DNA of 64,000 nt, from contig NC_059430.1 in NCBI RefSeq assembly GCF_021028975.2, forward strand, positions 44,206,001 through 44,270,000. Direction: 5' to 3'. How positions within the stretch are numbered: position 1 is the first letter of the stretch; each line of letters opens with the position of its first letter. Below the pieces are notes generated by a model. That model worked only from the letters and a program-made list of their open reading frames with translations. It was not told the DNA's origin and made no database searches. This document shows positions 1-64,000 of the stretch, one piece after another. A program made the position numbers and the translations under genes. This DNA comes from Sphaerodactylus townsendi (Eukaryota).

Positions 1-240
1 TTCGCCACCACGGTCCTAGTTGTACTCATCTAAAGACAATTAAAACATATGGGATACCTGACACTACATTTTCAGAAAGTAACTGGTTACCAGTAGTGAA
101 GTTGCAATGTTCTTTCTAGCAGGGATCTTGCACTTTGAACAGTTCACACAACATGCTGAAATGCAATATATGCTACATTTCTTTGCATGGGAATACAAAC
201 TTGAAAGGTGCTTCAGATGTTCAATTTCTGCTGGAATTGT

Positions 241-505
241 ATTGTCAAAGGCTTTCACGGCCGGATTCAGCTGGTTCTGGTGGGTTTCCCAGACTGTGTG
301 GCCATGGTCTGGTGGATCTTGTTCCTAATGTTTCGCCTGCATCTGTGGCTGGCATCTTCTGAGGTGTATCACAGAGGGACACAGTGTGTAACAGTCTTCC
401 CTCTGTGATACACCTCTGAAGATGCCAGCCAAAGATGCAGGCGAAACATTAGGAACAAGATTCCCCAGACCACGGCCACCCAGCCCGGAAAACCCACCAG
501 AACCA
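241..505. mobile_element. Palindromic Penelope-like (PLE) derived insert with inverted minimal hammerhead motifs
   Basis: Arms 273-378 and 399-504 are reverse complements; CTGAAGA-t-GCC...GGC-GAAA-CATT-AGG at 416-453; flanked by a near-duplicated tctg(c)tggaatt. Confidence 0.75.
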
Positions 506-879
506 ATCTGTGGAATTATTTTCCATGATACAGAGCCCATTGGTGGGGCACAGGGATACCTTGACATCCAAACCAGCAGCATATCACTATTATTTCCAAT
601 AAATCCCTTCCCCTTTAGTAGCGTTGCGTGATGATGATGACTGCATTGCCAACCTCTTCTCCAAGAACTACAGCGGGATCTACCATATAGGAATCAGCTA
701 CTCCATTTCACAGCATGGAGATGCAATGGCAGGAAACGTCATCTCCTAAATTTTGTTGTTGTCGTTGCCTGACAAATAAGCAGTGAAATGGGGTGGGGAA
801 CAAACATAATATTTCTTCGGTCAGACTTAAAAGACCTCCCTATCTTAAGAAACGTGATCCCTTTTCAAACCATTTAGAA

Positions 880-1400
880 ACAGCGGCAAAGTGGCAAAAT
901 GGTCCTTTATCTGCCCCGCCCTCGCCTTTGTTCCATCCCTCAGAGGAAGAGTGGACGACGCATAATGGAGCGAACACGAAAGCAGTCACAATTCCACGGA
1001 AGAACTGCGGAGCGCGCGGTTGCCCAGGCAACGTCTTTTCTCCGTTCTTCCCTTCTCCAGCCGCCATCACGCGCAGGAGAGGCCGCCCAGGTCACACCCT
1101 GGCTGCTCCGCGGTTTTGTGTTGCGGCGGGGCTTTTAGTCAAGGGCGGGGCAGAGGTTTAGCCATGCGGGATTAGGGATTCTTTCTCCCTCCCACCCCCG
1201 TACTTGGGAATCAGCATTCTCACACAAAACAAAGGTGAGAGAAGTCCGCCTTTTACGCCCTAGAGCAGAATACGCGCGTGGCAGTGCAAACTCCACTCTC
1301 TTGAGCAGAGGAGGACATTGTGGCACAGTTGAGTTTCTTCCTTTCTCGTCAAGTCTAAAAGCAAGAAGGGCTGCTCTTTCCGATTGTGGTGGCTCGTGGC
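880..1400 (+). promoter_or_regulatory. CpG-rich promoter / non-coding first-exon region of AGBL3
   Basis: Local CpG enrichment, GC boxes (ccccgccc ~914, gggcgggg ~1143), X-box, candidate donor aag|gtgaga ~1234; the exon at 8151 begins with an acceptor, so an upstream UTR exon is required. Confidence 0.7.
1019..1032. promoter_or_regulatory. RFX X-box (GTTGCCCAGGCAAC)
   Basis: Perfect inverted GTTGCC/GGCAAC half-sites with a 2-bp spacer, inside the CpG-rich region. Confidence 0.75.
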
Positions 1401-1906
1401 TGGAGGTTGTTTTGAGCTGGGCAAGTTGGTTTGAATTGTTTTCTTAATGTTTGGATGCGGTTGCTAAAAACAGTAGAAGGCAGCATCCTTAACTGGAAAG
1501 GTACGGACATAATTAAGTTTTGGACAAGCACGGGGTGTAAGTAGCACTTATCTCCATTGCAGCCCGTTACAGCCAATTCTCAATTCACGACAGCTAGGCA
1601 AACTGCTAATTTTGATATTTGGCAAAGATACAAGTTTCTATAGTACTAGGCTTTAGAGGTGCACTTTCTATATTGATTTATGATCGGATTTGAGGGAAAT
1701 GTGGGTCAAAGAATGTTTCATTTTCAATAATGTACCAGTGTTCAATAAACTATCACCTAAGATGCATAAGGAAAAAAAGGGGAAATTGACATACCTGCTG
1801 AAATCTATGAGGTCAAATGGTGTAAGAGATTTAAAAATATCAATTTTACTGTGTTGGTATTAGACAAATCATTTTGCAGATGATGCTACACACTGCTTAG
1901 ATGGAC

Positions 1907-3190
1907 CAGAGGCGTAGCTACAATGGGGACATCCCGGGAACAAATGTCCCACCATTGGGACGCAGAAAAATTTGGGCTCATTTCTATGGGGGGGGGGGTA
2001 TTTTTAGTGTTTTTACTTGGTCAGCCAGCAATAGGCGCAGTTTTTAGGCTAGCGGCACCAAAATTTCAGGCTATTGTCAGGTGACACTCCTGATTATACC
2101 AGCCAAGTTTTGTGAAGTTTGGTTCAGGGGTCTAAAGTTATGGACCCCCAAAAGGGGTGCCCCATCCCCCATTGTTTCCAATGGGAGCTAATGGTAGATG
2201 GGGCTACCTTTTTGAGGGTCCATAACTTTGGAACCCCTGAACCAAACTTCACTAAACCTGGACGGTTTCATCAGGAGAGTCTACTGAAGATAGCCTAAAA
2301 TTTTGGTACTGTTAAACATTGCTCCCCTGGCATGCACCCTCAAATTTTTCCCAGGTTCTCTCTTTAAATTCACCCCGTTTTAAGGGACAATCTGGGCTCC
2401 CTAGTTAAAAAAAAACACCATTTAAAGTATTGTTGAAGGCTTTCACAACCAGATTCAACTGGTTTCCCAGGTTCTCTCTTTAAATTCACCCCATTTTAAG
2501 GGAGAATCTGGGCTCCCTAGTTAAAAAAAAACACCATTTAAAGTATTGTTGAAAACTGTCACAACCAGATTCAACTGGTTGTTGTGGGTTTTACAGGCTG
2601 TGTGGCCGTGGTTTGGTAGATCTTGTTCCTAACGTTTTGCCTGCATCTGTGCCTGGCATCTTCAGAGGTGTATCACAGAGAGAAGTCTGGACACAGTGTA
2701 TAACAGACTTCTCTCTGTGATACACTCTGAAGATACCAGCCACAGATTCAGGTGAAACATTAGGAACAAGATCTACCAGACCATGGCCACGCAGCCCAGA
2801 AAACCCACAACAACCAATTGAAAATGATGCTGTTTGGTGGGTGGGTGTGGAATCTACCTTGAAACAGCATCACTTTCAATGTTGTTTAAACTAGGGAGCC
2901 CAGAGTCTCCCTTTAAGGCAGATTTAAAAGGAGAATCTGGGCTCCCTATCTAAACAACATTAATAATGATGCTGTTTCATGGTGGATTCCCCCCCCCCTT
3001 CAAAAATAGCATCACTTTCAATGTTGTTTAAACTAGGGAGCCCTGGGTGTGTTCAAATTTGTGTATTGGGGCATGTTCTATAATGTGATGGTGACTTTGA
3101 GATGACCTGGTGCAAAAAATGTTGTTTGGTCGTGGTGCGGGAGGGTGGCCGCCCATATAGGATGGGGGGCACAAATTTCCCTAGCTCCAT
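1907..3190. mobile_element. Non-autonomous hAT-like DNA element with internal inverted repeats
   Basis: Starts CAGAGGCGTAGCT (same end as the TSD-bearing element at 18094); internal sequence shared with 6746-7433. Confidence 0.55.
2544..2816. mobile_element. Second palindromic PLE-derived insert, nested in a hAT-like element
   Basis: Highly similar to 241-505; arms from 2577 to 2815. Confidence 0.75.
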
Positions 3191-3298
3191 TTTCACCCTA
3201 ATTTATTATTTTTGTTTAATTTGGTTTTTGTTACAATTTGGGAAGACTTTATGACTGACTGAATTAATTAAATAAAAATAATAAGCTAGGGTTAGGGT

Positions 3299-3480
3299 CA
3301 GTGGTGGGATCCAAAATTTTTACTAACAGGTTCCGATGGTGGTGGGATTCAAACGGTGGCGCCACCGCACACACGCACCTCCAGTCCCTATTGGGCAGGG
3401 AGGTTGCTTCTCGGCACTGAGAAAAAAAAATTAGTAACCACTTCTAGAGAAGTGGTGAGAACTGGTTGGATCCCACCTCT
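3299..3480. mobile_element. Short MITE (TIR cagtggtgggatcc / ggatcccacctct)
   Basis: Terminal inverted repeats; a related end at 7700-7759. Confidence 0.55.
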
Positions 3481-3734
3481 ATTGAAAATGGTTAAGGCAA
3501 TGGGCAGGGGTTTTATTTTTAGTAAGTTATATTGAGAGTCTTGTGGCTAATCTGAGAATAGGTTTCATGGTCAGCTCTTTGTGGTTCTTTGAGTTTTGCC
3601 TTAATCCTTGCCCTTGCTTAAACCCCAACCCTAATTTGTTATTTTTATTTATTCAGTCATAAATTGTTCCCAAATGGTAACAAAAAATAAAAATAATAAA
3701 AATAATAAGTTAAGGGTTAAGGTTAAGGCAAACG

Positions 3735-3888
3735 NNNNNNNNNNNNNNNNNNNNNNNNNNNNNNNNNNNNNNNNNNNNNNNNNNNNNNNNNNNNNNNNNN
3801 NNNNNNNNNNNNNNNNNNNNNNNNNNNNNNNNNNNNNNNNNNNNNNNNNNNNNNNNNNNNNNNNNNNNNNNNNNNNNNNNNNNNNNNN
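3735..3888. other. Assembly gap (154 N)
   Basis: N run. Confidence 1.
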
Positions 3889-4170
3889 CCCGAAGGGCTT
3901 AGGGCAGTGTACAGATAAAACATTAGCTAAAAACATACATATAATTAAAACAACAGTCATATCTTAAAGCATCACCCGCGCCCTTATGAAACCCTCCTAA
4001 TGTGAAATAATGGGTCCTGATGGTATTAGGGCCCATGGGGGTAAAGAGGCAGGGGCCCTTAGTGTTACGTTGAGTTCTAGGGCGCAGTCCAATATTAGCA
4101 CGATGGTCAGTTTTAGGTTTCGGGTTTTTGTTAGAAATTTGGGGACAATTTATGACTGAATAAATTAAAT

Positions 4171-5930
4171 CTGTCTTCACCCAAGAGGAGGTGAGGAAAA
4201 TTCCTGCACCTGAACCAAGCTTCTTAGGAGGCGAATCCGAGGAACTAACGAAGATAGTGGTAGACAAGGAAGAAGTTCTGGCAGCCATTGATAAACTAAA
4301 TGCTACCAAATCCCCTGGCCCAGATTGCATTCACCCAAGAGTTCTTAAAGAGCTCAAGCATGAAATTGCTGATGTTCTCACTTTAATATGCAACTTATCC
4401 TTGAAATCAGGCTCCATCCCTGAAGACTGGAAGATGGCCAATGTCACACCAATCTTTAAGAAAGGATCTAGGGGGGACCCGGGAAATCACAGGCCAGTCA
4501 GTTTGACATCTGTTCCTGGTAAATTAGTAGAATCTGTCATTAAAGATAAAATTATAAAACATGTACAAAAGCAAAACCTGCTGAGAAAGAGTCAGCATGG
4601 CTTTTGCAGAGGCAAATCCTGTCTTACAAACTTACTAGAGTTCTTTGAGGATGTAAATAGGCATGTGGATTTCCAAAAGGCTTTTGACAAAGTTCCTCAC
4701 CAGAGACTATTGAGAAAAACTCAGCAATGAAGGAATAAGAGGGAAGTCCTCCTATGGATTAAAAACTGGTTGAGAAACAGGAAGCAAAGAGTGGGTGTAA
4801 ATGGGAAATTCTCACAATGGAGAGATGTGGGGAGTGGTGTCCCCATGATCCGTGATTGGGACCAGTGCTCTTTAACCTATTCATAAATGACCTGGAAGTA
4901 GGGTGGGTAGCGTAGGCCAAGTTTGCAGATGATACCAAATTATGTAGGGTGGTGAGAACCACAAAGGATTGCAGGAGCTCCAAGCGGACCTTGATAAATT
5001 AGGTGAGTGGGCTAAGAAATGGCAAATGCAGTTCAATGTAGCAAAATGCAAAGTGATGCACATAGGGGCAAAAAATCTAAACTTCACATACACGCTACAG
5101 GGGTCAGTGCTATCAGTCACAGACCAGGAAAGCGACTTGGGAGCCTTAATTCGATAGTTCCATAGGAATGTCAACTCCAATGTATGGCAGCTGTGAAAAA
5201 GGCAAACTCTATGCTGGGGATAATCAGGAAAGGAATTGATAATAAAACTGCAAAGATTGTCATGCCCTTATATAAAGCCGTGGTGCGACCACACTTGGAG
5301 TACTGTGTTCAGTTCTGGTCACCACATCTCAAAAAGGATAGTGAAGAGATAGAAAAAGTGCAGAGAAGGGCAACGAGGATGATTGAGGGACTGGAGCACC
5401 TTCCTTATGAGGAAAGGCTGCAGCGTTTGGGACTCTTTAGTTTGGAGAGGAGACGTCTGAGGGGGGATATGAGTGAAGTCTATAAAATTATGCATGGGGT
5501 AGAAAATGTTGACAGAGAGAAATTTTTCTCTCTTTCTCACAATACTAGAACCAGGGGGCATTCATTGAAAATGCTGGGGGGAAGAATTAGAACTAATAAA
5601 AGGAAACACTTCTTCACGCAACGTGTGATTGGTGTTTGGAATATGCTGCCACAGGAGGTGGTGATGGCCACTAACCTGGATAGCTTTAAAAGGGGCTTGG
5701 ACAGATTTATGGAGGAGAAGTCAATTTATGGCTACCAATCTTGATCCTCTTTGATCTGAGATTGCAAATGCCTTAACAGTCCAGGTGCTCGGGAGCAACA
5801 GCCGCAGAAGGCCATTGCTTTCACATCCTACATGTGAACTCCCAAAGGCACCTGGTGGGCCACTGCGAGTAGCAGAGAGCTGGACTAGATGGACTCTGGT
5901 CTGATCCAGCTGGCTTGTTCTTATGTTCTT
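4171..5930 (+). mobile_element. CR1 LINE, 5'-truncated (ORF2 RT plus 3' UTR)
   Basis: KSPGPDCIHPRVLKEL, FADDTKL, RPHLEYCVQFWSP motifs; tail ttcttatgttctt; frameshifts. Confidence 0.95.
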
Positions 5931-6745
5931 AAATAAAAATAAAAAGTTAGGTTGGGGTTCAAGACAGGGCAAGGGTTAAGGCAAAACCCTGAAATCTGAA
6001 ACTGGCTGCGCCCTAGAACTCAATTTAACACAAAGGCAAACCAAAGCTCCTTTCCATCCCTTAACCCTAACCCTAACTTATTATTTTTATTCAATTTATT
6101 TGGTCATAAATTGTTCCCAAATTTCTAACAAAAACCCGAAACCTAAATCTGACCATAGCCCTATTCTTGCACTGCACCCTAGAACTCAACGTAACACTCA
6201 GGCAAGCCTGAGCCCCTGCCCTTGCCTTAACCCTATCCCTAACTAATTATTTGTATTTAATTTATTCAGTCATAAATTGTTCCCAAAATTGTAACAAAAA
6301 AAATTAGATAAAAATAATAGGTTAGGGTTAGGGTTAAGGCAAGGGCAGAGGGTCAGGCATGCCTTTGTGCTCCATGGAGTTCAAGGGTGCAGTCCAAGAA
6401 TTAGGCTATGGTCAGTTTTAGGTTTCGGCATTTTGTTACAATTTTGGGAACAATTTATGACTGAATAAATTAAATTAAAATAACAAGTTAGGGTTCAGGG
6501 CAGGGGCTCAGGCTTGCCTGAGTGTTACATTGAGTTCTAGGGCGCAGTGCAATATTAGTGCGATGGTCAGTTTTAGGTTTCGGGTTTTTGTTACAAATTT
6601 GGGAACAATTTATGACTGAATAAATTAAATAAAAATAAAAAGTTAGGGTTGGGGTTCAAGCAAAGGCAAGGGTTAAGGCAAAACCCTGAAACCTGATACT
6701 GACCATAACCCTATTCTTGGACTGCACTCTAGAACGCAATATAAC

Positions 6746-7433
6746 ACAGGGGCGTAATGCCCATTGGGCAAGGTGGACAGCTGCCCAGGGCACCACCTTG
6801 TGGGGGGCATCAAAATGCAGGGTTCGTTTTTGGGTATTTTTAGTGGTTTTCCATTTTTGGCCTGCAGGGGGTGCCTTTTTGGATACCCTTTCAGGGTATC
6901 ATCTGGAAACTGTCCTGATAGGACCCCCCAGGTTTGGTGCAGTTTGGTTTAGGGGGTCCAAAGTTATGGACTCCCAAAGGGGGTGCCCCCAACCCCCATT
7001 GTTTCCAATGGGAGCTAATAGGAGATGGGGGCTACAATTTTGAGGGTCCATAACTTTGCCCCCCCTGAACCAAACTGCACCAAACCTGGGGGGTATCATT
7101 AGGGAAGTCTCCTGATGGGACCATGAAAGTTTTGAGACTGTGCCTTCAGAAATGTGCCCCCCCCCAGCCTGCAACCCCCATTGACAGCAATGCAGAAAAC
7201 TCAATGTGGAACAAAGATTCTTGGGCAAATTTCTGGGATGTTCCTGCAGGGGGTGCATTTTTGGGTGTATCGACACCAAAATTTCAGGATATCATCTGGA
7301 GACTGTCCTGATGGGACCCCCCAAGTTTGGTGCAGTTTGGTTCAGGGGGTCCAAAGTTATGGACCCTCAAAAGTGTAGCCCCCATCTCCTTAGCAAAGAA
7401 TGGGGGATGGGGCACCCCCTTTGAGGGTCCATA
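6746..7433. mobile_element. hAT-like non-autonomous element fragment (family of 1907-3190)
   Basis: caggggcgta start; shared internal motifs ttatggaccc / cccattgtttccaatgggagc. Confidence 0.5.
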
Positions 7434-8189
7434 ACCCTAAACCTAAACCTGACCATAGCCCTACTCTAAGACTGCGCCCTAGAACTTAATGGAATGCAAA
7501 GGCAAGCCTGAGCCCCTGCCCTTGCCTTAACCCTAACCTATTATTTTTATTTTATTTGTTTTTGTTACAATTTGGGAACAATTTATGACTGAATATATTA
7601 AATAAAAATAATAAGTTAGGGATGGGTTAAGGCATGGACAGGGGCTCTGTCTTGCCTTAGTGTTATATTGAGTTCTAGGGCGCAGTCTGGTTGTTTACAA
7701 GCACCATTTTAACAACCGGTTCTGCCGATATGGTGTGAACCTACTGAATCCCACCACTGATCCCTCCCCCTTCTCCTTTTTTTTTTGTCTTGTTTAGAAC
7801 ATTCCCTGAGCCCCCTGAACATTCCACTTCATCTCGGTAGTTTGTATACCTGAATCCTCCACCCTCCCCCACCTTCTTTACAAGTTTTTTTTTTGGGGGG
7901 GGGGAATAACTTTTTGTGTTTAAACTCAGAGTTGCTTGCCCTTTAAGTGAAGCCAAGTTTTGTTTCCAAAGTGTTCTTTTGACCAGATCCCCCATATTTA
8001 TGTAGCTGCTTACCCTCCCTGAGACCAGTCCCCCTACTTCCATCTACATCTGTTTTTCAAGCCAGAGTTGATACTGCTTCTTTTTGTGTGTTAGTAGAAT
8101 TGTAGATGGCACATATGATGTCGAGATTCTTGGTTTTCATGTTTTCACAGTCTGTGGAGGAAACATAAAGGGCCTGGTTTCAAGAGATT

Positions 8190-8252
8190 ATGTCCGAAGT
8201 TTCAAATAAAGACAAGCAGCAAGTAGAAGAATTAACCAGTGATTGTTCTTCG
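8190..8252 (+). CDS. AGBL3: AGBL3 first coding exon (exon begins 8151; [21 protein letters not shown])
   Basis: Acceptor ttttcacag|8151, ATG at 8190, 63 coding nt, donor gtttgt; 21 codons, similar to the mammalian MSE...S exon. Confidence 0.75.
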
Positions 8253-10376
8253 GTTTGTTTGTTCTTCATTTTTTTTACATTGTTCTCTCCATGTAAAAGA
8301 TGTTTCCTTTGACATGAGTTTTTAAATTTGTTTCTACTTTTCCCTCCTCCTTCTAGACCCTCTTGTTCATGTTAATATTTATCTTTATATTTTTAACAAG
8401 TAAACCCCTTTTCAAACTCAGATACTGCAATGCTAGGAACACCTTCCTGAGAGTAAGCCCCCTTGGATAAAATGGAACTTGCTACTCAGATCTTTTTAGG
8501 ATTGCTCCCTGAGAGGTCTGTGGCTGATAGTTGCTTTGAGGACTGGTTTCTTCTTGCTACATCCTCTGGTTTGGTCATTTACACTTGAAAAAAAAAAGAT
8601 ATGCGTATAACTTCTTTTTTAAAAAACCTGTGTACAGCAGTATGTTAACAATTATAACAAATAAAAGGATGATACCGTTGGGATTCATTTGCAAAATATA
8701 GGACTCTTCCAGGTAATGAGGTTTGCCCATTTCTGCTGATTCTTAGTTAGTGGGAGTGTGGGGGAAAACACACAACTTAGGGTGCTGCTTATAAGGATAT
8801 TAAACAGAGCCAGTACATGTTCATTGTGCTGTTAGTGGGATGATGGCTCCAACCAGACAATCATCTAAGCTACAGGTCTGCCTGGGGATATGGCAGAGCA
8901 AAGGACAACAATAGTTAATGGTTTGAATGATGATAATATTTGCCTACCAAGAAAGGGGGTTAAGAATAAATTCACCCTGCCTGTTGAAGTGAGTATCCTA
9001 GTAAATGAAGTACAGTGCTGAAGTACAGGTATCCCAATTTGTTGGGAGACCTCCCACCTTTGTGTGTCCACTGCTGCTCCATCCTGCCACCCAAAAGCTC
9101 CCAGTGGTTGCTAGCAGATGGCTGCCACCCCTACACAATGCGAACACAAACTACTGACTGAATTTTTTTCTTCTCCTGTGATTGCATCCATGTTGTTATC
9201 TCAAAGGAAAAATTATCTGAATATTTAAAAACTGGAACATAATGCCATGGCAGTGTTGATGTGGACTATGCTTACATAAGTTTGGGGAATTCCTATTTCT
9301 TTAAAAAGGGGTCCTATGGACCTTTCTGAATAAACACATGAGGATAAAAAAAGCTTGTGTGTTGATGTCTGATGTACAAATCATCACATTTCCAACTCCA
9401 GCAAACACCATAATGGAAATAGATATATAAATGAACTCTAATTCTTTCTATGAGACCTTCCAATGATAACCTGACAGAGAGTATGCAGTTTGACATGTTC
9501 AGAGGCTGTCTGTATGCCATTTGTACTGTACTGTACTGTACTGCATTTTTTCCATCTTCGTCAGGCCCGGCGGCTGGCCCCCTTCCTCTCTCAGGCAGAC
9601 CTAGCCACTGTGATCCATGCAACGGTCACCTCCAGGCTAGACTATTGTAACTCGCTCTTCCCTTGCGCTTGATTCGGAAACTGAAATTGGTCCAACATGC
9701 AGTGCCACACTTGCTCACAGGGGGCGCCTTTCGTGACCATATCCAACCTGTGTTGCGTCAGCTGCATTGGCTCCCAGTGGAATTCCGAATCATCTTCAAG
9801 GTGTGGGTTTTGACCTTTAAGGCCTTACGTGGCCTGGGACCCTTGTACCTTAGAGACCGCATTACCCCATATGCCCCTACTCGGCCTCTGCATTCGGCAG
9901 AGGCCAATTTGCTGGTGGTCCCTGGCCCCTCAATGATGCGGCTGGCCTCCACACGGACCAGGGCCTTTACGGCCCTGGCCCCGGCCTGGTGGAACACTCT
10001 TCCTCCAGCTGTCCGGGCCCTGCGGGACCTTGGTGAATTCCGCAGGGCCTTCAAGACTGAGTTGTTCTGCCAGGCCTTTGGAGTGTCCAGTCGCTAAGTA
10101 GGGCGCCCCCCTTTGCTCCCTTATTTTTACAACTCCTTGGGAGGAGTCCAGCCATTCCCTCTTTTGGGGAGGTTTTTAAAGAACTGGGTTATGGGACGCC
10201 TGTTATTATTGTTTTGACCGCTGTTTTAATGGATTTTAATGGATTTTAGTAAATGTGGTCACTATTGTGGTCCTTTTTATACCTTGTATATATATTGACA
10301 CTGTTGTGCACTGCCCAGAGCCCCTTGGGAATGGGGCGATCTACAAATCTAAATAATTAATTAATTAATTAATTAA

Positions 10377-10423
<47 letters not shown>

Positions 10424-13400
10424 AAATTTGCTGAGGAAAGCAACCAGGGGTGGTTTGGCCTCTGTACTCCTGCTATGGTCTTTAGGAGTATTTGACTGGT
10501 TTTGTCTGTTAAGTGCGTCAGATTGTTTCCGACTCATGGCTATCCTATGAATCAGTGTCCTCCAAAACGTCCTATTATTAATAGCCTTGCTGAGGTCTGG
10601 AAAACTGAGAGCCCTGACTTCCTTTATAGAGTCAATCCATCCCATGTCGGGTTTCTCTTTTCCTGATGCCTTCAGCTATTCCTAGCATTGGCCCCTTCCG
10701 CATGGGCCAATAAACCTGGGCTAACCATGGGATAAAACCCATGTTGGGGAGGAACTTCACACGGATCCTGCTCCTAATGCTAATGCACTCCACTCCCCGC
10801 CCCCCCCCCCGGGTCATAATGCAGATTGCAGCTGCTTGCTGAGTGAAAAGGTTTTTTAAGGTCCTCCCTGTGCAACTACGCAGCATGGGAGGTGAGTTGT
10901 TTTTTTAAAGACACACCTCTGTGCGAAGGCATGACAGCAGCCCGCATTGCTTCCATGGGCTCCAGTCGCCTGCAAGGAGGCATGCGAACAGGATAGGAGG
11001 GAGAGCAGATTCCTTTATCCCACCTGCAACCCTCTCTCCCGGTGCTGTGCAGAAAGGGTCGTTGCCTTTTTGAGTGAGTTTTGCCTTCTCATAATGTGAT
11101 CAAAGTATGATAGCCTCAGTTTAGTCAGCTTCTAGGGACAGTTTAGGCTTGATTTGATCAGGTTGACCACTGGACTAGATGAATCTTTGAACTCAACCCA
11201 AAGCACTCTTCTTAAATTATTATGACAACGTAGGGTTAGTTTATGTGTTCGAAGATTTAAACTGCATTGGTTTAGCCTGGAGTAAGAATTGCATTGGTTT
11301 AGCCTGGAAGTTCCCTCAAGAAGGATCTGATTTCTTCTAAACTTAAATGATGGAGTATATATCCTGTCTGATTTGGGCCATCAGTTATCTTCCATTTTTA
11401 TGTCACTAATTTTTCAATAGTATAATAAACCAAGAATCTTTATGCAGAACTGAAAAGGCTTGAGGTAGTCTTGTGATTTATACAATGTGTGTAGCCAGGC
11501 TTAACATTTATTTGAATGTAAATCTATATAATAAATAAATTGATAATATCTTAAAACAAGATAATCATATAAAAAGGAATAATGTTTTTTCCACTAAAAA
11601 TGGACATGTAACCGATTAGACTGGTATAGGACTCTGGCACTCCAGGATATGGATCATACTCCCCATCAGCCCCCTGCCAGCATGGTCAATTAGCCATGCT
11701 GGCAGGGGCTGATGGGAATTGTAGTCCATAACATCTGGAGTGCCAAAGGTTCGCCACCACTGCACTAGGAAGTATGCCAACTAGTTTGTTAGGCAACCTT
11801 GCATTATTCAGATAGGAGGTATAGGAGGCCATAGTTATTACCTTTCTCTGTCTCAGACCTTGGGCAGCTGCTGCCAATTACAGAAGACAATATTGAGCCA
11901 GTTAAACCAATAGTCTCACAACATTAGTCATCTTCAGATGTTCATAGAGACTCAAATATGCAGTTCATAGGGACTTAAATAATGTACAGTCCTCAGTGGT
12001 CTGCTGTCCATCAGATTATAGCATATTGGTCTAGTTTGTAAGGCGACAATACGCTATGTTTGAATTACCTTCATGTACTTTTAGGATGCTGTATTAAATG
12101 GACATAATGATTTTTTTGACCTACCTGTAATAATTTTTGCTATATTGGCAAATTAAAATATCAAAATTGAGTTTGATATCATATGGGCATCCTCTTTTGT
12201 GATAACTCTCTTCCTCCTTGTTATATTTGTGTTGTAGTATCATGGGAACTGTAAGTAAAATTTAAGAATTGTATTGTTTTAAAATCATAGCGGACATTGT
12301 CATTGGTCCACAATGTCTGTATTTGGTTCCATTATCTTTGCTTTCAGTTTTCGAACAATGCAAGTGAACTTACTTTCTATTTTGTTTTGCTTTATTTCAG
12401 GATGAGGATCCCTTTGACCCATGTTTAACAGAAGAGCTTGAACAGTGTGCATTTTTAACAGGTCTATATATTTTTGTTCCTTGCAGTAATCATGAACTGC
12501 AGGGGATATAAGCAAGTCTAATTTGCATGTCGCTGGAACATGCCAAAGTCCATTTTCTGTTCTTCATGGTACTTTATATCCCAGGAACTGGTTTACCTCC
12601 TCAGAAAGTTACATTCAGCATCATGCATGAGGATATCATACCATCAAAATGAATAGTGGAACTTTCTTTTTGTTGCATCGTATCAGTATACAAACTAGTG
12701 CAAACAATTGCTTTGTTCAGACATCTGCCTAGCATTGGTTTGAGATGAGCAAAACCACTCTCTGCAGATAATGTGTAGCTCTAGCCCTGACAAATACTTG
12801 TCTGAATTGCCCTAAAAGAGCTTATCAAAATGAAGAAAGATTAATTCAATCAAAAATCAAGCTTTTGAAAACAAATTCTGCATTTGCTTTGTTAGCATAA
12901 CTTTGTTGCCTTCAGGCAGGTTTAAATATTACTCTGGCATATTGGACAAACTGGTTGTGGTGGGTTTTCCAGGCTGTGGCCGTGGTTGAATCCGGTTGTG
13001 AAAGCCTTCGGCAATATATAGAATAGAATAGAATAGAATCTTTATTGGCCAAGTGTGATTGGACACAAGAATTTGTCTCCTCGTATATGCTCCTCAATGT
13101 ACATAAAAGAAAAATACATTTGTCAAGAACGCTAGTACAACACTTAATGATTGGTCATATAGATCTAATACAATCAGGAAGTTCAATAGTAACGAAACCA
13201 TAAAATGTAAATTATAAAATAAAATGAAATAAAATGAAATGAAATGTCAAAGCACAGGCTAAGTAGTCATACAGCTGCATAAATGGGAGGAGGATGGGTA
13301 ATAGGGAATGATGAAAAAAGTGTGCAGTAATTATATAATAAATGGCACAAATAGTTTAACATTATCGAGGAAATTATTTGTTTAACAGAGTGATGGCATC

Positions 13401-16400
13401 TGGGAAAAACTGTTCTTTATGTCTAGTTGTCTTGGTGTGCAGTGCCTCTGTAGCTTAACGCTTTTTAGAGTGGGTAAGAGTTGGAAACAGTTTATGACCA
13501 GGGATGCAGCAGGGTCGGTAAATATTTTCACAGCCCTTTTTTTGGAATTCTGCAGTATACAGGTCCTCTAAATGGAAGGTGCAGGTTAGCAGCAATTCTC
13601 GTTTTTTCTGCAGTCTCTTGATTATTCTCTGAAGTCTTGTGGCTCGATCTTGTTGGGTTGGGTTGCAGAACCAAACCACACAGTTATAGGATGGTGCAGA
13701 TGACAGACTCCAATGATTCCTCTCTGTAGAACTGTATCAGCAGCTCCTCAAGTGGGCAGTTTGAGCTTCCTGAGTTGGCGAGAAAGAACACATTCTTTTG
13801 TTGTATGCTTCTTTTGATGACATTTTTGATGTTAGGTGACCATTTTAGGGTCATATGAGCATTATGATGGAGCCTAGTGAAATTTAAAAGGTCTCTACTG
13901 TTGATACTGTGTGCTTGTCTAGTATTGTGAGAGAGAGGTAGGATGGGAGGGTTTCTCTCCTGAAATCTACCACCATTTCTACGTTTTGCCTTAAGGGTGT
14001 TCAGTTCTAGATTGGTTCCAGTGGCACCACTCTAGTGCTAGCTGTTCAACCCTCCGCGCCTGTATGCGGTTCTCATCAAGAAAACCAAATGAGACCAATC
14101 ACTGTTGTATCATCTGCAAAACTTCAGTATTTTAACAGATGGATCAAGCTTTTGAGATGCCAGCCATTGGTATACAGAGAGATAGAGAAGTGGGTGAAAG
14201 TACACAGGCCTTGGGGGGCCCCCCTGTCGCTCATTTGTACAGGTGTCTGATGTAATTTTTTCCTAGCTTCCTCATTCCGTTGCTCGCTTCCTATCTGTTA
14301 GGAAGCTTGTGATCCACTTCTACAAATATGCTCTAGGTACTGCTAGCTGATTTTAGTTTGGTTAGAAGAAATGTCCGGGTATGATAGTGCATTGGAATGC
14401 TGAACTAAAAGTCGAACAAAGAGGACCCTTGCATTAGGTCTTGATGGCCATTCAAGATGCTGTAGGATATAGTGCAAAGCCATATTAACAGCATCATCTG
14501 GTCGATCTATTTGTTCTCGGTATGGCGCAAATTGCAAGGGGTCCAACAGTGGATCCCAAGTGGATGGCTTTCTCAAAATGGTACATCACCAGCCTTTCAA
14601 AAGTTTTCATAACTACAGATGTTAGGAGCAACTGGTCTGTAGTCGCTTCAGTTCCTTTTGATGGAAGGCTTCTTCCGGCACTCGGGATGTGATAGTGGAG
14701 TGTTTGAAGCAGGAAGGAACACGATAGCACATCCTCTTAGTGATTTGTTGGAAGATTTGGGTAAAGATGGGGGCCACCTTGGACAGCACAGACTTTTAAG
14801 CAAGAAGGTGTTATCTTGTCTGGGCCTGGTGCTTTTCCCAGGCTTCTGTCTGTGAGGAATAGGATCTTGCACTTCCTTTTCTGAGATCACCAGGGGTGTG
14901 TAAACCCAATGAAATGGGTGCAGTTGCAGGAAGTTCTTGGCTATTAAGTTGGTGCATCTGGAAATAGAGGTTGTGGGAGAAAGGTGACTGTAGATTATTT
15001 TCAAACCTACAGTAGAACACACATTCAGGTCAAGGTCTGGCCAATTGCTGGATCTCCCCTTCAGCTTGGGAAGGTGGTTTGCTGTAACCGGTGATATTTT
15101 TTTTTTTTGGAGAGTTTTCCACATGTTTGCTGCTCTCGCTTTGGTGAAAACTGATTTTTAGCTTTTCAGAGTAGTTTCTTTTGCTGCTCTGATCTCCTTT
15201 GTTAATACATTTCTGGCCTGATTATACAGCATTCTATCACCTTTTCTGTAGGCCTCTTCTTTGGAACGACGTAACTGCTTAAGTTTAGCTGTGAACCAAG
15301 GTTTGTTGTTACTATATATACGCAAGTTCCTGGTTGGTATACAAAGATCTTCACAGAAGCTGACATATGATGTTACAGTATCTGTGAGTTCATCCAAAGA
15401 ATTGGACAAAAAATATTGGACAAACATTCTGTGTGGCTGGATTATGTGCCATATTGTAACAATTTTACAGAGGAAGCAGAAAAGATAGATAGATGACATA
15501 ATTATTTTCAATTAGCTGTGTACTTTAACAAACTCCTGAGCACAAGACAGTGATGGCTGTTCCCCACCCCCTTATGTCATAGATTCCTTTTGTGATCACA
15601 TTTTGCCACGAACCACACAGATTTTACTGGAATATAACTCAGGACGATGGGTGCCAAGGCTTCGTGAACCTCGGGATCTATATGGGCTGTCTCCTGCAGG
15701 GCACCTGCACCTAGTACGCTGGCCCCACCAATATGAAGTTATCAGAAAGAAGATAGAGCATATTGGTAAATGATACAAAAAGTTTGTTCTGAGATATCAC
15801 TTTTGTGGGTACATGTCAAAACAATACATTACTAATAATTTCTACTGCAAAGTGTTTTATAACCTTTATCTCACTCAGTGGTGCTGCAGCCTGTTAACCA
15901 ATATGTGCTTGATTAAGCATCTAGCTTTTGATCAGAGCATTAATTAATAACCTTGAAATAAATTTACATTTTACAAAGTGTTTTTTTAGATACTGAAGGA
16001 AGATCAGGAGGTTACCTTCCTTGTTATAAACAAAGACTATCTTTAATAACAACAAGCAATAAATAAGTGTGCCCTCAATTTTCTGTTCACTTTGTGTAAA
16101 CTAATAGAACAAGAACTGAAAAACTTGGGTTCAAATCTCACAGTAGTTTGCCAACCAAAGAATAAAGGTAGAAGGATGATCAATATATGTTTTCTCAGCT
16201 CCTAGGAGAAAGGTGAGACAAAAAATAATGAACTAAAATGAAGAGCACAACCTTTTTTCAACGTAAGAATTCTGATTATTGTTCTGTCTGTCACATTTTT
16301 CTCACACCTCTTTACAAAGCCCTTGTGAAGTTAGGCTGAGAAACAGAGGTCTCACAGTACGTAATCGTTTTATCATTTTTTGCACTCTACTTCACTGATT

Positions 16401-19400
16401 GACTGAATACGCTTTCTCATACCTGTAACCTACCCTGCCCCTTGCATTATTCTGTTTTGCCAGGAATCTTTGCTGTTAGATTCAAATATTTTTACTATAC
16501 TTTTTAAGTCACTTGCTGATTGACTGAATAGTTATGATAATATTTGTTATTCTCCTTGAGACCCAGGGAGAAAGGGAGACACCTGCAGTTTTTGGTCTTT
16601 CTTCTGTTTGTTTTATTCTGTTGGCAGTAGAGGACTCTTTGAGCCCCATCCAAAGGATGGGGGCCAAATCCACTTGTGGGAGCGATGTACCACCACGCTG
16701 GCAAATTACCCTTCCTGGGGCACTTACCTTGGTGGATGGATGATTTCACCAGCGGGGATTCCCCCAGCACTGAACGGTGGTGCAAGACACTATGCCAGTG
16801 TCCCAGGACCCCTGCTGCCACCATAGTGGGGGTGGGCCAGGGGCGTGGCCAGGGGAGGAGCCAACTTTAGTCAGCTCCCTCCTGGCCTTTGCCAGTGTTA
16901 TGCTGGCAGCCCGTACTGCTGTCTTAAGCCACCCTTTGAAGCGGCATAAGTCCATTAAGGGCCATAGGGGCTTTTTGGCAGCAGGGCAGCTTTTTCACTT
17001 TTTGAGCCTCCCCATGCAGCCAGGAAGCCTCTTTTGGGGCCGTGGCAGGGCATGGTGCTGCAGCCAGGCACCTGGCTCTTGGATGGGGCTGTCTGGCCCA
17101 CTAAAAAGCGAAATGAGAGTGCTACCAGAATATGTGAAAGAGAAAGCCTTGTTCCTTACAAACTTCCATATGAGGAAAGCAATGGCTATTGTGAGGAAAC
17201 ATCATTTTATTTGGGATGTCATGTTGAATCTTAAAATACAGCAAAAATTATTACAAATGTACTTGTCTTTCTCCCTGGTATTGGGCACAAATTCTGTATG
17301 GCTGGATTATGTGCCACATTGTAACAATTTTACAAAGGTAGATAGATAAATGACATTATTTTCAATTATGCCAGATAAATTAGCTGTGACGTTTAACAAA
17401 TTGTCCCATGCTGACACCTTCTAGCAGAAAAACACCCTGCCTTTTGTTAGAATAATGATGGAAAAATGAGTGTATTTAAAAGGAATATTAAACAGCTTCT
17501 GGTATTAAAAATTTTCACTGAAATTCACCAGCACTGTATTCATAGTCAACACTAACAAACAGCGCTAGGACAATTACAAACAAGCCTAAAAGATAGCTAA
17601 TTACTTTGAACTTGAAAGGTAGAACAGTAGTGCAAAATTTGAAAGGAGCCACCACTGCAAAAGTGGTGGTCATCAACCACTTCACTTAAGAAGGTGGGAG
17701 CACAGAGTATAGGACTTGAGTTGCTGATCTTAATTGGCCAGCTGGCTGATGTGGGAAATGGCTGTCTATTAAGGCACCTGGTCTCACATTTTAAAGATAT
17801 TATGACTGGAAACAAATTAACGGCCAGTGTAGTTTATTGTCATTATATATGTACTTCATTGAATAACCTAGCTGGCACATTTTACAATAATGCTGAAAGA
17901 TCTTCCAATAGGTTGAGAATAAGGTTGCCAATTCCAGCTTGGGAAATTCCTAAGATTTGGAAGTGATTCCTGAGAGGGTGGACTTCAGAGAGGGAGGGAG
18001 CTCAGTGAGAACATGATACCCTAAAGTCTTGCTCTGAAGTTTCAGTTTCCTCCAGGTAAATTGTTCTTTGTAGTCAGGACACTAGTTGTACTTCAGAAGC
18101 GTAGCTGGGCCATACTGCGCCCGTTGCATATTCTGTGTTTTCCACCACCCCTGCTCCCCTGCGGGTTATTCTCCACACACATCTCATTCTCCTTGGTCTT
18201 CAGCTCTCGGAAAAATCAGTGGGAGCCTGTTCCTTCAGGTTAGTATAGGCCTCGGTGGGAACTACACTTCCCAAAGACCTTGGGGCTTTCAAGGTCTCCT
18301 GGGAAGTATAGTTCCCACCAGGCCGTTTTCAGCCTGAAGGGAACATGCCGCTTCTCCAGCCTGCACTGTTTCAATAAGGTAAGTGTGGGGGCAAGGGGGG
18401 CATCGTTGGGGAGAGTGGGGTGCCACGGGGGATGATTTTCCACACACCCCAGACATGTGCTCAGTGCAATGTGCCTCTGGTAGCTCCGCCTCTGTTGTAC
18501 TTTCAGGAGAGCTGCAAGTCCTACCTAGAGGTAGGTAACCCTAGCTGAAAATGAATTCTGTTGCATTTGAGGGCAGCTTGGCTGTTGTTTCCCTCCTGTT
18601 TCATCAGTATGCTCTTGACTTCTGTGCTGCCTCTCATCGCATGAGGATGAGATATGGAATACGACCTTTAGAATACCACATCAAAGTTGCCACTTCAATT
18701 TTTTACAAAAAGATTTCTATCCTTCATGACTACACACATGAAATAAATAATATCTTGCATGTCCAAGAGGCACTATCAGTATGTCCAATTCTTAACATGG
18801 GACCATCTATGGATACATACATCTTGAGAATGGGGTCATGAACAGACAAAACATGTCTTCCCTCAAACCTGAGACCACAACCATGCTGCCAGTCTTCAAG
18901 CCATGGTTTCTGTTAGTAAGATGCAAGGGAAGTGGGTAGGAACCCTTTTAGGGCAGTTTTGACCTTTTAGGGAAGACTCATTGGGGCCAGCCTAGCATCA
19001 ACCATGAAGCAAGTCCTGCCTGCTGACTGGCATGCATCAACCAGGCCCAGCTACTTGCTACCATAAATAATTAATCTATATAAAAATGAAGAGGGGGCAA
19101 TTAAAGTTGGTGGGTGGGAAGATGAGAAGGAAGCTGAAAAAGGTAATATGTTGGACTGTCCCCACGATAGTGTTGGAAGTGGAGGACTTTGCACGGTTTC
19201 TTAAAGTCAGACTTCAGAGAGGAACTTGACTAGAGAATCAGAGATAAAGGCACTTATCCTTTTTTCTATAGCTCTGACAGTATTTTCAGGAAACTTCCTC
19301 GTTTTTCACACCTCCCCTCACACGCACCCTTCTTCATCTTGCAACCATGAGGTCAGAAAGCATGTCCAGTATCTCTCTCCATTCTAGTTGCTTAGACTAG

Positions 19401-22400
19401 ATTTGGAAATTATATTTACTCTTATCCTACCCAAAAATATCCTATCAAGTATATTCATTTAAGTGGACAGAAGGCTCTGAGTAGTTTTGTTCCTGGCACA
19501 CACAGAGAAACTAGATGGACTTCGTTCTGCACAACAGCTTTTGAACTCTCTACTAAATTATCAGGTTATAGAAAAAATCTAGCAAATAATTTATCTTTTA
19601 CTCCTGAAGAAAAGAGGAACTATTGTGGCGAGGAGGGTATAGTGAAAAATGAGGTGCCTCCTACAAATCCTTGTGGGTTCTCCAGCATGCAACTGAACCT
19701 AGCCTGAGAAAAAAGGAAGCAGGTAAAAGGAAGAAAGAATGGAAGAGGGGGAAAAAATGGATGCCCGCTTCCCCTGCTGTTTCTTCTCTCCTCACAGACT
19801 CTATAGACACTCCCCAGTTCCTGATTTCTTATCTCCTGCCCAGCAACTTAACTTTATCTATCCATCCCCCACCCCATCTTCAGCTTTCCTCCTTCAGTTT
19901 TAAAACTGATTTCAGTATCATCAGTTGCTTGACATTAAAGCCTGAAATATCATGGGTTGGATCCTAAATAACCCCAAATATAGTGAGTGCAAAGGGAATT
20001 TGTTGTTCTTATGGTCCTGTCAGCAAGAGGGCATCTTTTCCTCATAAAATTACATCATTGCTCAATTTTACTTTTTTGTCACAACTTTTGGTGATGATTC
20101 TGTATAGATGTAATAATACTATTCTACTGAAAAATGAAGTAAACTGGTTTTTAAAAAATTAAACAATTAAATTAAACAATTTATTCTTTTTCAGACTGGA
20201 CTCCCAATGAACCAGAACCATTATATAACCCAACAGGTCTGGAAATTGAGCCACTCTGTCTGGAACCTGAAGGGGGTGCTGTTGTCTATCTAGCAGATGA
20301 AGGTCTGAGCACAGTTTACTCTTGACTGCATGCAAATAAGAGGATTTTTCAAATAGAGAAGCAGTTCTCAGGCGTTAGCATCCAAAGATCTCATTTTGAT
20401 TTTTAAAAAATTCACAGTCACTTCTTTTGACTGGCACCCATTGCATTGTAAAGCCCATTTTCAAAGTGTGTTGCAAGTTGCATATAACCCACAGAGCCTC
20501 TGTGGCTTAGTGTCCTCAGAAGAGCACAGAAAGGGCCCTGTCAGCTACGCTAGTTTAAGAGGACTGTTTTTATTGTTTGTAGATGGACTACAGGGTCAGG
20601 TTTTAGAAGTCTGATTAGCATGAATTGACTGCAAAGTTCTGTCAATTTCTTTTACTAATTTAATGTATGCACAGGACTAGAAAAATCGTGATAGTGGCAT
20701 ATATTCTTTCTGCAAAGTTTGAAGCCCTTCTCTAGCATAAGGAGCCGCTTAATTTAAAAACTTCAGCCAGTCCAAAGACTCTTACACTAGATTTATTGAG
20801 TAAAATACAGCCTGTGTTTCTCTGATCCTGACTTTTACTGAAAAACCTATTGATACCCTGGTCATAAATATATGAATTTAAGGTGTGTTTTTTCAGTGCT
20901 TCTTTTGAGAAAAGAAAACTGTGAATTTAGAAGATAAAGTGTATCACAGTTTCTTTCTAAATGTATCCTTTGCTTCAGAAAAGAATACATCTAAAAGCTA
21001 TAAATAGTCTCTTTGCACAGATTTTTTTAGATGTATTGCCATTCATAACAATCATTGTATACTGTGTTCCTTTGACTAGCTAACAAGGATTCCAGCTTTA
21101 TGTATTCCCGAATTGGAGGGAGATTTCCTTCCAAGCAAGTGCTCCCTCAATCATTGGAAGACTGGGACAATACTTTAATTTTTGAAGCACGGTTTGAAAG
21201 TGGGAATCTGCAAAAGGTAGTCAAAATGTAGGTAGATCATTAAAACTGGCTACTGATATTTTCCAAAATTTATCCTGGCATTGTGAGAAGCATTTTGACA
21301 GGTCTTGAGTAATAGTTTGAAAACATGGATCAGGATCCAGATACTTGCGAATATTTGCTGGAGTGTCTGTTGTTTCTGTTTATTTGTACCCACCCTTCTT
21401 GCCCTGGAGTTTCTAGTCATTCTCCCGTTCATCTATTGTCCAGGCCCAGAATTATTTTCCAGTATGGAACTACATTAAGCACCTGTGGGTATTTATCCTG
21501 AGGGAGGTGGGAATATTTGATGCATTTGATTTCCGCAGCTTTCTGTGTGCAGACCACATAAGTATCCAATGCTTTAGTCTGTTCAGTAGATATTCAGCCT
21601 TTACAGAGGATAATTTAACCTATTTGTACCACTGCATTCTCTTAAGACAACCAAGAATTAGATCTGTATGGTCTACTTTAAAATACAAATATATCAATAA
21701 ACAATTTCCAAATGAATTGGTAAGGGGAAGTAACAGGTTACAGAATCTACACACAAAAATAGTGACAGAAATTTGGCTTTAAAACAGATTCAGAATACAG
21801 AATGTAGCATCAAATATGTATCATATAACAGTGAATGAATGTCCAACTATACAGTCTAAACATCTTTTTATCCTTTCCTCATGTAGCAGTGATTTTGAGT
21901 ACCAGCTGACATTACGTACTGATCTATACACAAACAAGCACACTCAGTGGTACTACTTCCAGGTTACCAATACCCAAGCAGGAATGCCCTATCGTTTTAC
22001 AATTGTCAACTTCACCAAACCAACAAGCTTGTATAATCATGGTATGCGCCCATTGCTGTATTCGGAGGCAGAAGCAAAGAACCACAATGTAGGGTGGCAG
22101 AGGACAGGTGATGGAATCAAGTATTACAGAAATAATCTTGGTCAGGATGGACGCCAGTTTTTTTCCCTCACTTGGACATTCCAGTTCCCTCATGACAGGG
22201 ATACCTGCTACTTTGCCCATTGCTATCCTTATACTTACAGCAACCTGCAAGACTATCTGTCAGCTATTGCCAGAGACCCGAAGAAATCCAGGTTCTGCAA
22301 GATCCGCATCTTATGCCAGTCCCTAGCTAGAAACATTGTCTATGTTTTAACCATCACCAATCCTCTGCAAGACTTTCAGGAGGAAAAACGCAAGGCAGCT

Positions 22401-25400
22401 GTGATTTTGACAGCCAGAGTTCACCCAGGCGAAACAAACAGCTCCTGGATGATGAAAGGCTTTCTGGATTATATCCTGGGGGATTCAGACAATGCCCAGT
22501 TGCTCCGGGACACCTTTGTGTTCAAAGTAGTGCCGATGTTAAATCCTGATGGTGTCATTGTGGGCAATTACCGCTGCTCTTTAGCAGGTAGGGATCTGAA
22601 TCGAACCTACAGATCCGATCTCAAGGAATCTTTCCCTCCCGTTTGGTATACCCGGACCATGATCAAAAGGTAAAAAGGTAACACCATCTCTCCTCTTCTC
22701 TATTTAGTATAGCTACTGGGGTTTTTTATGTGAGCTTGATATATTGATATGCCTCCAATATTCACCATATTCCATTTTATTTATTGATGTTACTTTATAG
22801 ATTATGGTATTTTGGTGCCCTTTGAGCATTTTTAATATTGTGAAGGTTTTGTGACTGTCTTATGGAATAGAAATGTCAACATCCAGTAATAAGCTGGGAT
22901 TTTCCTTTGAAACAGGATCTTCTTCCTTCTGTTAATCGTGTTTGTATATGATCATAATTTGGGTGTCTGCAGACGTGGAGAGGGTATTTTATGCCGTCTT
23001 GAGAAGAGGCAGCATAGTAATGTCCTATATTAATTATGTAATTCAAATAATATTTGCTTAAGTGGAAAGAAGATTTAACTGGTGGCTAGGAAATGCAATT
23101 TGCCCTGCCATTGTAGTCAGTGGAATACCTTACTAATGATCGTTGGAAACATGAATATGCCTCCAGCAATGTATCCTTGGCCTAATCTGAATGGCCCAGA
23201 CTGGCAAAGTCGGCCCTGGTCAGTACTTGGATTGGAGACCACCAAGAAATACCAGGGTTGATATGTAAAAAAAGGCAATGGCAGACCAGTCTCTTGAAAA
23301 TCCTACTGGGTTGCCATAAGTTGGCTGTGACTTGACAGACACACTATCCTTTAAAATCAGGAATAGCTGCAGTGTCTATTTCCTATAATTGCTTCCTCTA
23401 ACCAAGGTATCTGAGTTACAGTAACCAAAGTTGTTCATGTATAATCATTTTCTTTCTTCTCAAAGAATAATGGAAGAACGTGATGTTCTCCTGTATTGTG
23501 ACCTTCACGGTCATAGCAGGAAAGAGAATGTCTTCATGTATGGCTGTGAAAAAAGGGAGCATCAAGAAGAAGGGACAGTCTTGCACCAGCGCATTTTTCC
23601 TTTCCTAATGAGCAAAAATTGTCCAAATAAAGTAAGATAAACTTCTAACTTTATTACATAATTTTACTACGTTGAAAGAAATCTCTGTCTGTCATTCAAA
23701 GTTTGCTAAATCATGTAGCTAATTTCTCAGCATTTTTGTTGCTCTAAAATCATACTACATATGCTATGTTAGCATCTTAGGGCATACGACTATAGCAGGG
23801 TCTCTGCAGAGAGCATGTGTGCATGTGAAACAAAGTTTCTGACTCATGTTAGACAGCAGCTCTTGAGAGAGAGAGAGAGAGAGAGAAAGGAAAATCCTGG
23901 TGATTTTATATGCTGCTGCTGCTTCTTCTATTTTATCGCGTACGAGAACCAGGCTAAAACTTCTTCTAAGGAAGTTTCTATCTTATTGTGTATCAATTAT
24001 GCACATTTGAAAATTATAGTTTTTGAAAAGAGATTCTTCCAGCGTAATTGACAATTTGAAGAACATGTGTTAGAACAGGTCAAACGTTTCCGGTACCTTG
24101 ACCTCTAATTTCATCACTCGCTGGTCAGCTCATAGCTTCATCATTCCTTGGAAAGCAGACACCAGCCAATCTGCCATCTTACATTTTTCTATTCAATGGG
24201 TGGCCAATACATTCCAGCTGCCATTAAAGTATATAATGCAAGGACAGTTCCTCAACTGCTCTATGGCACACCAACTTGGATTCTAGGAGCAACAACTGAA
24301 TTGGAGGTCTTACAGTTCACATTTTAAGGGCTTTCCTTCAGTCCTCTAGATGTGTCCCAAATGCAGATTCTTAGAAACAGGGGTGCGTCCTGTATTGACA
24401 TGTTTTTGGTGCTGAAATACTGGCTTAAGTTCATTTTTAACTTGAGTTCAGGACTTATTATGAGTCATAAGGCAGTATAGCTTCATCATTTGTTGCTCCA
24501 AATGGAATGTAAAGCTGTCTTGATCGGAGTATCCTCTTCATTTTCTTTTGCACGTGGACTATGACACTACCCTAAGATCAACCAATCAAAGACTGAGGGA
24601 TATTGCCTATTCAGAACTATGGTACCTTGCTTGTACTTGTTTCCCCCCCTTTTAATTGGCATCACATTTAATTGCTCCTTTCAGATTGCTGAGTATTTTA
24701 AGAACCTTAAGGTTCCTAAGTATCACATCCTCTTTGCTGAGGACAGATCCAAAGTATTACCCGCTGAAATGCTCCACAGTAGAGTCACAGGTATTTCTTA
24801 CATCTCTACACTATGCCCCTGCTGTAAAAAGTACATGAATATTCATAATATCTCTACAGCACTTTCAACACCTATGGCTTTATACAGAATGACATAAAAA
24901 CAGGTGTCTGTCTCACACCGGTTATTGTCTAGGGCTGCTTCTACATGTGGATTTTTCCTCAATGGAAAGCAGGAAGCTCCCTCATTGATGGAGAAGATCT
25001 GCATGACGTTGAGTTTATTTGGCACACAGTTTTGTGGCATTCATAGGACTTACCCCTTTAAACTGGATTAAAAGCAAACTTCTTTTAATCCTGTTGAGAG
25101 GGGAATCTATGAAGTAACTGCAGAGCTACATTTCAAAGCTTGTAAAAATATCAAACACTTCTATTTTTCTCTCTGCCTCTGTGTCAGATTATGCTATGAT
25201 AGACTCAGTATCTTTGTCATGTCCCTCCCTCTGTATACAGTGCATAGCTTCACTTAATCATGGTATGACATTGTCACATGATGCATTTCCTTTTCCACAC
25301 GTACACACTTTTCAACATCCAATGAGGTGGTGGGGCATGGTGTGCTGATACCATCCATAGGGAAGTGAAACTGTAGAGGGAGAATTTGACATGGGAAGGT

Positions 25401-28400
25401 CATCTGGGGAAGCAGCTCTGTATCTGTTAAAACATGTGGTTTGGCCCTTACTAGAAAGGAAATGTGTTTAGCATTGAAAAAGCACAGCATTGATCACGCA
25501 TCTTTTTGTGTAAGTTTTCATTCCCAGATTGTAGTTTCAAAATACAGAAAAGCAAAGAAGGAACAGGTCGAGTAGTAATGTGGAAGATGGGCATCAGCAA
25601 TAGCTATACCTTGGAAGTTACTTTCTGTGGCTCTAAACTAGGTAAAGCAAATACAGATTGTTTTTTTCCCCAGAAACAATATTGAGCCATCAAGTGAGGT
25701 CTTCAAATTTGCTGTTGCAGGTTCAGATGAATAAACTTGTTTGTTGGAGATAATGTTGAAATGTTGTAATTATGCATGCATGCGTGTTTCACAAAAGGAA
25801 AAAGTGATTGTAGATATCAAATATCTAACTAAGACTAACCAGAGCAGAGGTATACGATTAATCAAGGCTAATGTCCACTGGATTCTAAAAACCACAGGTG
25901 TAAGAACCTTGAAGAGGTTCAATTCCCCACTGCTCCACATGGAGCCTGCAAGATTAATTTTGGGCTGTCACAGTTCTCTCAGAATTCTCTCTGCCCATGC
26001 GGAGGCAGGCAATGGCAAACCACATTTGAACATCTCTTGCCTCTAAGACCACAAGGGGTCACCATAAGTTGGCTGTGACTTGATGACAGTTTACACACGC
26101 AGGGAGCTTCTGGAAGAGGAAGGAGCAGAATGATCATCCATCATTTGCACCTTCTACTTAGAATTTCTAGGATCTACCTTTGTTTTACATTCAGTACTAC
26201 ATACATTTTTGATAAATGTAGTTCCTGAGATAAACTGTTCCTGTACAGACTACTTCAATAGTAATCACTTGGGAATTGTCATTCTGGGGCTCATGGTCAG
26301 AGAATTCTTACCACTTCACAGTATCCAGAATCTTTTGAAAAAGCCATGATGTTAAAGCCATTTGAAATCCATGTACATTTGTAGTATAGATAAGTCCTTT
26401 AATCTATAACAGATGCAGTCCCTCAAATGCATGCACTTTGGGGATATGAAAGGAGAAAATAACATTTTGCCACAATTCCTTCCAAAGCTGCCATCCTGAG
26501 ATGTGTGAGAAAGGCTTTGGCAAGAATTTAGAGGCAGCATAGAGATATTTTGCTAGCAAAAAGAATTTTTGAGTTACAAAGCAATAGCCAGAAGTCCAGT
26601 TTTCCCATTAATTCATAGGGAATAAAATAATTGCTGTCTTTTAGCAAGACAGTTATTGCTTCATTGATGTTTCCCTTCATATTCCAGAAAACAATGATTC
26701 CCACTTTAATACAAAGGATTTGGAGTCCATAGGATACCATTTTTGTGATTCGCTGCTACATTTCTGTGATGAAAAAAAGGGTAAGGTAAGAAAAGTTTAT
26801 CAGATCCTGAAACAAAAGCCTTCTATGGCAATGAGAAAAGATTTGTTATCACCTGAAAGCAGTGAGACTGTGGAATTTACTGTTACTGTGTGACTTTCCC
26901 TAGTATAATGAATGTCTGAAAGAACTGGAGGAAAGGGTGAAGCAAGAGGATCCAGTTGCACCTGTGAATGACCCATTTGATAAAGACTCCAGGTAAATGG
27001 AATTCTTGAGATGTGCCTGTATTTCAGTCCATGATTAAGAGGGTGCTCTGGAAAACATTTGTCTTAGCCTGATTTCAGTCTGCTGAAGTCTCCACTATGG
27101 CTGGATGAAGGCCTTTAAGGACGTAGGAGTGCCAGGCTTGAGTTCTGAACCAATAATCATAACACGAAGTGATTTTTTTAACATTTTTTGTTTAAAAGAA
27201 AAGTTGTAAAACAGGAACTTTAAAAAGGAACAGGAACAGTAAATACAAAATCATAAGGTGCATTTCCAGATCACAATAAAGCAATAAAGTACACCTACTT
27301 ACAAAAATAAATTCTTGCTAGAAAATATAATAGAAGTCCTCAGTGCATATGCAAAGTAGAAGCGAAATAGACAATAGACCAACGAAAGACAGTTGCTAAT
27401 TTTGATTAATTTATGGCATAACCTGGCCCCGCCATATAATTACCAGTCAACCAATCAGGTATCAATTTAGTAAGAACTCTCTAGAAGGTGAGAAAATTAC
27501 CTCACCCTTTCGAAACTTCCAATTAGGGCTTTGGCTGACTGGTTGGATCCAACTGAAAATAATTGGAGATGATTTCATGACCATAATGTGGAATCTGACT
27601 TTGGTGGGGAAATAGCCTATCTCTATCTGCAAACACCTGACTCTAAGCTATGTGAAAAACAAGTTAGACAAGAAACAAGATTTTTGGTAAGCTTTTCCAG
27701 CATTCAAAATGGAGTCTCTTTGGACATAGCAATATATGAGCAGAATGGTCATTCTCTTCAAGGAGGTCATGGAGGTAAAAAAGGAATGTGCTGTGCTGAA
27801 GCGATAGCACAGAGGTGAGCGTACTAGAAAGAACTGGTTTGAAGCATCCTGTGAGCTAGCCACTGAGGAAGTTAACAGCAAGTCTGTCAGGAGTGGAAAA
27901 TTTAGGTCTGAGTTGCACAAGATTATCTACAAGTGTAAAAGGTTCTGCTTTAGTGGTCTCCAACGATTGTATAATAAAGAATGCAATAGCTTTAGAAATT
28001 ATTTTCTTTGCTTGTGTTTAGTATCAATACTGTTTTCCAGGTTATGTTCTCAATCTGAGCAGAATACTGATGTATTGTGCAAATTAATTCAGCTAGCATT
28101 TGCCATTCACACACACTTTTAAATTAAAGCACTGTCCATCCCACCAACTGAGATCCTCTTCTTGAAGCCCTGATCTTTATCCACTACCTGCAGATGTTTG
28201 TTCTGTGCTGGCACCCCCCCTCCCCCGCCCCCGCCTTTTGGCATGTCCTCTCTCTTCAGGCCAACCTGACATCTACTTTCCTTTCCCTTGTGTGTCAGGC
28301 CGAAACATTTATCTTTACTAAGGCTTTTAACTAAGGAATTCTGCCTTTCCAAGTAGTTTTATAATCTTCTCCTAGGCTGAGCTCTGTCTTAACAGTGTCA

Positions 28401-31400
28401 TTTTAGCCTCCTCCATTTTATGTGCTTTTGTGCTCTGGATTACTTTTATTGGCAGTTTTTATGGATAGATTTGTTAGTATTAGTTTTATTGTTGCAAGCT
28501 GCTTCAAATGGGTCTGGAGAGGTGGCATACACATTTTGTAAGTAAATAAATAATGCAATTATCTTATCTTTGCAGTTCTGACACTTCAGACTCCAACGAG
28601 TCTTCAGCTAAATTAGAAAACCAGGTATGCTATAAATTCCCATCAATGGATTTGATCTCTTGGGTTTTTAAATTGGAAGTGTTTCTGTGCCAGGAATGTA
28701 CAAAAAAGTCCACTTTTTAGAAACAACATGGTCTTGATTACACTCAGCATTTTTGGAGCCCAATGTCTGGATTGCTCTTTGGCAGAGAATTGTGGGGTTG
28801 TGGACATGCTTCATACCTTGAGTCAGGTTTCAGTGTCCTATTTAAATTTTAAACCTTCCATGCTGTGTATATTGTTTAGGACAAAACTTGAAGGATCTTC
28901 AATGACTGCAAAGTCCACAGTACAGTAATAAGCTACAGATAGAATATGCAGAAAAAAAATGACAGTTGGCTGATCTGTGATCATAACACATAAAGATTTA
29001 CTTTTTTACAGGTTATTTTATTATGCAGATCTATGTAGGAAAATTAATACTTTGAAAACTTCTTATTTAAGATCAGTTAAATAATTTGTTTCTGATAGGT
29101 GTTCTTGCTCAGATACATCAGACACTGCAATTCATATCACAAAGTTGCTTGGGGAAAACCCTATGTCTCCTGTACCGTCTAGCATTTGCCTCCTGTTCCT
29201 TTTCATGCAGCCACATCCTGTTGATTGCTGACAGATCTACGGTCCACAAGTTGGCTGTGTTAGACATGACATATCCACAAGTAGGAGCTAATCATAATTC
29301 AGACACAGAGAAAAGTCACTTTGGATTTTCAAGAGGAAAATATGTTATAAAGCCCCTTTGGTTAGGGTGACACTAAGCTATACAAAATCATGGTATTTTA
29401 GCTAAAAACAGCAGTGTTATCCCCTCCCCCTCACCCCACACTCTATAACATCTAATAAAACTTACAGAGCAGTTTTAGTGATTCTAGGGTGCTGGGCAAA
29501 AGTCCAGGATGGGACCTGAGAGTCACGACCACCCCCTGGCTGCTGCCATGTGCTTGCTGCCCAAGACCCAGATGGACTGGGTGTGAGTAGCAGCAGGATC
29601 TTACTCTTCTTCTTTTCCCTCTTCCTTCAGGAGGTAGAGCCATAGGTGATCCCAGCATGGGGCCTAGGGCAGCTACTCCTGTTGCCAGTTGTCTAAGACA
29701 GCCCCTGACAACTTATAACGTGTTCTGCCACAACTGTACTAAATTTTTCCAGTCCCCAAACAATATCAGAATATGGAAGAAGGATAACACAAATAGACAA
29801 TGTAGGGATGTCAGGTCCCAGGAGAGGTTGTGCTAAACATTATAGAGAGGGAAAGGGAAACAACCTGGGGCCGCTCTGTGACATTTTGTTCCTACTTTAC
29901 ATTTTTTATTGAGATCTAAATTTTATTTTTAAAACTTGCAATGAAAGTAAATTGTGAAAATCTTAACACCTGCTCTAAGCCTTTATTTATCTTTGTATTG
30001 GGGTTTTTTTTGGGGGGGGACAGGTAAAACCAAGAAAGAAGTGTCTGAAAACAAAGAAGGACAGGAGTTCCTTTCTGGAACCATCAGGAAAAAGACTGTC
30101 TAAACAATCACATGAATTAATGGTACATCATCATTTTTTTCTGGGGATCTGATATTCACTGTCCTGTCTAGTATTCTTGTATTAAGCATATCATTGACAA
30201 AAAATTACTTGTGTAAACATTCATTGTTGTTGCTTTAGGATTATTTACATCATTTTCAGGATGCACTGTTAGTCTGACTACTTTGCCACTGCCATGAAAA
30301 TGTACAAAACTCAAATAATGTTTGTTATTTATTTAAATATTTATGGCCTTTTCTCCCATGCTGGGATCTCAAAGAATCTTAAATATTGAATGTATGCACA
30401 CACAAACAAATTAAACAAAAAATATACAAGAAGAGACTTAGTACACTCTTGAACTGGTGAAAGAATTATAATGTGATCCTGGGCTGGGGCTGGTTCTTGC
30501 AATGTAGCTCACACAGGACCACAATCAAGGCTCCAGCTCCTGGAAAGCTAGGTTGAAAGGTGAGAGGCAGATGCTCAGCTACAGGTCTTGTTCATCTGGT
30601 GGAGTGAAGGTCCCTTGTTACTTAGCTCCTAAGGTTTTGTGTACTGTGACACCAGGACTGGGCTTTGGACTTTAGCATTCCCCTTTACTCCACTGAAGAT
30701 AGTTTCAGAGGGTACCTGTGTTGGTCTGTTGTAGAACTAGATTTGAGTCCAGGAGCATCTCAGAGACCAACAAGATTATTAGAGTCTAAGCTTTCAAGAG
30801 TCAAAGTTCCCTTTGTCAGATATCTCTTCTCTATAGTAACTCCTCATCATAGATAAAATTACAGATTGAACCAGAGAAACCCTGCGTTAATTATTTGTAG
30901 GACATATCCCCAGCCTAGAAAGAACAGCTGATTACACACAAGGTGTCTGCTGCATGATAGGGGCTAATGTCTGCTGCAGCAAGGTTTCTTGTATGGACAT
31001 ATTTCCTCAAGCACCAGTTTCACTTTCCGTTCCCTCTGCAGCAAGCAAAACCACTTGTAGCGCAATTTTAATTTTCTTAACCACCAAACCGAAACAGATT
31101 TGCCAGTGAGCACAGTTGTGCTTCAACCGCTTCCCTCCATCCACAGCCAGTCTGCCTAGTTTCACTGCTCGCACTGCTTTGCACTCCTTCCCTCTTGCCT
31201 CTCCTCCCTGTTGCTGACTCCTTCCCACATCCTGTCCTGCTGGATTGTTTTTATTACCTGTGACTTCCTCCCTCCTGTATATCTTTAGATCTTTTAAAAG
31301 TTTTAATTTCTCATGTCAGTGTATCAATATCTTGATGTAAAATAGCACTAATCAATCCCTCCAAACACCCGATTTACTGGTGCATTTTCCCCCATTGTTC

Positions 31401-34400
31401 CTATTCCTTCTCACTGATTAACAGACTGGGACATCTCCATCCCTCCTAGTTTGAGATGTGATTCGAGACCACACCACGGAAATACTGACAGTCTTGATGC
31501 TTGCTGTTTACAGCTCATTGGGATGATTGTAAACCTGGGGAGCTTAGCAAAAGGAGGTTCATGTTGTCATTTTGCAGTTTGTGTGACATCATTACTCTCC
31601 CATCACCTCCCACCATAGAAGACAATCACTGATCGGGCAAAGTGTGCAGATGCTGCATTCAAGACTTTTCTGTAGTTGTTCGCCTTTTTTGTATTGATAT
31701 TTCAGTATATCCATATGAAAATTTAAAAATTAAATTAAAAATTAAAGCACACATGTGCAATAGAGAACCCACAAAAGCAAGCAAAAAGCCACCCAATGCT
31801 AATGCCTGCCCAACTGCAAACATATCAATAGGTAATAATACCAAACAAGCCCCAAAACAAAGACTCTACAGCAAATTCTCTTTCAGGTTGCAGGAAGCTC
31901 TCACCATGCATGATTGGCCAATATGTCCTCTGTGGGTAATTCTTTTTGTGGAAAGGGAGAAAATACCTTGAGTCAGTTAAGTCATTCCCCCACTATGTTC
32001 CCCCCCCCCTTTATGCATTCCTTTTTTTCTACTTAGAGTGAAGCCAAAAAACCTGAAGATTCTTCTCAAAGAACGACTAAGAACCAAGAACTAATAAAAA
32101 ATGTAAGAATTTTAAAAGGATGGGAAAGTATTGTTTATAAGTAAAGGTCTATAATTGTTGGAATAGGATCATACTGATGTACGACGATTAGCATTAAGCA
32201 ATAATTGTTTTTAGCCAGATCTCCTGTTTATTCTTTTTTCCCCCTCATCTAGACCCCGTTGAAGTGGCTTGATGTATCATTTGGTGTAGGGCGCCAGTTG
32301 TAAATTCTGTTCAGCATTTTAAAATATTTGGAATGAGATTAACCTAACCTTTCCCCTCAGGTTTCCTCCTGTCATACAGTTCTGCCTACATGAAAGGTAG
32401 ATAAGTGTTCCACATTTCTCTTTTTTCTTAGGCCCAGGTTTTTCAGAAATTAAAAGTGATGGAGCTGCAAAAAATACAACCAAAAAAGTATGAAATTACC
32501 CAGCCATGTATGGAGGCTTTCCTTAGAACTCCCAGTGCTAACAAGGTTTGGCGGTATCCTTAATAGAATAAATTCTGCAGCATAAGTAGACAATGATGTC
32601 AGTTTCCATTTCTTTTGTTTCTTTTGTATATTGCTGTGTGTTTGGGGAAAACAGGCAGAGCTCGGCTTGTAGATTTGGAATACTGTATGTTGAGAACAGT
32701 ATTTAACAATGTATTGATTAGAAAGACATTTGGGCCTCATGATATTAAAAAAAATACTGAATTGTGTAAGTATAGCAGGTTTAATTCCCATTATAATAAT
32801 GTTATTTTCAGCAGCTGCCCAGTACCTGAGTATTCTGTGTTGTGACGCCCACCTGTGAAATGGCCTACCTGCCAAGGTCAGGAAGGCTCCCACCCTATTG
32901 TCATTTTGTAGAATGTAGAACAATGGAATTGTTCAGGAGGGCTTTCGTACGAAGGGATTTTTTGCAGCTTTGATGTTGATGGAAGGTTTCTATGTAGTTT
33001 TTATTGTATTTATTGCTAGCATTATATTGTATTGTTATTTTATTAATTTTTTCAATCCCTCTTGAGTCTGTGCAAGAAAGATAGAGTATAAATAAGCCAA
33101 TAAATACGTATTTTGTAACACTTCTGCTATTATCACTATACTATGGTGCCTGACTAACTAAGCTAATATATTTGTATCTAATACATCCCAAATCTAGAAT
33201 TTGCGACACAAATAAACACCATTGTTGTTGGAAACAGATGTTTCTTAGTGGTGTGTCAAGTAGTTGAATGGCTGCCAAAGGCTCTGAGGGCCCTTCCTTG
33301 TGACACCTCTTTAGGTTCTGGGCATGCCCTTTGAGCATTCATCAGCTCACACTGACTATTCTCCTCTATCACCAAGAGTTGACAGAACAGTTTAAGGGCT
33401 TAGCACAAATTGTGTTATTTGCAGTGCACAATCAACACCCAATATAGAAGTGGCCCCAGACAAAGATATTTGCCTTTTTTTGTAGGAAAGCTTTACGCAT
33501 TTCTGGGAATGTGATAGTGAAGAATTTGAGAAGCCACACAAAGACAGTGTCTGCCCCAATTCCTTCCTCAGCAGTCTGAAAGGAAGCTGGAAGAGTTGTT
33601 ACAAGGTAAGCTAAAAAGTGGTCGCTTGGGACAAGAAAGCACCACTGCTTCTCTTGCTCTTGCACTCATCAGCCAGCAAGTTTTCATGCACTCTATGCTG
33701 TCATGTACACATTTTTGGTGCACTCAGTGACACTTCAGAAATTTCTCCTATATTTTTGCTTGATAACTTTTGAGGGTTACAATGTATGAAAAAACTGTGA
33801 AGGAGGTACTATAAAAAATCCATGGTTTCCCTGGAAGAGGCCCTAGGTTCAATTTCTGGTACTTGTAATTTTTCTGAAAGGACTGAGCTGTTTCTCTGCA
33901 CAGTACTGTGCAGAACTGTTCCCAGTCAGATGTCTGTTTCCAGTTATAACTGGGCTTCATAAACCATGACCTGATTTGGTGCAAAGTAGCTGTGTAAACC
34001 TTTCATGTTTATATGTAAGGAATAACCATAAATGTTATGGAAAGCGCCATAAGTGAATTTTCAGCTGAGGCTAACAGATATGAGTACATTTTCCTCTCTA
34101 TTATCTAACAGCAATTAGCTGGACACAAATGAGAAGGCCCGTGGACTTGGTTAGAACATACAGCTGGGCAGATGCTCATACCTGTCTCCCTCTTTATTTT
34201 CTGTGGCTTGCAAAACTTCATCAAGCCATTGGGTTGAACAAGGGTGGGCTTTTAAATATCCTTTTGGAGCTTGAATTGTGGCACACAAAACTTATGATAT
34301 TGTGATAAAACATCATTGTTGTCAAAATCCAAATCCTATGTTAATGATAGGAAATGATTCAACATTACTGAGGTCAACATTTAATTTTGTGCTTTGACAT

Positions 34401-37400
34401 TCCTACAGTTAACCGCTAAAGTGACTTGGAATCCAAAGTTCAACAGCAGAATATTGATGATATAAATAGAAAGATAAAATAAGTTTCAACATTTGGGAAA
34501 TTGCATAGTATTAATAATAATAAAAAGTTTTATAACAGGACAAATACACAGATTACCAACTTTGGGAAACAGATTTCAGTGCTTCCTTATAATAAAGAAA
34601 TGTGTGGATGAGGAGGTAATAATTTATTGTCTTTGTTTTTTGCAGTCAAAATACTTAGCAGGGTTTCAGGAAATATTTAAGGAAACTGACTCCATTGTAA
34701 AAAGTGAGTTTCACAAAGCGTCTTTTACTTCCCAACCAAATACAAAACAACATGCAGTTTACAGAAGTTAACTTTGGCTGAGTGTATTCTCAATTTTGTA
34801 ACAATGGTTAGATGTGCCAAAGGCTTCCTTTCCCATCCTTTCCATCATTTGTTTTAACTATGATACAGTGTTAATTAGTTTCAGTAGCCATGTTAGCAGG
34901 ACAAAATTCGAGTCCAGTAGCATGTTAGAGACCAACACATTTTTACATGGTATCAGTGGCGTAGTGGTTAAGAACAGATGCATTCTAATCTGGAGGAACC
35001 GGATTTGATTCCCCGCTCTGCTGCTTGAGCTGTGGAGGCTTATCTGGGGAATTCAGATTAGCCTGTGCGCTCCCCCACATGCCAATAAGATGGTGCCAAA
35101 TACTCTTGCCCACAGGAGGCCAACTATAGTGGAATCTAACCTGGCTGGCTTGGTGGAAATGCCTGGTGAGTAGCTCCATCTTGCAGGCCCTGCAGAATTG
35201 ATTCAACTCCCACAGGGCCCTGATCTCATTAGGGAGCTTATTCCACCAGGTTGGGGCCAGGACAATAAAAGCCCTGTCCTTCATAGAAGCCAGCCGGATA
35301 TCCTTGGGACCAGGGATCACCAGAAGATTGCCCTCCAATGAACAGAGGGGCCTAAGAGGGCGAGGCAGGGGGATGAGGTCCTGAAAGTACATGGGTCCCA
35401 GACCACTCATGACCTTAAAGGTCAAAACCAAAACCTTGAAGATGACCCCGTACTTGATAGGCAGCCAGTGTAGATCTTGCAGGACAGGTGTTATGTGATC
35501 CTGATTAGGAGCTCCAACCAGGAGCCTCGCAGCTGCATGCTGAACGAGCTTTAATTTCCAGATCAGCTTCAAGGGCAGGCCAGTATAGACCAAGTTAACA
35601 ATAGTCAAGTCTGGAGGTGATCGTTGCATGGATTACTGTGGCTAGGTCAGAGTGGGAGAGATACAGAGCTAACTGCCATGCCTGATGGAGATGGAAAAAA
35701 GCTATCTGGGCTGTTTTTGTGACCTGGGTCTCCAGCGAAAGCATGGAGTCCAGAGTCACTCCCAGGCTTCTTACAGATGAGGTTGTCACCATCCAGCGCA
35801 GGCAGACTGAAATCCGCTTGTCTGTCCCCCTGACCCACCCACAGAACCTCCATCTTCACTGGCTTCAGTTTTAATCTGCTTGCTCGCAACTAACCAGCTA
35901 CAGCCTCCAAACAATGCTGGAGAGCCTCAGGGGATGAGGCCGGCCTGCCCACCATTGTGAATATGAGCTGGATGTCATCCGCATATTGGTGGCACCGCAG
36001 CCCAAAACTCTGAACCAATTTTTCCAGGGGGTGCATATAGATATTAAAAACATCAGGGAGAGGATCACCCCTTGTGGCACTCTACAAACCATAGGATGCC
36101 ACCCAGAGCTCTCCCCACCCCCCACCCCCCGACATCACCTGCAATCCCCAGTCTTGGAGGAAGTGGTAGATCTTGCAGCTGCCAAAATCCTGGGGGGGGG
36201 GGGGGGCGGTCAAGCAGGCAGAAATGGTCCAAAAAAAGGACCAGAAGACAGGCAAGGGTCCTCCAGTTCCCTTATTGTATCAATGGTGGCTGGAAGGGCC
36301 TGGCGGAGAGACAAGACTTTTTCTACAAAATGGCTCGCAAATGCCTCACAGCTAAATGCCAAGTCCTGACATTTAGGACCAATAGATGAGGTTGTCAGAG
36401 TCCGAATCACCCTAAACAATTGTGCCAGGTGTGAGCTTGTGTCACAATGGAGGAAATGAAGAAATCTCTCCTTGCCTCCTTCATAGCTTTCCTGTAGAAT
36501 TTCATAAGTGTCCTCTATAAGGGTCTTGTCTCCTCGTCACGAACCTGTCGCCACACTCACTCTTAGCTCCTGCTTCATCCTTCTCAGTTCCTCAGTATAC
36601 AAACAGCTAATCTGGCATGGGGACAGAGAGGACAACTGAGGGCAACAATCTCAATTGCTTCAAGCCAGCTTCTGGGCCAGCTTCTGCCATGGATTCTTCC
36701 CCAGTTTCTTTAGCCAGAACTTCAGGCTACTGTACCCTTGCTACAAAGCAAAGTCTTGAGGTAACTATCAGTATTCTAGGAGGTGCTACCTACAATATTC
36801 CTGGGCAGGAATGCTCCCTCCCAAGTCCTAGAGAGGTTCTGGTTTCTCCAGACTGCAAATACTCCCGGTCTTACTTATGGAATAAGCTCCCTAATGAGAT
36901 CAGGGCCCTGGTCTTCTTTCTGGCCCTTTCCACACGAGCAAATTCAGCATCCCAGGGATGGCAAAAACGCTGTTCCTGGGAGTCCTGGCAGCAGAGCCGT
37001 CTTGGCTTTTCCTGGGTGGAATGAAGCCGCCCCTGAAAACCTCGCTGAGGTTTTCGAAAAACTGCACCACCGGGAAGCCACTGTTTTCCCCGTTGGCTCC
37101 ACTCACCGTCTTGTGCAGTATCCCTCTGGAGGGCTGCAGAGACCCGCCCACGCTGCCCTCTGGAGGTCGCAGGGCAGCATGGGTGGGTCTCTGCAGTCCT
37201 CCAGAGGGATACTGCACAAGACAGTGAGTGGAGGGGGACCATCACGAGGCGACTCCGCGCAGAGCCGCCTCTCCGGCTGCAGGAGAAGTTAGGGCTGCAC
37301 GCACGCTAGTGTGCGAACAGTCCCTGAGCCTCCACCGGCATACTTTGTGCCGGCGGAGGTGCGTTTCCGCACATGTGCGGAAAGGGCATCTGTTTCAGCC

Positions 37401-40400
37401 AGTAGTTTTCCCCACTCTGGCTGTGGCTGTTTGTTCCCTCTTCCCCTGGCCATTCCCAGCTAGCTTATTTCTGAGGAGGCTAACCTTTGTATGATTTTTA
37501 GCTATCTCCACATACCCACCTTGCTCTTCCCTCTGCCCCGCAGCTGGGCAGCTGACTCCCTGAGGATTTTACTCTCACTTCCTGCATTCTACCCCAGGAT
37601 CGGGGCATTCCAGAGTGTGACAATGACCCAGACCAAATCAGCCTAACATCTTGAACCTGATCTGAGAATAAATTGTGATAACCCCATACTTATTATCTTG
37701 ACCTCCTTTGAGAAAGGAGTCACAGAAATCTAAATAAATAGATTTTTCTCTAATAGTTAACATTCTTCATTTATGACACAGTTAAACAGCAACAATTATG
37801 CAATAAGAGTTCTTTCATGTAAAGACTCCGTTTTTTTCTTCCCAGATTCTGTTCCGGATAAACCAGCTAAATACACAGTCCAGTATCTCAGTCATTATTT
37901 TCCTGAACATGGGTTAAGTAAGTAACTCACTATAAATCACACATTTGTGAATCATGTATTCAAATTATACTATACAGTCACATGTAGTATAGTTCCAAGT
38001 TATGATTTGCATTTTTTTAAAAAAGGTTTGTGACCCGAATCAATTGGTAGTAAGCCCCACTGACTTCTAGTGGGATTTATTATTAGATAAATGTGCACAG
38101 TTGCACTCTTAAAGACAAAAGCTTTGGTTTTCCAGGGTTGGAGCAGTCTTGAAAGACAGAAAATCATCTCCTCTTGGTTGTAGGCAGGGTTATCACTCAG
38201 AGCAGCAATAGGGGCTGTTTATTTCCCACAACCACTGTGAGACTAATTTTGGTGTCCCTTTCTCCCTGGGCCTTGGTCAGAGCCTTGGCTACAGTAGCCT
38301 GGCCTTTAAATCGTTCAGCCATTTAAGCTGTGCTTGACTCATAATAAACAATGTTACTGCCAGACTAATGGTCACGCCCCTTTCTCCCAGCTCCAGAGCC
38401 AAGATGCTGGCAGGATAAGCTAAAGCAGCCTGGCTCTTGTGCAGTTCAGTCAGCCTGGCTGTTCTTAATGTCCATCTTCTGCAAAAGCCATCCCAGATAC
38501 TATTCCTACAGTTTTTCCACATCCACAGGTGGTAGAAGGCTTGGTTACCACCTTCAGCAACAGTCTGGACTCCACCCTGCTCAACCACCATTATGGCAGC
38601 CAGCAGTGGTATGTGTCCAACTACCATCTTCCTAGAACAGCAGAAAGAACTCATCGAGGGCTTACTATTTTCTGCAGAGAAAATATATAACTCTAGGGTC
38701 TGAGGAGAAGCAGGCTGTACTGTAGAGCCAAATTTCTCCAGTGAAAGGGCTAAACCCAACCTAATTGCATAGGTGAATGGGATTATAACAAGAGGTGTGT
38801 TTTTCTCTATCCTCTGAAATAACCTGAATTGGTAGTCTTTTTGCAAAGTGTCTTTGAACTGTGGATGTTTGGTCTGCATGGATGGGAGGATGTGCATTTT
38901 CAGGTCCTGATGACACTGATTCAATATTTTTAAACTTCCATTCTCCCCTCTCCAGACAGACACATTGCTTGATTACAGAATGATTACAGAATTGATTACA
39001 GAATTGCTTGATTACAGAATGTTACAGCATTATAATGTTAAAGCAATCTATTGCAAAAATGTAATATGGTGATTTATGAAGACTGGTTTACAATCATATT
39101 TCAGCTTTCCTCGATTTTACAGTGCATGTATGATTTCACTCTCTACTTGGTTTCTATAGTACCTCCTTCTGCGCTTGCACAGGTAATGAATAGCAAACTT
39201 TAGTAAAGATTCGAACTCTCCCAAGCACTCCTCCCCCTCCTAACCAGAGCCTCAGGGCAGGCCTTCCCATTCAAAAGGTCATGTGACTAGGAGGGAGAAG
39301 GAGCACTCCCTTCTGCTCTCCTACCTCCACTGCGGGATCTGTCCAAAATCAAGCAATCCACAACCAGTAGACCATCAGGAACAGACCACAGTGGGGAAGG
39401 AAGGAGGGATGTGTGCATGCACTGAAGACCACTCAATGAACAACAGTTACAAGTAAGTGCAGTGTTGTTTTACATTTTCGTGGCTTTCTGTGGAGTCCCA
39501 CATTGGGAGAGTAGCAAGCTCATTCCAAACCAGGCGGTGAGTGTGAGTCTGTTACTAAAGCACTAACCACCACAACAAAGCAGAATGAATGTTCTGCCCC
39601 CTAGTGAATCTGTTAGAGGTGCCCTGTACTTGGCTAGGACAGAATGAGGGAGACACAAGCCAGGTTCAACAGTTCTAACAATGGGTTTATTACTGGAGAG
39701 AAAAAAGACCCTAACTCCTCCCTTGGGTCTATCTAAGTCAGAGTACTTGCTTGTCTTGAGCAGGTCTGAAGCTGTAGAGTGTGTCTTCTCTTGGTTGCTT
39801 TAGGAAAGTCCACTGTGTCTTGCTTCCTTTCAGCTCTTTCAGTCTTTTTCCATTTCTAACTGCTGCTAAACTTGACTTGTACTCTTTAGACCACCATATA
39901 AACATATGGACGTCACAAATATTCCGGTTTCCAACTACCCTTAACACCTCTCTCAGACTGACTGACTAGAACTGAAACAGGGGATTGCTGGGTAAAGAAA
40001 GCAAACTGCCTATTGGGAAATGTCTTAAAGGGGCAAGGGCTAACTAAAATACCCTCCCATAGAAGACTTTACAATGAACTAAAACCATGCTAACTATGGG
40101 GAAACTAAAGCTTAATAGGGAAATAACAAAAGCCACTGTGGGGGCATAACAGTGAACATGCTTCATTAACCCAGTCGTTTGGACAAAGAATGCAGAACTG
40201 CCTTTCCCACATCAACATTATGACAAGAGTCAGTGTCCACTGCATAGTGATGAATGAAAGTAGAAGCAGAGGACCATGTTGCTGCTTTGCAAATGTCCAG
40301 AATTCTGACAGCAGAACAGAAAGCAGCCAAAGCAGACTGGGAGCAAGTGGAATGAGTGTGAACTGGAAGGGGGCAGTCCACCTTCGCAACAGAATAAGCA

Positions 40401-43400
40401 TGAACAAGGGCTTAAGAAGCCCATCTAGACAATGTTTGGGTAGACACTTGACAACTTTTGCGACAACCACTAAAACAAACAATAGATTACTGTATTTGCA
40501 GAAAGGTGCCATGCGATTGAAATAAAACAGCAAGCACCTACGAACATCCAACATATGTAACGCCCTTTCAGCGTCAGAGGAAGGGTGAGGGGGAAAAGCG
40601 GGAGGACTATGTCTTGCCCCAAATGGAAAGGAGACACCTTACCTTAGGAGGTACTCCAAACTAGGTCTGAGGACCCCTTTATTCCCATGGATTTTAAAGA
40701 ACAGCGGATCACTTCGAAGAGCCCATAGGGCACCAACCCTCCTAACAGAGGTAATGGCTATGTGAAAAGCTGTTTTGTAAGACAAGTTAAGTTGCAGGTG
40801 ACCAATGGCTCAAACAACTTCCCCATGAGATGGGACAGAACCAGGGAGGTTCCACTGTGGCACGGGGGTCTGCACTGGTGGATAGAGGTTAGATAAACCT
40901 TTCAAAAATTGTTTACAAAAAAGTCTGGGAAAAAATGAATGACCATCAAAACCCAAATGGAACAAAGAAATGGCAACTAGGTGAACTTTAGTGGAGGAAC
41001 TGGAAAATCCTGAGTCCTTTAAGGATAACAGATAATCAAATACAACAGGGAGCTGATAGGAGGTAGGGTCGATAGCTAGATCTTGAGCCCAAAGGGCAAA
41101 CCTGAACCACTTGGCCTCTTAAGAGTGCCTAGTGAGCGGCTTACGCAAGGACAGAAGGACATGCCGAACCCTGTCAGTCCACAACTCTACTGAAGGATCA
41201 ACCAGGCTGCTAAATGCAAGGAAAGAATATCATGGTGCAGAATCAGATCCCTGGTGAAGAGGTCATCCTCTGGGGAGGGGGGGACTTGTCACTGCTTTCC
41301 ACAGTGGTGGTAGAACTGTACAGAATGCTCCTCCTCCCTCCTAGTCACATGACCTTTTGGGCAGGAAGGCCTGCCCCGAGACTCTGGTTGGGAGCGGGAG
41401 GAGCACTCTGGACAGTTCTAATCTTCACTAAAGCTTGCTATTCGTTGCACACAGTCCCCAGTGTGGGACTGCTCAGAAGGCCACAAAGACATAACAACAA
41501 AGGAACTTCATCTTTGTTATGGACCTAACTCCCACTGCTTATTTACACTCATCAATGTATTTAAATGTGTTCAACTTTGAAATTGTCAAGCATTCACTAG
41601 CACACAGGAGGAGCTGGTGGGAATGAGCAGCAGAGCAAAGGACACAAACTTTCACAAACTACTTAAATGAAAAATAGGTTCATGAATTGTGTTTTGTCTA
41701 GGTCTTTGTCAAGGCTTTACCAAATTTACTGCATGGTATACCCAATTCTGGTCATTGTTTCACACAGATGTTGGGTGGAATGGCCTAGCCCAACCTTTGA
41801 AGCACATCATCTCCCAGAGACTTTTCCTGCCTCCTGCCATCCTTGATCAGATGTGCACTGGGCAAAGAAGACATGGAGCTCTAGCTGGCTGTCGGCTTCC
41901 TAGAGTAGAAAATCTAGGGAGAGAGGCAAGGAATCAGCGAAGAAGTAAATAACTGATTATTGGGGATGGGATAGAACATGTTTGCATACATACTATACAG
42001 ATCCACATTTTTCAAATGAATATTACCTCCCATTAAAAATACAGATAAGTACATTTACAATTGGGTCATTTTAGTCATCTGGAGAAGGATTTCCTGTCTC
42101 CAAAAGTCAGTATCCCATTCTGATTTGGAAAACTTCATGTTGTTGAACCTAGTATAGACTAACAAGGGGAAACACTCAAGGACTTGAAGGAGGCATCTGA
42201 TTTCCCACCCACCCCCCACACACACACATAAAACAGACAAAAAAAATTATTTCCTGAAAACCCCTCTAGCCTTTCATCTTTTCCTGCTTCCTTTTCTCGT
42301 TCTAGGGTTGCCAAGCTTCAGGTGGGGCCTAGAAATCTGCTGGATTGCAACATCTCCCACCTACAGAGATCAATTCCCCCTTAAGGTTGCCAGCTCCAGG
42401 TTGGGAAACTGGAGATTTGTGGGTAGAGCCTTGGGAGGGTGAGGTTTGGGAAAGGAAGTGACCTCAACAGGTTACGATGCCACAGAGCAGTGGTGGCAAA
42501 CCTATGGCACGTGTGCCAGAGGTGGCACTCAGAGCCCTCCCTGTGGGCACGCACAAGTAGAATGCCCCCCCCCACCCATCTAGACTGGCCTGGGCCATTG
42601 GGCTCGATTATTAGCATTAAACCTAAGACTTAGTTTTGGGGAAGCAGTGTAGGGAACCCTGTTAAGCACTGTTAAACCCCACTGATTTTCATGCGAAGAA
42701 CTAAAGCGCAATCCTTTACCTGGGAATAAGCTCAGTTCCTGGCAATGGGACTTGCTTCTGAGTAAACCCTCCTAGGGTCGTGATTCACCCGTTGGAAGAG
42801 TTGCATGGTTGCTTCAAAGCCGCTACCAAGCTTACTCCTGAGTAACGCGCACCTTGGAGCCAGCCATTTTTTCTAAACTAAAACCTCAGTATTCAGGTTA
42901 AATTGCCGTGTTGGCACTTTGCAATAAACAAGTGGGTTTTGGGTTTGCAATTTGGCACTCGGTCTCAAAAAGGTTCGCCATCACTGCCATAGAGTCCACC
43001 CTGCAAAGCTATTACTTCATCTCAGGAAACTGATGAGCAGTTGTCATTCCAGATGATTTTCAACTCCCACCTGGAGGTTGGCAATCTAAGTTCCCCTGGA
43101 AAACTTTGGAAAACTGTAACCCAGTTGTGTGGTGCTGGTTGGGAACCATCAAGGAGTTGTAGGGGGTGCCTAACTTTTCCCATGGATCCCCCTCCCTTCG
43201 CTATTTTCTCCTTCCCTCTTCCTAGCATATCACTCTTCCTTCTAAAATTTCAGGAAGGCATATATGTGATTCACTGTAGAAAACACCTAAGAGTTAAATG
43301 GGTTTCCTTCAGGATTTAATTTGTGCTACAGTTCACAAGGACCAATGCAGAAACCTATGTTAATGCCAGCTCTCAGCCCCAAAATACTGTTTATCTTTTA

Positions 43401-46400
43401 TTTATATAAGACTCTTCTGTCCCACCGTGCTTGTGAAAAAAATTAGTACTGCTTATGGACAGCCTATTCCGGAGGGTGGGAAGTGGTTCCTGGAAGCGGA
43501 GTGAGGCCATGCTGGTGTGTTTGCCCAGCCAACCAGTGTCAGTGGTGCTCACGCCAGTGGGGGAGGGAAAACATGGAGGCAGCATTCAACCTTGAAGAAC
43601 TTGCCACTCGTGGAGCTGTGCTGGCCTAAAGGTGAATGCTGGTGCAGCTGAGAGCAGGCTGGGGGGAAGGTGTTCCCAAGAGTAGAGCCAACCATAGTTG
43701 GCTTCCACTGGACTTTCAGCCTGAGAATACCTCTCTGCTCCCCGCGTAGGCCAATGACTTGCACTATGATAACACATTGCATAAGTCATTATTTCCTATG
43801 GAGTATTCCAGGCGGCGGGGATGGGGGATTGCCCCGCTGCTTGCTACATTACCTGGATCATCCCCCCTATCTGGATTGTACTGTAAGTAAGAAAAAGTAG
43901 AAGAGTTGGTTTTTATACCCTACTTCTCTCTACCATTAAGGAGTCCCAAAGTGGCTTACAGTTACCTTCCCTTCCTCTCCCTTTGGCAGACACATGTGAG
44001 GGTGGGGCTGAGACAGTCCAGAGAGAACTGTGACTAGCCTAGGCAATCGATATACATCTGGGATTTAAGACAAGGGCTTTATGTTTGAACAGAGCACCTC
44101 AGTTTTCAGAAGATAAAGCTCCAGAACAATGCTCTTCAAGCACATAACAGGGAGCCAAGTGATGGCATGGTGAGGTGACACAAAGAGGGGAGCCAGAGTT
44201 GTGTCTTACAAGTGTCAAGGCTAGGATCATAGGTAGCAGACCAAGAGACCCAGGCACAGGAAATATAAGCTAGCACACTAAAGCTCAGGCACCACTACCA
44301 AGAAGGCTCTGACCTTCTGACCACCCAACTTTCTTCTGAAGCTGAGTGTTCTCTCATTTAAGAAAGAATGTTAACAAGGCCACACAGTGGTGTATCTATG
44401 TTGGACAGGGTGTGTCATTTGATGCCTAGGTCACATGGGGGCGTATTTTGCCCCCCACCTCTAGCCCCCTGTCCAGCCTCTGGTCAAACTCCCTGCCCCT
44501 CTTCTGAACTCTCCCCACCGCCACATTGCCATCCGCACAACAACAAACCCCCCCCCCCCCCAAAAAAAAACCTTTTCCTCCTCCAGCCGGCGCTGCTTGG
44601 ACGAAGCAGAGGGAGAGGTTTTTGGTTTTTTGTGGTTGTGGTGGCGGTGGCTTGGTGACAGAGGGAGTTTGGCAGGGGGTGGGGTGTTCGGCCAGGGGCT
44701 AGGTGGGGACAGTTCTGCAGGGGCTGGATTTGGTGGTATGCCACTGCACCCATATACCCTGATAATGCTCCATAATATCATGGACAAATAAGAAGCAGTG
44801 AAGAGGAGCAGGGCTTGTTTCTCCCTGCAGAGTTACATGCCCACACCCCATATATGAAAACAAATGGGCATCTTTAATTATATGAAATACTTCAAATAAT
44901 CATAGCAGAGTTTGCATATGAATAGAGGAGATATGACAATGCCAAAATTGGTTGCTTTATATTCATAACAATATTCTAAAATGAAAGGTCTGGTTTATAA
45001 TATTTCTAGTAGCTGAATAGTAAAAAGGCCTAGAGGGAAAATTCCAGAAATTTTAAGCTTAGGGACAAGAATGAAGCTATTTTCTTCTAAATAGCAGTTA
45101 CATTCAGTATATTTACATTCAGTACATCCAGTTACATTCCGCATATTTTTCTCTCTCTTCTACTTACAGCCCCTCTCATTCATGTGGAGAATCATCCTGG
45201 GTAGGAAAGTCTTTATTTATTATCAAACATTTCCCTTCAAGTTTAAAGGCTTTGATTTCTTAGTCACCTTTTTTGGCTCTGTATTTGGAATGTGTGGCTA
45301 GAAACAGTGTAAGACTTGTCTATAATAGTGCAGTTATGATTCTAAATTCCCAGTAATTGAAAATTATTGTGATTAATATGAGTGTTAATTGAATTCTTTA
45401 TTTTATCAATCACATTGGGTTGCAGTCTTTCAAACAGCTCCAAATGTGCTAAATTTAAATATACTTTAAAGTCTTTACATATAAACATTTTAGGGTCTGT
45501 TATTCTCGTGTTTTCCATAAAAATGCTGGATGCTGGATGTTTCTTTTTTAAAAAATGATCCGTGTCCTGCAATAATAATTACAATTTTAATATGGTAACA
45601 TTTTGTAGACGCCTACTTACAGGAAAAGATGAAAGATTTACACAATCTGAAGAAAAACCAGACTATATCTAGCTACAAGAAAGACATAAGCCCTTTTCAG
45701 TTGGCATGTTCCTAGCACTGTGACCACACATACAGGTCAAATGTGCTACACATGATCTTATATGCACAATTGCCATTTCTTCTGAAAGTCATATGTACCA
45801 GACATTCAGATACCTGTGTACTGAGGCAGAAATTCCATGCATTACACCTTTTAAAAGAAATGGTGATTGTACATGTTGAGAGGATCACAACCAGAGCATT
45901 CATCCCATACCAGTTCCAGATAGCATCTGAACAACTAAAATTAGTTATATATGTGCCAGATACTCAGAAATGTTGTGTCTGCTTCTTGCAAATGGATACC
46001 TAATAAACTGTGTCAGCAGATCCAAATACGTAGCGTTCGAACCCTGAAAATTAGTGATGCCAAATACTTGATGGTTGTAATACAGTGGAACCTCGGTTTT
46101 CATTGGTAATCTGTCCGAAAAGAATCAATGAAAACCAAAACTGATGAAAACCAAGGCAAACTTCTCCATAGGAAATGTAAATCCAATTAATCCGTTCTAG
46201 GCACTCCAAAAAACATACCAAAAACACATTTTTGGGTGAATAAATATAGTGTTTAATGCTGAAAACAATAACAAACAATAACACTAGGACCAGCTTCAGA
46301 GCCAGTGGAGCAATGTCGCACCAGAAAGCTGTCCAAAGAGGCCTGTTTCCGATGCCTCATTGTCATTAAACAAGTTGCAGACACGGCCTGCAACAGCTTT

Positions 46401-49400
46401 GTCTGGGTGATTTTTCTCCACAAACCCCTGCATCTTACTGCAAATCAATGAAAACCGAGGCAAATCGATGAAAACCAAGACAATTTTTCACTGAAAAAAT
46501 CGATGAAAACCGAAACCGATGAAAACCAAAGGCAATGAAAACCGAGGTTCCACTGTACTTGTGACAGTGTTTCTGACTTTGGAAACTGCAAACTGTGGCA
46601 TTGGGAACAATGTAGATCTATAACCACTATGAGGTCTTATTTGTTTCAATAATTTGTTTCAAGGAGAGAGGCAGATATTCAACTCTACCACTGAAATAAT
46701 GGGAGTTAGAACTGTTTGACATGGAGTTGATTGTTTCCCTTATTATTGGTACATCCCTTTAGACTGCCTAAACTTATGTCATTTGTTTTATAGAAGTAGA
46801 GTTTCATGGGAAGGTGATTTGAACAGATTTTTTTCACTCAAAATGTATTTTATATGTCAGTGAGTGATCCATGCCACTGTCACCTCTAGACTGGATTACT
46901 GTAACTCGCTTTACACAGGGCTTCCCTTGAGTTTGCTCCAAACTCCAGTAGTTCCAGAATGTAGCAGCAAGGGGTTTTATGTGTAATGTGCTCCCCTGTG
47001 GTGGGAGGCAGCTGTGCTCTGCCAGCTGCACTGACTCCAGGGGGAGTACTGGATCAAGTTCAAGGTTTTGATACTGACATCCAAAGCCCTGAACGGTCTG
47101 GGGCCAGCATACTTGTGGGACCATCTCTCCCACTATATTCCTTGACTAAACCTTTGATCCACGAATGGAAATTTGCTTGTGGTCCCTCCCTGGCCCTAAG
47201 GACATTCGGCTAGCCACAATCACGCCCAAGGCTGTTTTTGCCCTGGCCCCAACCTGGTGGAACGCTCTGCCTAATGAGATCAGGGCCCTGCAGGGCCTGA
47301 GGCAGTTCCACAGGGCCTGCAAAGAACCTTGTTCCACCAGGCGTATGATTGAGGCCGCAACGTCTTACCATCCTTGGGCCTCCCCTTCATTTTTTCCCAT
47401 TTTCCCATTTTTCACTTCGCTCTATTTTGGTTTATTTATTTATTTTATTTATCTTAACTTATTTTATCTCATTGTAACTGTTTTGTTAGGTAGCATGTTG
47501 TTAGTTGTTATTGGTTTTGATTAGACTGACACTGTCTATCCTTGCCCAAACTCAATGTTACTGTCAGTTTGGCTTCCATCTAATGAATTTAGTCAAATCT
47601 TGCTGCCAACAATGAATCATATTGGTATTGTGGGGTTTGTAGATTTTTAGAACTGTTTTAGTCATTGATATGGATTTATACTGTGTGATGTTTGTGTTGT
47701 TAATTTGCCCTGAGTCTGTGAGAGGACAGGCGGTATAGAAATTTAATAAATGAAAGTGAAGTGAAATGAAACTTATTTTTTTCTGTTCTTTCATGTTTTT
47801 ACCTGCCAATAAAATTAATAACGAGACTGAATGTCTTCTGTTTCAGCTCTCTGAACCTGACTCAGGCAACAGGAAGACATCTTGGGACAGCTTGTGTCAC
47901 TTTGCAGTTGGGAGAAAAAGAACTCCAAAATATGGCCTTGGGCCAGGACACAAATATTTCTTCTCCTTGTGGCAAACCTACTGCTTGGCGATTAGAGAAA
48001 TATCATGGTGGTGGGGCCATTAAAGAGAAGACAACTTCACTTCCCAAAGGTTTAAAAAATAGATATATAGATATATAGATATTTGGAATGGGTTATGTCA
48101 CTGAAGCTCCATTAATGGGTGTTTGCTCTCCTTATCCTCTGCAAGTACACACTCTTTTCATCTCCTAAACAAAGGGGTGGGCATGTAGCTCAGTGGTACA
48201 GCATCTGCAGAAGATCCCAGGTCGTCAGGGGGATGCATACCTGAGTAAACGAAATGCATTCTTGAAACTGTATTATCACCAGATATAACCAATCAATGGC
48301 CCCTTCCACACACACAAAATAATGCGTTTTCAAACCACTTTCACAACTGTTTGCAAGTGGATTTTGCTATTCCGCACAGCTTCAAAGAGCACTGAAAGCA
48401 GTTTGAAAGTGCATTATTCTGCAGGTGCGGAATGAGCCAGAGCCTCTTAGATAAATGTAACCAGCCTGCTATATGTTACCACTGCCATCTGTTCATTCTT
48501 TCCTTGACCTATGCTTTATGGCTTTGCATACTTTATAGTAAACTAGGCATCCCCTAGTTTACATCCCCTATCCTGTGAGAAAAGAATTATATCTTGTTGT
48601 GGGCAGAGCAGTGGCGTACGGGGTCCAAATGGCACCCAGAGACAAAAAACCCTCCGGGTGCCCCCCCCCACAGAGGCCCGCTTACTTGCGAGTAAGTGCC
48701 GCAACACTTACTCACACAGCGCCTCGTCCCCCTCACTCATTCTTTCCTTTCCCCACAGGCTCTGAGGCTCGGCTTCAGGGAAGCTGCCTGTTGGGCAGCC
48801 TGTCTCTATGACTTTCTTAAAAGGGCAATGCTCCAAAGATTGCTTAAGCAATCTGTTCTCTGGACATGCTCCACCAAGAACATTCCCTGTGTCTCTGGAC
48901 ATGCTCCATCAAGGCCCAATCTGGCATCCTCATCCAAATTGGCTCAACCTGACTGCCTGGAAACTGAATGCAAGTCCTTCATCCCACTAGGCTACAGTCC
49001 AGAAGTCACTGCCAAACTCCAGGCTTCCAGGAAAAGTTCCACCAACAGGATCTATACCACCATGTGGAAGACATTCATTAGGCGGTATAAAAGGAGGGCG
49101 GTTAACAGTTGAAGGTACTAGACTTCCTACAAGAAGGCATAGATAGGGGGTCTCAGGGTTTCTGTGCTAAAATGACAAGTAGTGGCCATCTCAACGGTAG
49201 TGCCTATTTATAAGGGTCACAAGCTTCCCAGACATCCACATCATACATTTTCTCAGAGAAGCCTCATTACAAGATACACCAACACAGAGAGCACAGGTTC
49301 CCAACCTGGAAATTAAACACGGTGGTGCTCCTTGAGCTCACCAAACCTCCATTTAAACCAGTCAGCCACATGCCTATTAAATGGCTAAGGATGAAAACTG

Positions 49401-52375
49401 TATTTTTGACAGCCATTATATTTGCCAGAAGGGTCTCAGAGCTCGGGGCCCCTCTCAGTCAAACCAGGACTCTACACCTTCCGTAAGGACAAGATTAAAC
49501 TATGAACAGGCTCAACTTTTAGACCTAAGGTCAATTCAACCTTTCACAAGTAACAAGAGATATATCTACTGTCCTTTTGTCCCAATCCAACCCATCAAAA
49601 AGAAATAATGTGGCACAAACTGGATGTACAGAGAACCCTAAAAGCGTTTGGACTCTCTTTTAATTTCCCTATCCCCTCCAAACAAGGGAGGAAAGATATC
49701 AACTTCAGCCATCAGCACGTGTATTAAAGGCTGCATCACAGAGTGTTAGAAGCTGCAAGGCTTTCACCCCCACAAGGTATTATGGCATACTCCACAAGGT
49801 GAGGCAACTTCCAATGCAGCCTTTTCCAAGCATGTTTCCATTGAAAAAATATGCAAGGCCAAAACGTGGTTTTCACTGGCTAAGTTTTCCAAGCATTACA
49901 AAGTTAATATCCACAGCTCTACAGGTGCTGCCTTTAGAAGAAGAGTCCTCCAGCATGTAATGGACACAGAGGACAATGACCCTCCCGGAAGATGAGGGCA
50001 CTGCTTGTCCCAATCAAGATGTTCTCTGCCTCAGTGGGAGAATGTCCTCTTGCCTACTTACTGTGAAGGGGCCTTCTCCTCTGAGAAAAGGAGGACATCT
50101 TGCGCCTTCCCAACATCATCATCCTGTTCCTTACCTGTTCCTTTTCCTGCATGCTACATTAGACTGTCTTCCTGTCGTTATACAATTTTGTCTTCTTACT
50201 AGCAGGAACTACAATTTGTTCTGCCTTTCTGGTTATCACTATTAAAGTGCTTCATCTTTCTTCTTTTTCACTATTTTAGTAGAGTTAAGGAATGTTCATT
50301 AACTGCTAGAGGAATCACCAGAACTGAGGGGAAGGGTGACTCCCACTGGAGACAGGAAGAAGAAAAAATGTTTCTATCTCCCTGACTGGATGGTGGGAAT
50401 CACCCAATCAAGAGGTCTCCTTTCCTCAGAGGAAAGGGCCTCTTCATGGTAAGTAGCCAAGACTCCAATCTGAAAGACTGTTCTGATGCAGAAGGTTCAC
50501 CAATACACATATATTCCTATCCCAAAGAAATATTTGAGGACTAAAAGCAGCTGAAGCTAAGTCTTGGTGACATGTTCCTAATGAACTCCAGAACTCTTGT
50601 TTATCTTTGGACCAGGTCTCCTAGACAACTCAAAAAGCAACTCTGATGGGAAAGAAAGGCAAGTTAAGGAAAAATCACCTCCCAGAAGTGCCATGTTTGG
50701 AAAAAAAGGAGGAGAAAGCCATGAAGGAGATATCAGATTCAGCAGATTCTGTCATACACAAGATTTTTTACCTCTCTCCTTGCCTTTTGTAGTACAGACA
50801 AAGTACAGACAACCCCCTGAAAAATATCAGAGTGAACCACATTCCAAATGCTTTGGTCGCTACCGGTAAGTGGGGAGAAAAACCTTGTATTCAGTGCAGT
50901 TTCGAGTGCTTCTGCTAAAAGCCTTCTCATGATCCCTAACAATCACTAAATTTAAGAGTAGCAAGAAGTCCTAGGAAAAGAAAATGAAATATGGACTAAG
51001 AGAAACCCTTGCCAGTATTGTTGTAGTAGAGTCTGTGCGGCCCAGTTTGTTTTCCTCAAACAAGCTTCGTGTACCCATGTATAAGAAATCCTTTAAAGCC
51101 AAGATACTGTGGCTCTTGATGTTTGCATTATGGCTGTTTAAAGCAGAGATGCTGTGGCTCTTGATGTTTGCGTTATGGTTGTTCCTTAACGTCTCTTTAG
51201 TACTAGCTGTGTGGAGGATATTAGTTCTGTAGTTCCTACCCAACATGTTTGTAATCTGAAACCTGGTATACAAGGAACAGCCGTACTATAGAATCCATGG
51301 AAGAAATCCCAAGTCCGTATGAAGACAGACAACTTGAAGAGCATTTCAAAATAGTCTTTATATATCTGTGGTTTCATGTTCACAAAGCAGTGAGGTATAG
51401 GAACCAGGACCAGATAGGGGGTTTAAAAGGTTAAAAATAGGCTGTAGGGTATCAGTTTTGCTTAGAAAGATCAAGAGGCTCTGCTAAAGAAGTGATTTTA
51501 CGATTATTATAAAGGTGATGTTAGCAGAAGCTAGATGAACTGACTAAACAAGGGAGAGATGGCAGGGAGCAATGTCCAGAAGGAAATGGTTAATGTTATA
51601 ATATTTAGCATCTGTATAGTGCTTTAGAGTAAGCTATGTATGAAGTTACCTCAAACAAACCTTAAAAAGCATTTTGTGACACCTTGAACACTAAGTACCA
51701 TCCTAAGCAGAATTAACGGACTTGAAAGGGTGTCACTCTGCTTTAGAGTGGCATTGTAAAAGATTTATTAAGTGCAAGTTTTCATGGACTCAGCCTGTTT
51801 CATCAGCTATATTGAAGTATGTTAAGGTGTCACAAGATTCTTAGCCTGTTTGGGAAATTTGCTGCAAAAGGATAACACAGCAACATCTCTGGAATTAAAC
51901 ACAGGCAAGGCTCTTAGTAGAAACATTCTAAGTATTTGCATGGGCATTCCCTGAAGCTTAGGAAGGGGATGATTTAAATTATTTTGTATTGTGCAATTTG
52001 AAATTACCCAAACAATGGCTGGATTAGTACATACACACACACTGCGTGGTCAGGATAATAATCCTTTTACAGGGTGGGGATTTGTCCCTTGCGAGACAGT
52101 GATTAACTTACTCTGTTTATCTGTGCAGACCACGTCTGGCTACCTTGTCAACTACAAAGGAAGCTAGCAAGACAATCTTACTGAAGCACTGTGAAGATGG
52201 TGAAACATCCCATTCGACATCTTTACTAAACACCAGACAAAAAATTCCCCGACAAACCCTTTTGTGCCACAGTGAAAGCAAGTTTTTTTCTAAGAGAATC
52301 AAGAGTGAGTGCCTGAATCAGAGGTCCCCAACACAAGACCTTTCATCCACTGAGCGGATTTCCTTTCATGCTTAG
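8190..52375 (+). CDS. AGBL3: AGBL3 / cytosolic carboxypeptidase 3 (CCP3), spliced CDS span; 23 predicted coding exons, about 1082 aa
   Basis: Hand-assembled GT-AG exons give one continuous frame (3249 nt, divisible by 3). The protein has the CCP motif FESGNL and the M14 motifs HPGE, NPDG, DLNR, DLHGH and the catalytic Glu in YTLE. The N-terminus ([10 protein letters not shown]...[15 protein letters not shown]) matches mammalian AGBL3 as I recall it, and the neighbouring gene is TMEM140. Confidence 0.95.
9542..10423 (+). mobile_element. L2-clade LINE 3' fragment with (AATA)n tail
   Basis: [33 protein letters not shown] motifs; tail 10351-10423. Confidence 0.88.
10510..11160 (-). mobile_element. 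RTE/BovB 3' fragment split by a MITE (about 10690-11060)
   Basis: WIDSIKE...[22 protein letters not shown] on the minus strand; BovB-like sequence resumes after ggccccttccgca...tgcagaaagggtc. Confidence 0.7.
11633..11762. mobile_element. Palindromic hAT (Charlie-like) MITE
   Basis: Hairpin ending ggttcgccaccactg; same family at 1-13 and 58385-58462. Confidence 0.75.
12401..12461 (+). CDS. AGBL3: AGBL3 coding exon 2 ([20 protein letters not shown])
   Basis: Long pyrimidine tract then tttcag acceptor, 61 nt, GT donor; resembles mammalian DEDMF...LHRCALLT. Confidence 0.85.
12950..13016. mobile_element. Collapsed remnant of the PLE palindrome family
   Basis: Both outer ends of the 241-505 family with the middle missing. 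Confidence 0.55.
13020..15396 (-). mobile_element. Rex1/Babar-type LINE, 5'-truncated, indel-rich
   Basis: [16 protein letters not shown]...[13 protein letters not shown] and [13 protein letters not shown]; (AGAAT)n tail at 13020-13039. Confidence 0.85.
15583..15765 (+). CDS. AGBL3: AGBL3 coding exon 3 ([35 protein letters not shown]...IEHI)
   Basis: ag/gt boundaries, 183 nt, phase 1-1, strong recognisable homology. Confidence 0.93.
16642..17090. mobile_element. MITE with TIR agccccatccaa / ttggatggggct
   Basis: 12-bp perfect inverted ends. Confidence 0.6.
18094..18494. mobile_element. hAT MITE with 8-bp TSD ttgtactt, nested in an older agggttgcc-type element (~17920-18545)
   Basis: TSD at 18086-18093 and 18495-18502; TIR cagaagcgtagct / agctccgcctctg. 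Confidence 0.85.
20195..20302 (+). CDS. AGBL3: AGBL3 coding exon 4 ([20 protein letters not shown]...VVYLADE)
   Basis: ttttttcag acceptor, 108 nt, GT donor, homology. Confidence 0.93.
21080..21227 (+). CDS. AGBL3: AGBL3 coding exon 5 (...[20 protein letters not shown])
   Basis: 148 nt, phase 1-2, contains the CCP signature FESGNL. Confidence 0.95.
21887..22669 (+). CDS. AGBL3: AGBL3 coding exon 6, large catalytic-domain exon (QWYYF...HCYPYTY...[11 protein letters not shown]...[24 protein letters not shown])
   Basis: 783 nt within ORF 21816-22673; zinc ligands in HPGE, plus NPDG and NR motifs; donor gtaaaa. Confidence 0.98.
23170..23345 (+). mobile_element. 5S-derived SINE with Sauria/BovB-type tail
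   Basis: ggtcagtacttggattggagacc resembles 5S box C; tail gccataagttggctgtgacttgac is also at ~26060. Confidence 0.55.
23466..23631 (+). CDS. AGBL3: AGBL3 coding exon 7 ([27 protein letters not shown]...SKNCPNK)
   Basis: 166 nt, third zinc ligand in DLHGH, donor gtaaga. Confidence 0.97.
25515..25641 (+). CDS. AGBL3: AGBL3 coding exon 8 ([42 protein letters not shown])
   Basis: 127 nt, catalytic Glu in YTLE, donor gtaaag. Confidence 0.96.
25900..26097 (+). mobile_element. Degenerate Sauria-type SINE
   Basis: ggttcaattccc B-box and ggaggcaggcaatggcaaacc...gctgtgacttga tail. Confidence 0.5.
26688..26785 (+). CDS. AGBL3: AGBL3 coding exon 9 ([33 protein letters not shown])
   Basis: 98 nt, homology to [19 protein letters not shown], donor gtaaga. 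Confidence 0.94.
26904..26992 (+). CDS. AGBL3: AGBL3 coding exon 10 ([12 protein letters not shown]...DKDS)
   Basis: 89 nt, CLKELEE homology, ag/gt boundaries. Confidence 0.88.
28576..28624 (+). CDS. AGBL3: AGBL3 coding exon 11 ([16 protein letters not shown])
   Basis: 49 nt, phase 2-0, SDSS-like Ser-rich motif, donor gtatgc. Confidence 0.8.
30024..30122 (+). CDS. AGBL3: AGBL3 coding exon 12 ([16 protein letters not shown]...HELM)
   Basis: 99 nt, KKxLKTKKxR motif typical of CCP2/3. Confidence 0.8.
30741..30822 (-). mobile_element. PLE-derived fragment with a degenerate minimal hammerhead (second family)
   Basis: Minus strand reads CTGACAAA-GGGAA-ctttga-CTCTT-GAAA-GCTT. Confidence 0.5.
32037..32102 (+). 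CDS. AGBL3: AGBL3 putative exon 13 ([22 protein letters not shown])
   Basis: Strong pyrimidine tract and tag acceptor, 66 nt open in phase 0, donor gtaaga; no homology recognised. Confidence 0.6.
32432..32545 (+). CDS. AGBL3: AGBL3 putative exon 14 (AQVFQKLK...TPSANK)
   Basis: Pyrimidine tract and tag acceptor, 114 nt open, donor aag|gtttgg. Confidence 0.45.
33486..33605 (+). CDS. AGBL3: AGBL3 putative exon 15 ([14 protein letters not shown]...KSCYK)
   Basis: ttttttgtag acceptor, 120 nt open in phase 0, donor aag|gtaagc. Confidence 0.6.
34646..34703 (+). CDS. AGBL3: AGBL3 putative exon 16 ([19 protein letters not shown])
   Basis: tttttgcag acceptor, 58 nt, phase 0-1, donor gtgagt. Confidence 0.65.
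34964..35080 (+). mobile_element. tRNA-derived squamate SINE head
   Basis: A-box tggcgtagtggt and B-box-like gatttgattcc. Confidence 0.55.
35150..36600 (-). mobile_element. L2-clade LINE fragment
   Basis: [24 protein letters not shown] and VPQG motifs on the minus strand. Confidence 0.85.
36923..37387. mobile_element. MITE (TIR gccctttcc(a/g)cac) with a long internal hairpin
   Basis: Inverted ends; hairpin 37098-37232; related ends at 10690-11060 and 48298-48437. Confidence 0.65.
37846..37917 (+). CDS. AGBL3: AGBL3 exon 17 ([24 protein letters not shown])
   Basis: 72 nt, donor gtaagt; resembles human PNEPDDYMVDYFRRQLPNQGL. Confidence 0.75.
   Translation: MLFRINQLNTQSSISVIIFLNMG
38968..39027. 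repeat. Minisatellite (gattacagaat)n
   Basis: About five imperfect copies. Confidence 0.8.
39160..39182 (+). CDS. AGBL3: AGBL3 putative microexon A (23 nt; IPPSALAQ)
   Basis: tttctatag acceptor, cag|gtaatg donor, phase 1-0. Confidence 0.4.
39380..41220 (-). mobile_element. DIRS-like tyrosine-recombinase retrotransposon remnant
   Basis: [12 protein letters not shown]...[18 protein letters not shown] (YR C-terminus) on the minus strand; DIRS-type terminal sequence ~39420-39510. Confidence 0.8.
39611..40151 (-). mobile_element. Possible solo LTR inserted into the DIRS remnant
   Basis: TG...CA ends (tgttag...ataaca), minus-strand AATAAA near 39686; no clean TSD. Confidence 0.4.
42303..43105. 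mobile_element. Three-level nest of hAT-type MITEs
   Basis: Inner element 42488-42986 (TSD ccacagag/ccatagag) sits inside 42382-43088 (flanks aattcccc/agttcccc), which sits inside an outer tagggttgcc element. Confidence 0.75.
43895..44045 (-). mobile_element. Squamate SINE 3' portion
   Basis: agaagagttggtttttataccc...caaagtggcttaca...gtggggctgaga. Confidence 0.55.
45170..45200 (+). CDS. AGBL3: AGBL3 putative microexon B (31 nt; [10 protein letters not shown])
   Basis: Long pyrimidine tract and tacag acceptor, donor gtagga, phase 0-1. Confidence 0.4.
45609..45699 (+). CDS. AGBL3: AGBL3 putative exon ([29 protein letters not shown])
   Basis: ttttgtag acceptor; DLHNLK resembles human DLHHNLK; the donor (gttggc) is weak and was inferred from phase. 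Confidence 0.55.
46083..46555. mobile_element. Tigger (Tc1/mariner-pogo) MITE
   Basis: Perfect 23-bp TIR cagtggaacctcggttttcattg, TA TSDs, internal transposase relic [22 protein letters not shown] on the minus strand. Confidence 0.9.
46862..47750 (+). mobile_element. L2-clade LINE 3' fragment
   Basis: [14 protein letters not shown] and [15 protein letters not shown]. Confidence 0.8.
47847..48049 (+). CDS. AGBL3: AGBL3 putative exon ([13 protein letters not shown]...KTTSLPK)
   Basis: tttcag acceptor, 203 nt open in phase 2-1, which bridges the phases of the neighbouring exons. Confidence 0.5.
48790..50468 (+). mobile_element. DIRS-like retrotransposon 3' half (YR ORF relic plus complementary terminal repeats)
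   Basis: [30 protein letters not shown] and [10 protein letters not shown] motifs; 50040-50100 is complementary to 50408-50465. Confidence 0.8.
50616..50865 (+). CDS. AGBL3: AGBL3 exon (GLLDNSKS...[20 protein letters not shown]...GRY)
   Basis: 250 nt, donor cg|gtaagt; resembles human QTQEILQYLLPIVHSTKNMQ. Confidence 0.7.
50960..51390 (-). mobile_element. DIRS-like RT fragment with a ~45-bp internal tandem duplication
   Basis: Minus strand reads GFYS/RLFLV, ETLR and SILALKD (degenerate DIRS RT N-terminus). Confidence 0.45.
52129..52375 (+). CDS. AGBL3: AGBL3 putative last coding exon ([12 protein letters not shown]...RISFHA*)
   Basis: ctgtgcag acceptor in phase 2, open to TAG 52373-52375. 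Confidence 0.55.
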
Positions 52376-55300
52376 AATCTGTGACAATTTCTGGGTACCA
52401 GTTATGGCAAAGCATACAGCCACAAGAATGTATGCTGATGGACTAGCAAAGATCTCTTCAAAGACATATGGGTTTGTAAGTGGTGCTCAGACAATGCAGA
52501 AAAGTGTTTTCAGGGCAGAACAGTTACGCCAGAACAGGCTTGCAACACAGGACAGAAATACACATAGACATCATCTGCGGAGGCTTCTGTGTCAGATAAA
52601 AACAAATATGACTGGATTTCTGCTAATGTTTTATTGTTGGCAAATTTTGTAAGGGAAAAGTCAAATTTTAAATTAAGGTTATGTTGTTTTAACAAAACTG
52701 ATAACTGGAGGGGACAGAATTTGAGAGGTTGGGTTTCTTGGAATAAGATGAGGAAAATCTCTCCTAATAGGTTCTGATCCATTCTGACTCTGAAGGGAGA
52801 ACCACTGTTAAATTCTTGGCTTCTCTTAGGAAAGTCACATAAGTTCTAACTAGACATGACTGGCTTATTTGAGTATAAAGTGAGAGTGAGAATAGTCTGT
52901 GTTTTATGCAGGAAAGAGTGTCCAGTACCCTCACTTTACCCCACCATATTCTACTGCTTGAAGTCTTTCCATCTCAACCCATTTCAGCCCCATCGGTGGA
53001 ACTGAACTGGACCAGGGGGAAAGTTGCTTCTACCAATATAGCACAACAAGGTGAGGTGGAGAGAGGGGGATTGTTCAGTTTACTCTCCCATAAGTTATTT
53101 TCACACAAAAACAAAATAAGCTACACCAACACTTTAAAGATGAACAGAACTCACATGTATCTACTCTTATGATATGTAGTTGGGCCCTTAGACAAATGTA
53201 TAGAATGGATCAAATAAGTTGGTAAAGGTGAAAATCAGAATGTGTGGTTTTTACAAATCTGAAAGACAAGTAAAACAAATACCTTCCGAGATCCAAGTTT
53301 GCCATAAGCTTGGTTGTGCTGTTACATAGCATGTCAGATTATGCTTTCAGACTTCCCCCTGCTGTCTACTTTACAAGGTGTAGGAGAATCCTTCAAGAGA
53401 TCTTCATTTATCAGGTGTCACCAACATAGTGCCCACCAGGTGTTTTTAGGAGTGGATGTGGCCAGATAAGGCTTTTGCTCGACAAGGCTTCTGATTCACT
53501 ATTGAACATTTGATTGGCTATGCAGCTTTTTAAAAATGTTGATTTGGCAGCAGCTGCTACCGCAGCACAAAGATCTATCCTGTATTACTGAAGTTAACCT
53601 GTGGCAATCATTTGGCGGCTGGCTCCACATCATGTGGTTGCCATTTTGTTTCTGTGCCCACCTTGTCAGAATTCCTAATATGCCCATAGGCTCCAATAGG
53701 TTGGGAACCCTGGCATAATACAAGGGCATGCACTTTTTTCCTTGAACCATCATACAATAAATCCATAGGAAATTACGGGAGACCAACAGAAGTCCCTAAC
53801 ATTGTATGATCTTGTAGTCTTTAAAGACTAGCAATTTCTAGCACTTACCGTACATTTATTTATTTTAAGCATTTGTGCCACCCAATTCAGGGCCCTTAAG
53901 ATGGCCAATAGTAAAAAACATTAAAACAGAAATTAAAATGCATATATATAATACAATAAAAACTCTGTTACCAGTTGGACTTTTGTCCCTGAAAGTTTAT
54001 GCTAGACTAAAAACTTGTCAGTTTTTGAGTTTCCACAAGAATCCTGTTTATTTTCACTGCATCAAAATGACACAGCAGTCCTTCTGGGATTGTTGCCTGA
54101 AGACCCCTATTTTGGGTCAATATACTTCCAAGGTAAAGTCCAGTTCTCTCCAGCACCATAGGACACATGGAAAAGGGACCTAGCCTTTCTACAGCACCAT
54201 TTCTCCAACTTTGTATGGCCCAGGGGAGATGCCATTTATTCCCTAGGTGAAACTTAATGTGTAGTCAATCACAGCATGTTCAGTTTCTCCAGTGGATCAA
54301 ATAGCAACTTCCTGTGGCCCTTTCAGGCTGAATAAAGAGCATGGGGGAGAAGGCTCGATCCTCTCTCCACAGGTACTGTGATCCACATCTTAATTGACAC
54401 TAGACACACCTGGGAACTGGGGTCCAAGTATGGAAGTCCCAACTGGGGTCCAAGTGTGGAGGTTCCATCACTCAACCGTTAACTGGACTCAGGGATGTGG
54501 ACCTGGGGAAAGTACAGCATGTAATTTGGTTTTCATCTTGAGGTTTTCTTATGACAATTCTTAAATGAATGCCTGAGGTATATTAGAATATTGGAACATT
54601 TATATTAAAGGACTCCATATCCTGTAACCAAGGACTGCCTCTCACTACTGAGGGTCACGTCCGATTTAGGTATAGTTTCTAACTTCCTGCTGCAATTTGA
54701 TTCCCCCCGCCTTGGAATTACAAAGAAACCCCACCAATGAAATTGTAATGTATACTTTAGTTATCTCACTCTTTTCTGTAGTCAGCTAGCAGTCTGACCA
54801 TCTCCATGACCAAGTTTTTAGAAGTGCTATATATTAAATTTAATTGATTTCTACAGTGAACTATACTATATGTCTGCAACACTCCAATGCCTACCCCACC
54901 AAGATGTATTCTTGCATCTATGAATTCTGCAGGGGAAAACACAGAAACAGACCCAGTTTCCAGAGAGTCCACCATAGAGATCTTCAAGAAAACTGCAGTT
55001 TCAGCCTGTTTTACTAACAGGATCTATCACAGGCTGTTTTACTAACAGGATCTATCACAGGCCATCAGATTAGATATGCATTTGATGTATTCCCAATTTG
55101 ATTATTACATGACCCTTAAGCATATCAGAGTTATAGAAAGGCTTTTGAGCAGTAAGGACATTTGGTTTAAAAGTAAACATTGAGAGGAACTGAAATTCTA
55201 TAAATGGTGCAAAGGGAACACTTACAGAAAAATTCAGGACTACCCTTGTAACATTAGAAAACAAGGAAAATTTCAAATCACAAAAATTTATCAAATACCT

Positions 55301-56289
55301 TTTATTAATATTTTAAAAACAGTGTGCAAGCTTTTGAACTGTCCTGAGCTCATCACATTGGATATCAAAGGGAATAGGTCTCTCAGAACATGATTTTAAG
55401 GGTTCTTCATCAGCATCTTTTATGGTTACCAGTCTCCAGGTAAGGCTTTCAGAGCTCCTGAGCTTATACCTGCTCTCCAGACTAAAGAGACCAGTTTCCC
55501 TTGAGAAGATGGCTGTTTTGGATGGTAGAGTGTCTGCCCGTATGCCCTGCTGAGGCCTCTCCCTTCCTTGGCTCTACCCGCACATCTCCAGGAATTCCCA
55601 AATCCAGAGATGCCAACTAGTATCTTTATTGCCCAACAGCAACAAGCGTTGGCTAAGAATAAAAAAAGAACAGAAGCTATCCAATGGAAACAGATCAACG
55701 TAAGAGCTTCTAAAAAGGTCTCCCTCGTGCTAAACAGAATACAAATGTTCATTTGAGTTCCCTTCTTCCCATTACTCCTGAGGGGTTTCACACAAAGAAG
55801 GCTCTTATATGACTGGTGTTATGGGAGATATCAAGGCATTAATTTGCAGGCTGTATTGTGTGCAAGCGGGTTACCAAATATGTTTTTCTGCATGTTGTTG
55901 AACCCTTCCTACAGCAGATCTGTACTGTGTGGGTTATTTAAAATTAATCTATATTGCTAGAAGCAGCTTAGCAGACAGCCTGCTCTAATACAAGCTGTGC
56001 AGGAGAGTGAAATAAAATGGCAGCTGGGTGCAGCAATCTAATGAACTGGGTGGGATGATCCTGGATCGGCATAAAATGTGACAAATTATTTACTATTCAA
56101 AGATAGATCTTGGAATTGCTGGATAGCTAGAGAGCCTCAGTGTAACCTCCCCACATGACACTGGCCATTCAACAAACCTGGGCAGTAGCACCACATTGTT
56201 GCAGTACCACAGAAGAGTTATTTAATATCTGAGTTTATAGTGAGTGTCTACAAACAGGTTGCCACGCAGAGAGATATCAGGTGGTCTCT

Positions 56290-57250
56290 AGTAGGCAGTG
56301 AGTCATAAAAGCAGCCCTGGGAGCGTACAGAATTCCCTACTCCTCCATGTGTATTTCTGCACATAGACACAAATGTCCGATGACACCATCCATGCGGTGT
56401 TGGAAGAGAGGGCTGCACGAAATTAGCATAGGCAGGAAAACCGAAAACGAAAGGGCAATGCATGGCCGCGCCAGTGCGGCGCGTGATCGGGAGCCACCAC
56501 AGTGCTCAGACAGTAAACAGCGCCTAGAGGAAAAGGCAAATGGTTGGAGAGGTGAGCGGCTTCAATGCTATCGCAAGTAAGTATTTTCACGATTTCCCCT
56601 TGAACTCCTCGCTCTCTTTATAGTGACATAAAATATTTTGATGAATTTGGAACAAGCAGGGTTGGGGCGCACAGAAACTTTCTTTCGTGGCTGTTCAGGG
56701 CTTGCTGGAGTTGGATAGGATGTTTTCAGTGCAGCCGCATGACTGATGGCTCAGCAGTTCTCGGCTCTCCCTCGCCCCATCCCCCTTCTCATCATTGCTC
56801 GCCTTGGATTTGTTCACAACTCTGGTGGGAGACACGTTTTTGATTTATTTGTGCGTTAAGTGAATATTCTGCCTTCCTCCAGTTTGGATGGGCTCGAAGA
56901 CACGATGCCAAGCGCGGTTAGAAACAATAAAGCAGCAGCAAACTTTGTAAAATGGTAAGAAACACAGCAGGTCCAACTATTTTCTCATGCTGTGCGATTT
57001 GCTGAGACGGTTTTTAAAACTTCAGCAGAGGGGCAAAGTGGCGATCCAATCTTGGCATCAGAATAAATGCTACTGGATTCGTTAGGGAGTTCCTGTACGA
57101 AAGATTAAAAACGCCTTGCGGCGGAACGTGCGTTTCCTCTGGAACGGGCTTTGCGAAAAATTTTGTAGGAAGACTGCATGACGTCATAATTAAACAGCCT
57201 CTGCACTGTTTTCCGAAGTGTTCAACGTCAGGCCACGGATCGAATCTAAG
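56290..57250 (+). promoter_or_regulatory. CpG-enriched putative TMEM140 promoter / exon 1, with AP-1 (TGAGTCA 56299-56305), ISRE-like (56436-56452) and CRE (TGACGTCA 57179-57186) motifs
   Basis: CpG enrichment, candidate donors gag|gtgagc (56552) and caa|gtaagt (56577); the TMEM140 coding exon needs an upstream exon. Confidence 0.6.
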
Positions 57251-57276
57251 TTCACACTACTTTGGAATGGTCAGAG

Positions 57277-57323
57277 GTGTGTGTGTGTGTGTGTGTGTGT
57301 GTTTTATATATATATATATATAT
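57277..57323. repeat. (GT)n(TA)n microsatellite
   Basis: Seen directly. Confidence 0.95.
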
Positions 57324-57914
57324 AATCTGCTTTTTCTTTCTGGCTTTCAGATTCCACAGTGTCAAACGTTGTTTATGTATTTCAAATGTTTGGGAGATTT
57401 TTTTTAATAGATTCCACCCCCCTCCCTTTGGAATTATGTGATGAGGACCAGATTGGCTGGTGTGTGTATTCGAGTGTCCCTGAATTATGTTTTTAAGTCA
57501 TGTGGTTATGAGGTGCACATAAACCTACTCTGATGCACATAAAAGAAAGAAGAAAGTAAAACTTCCTTTAGTAAAGCACCCATAGAGTGGATGTGGCTAA
57601 CTACATCCTGTTTAAAACTTCCCATCTCACCTGCAGATAATAGTATTTATTACAGTGAGTGTAAAATATTCTGCAATAAATAGGATGCATATATGCTTTA
57701 AAGCTGGAAGTGTTTTCCAGTATTGTAATCGTTTCACAAAAAGGAAAGGGACAATGTTTTTTTAGAAGCGTTTATAAGGATTGGTAAACCAGTAACAACT
57801 ATTATGCTATTAGGATGGACTTTTTAAATTGCAGTTCTGTGTTTTCAGTTCTGTCAGGCTTAACTTGATCTCCAAATATACTGCTAGATTTACTGTATGA
57901 GTATATCTAAACAA

Positions 57915-59814
57915 CAGGAAGGATAGGACAGGGCGTATTGGGGGTGGGGTGGCCCTCTACATCAAAGAGAGCATAGTGTCACATAAAATAAACAATGCAG
58001 GGGGAGCTGATTCCTCTACAGAAGCACTGTGGATATCAATACCAGGGGTGAAGGATAGTTTAACATTAGGAATATATTATCATCCCCCTGACCAAAGCGC
58101 ACAAGAGGATTCTGAGATGGAAAAAAAAATTAGAGAGGCCAACAAAAGCAAAAATGTTCTCACTTTAATATGCAACTTATCCCTGAAATCTGCCTCCGTC
58201 CCTGAAGACTGGAAGATGGTCAATATCATACCAATCTTTAAGAAAGGGTCGGGGGGGGGGGGAGACCCAGGAAATTACAGGCCAGTCAGATAAAATTATT
58301 AAACATGTAGAAAAACAAGACCTGCTGAGGAAGAGTCAGCATGGCTTTTGCAGAGGCAAGTCCTGTCTTACAAACTTACTAGAGCTGTGGTGGCGAACCT
58401 TTGGCACTCCAGATGTTATGAACTACAATTCCCATCAGCCCCTGCCAGCATGACCACCACTGTACTAGAGTTATTTGAGGGTGTAAACAGGCATGTGGAT
58501 AAGGGGGAACCAGTGGACATTGTCTGCTTAGGGTTCCAAAAGGCTTTTGACAAAGTTCCTCACCAGAGACTGTTGAGAAAACTCAGCAATGAAGGAATAA
58601 GAGGGGAAGTCCTCCTATGTATTAAAAATTGGTTGAGGAACAGGAAACAAAGGGTAGGTATAAATAGGAAGTTCTCACAATGGAGAGATGTAGGGAGTGG
58701 TGTCCCCCAAGGATCCGTTTTGGGACCAGTGCTCTTTAACTTATTCATAAATGACCTGGAAGGAGGGGTGGGTAGCGTGGTGGCCAAGTTTGCAGATGAT
58801 ACCAAATTATGTAGGGTGGTGAGAACCATAAAGGCGATTGATCATAAGAGCTCCAAGCAGACCCTTGGATAAATTAGGGGTGAGTGGGCTAAGAAATGGC
58901 AAATGCAGTTCAATGTAGTAAAATGCAAAGTGATGCACATAGGGGCAAAAAATCCAAACTTCACATACACGCTACAAGGGTCAGTGCTATCAGTCACAGA
59001 CAAGGAAAGGGATTTGGGCTTCTTAGTTGATAGTTCCATGGGAATGTCAACTCAATGCATGGTAGCTGTGAAAAAGGCAAACTCTATGCTGGGGATAATT
59101 AGGAAAGGATCATAAAACTGCAAGGATTGCCTATATGCTCCTTTATAGTAGCCGTGGTGCGACTCAAGCTGACTTGGAGTACTGTGTCCAGTTCTGGTCG
59201 CCACATCTCAAAAAAAAAAAGGATACTTGAAGAGATAGAAAAAGTGCAGAGAAGGGCAACGAGGGTGATTGAAGGATTGGAGCTCCTTCCTTATGAGGAG
59301 AGGCTGCAGCATTTGGGACTCTCTAGTTTGGAGAGGAGATGTCTGAGGGGGGATATGATTGAAGTCTATAAAATTATGCATGGGGTAGAAAATGTGGACA
59401 GAGAGAACTTTTTCTCTCTTTCTCACAGTACTAGAACCAGGGGGCATTCATTGAAAATGCTGGGGGGAAGAATTAGGACTAATAAAAGGAAACACTTCTT
59501 CACGCAACGTGTGATTGGTGTTTGGAATATGCTGCCACAGGAGGTGGTGATGGCCACTAACCTGGATAGCTTTAAAAAGGGCTTGGACAGATTTATGGAG
59601 GAGAAGTCGATCTATGGCTACCAAGCTTGATCCTCCTTGATCTCAGATTGCAAATGCCTTAGCAGACCAGGTGCTCAGGAGCAGCAGCAGCAGAAGGCCA
59701 TTGCTTTCACATCCTGCACATGAGCTCCCAAAGGCACCTGGTGGGCCGCTGCGAGTAGCAGAGTGCTGGACTAGGTGGACTGGTCTGATCCAGCAGACTA
59801 GTTCTTATGTTCTT
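57915..59814 (+). mobile_element. CR1 LINE with internal deletions (endonuclease fragment joined to RT)
   Basis: GGGVALYIKE (EN), [13 protein letters not shown] and FADDTKL; tail ttcttatgttctt; very similar to 4171-5930. Confidence 0.95.
58385..58462. mobile_element. hAT MITE inserted in CR1, 8-bp TSD tactagag
   Basis: TSD at 58377-58384 and 58463-58470; the empty site is present in the other CR1 copy (~4633). Confidence 0.9.
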
Positions 59815-61478
59815 AACATTTTGTCTTGATTACTACAGAAATGTTCTCCTTTGAATGTTTTTTTTTTCTTATTCTTGGGTAGCAAAAAGCTAGCATACAT
59901 GTGCTCAGGTTGCATAGGATTTGCATTCCGCTTTTCAGTAATTTGCAGTTTTGCTTTCAAAAAAGGATGTTTCATAAATATGCCAAATACAACTGTACAT
60001 GCTAACTTTATATTGCATTATGCATTTTATATTGTTAAATCATTCAAATAGATGCAGTTTTGATCTATACAGTTTCGAAAATACTGCACATAGTACAATA
60101 CCCCCCCCCCTCTTTTCATTTTTTTCCTAGAAAAAATATGTATTTTCCTCCCAGGGCTCCAAAACTGCTGGAAAATGTATTTACTTAGAAAATGTATTCA
60201 CTTTTCTTCCCAAGCTGTCTTAAAACAATAAAAAATACAATAAAAATAAATGTAGAAATAATAACTAGATTATCTTGAGCCCATCAGTAATGAAACCAGT
60301 TCAAGGGCATACACCTCTGGCTACATCTCAAGTTCATACCTGAAGAAAAGAAGAGTAAACAAAAGCACAGTGTTCCTCCCAGTATATTCTCCTTGCTCTG
60401 ATTGCTGGTTCAAAATGCAGCAAATCACAGGGATGTTGGCAGAACACAAAAGTAAACCAGAGTCAATCTACTGCAGAGAATAGTGGCCAGCCTGAAGTTC
60501 TTAGGGAGGCCCAGTCCAAATATGGTAGCAACAGCTCTCCTGTCTGGTTCTGAGAGAGAGACTGAAGAGAAACTTCCATTGAGCTATGATGGCTAGTAGT
60601 ACCAACCGCAGTGCTCCCAGGCATCTTGCTAATCCCTTTTCACGGCCATGTGAGACGGAATCCATGCATCGCTGGATATCATACAATTGTCGTGCTATAA
60701 CTCCCTCACCTTTTGGATAGTCTTGTTAACCTAGCAAAATCCATCTGTAAATGGCTGTGACATTGCAATGACGGTGCAATATTGGGCAATGTGTTGATGT
60801 AGCCTAGTTCAGCACTGGGTGCATACCTCCTTTATTACTGAAAGTGAGCTGGCTAAGGTAGGTGTAATATTATGTAATATTTACTCACCTGTGGAAACAT
60901 TTCCTTAACACACTTACTTCAGTTTTTGACTCAAACTATATAGTGGGTGACTTTCTCTTCCATAGTGAAACTTGTTTTAGAGTGTTCATTTTCCTCTCAA
61001 TTAGATACCATTAGTCTGAAGTTAAAGCCAATAGAGCATAAAGGAAGCAGAGGCACTACAAGGACCATCACTTTGAAACCAACCTGGAAATTACAGCAAA
61101 ATAGCCTTCCATGAAAGGTACAAATCTATCAATTTAAATGCTATTTTAACAGTTTGTGTCATCACTGGTGTCTATGGTGGGCTAACTAAAAACAACATGG
61201 CAGAGTGAGGAGGAGACAGCATGCAGACGGCAAGTAATGGCATAGCGCAGTCTACTGTAATATTTATTTCTAGGTTGTGTACATCTTCTCTTTTAACACA
61301 GGTACATCCATCTGTTCTGAGGGGGGCATCTTTTCCTACTTACTGTCTCTAAGCAAAGCTGCTCAAGAGTAATTGTGAACAGAAAGTCTTGTTCTCTTGT
61401 GTCTTGCAAACTTGATTCAGACTGTTTTGGAATATACCTGAAACTGATTTTCTCTTTATCCTAGCAGGTGAATTCAGG

Positions 61479-62105
61479 ATGAAAATGCAGCCCTGGTTTC
61501 AAACAGCCCTAAGAAATTTCAATGGAGGGCTATGGAGGGAGAGATTCTGTCTGTATCTGTTGTATCTGAGTAATCTCTTCTTGGTGACTGGTTACATTGC
61601 TTTGCTGTTTTATGCTCTCATCTGGGAGGCTGGGAATATTGTCAGCCTGCCAACCAAGAGAATTGGCTTCTACAACTTCTGCCTGTGGAATGAGGAAGCA
61701 GAAAAACTGGATTGCCTTCTGTTCAAGGACTTAGAAAATATGGGAATCAGCAAAGTTGCATTGATCTTGTCCAGGATCTGTGTCTATTCCACACCAGTGT
61801 TGTGCCTTTATGTCGCCAGTGTCATCTTGCAGACCCTGTGCTTGAAAGACAAAGATGGGTGGAAACTAGCCTGTACTCTGCTGGCTGTTTGTGCTTTCAG
61901 TTTGCCCACTGGTCTCAGCTTGTTTCTCTTCCAGATGCAGAGGTGGGTTCTGATCTCTGAACTTGGTGAGGTTTTTGTAGCCTTAGCTGGGGCCCACGCC
62001 TTGCTCTTGCTCCACACGATCATCATTGGGATGTACCTGGTACGGGTCAAAGATGAGCTTCCTGCGGGACAGTTCGTTCCAGTAAAGAGCATCCTGTATG
62101 TTTAA
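61479..62105 (+). CDS. TMEM140: Transmembrane protein 140 (single coding exon, 208 aa)
   Basis: FYALIWEAGN...LPTKRIGFYNFCLWNE matches the TMEM140 signature; four hydrophobic segments; acceptor ctagcag just upstream (61467); syntenic with AGBL3. Confidence 0.95.
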   Translation: MKMQPWFQTALRNFNGGLWRERFCLYLLYLSNLFLVTGYIALLFYALIWEAGNIVSLPTKRIGFYNFCLWNEEAEKLDCLLFKDLENMGISKVALILSRICVYSTPVLCLYVASVILQTLCLKDKDGWKLACTLLAVCAFSLPTGLSLFLFQMQRWVLISELGEVFVALAGAHALLLLHTIIIGMYLVRVKDELPAGQFVPVKSILYV

Positions 62106-64000
62106 TTACCAAATTCATGCATTTGTGTTAGGCAGTATGTTTAAAGTGCCTTTTGAGCAACACCTGCGCATCGGTATATGTATTCCACTGAGTCAGGTTA
62201 GATGTTAAGTTGCTCTGGGAAATGTGATTTTGCAAGTTAATTAGTTTTGCACTTGGTTTTTCTGAAAGCGGCAGAAGCCAACACTTGGACACATTTTTGC
62301 ACATGGAAATAGTCATCTGCAAAGATTGTCAGTTTAAAAATTACACATGAATATTCGTTGTTTTCTTCACCTTTCCTCCAATAGCTTGCTTTGGGGAAAA
62401 CATGGCTTATAAGTGGCAGAGAGGAAACAATCTGGGTTGCAGTTAAAGCATCCACTCATCCAACAGATTCCTCTGCTTGGCTCACCAAACACCGTGATGG
62501 GCAGCATAAGTAGGTGTATTCAGCAGGGTTGCCTTTCTGGGTCCCAAAAGAGCGGACTATGAAATAGTGTTCTTGTATAGGATGAGCACACCAGGAGAGA
62601 TGTGCTCGGGAGAGATACTCCAATATATTACCTTCTGTCTGCTGTTCTAGAGCAGAAAGGTTGCTTGGTTTGTATTGTAAATGGAACAGGGAAAATATAC
62701 CCTCTCAGAGAATAATAGTGCATTTTACATTAACAGCAGATAACTATGTGGCATTTTCTTGGAAGTGTACAAGCTTGCCTTTGTGTCTAATCTGGCAGTC
62801 CTTGCACTTTCACAAATCACCAAGCGATAACAAGCTTTTACGAGCTGGGCCCCACCAAAGACTGCCATTACTTGAGATCACTATCATCCCTCCCCCCTCT
62901 CCTCTGGCATAGTCTTTTCCTGTTTGTGGTGGAGTGTGGGGAAGTTAACCAATGGTAGGAGCTGCCTTTTTGGCTGCTTGGAAAAGACTGCTGTTGTCTC
63001 TTTGCTTCTCCTAATGAGAGCTCTGGGGAGAGGATTTCTCTGTAGCTGGGCAAACAAATTTGAAGGCTGTTTTTGTGCTAAAAAAAACCTATCAGCATCA
63101 GGGATTGTTTGAAAAGGATAAAACTACAGGTTAAGCAGCACAGTGTTCTATTACTTCCATGTTTAGCAAGTGATTGCCATAATTCATACTGTTTTCAGTT
63201 GATACGGTTGTGTTCTCTAATGTTTAAACCAAAAAAATGACAGTTTACTATTGTTAGGTACACTAACTTTGCTGCCATTTTCAGTTAGTTGGAATGCTGG
63301 TTAAACATTTTAAAGGAAAATTGGCTGATATTTCTGTTTAGTCTCACCATTCAACAAACAGAATTTGTGACTATGAAAAAAACCAAATTATGGCAGGCAA
63401 AGGAGCTCTACTATAGGCTCAAAAAGATGTTCAAGAAATATGAGATGCAAACGTGAATAGGACCATTTCCTCTCAAATCCAGTTAGGATCAGGTTGTAAC
63501 TAGTTAAGGCTTTTCTTGAAAAAAATCTTATATGTTCCAAGCATACAGCTGATCTTGGTTTGGTAACTGATAATACTACCACCTTGATTTATCTATATGC
63601 TGACAAGTAGTCATTGCTCCATAATGAAGGAAGCTTTTCTTTCCCTTTCTTGTGAACAATTTGAAAAGACCCAACCTCTTTCATCTTTTCAGTATAAATG
63701 ACCTAGTCACATTGCAGATTCAAAACAAAAACTTGTTCTCTTGAGAAAAAAATGTTCAAATAAAAGTCTTGTTCACCATTATGTGATATGCTGTGTTTGG
63801 TTTTTTAGAAGCAGAACAAATTTCAGATTGAAGAATTTCTGTAACATTTTGTAGTGGCATTATACATTCTCTGTAATTTTTACAGGGCTGGTTGTGTGTT
63901 CGGTCAATAATTTGCAGGGCTGATTCATACACAGGATGACAATGCATAAGTCTCTGAATCGTGGGCTCTCAATTCCCATGCATGTGGTACCTGATTAGGC

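What the first reader, a model, noticed from the sequence alone, without database searches (positions are those of the whole stretch)
241..505. Palindromic Penelope-derived insert with back-to-back minimal hammerhead ribozyme motifs, just upstream of the AGBL3 promoter
Seen: a ~230-bp inverted repeat. The + arm reads cct-CTGAAGA-t-GCC(13 nt)GGC-GAAA-CATT-agg (413-453), and the - arm carries the same motif with CAGAAGA in the core. The flanks resemble a ~13-bp TSD. Established: Penelope-like elements encode minimal type-I hammerheads (CUGANGA...GAAA, palindromic stem III) that are thought to cleave as dimers. Inference: this is a non-autonomous, retrozyme-like unit with a ribozyme motif on each strand. 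Its transcript would be a long hairpin (dsRNA or small-RNA source). The stem III here (ACAT instead of ACGT) looks like CpG decay, so this copy may be inactive.
Basis: partly seen in the sequence, partly recalled or inferred. Interest (0 to 1): 0.7.

Follow-up and report, generated by a model that had tools for sequence, protein, structure and literature searches.

The report
Head-to-head Penelope retrotransposon stub
This 268-base mirror-image insert is one of many hundreds of short head-to-head stubs of a known kind of reptile jumping gene (Penelope/Poseidon), likely made when both strands of a DNA cut were copied from the element's RNA, and its two self-cutting RNA motifs carry mutations and are predicted to be locked in a hairpin, so it is likely an inert relic rather than a self-copying ribozyme element.

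Summary
The inverted repeat (272-379/398-505, 92%), both minimal hammerhead motifs and a target-site duplication (11-12 bp, one indel) are real. The insert runs 238-505 and is asymmetric: the left arm has a 34-nt Penelope 'tail'. The arms are the pseudo-LTR/ORF start of a Poseidon-type Penelope element; longer copies in this genome carry RT and GIY-YIG. At least 848 back-to-back copies exist. It is not a retrozyme: the copies are inverted, not tandem; 50 copies show 44 different central joints; and this copy's own joint occurs with the tail on either side. Nearly every palindrome pairs one arm ending at +118 with one ending at +84 (39 of 40), matching the two reverse-transcription start sites published for anole PAc. 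Best reading: each stub is a separate dead-end product of priming from both strands of the cut. The family consensus hammerhead is intact; here both stem-III CpGs have decayed, one core has U4A, and both motifs are predicted to be buried in the hairpin. Inverted pLTRs, one-sided tails and these hammerheads are in print, and this scan already reported the family and this reading on other DNA of this genome. Ordinary; low score.

The parts
227..238 (+). Left copy of the target-site duplication (last T shared with the element end)
   Evidence: Sequence; matches 507-517 with one extra base. TSDs found in 31 of 39 family palindromes against 6 of 1482 mismatched flank pairs
238..271 (-). 34-nt Penelope 'tail', element positions +118 to +85 (A of the ORF ATG = +1); unpaired in the hairpin
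   Evidence: homologous to the PAc RNA shown in supplement 1 of PMC11167929; contig loose ends at 238
272..379 (-). Left arm: element +84 to -24; with the tail it encodes the first 39 codons of the Poseidon ORF (one stop in this copy)
   Evidence: 8 differences in 142 nt from the family consensus
324..364 (-). Minimal type-I hammerhead motif of the left arm; core change U4A (360) and stem-III G>A (329)
377..379 (.). 3-nt microhomology (GGA) joining the two arms head to head
   Evidence: Read against the upstream template seen; same joint at 23 places
377..505 (+). Right arm: element -45 to +84, no tail; ATG at 422; lacks the element's TATA/Inr promoter
   Evidence: 6 differences in 129 nt from the consensus; contig loose ends at 377 and 505
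413..453 (+). Minimal type-I hammerhead motif of the right arm; core intact, stem-III G>A at 448; predicted cut after 450 (26 nt after the ATG codon, as in PAc)
   Evidence: PMC11167929
507..517 (+). Right copy of the target-site duplication
   Evidence: Sequence
2543..2822 (.). Second palindromic copy of the same family (tailed left arm, tail-less right arm)
12948..13018 (.). Third, miniature copy: tail-less arm on the - strand joined to a tail on the + strand

Best explanation
The insert is a head-to-head pair of short 5'-truncated pieces of a Poseidon-type Penelope retroelement, likely made in one insertion event in which both strands of a staggered cut primed reverse transcription, and its two hammerhead motifs are predicted to be inactive passengers. 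Steps: (1) shown: each arm is the pseudo-LTR plus ORF start of an RT + GIY-YIG element present in this genome. (2) Shown as a pattern: one arm ends at +118 (tail) and the other at +84, flanked by a TSD. (3) Inferred: these ends are the two internal RT start sites measured for anole PAc, one used from each nicked strand. (4) Inferred, weaker: the cDNAs are short because many template RNAs begin at the pLTR promoter (TATA at -77, Inr-like TCACT, A at -48), so the enzyme runs off near -47. (5) Inferred: the two cDNA ends are joined by short microhomology or filler bases, so each palindrome is made anew and is not copied as a unit. (6) Predicted: a transcript from either strand makes the antisense arm first and folds into a 108-bp hairpin that excludes the hammerhead fold; CpG decay has also removed the dimer stem III.
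For: Identity: arms run upstream into GIY-YIG (PF01541, E 2e-6, L217) and RT (PF00078, E 3.3e-9, L225); L341 and L345 share 2,761 nt from the tail through the ORF to the pLTR; in a sister subfamily the tail continues in frame into the ORF in 4 of 30 loci. ATG-to-cut spacing (26 nt), tail end (+118) and tail length (34) match PAc. End rule: of the first 50 of 848 back-to-back places, 39 pair a tailed with a tail-less arm, 1 has two tail-less arms, 0 have two tails, 10 have an interrupted arm (39 of 40, p 4e-11 against 0.5). In 67 loci anchored on one intact hammerhead, 44 have a head-to-head partner and 36 of 39 classifiable pairs are mixed (the sets overlap in part). Independent priming: 7 of 30 long copies carry an inverted pLTR arm at the 5' end, always of the opposite type, joined far inside the ORF (e.g. 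L215 -986 to -53). PAc nicks and extends both strands in vitro and is predicted to be a dimer. Joints: 44 types in 50; 15 of the 23 without filler overlap by >=2 nt, against 22% in simulated blunt joins. Arms of one copy share non-CpG variants (80 against 27.6 +/- 4.0 in 2000 shuffles, 79 pairs), so they come from the same source. 5' ends: 18 of 28 arms that reach -45 stop between -45 and -51, 10 of them at -47. Folding: all six hammerhead stem I/II pairs have probability 0.0 in the whole insert on both strands; the stem-III self-duplex is -4.1 kcal/mol for the consensus and +2.8 for this copy.
Against: No biochemical test was run; the mechanism is read from genomic ends and from one in-vitro study of a relative. 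23 of 67 anchored arms show no adjacent partner, and 3 of 39 pairs there are of one type. 27 of 50 joints have extra or unresolved bases rather than clean microhomology. 17 of 67 arms run past -53, so not all templates start at -48, and BLAST over-extends across a native quasi-palindrome at -43..-33, which inflates the pile-up there. Three long copies (L221, L237, L238) carry inverted pieces that do not fit the simple scheme. Shared alleles cannot tell one RNA from two RNAs of one source, nor from later gene conversion. No full-length copy with an intact ORF was found among the loci examined. PAc self-cleavage needs the protein, so folding models may miss assisted states.
Confidence: 0.8

Rival explanations
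1. Fold-back or self-priming: one cDNA (or an antisense template) snaps back and copies itself, giving the palindrome, as proposed for inverted pLTRs of rotifer Penelope elements.
For: Published proposal (PMC3846280, passages); arms of one copy share alleles; the region -43..-12 has a native imperfect hairpin.
Against: Snap-back copies the sequence next to the joint, but in 7 of 30 long copies the inverted arm is pLTR sequence joined 200-1,300 nt inside the ORF. Either arm type can be the longer one. It does not by itself explain the +118/+84 rule.
Confidence: 0.1
2. The palindrome is a non-autonomous, retrozyme-like unit that is transcribed, self-cleaved and re-inserted whole.
For: High copy number (848 places); intact consensus hammerhead; TSDs; this copy's joint recurs at 23 places; animal retrozymes derive from Penelope pLTRs (bioRxiv 10.64898/2026.07.22.740005, abstract to methods).
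Against: The arrangement is inverted, not head-to-tail; 44 joint types in 50 copies; among the 23 copies with this joint the tail is on the short side in 12, on the long side in 7, on both in 1 and unclear in 3, with at least three allele sets; hammerhead pairs have probability 0.0 in the hairpin.
Confidence: 0.04
3. This copy has been co-opted: it acts on the neighbouring carboxypeptidase (AGBL3) promoter or yields dsRNA or small RNA from upstream antisense or read-through transcripts.
For: It ends about 100-300 nt before the CpG-rich stretch; any transcript through it would be a 108-bp hairpin.
Against: It has drifted like its siblings (6 of 129 and 8 of 142 differences); it lacks the element's TATA/Inr; three family copies lie in this 64-kb window, so closeness to a promoter is expected by chance.
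Confidence: 0.05

Closest known systems
PAc / Poseidon_Ac, Penelope-Poseidon clade element of Anolis carolinensis (Frangieh et al. 2024, PMC11167929; first two of four parts of the text, term search, supplements 1 and 2 as text; the GenBank file S1 and figure images could not be read)
   Same: ORF starts at hammerhead stem II; cut 26 nt after the start codon; homologous tail; RT start near +118 and a second start one tail-length upstream; RT plus C-terminal GIY-YIG.
   Different: A diverged subfamily with a GUU rather than GUC triplet (a sister subfamily here keeps GUC). The term search of that paper found no mention of palindromic or inverted insertions or TSDs.
Inverted-pLTR insertions of EN+ Penelope-like elements (Arkhipova et al. 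2013, PMC3846280; Craig et al. 2021, PMC8557442; Schostak et al. 2008, PMC2377424; passages only)
   Same: Head-to-head inverted 5'-truncated copy, 30-40-bp tail at one end only, TSD around the whole unit, TATA plus TCACT Inr in the pLTR.
   Different: Here both halves are truncated to about 110-165 nt so no ORF body remains; the papers explain the layout by self-priming or endonuclease resolution, not by two start sites used from two strands.
Minimal hammerheads of metazoan Penelope-like elements (Cervera and De la Pena 2014, PMC4209133; first two of four parts)
   Same: Minimal type-I core, extra base before stem II, palindromic 15.2-16.2, low activity, dimer model; that paper notes pairs 100-700 bp apart on opposite strands in Schistosoma and similar motifs in reptiles.
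   Different: This copy has lost the palindromic stem III on both arms and one core base on one arm.
Non-LTR retrozymes (PMC7229834, passages; bioRxiv 10.64898/2026.07.22.740005, abstract to methods and passages)
   Same: Protein-free, type-I hammerhead, derived from Penelope pLTR sequence.
   Different: Retrozymes are head-to-tail repeats with hammerheads on one strand that release monomers and circles; this is an inverted pair that cannot do so as predicted.
L1 twin priming (recalled, no paper read)
   Same: Both strands of the cut prime cDNA, giving an inversion joined by microhomology inside a TSD.
   Different: In L1 the two cDNAs cover non-overlapping parts of one RNA; here they cover the same 5' region from two fixed start sites.

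Membership tests
EN+ Penelope-like element, Penelope/Poseidon clade (truncated copy) | Sequence continuous with an ORF bearing RT and C-terminal GIY-YIG | tested here: met
EN+ Penelope-like element, Penelope/Poseidon clade (truncated copy) | pLTR holds a hammerhead overlapping the ORF start | tested here: met
   ATG at 422 begins stem II; same layout as PAc
EN+ Penelope-like element, Penelope/Poseidon clade (truncated copy) | 30-40-bp tail at one end, inverted 5'-truncated partner, TSD | tested here: met
   34-nt tail 238-271; 39 of 40 palindromes one-tailed; TSD in 31 of 39
EN+ Penelope-like element, Penelope/Poseidon clade (truncated copy) | RT phylogeny places it in Penelope/Poseidon | not tested
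   No tree built; the clade is assigned from homology of the 5' RNA to PAc and the domain order
Minimal type-I hammerhead ribozyme | Intact CUGANGA, GAAA and NUH core with stems I and II | tested here: met
   Met by the consensus and the + arm; the - arm of this copy has U4A. No Rfam model matches
Minimal type-I hammerhead ribozyme | Self-complementary stem III for dimer formation | tested here: not met
   Met by the consensus (-4.1 kcal/mol) but not by either arm of this copy (+2.8)
Minimal type-I hammerhead ribozyme | Self-cleavage | not testable with these tools
   PAc homologue cleaves only with its protein (PMC11167929)
Non-LTR retrozyme | Head-to-tail repeats with at least two hammerheads on the same strand | tested here: not met
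   One motif per strand, head to head
Non-LTR retrozyme | Propagates as a defined unit | tested here: not met
   44 joint types in 50 copies; own joint with either tail side
Non-LTR retrozyme | Expressed as unit-length linear and circular RNA | not testable with these tools
   No RNA run was available

The most novel reading that the evidence does not exclude
The strict pairing of one tailed (+118) with one tail-less (+84) end is the in-vivo footprint of an asymmetric, two-ended integration step: a dimeric Penelope protein primes each strand of the cut from a different fixed site on the RNA, and RNAs that start at the pLTR promoter yield only short run-off cDNAs that join into palindromes. This would explain inverted pLTRs, one-sided tails and the flood of short stubs with one rule and replace the self-priming model. 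I did not find it stated in the papers read, but most subscription papers, including Arkhipova 2006, were not searchable, and other agents of this scan reached it before.
Probability: 0.6. Interest if true: 0.5.

Novelty: new member of a known kind. Interest (0 to 1): 0.22.

Why it matters
The locus itself likely does nothing. The family matters modestly: Penelope integration is still poorly understood, and hundreds of dated two-ended products give a sharp, testable prediction for the existing PAc in-vitro system (which strand uses which start site). It also warns annotators that 'two hammerheads on opposite strands' in reptile genomes are likely insertion by-products, not retrozymes or viroid-like RNAs.

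Tried and rejected
Rfam: no hammerhead family on 1-1500 or 400-475 at E<=10; only sub-threshold microRNA hairpin models. Expression: no RNA holder listed for 520-1900, so nothing can be said either way. Presence in a second organism: run X4 has contigs that enter the element by 23-24 letters from each flank, under the 31-letter rule, so not counted. A native template hairpin as source of this copy's joint: rejected, the template upstream reads differently and the joint is a 3-nt microhomology. Selection on the hammerhead core in inserted copies: 10 of 680 against 150 of 5287 non-CpG changes, inconclusive because source variation and sampling bias enter; half of 68 arms have lost core or stem III. 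The deletion -303..-185 in some copies as a spliced intron: ends are not GT-AG. The joint script mis-sliced the focal copy, and the TSD script missed its gapped TSD; both were read by eye. Pfam found nothing for L223, although the homologous L217 frame hit GIY-YIG. Lunse et al. 2017 on dimeric PLE hammerheads (recalled) was not held. The upstream PDE6 gamma gene as the 'lost' PDE6I: not supported, only one exon-1 match in this genome; orthology not tested.

Full report
Observation. The inverted repeat is real: arms 272-379 and 398-505, 92% complementary, folding at -209.4 kcal/mol with z -27. The loose core pattern has 25 matches in the window and Rfam has no matching hammerhead model, so the motif is supported by context, not by pattern. 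The insert spans 238-505; 238-271 is an unpaired extension. The TSD is 227-238 against 507-517 with a one-base gap (read). The insert ends shortly before a CpG-rich stretch; a cytosolic carboxypeptidase exon and TMEM140 follow, which fits AGBL3 by recalled synteny.

Family. The genome (G000, 1.81 Gb) holds 2,758 exact matches to a 20-mer of the arm, 2,791 to the intact 41-nt hammerhead, 15,715 to a tail 18-mer shared by two subfamilies and 848 back-to-back hammerhead pairs; all are lower bounds for diverged copies. Two more copies lie in this window. Upstream of the arm, longer copies carry GIY-YIG and RT. L341 and L345 share 2,761 nt from the tail through the ORF to the pLTR, and in the sister subfamily the tail reads on in frame in 4 of 30 loci. 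The left arm plus tail translates as the first 39 codons of that ORF. The arms are therefore the pseudo-LTR and ORF start of a Penelope-like element.

Match to PAc. In anole PAc the ORF starts at stem II, the cut lies 26 nt after the start codon, reverse transcription starts 111-118 nt into the ORF and at a second site, the tail is the stretch between the two, both target strands are nicked and extended, and the ribozyme cleaves only with protein and is not needed for insertion in vitro (PMC11167929). Here the spacing is the same, the tail ends at +118 and is 34 nt long, and its sequence is homologous to the RNA in supplement 1.

End rule. Among the first 50 of the 848 back-to-back places, 39 pair a tailed arm with a tail-less arm ending near +84, 1 has two tail-less arms, none has two tails and 10 have an interrupted arm. 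TSDs were found in 31 of those 39, against 6 of 1482 mismatched pairs; apparent length 8-18 nt including overlap with the element ends. In 67 loci anchored on one intact hammerhead (27 of the first 30 loci after dropping 3 duplicates, plus 40 further listed places; 4 places already held were skipped), 44 have a head-to-head partner, 36 of 39 classifiable pairs are mixed, and 23 show no partner. Of 30 long copies, 7 show an inverted pLTR arm at the 5' end, each of the opposite type and joined deep in the ORF; 3 show other inverted pieces; the rest show none within the fetched flank. L341 adds an eighth. This is hard to get by snap-back and natural if each strand of the cut primes separately.

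Not a self-copying unit. The 50 joints fall into 44 types; 23 have no filler and 15 of these overlap by 2 nt or more, against 22% in simulated blunt joins; 27 have extra or unresolved bases. This copy's joint (GGA shared at 377-379) occurs at 23 places, with the tail on the short side in 12, the long side in 7, both in 1 and unclear in 3, and with at least three allele sets. The two arms of a copy share non-CpG variants far more than shuffled pairs (80 against 27.6 +/- 4.0; 79 pairs), so both come from one source element or one RNA.

Why so short. The template has ATTGG at -106, TATATA at -77 and TCACT at -50, the same TATA-TCACT layout noted for a rotifer pLTR (PMC3846280). Of 28 arms chosen for reaching -45, 18 stop between -45 and -51, 10 at -47. 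I infer run-off at a transcription start near -48, at about even odds to 0.65: 17 of 67 arms run past -53, and no RNA data were available. This copy starts at -45 and -24 and so carries no element promoter.

The ribozymes. The consensus has an intact core with a GUU triplet and palindromic stem III. Stem-III positions mutate at 17-22%, like other CpGs, confirming CpG decay; 6 of 79 pairs share the change on both arms, as here. In the whole insert every stem I and II pair has probability 0.0 on both strands, against about 0.8 for stem II in a lone arm; the stem-III duplex goes from -4.1 to +2.8 kcal/mol. In a head-to-head layout the antisense arm is always transcribed first. Inactivity is predicted, not shown.

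Comparison. Inverted 5'-truncated partners, a tail at one end only and TSDs are described for Penelope-like elements (PMC3846280, PMC8557442, PMC2377424; passages). Minimal hammerheads, including pairs on opposite strands, are in PMC4209133. Retrozymes are defined by tandem units, which this is not. Linking the one-tail rule to the two PAc start sites was not found in my searches, which cover only the held library; figure images and file S1 of PMC11167929 could not be read. Earlier notes of this scan give the same family and reading at other places of this genome and in other lizard genomes; I had reached my reading before seeing them, and they are not independent support. Those notes call the host a gecko; I did not check that.

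Verdict. Observation confirmed, interpretation partly supported. New member of a known kind; interest 0.22.

Noticed in passing
L346:1935-3503 (G000:C1 about 4,702,430-4,704,000; also L097): Head-to-tail array of about 14 units of about 109 nt (element -21 to +87) of the same family, with the hammerhead on one strand; the first units are intact, later ones rich in small indels (possibly read noise). This, unlike the finding, has a retrozyme-like layout.
   Followed up: partly
L211:945-4520 (ends about 5.5 kb upstream of the window): A PDE6 gamma subunit gene (PF04868, E 1.4e-16) lies next to the carboxypeptidase gene; its first exon has one match in the genome. Likely cone PDE6H; orthology untested.
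   Followed up: partly
L063, L085, L090, L315, L338 and many tail-anchored loci: A sister subfamily, about 75-83% identical, with a GUC triplet and closer to the PAc RNA; its palindromes seem to follow the same one-tail rule.
   Followed up: partly
L111, L114, L251: Copies share a deletion of element positions -303 to -185 without GT-AG ends, suggesting a deleted source lineage.
   Followed up: partly
window 2427-2464 and 2543-2822: The second family copy sits inside another repeat and its tail end is duplicated about 115 nt upstream as part of a local duplication.
   Followed up: no
L211:3122-3404: A further, more diverged tailed/tail-less palindrome of the family lies in an intron of the PDE6 gamma gene.
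   Followed up: no
flanks of 39 palindromes: The base just outside the tail end is A in 22 of 39 (hand count), in line with the AT preference reported for PAc and with pairing to the RNA just beyond +118.
   Followed up: no
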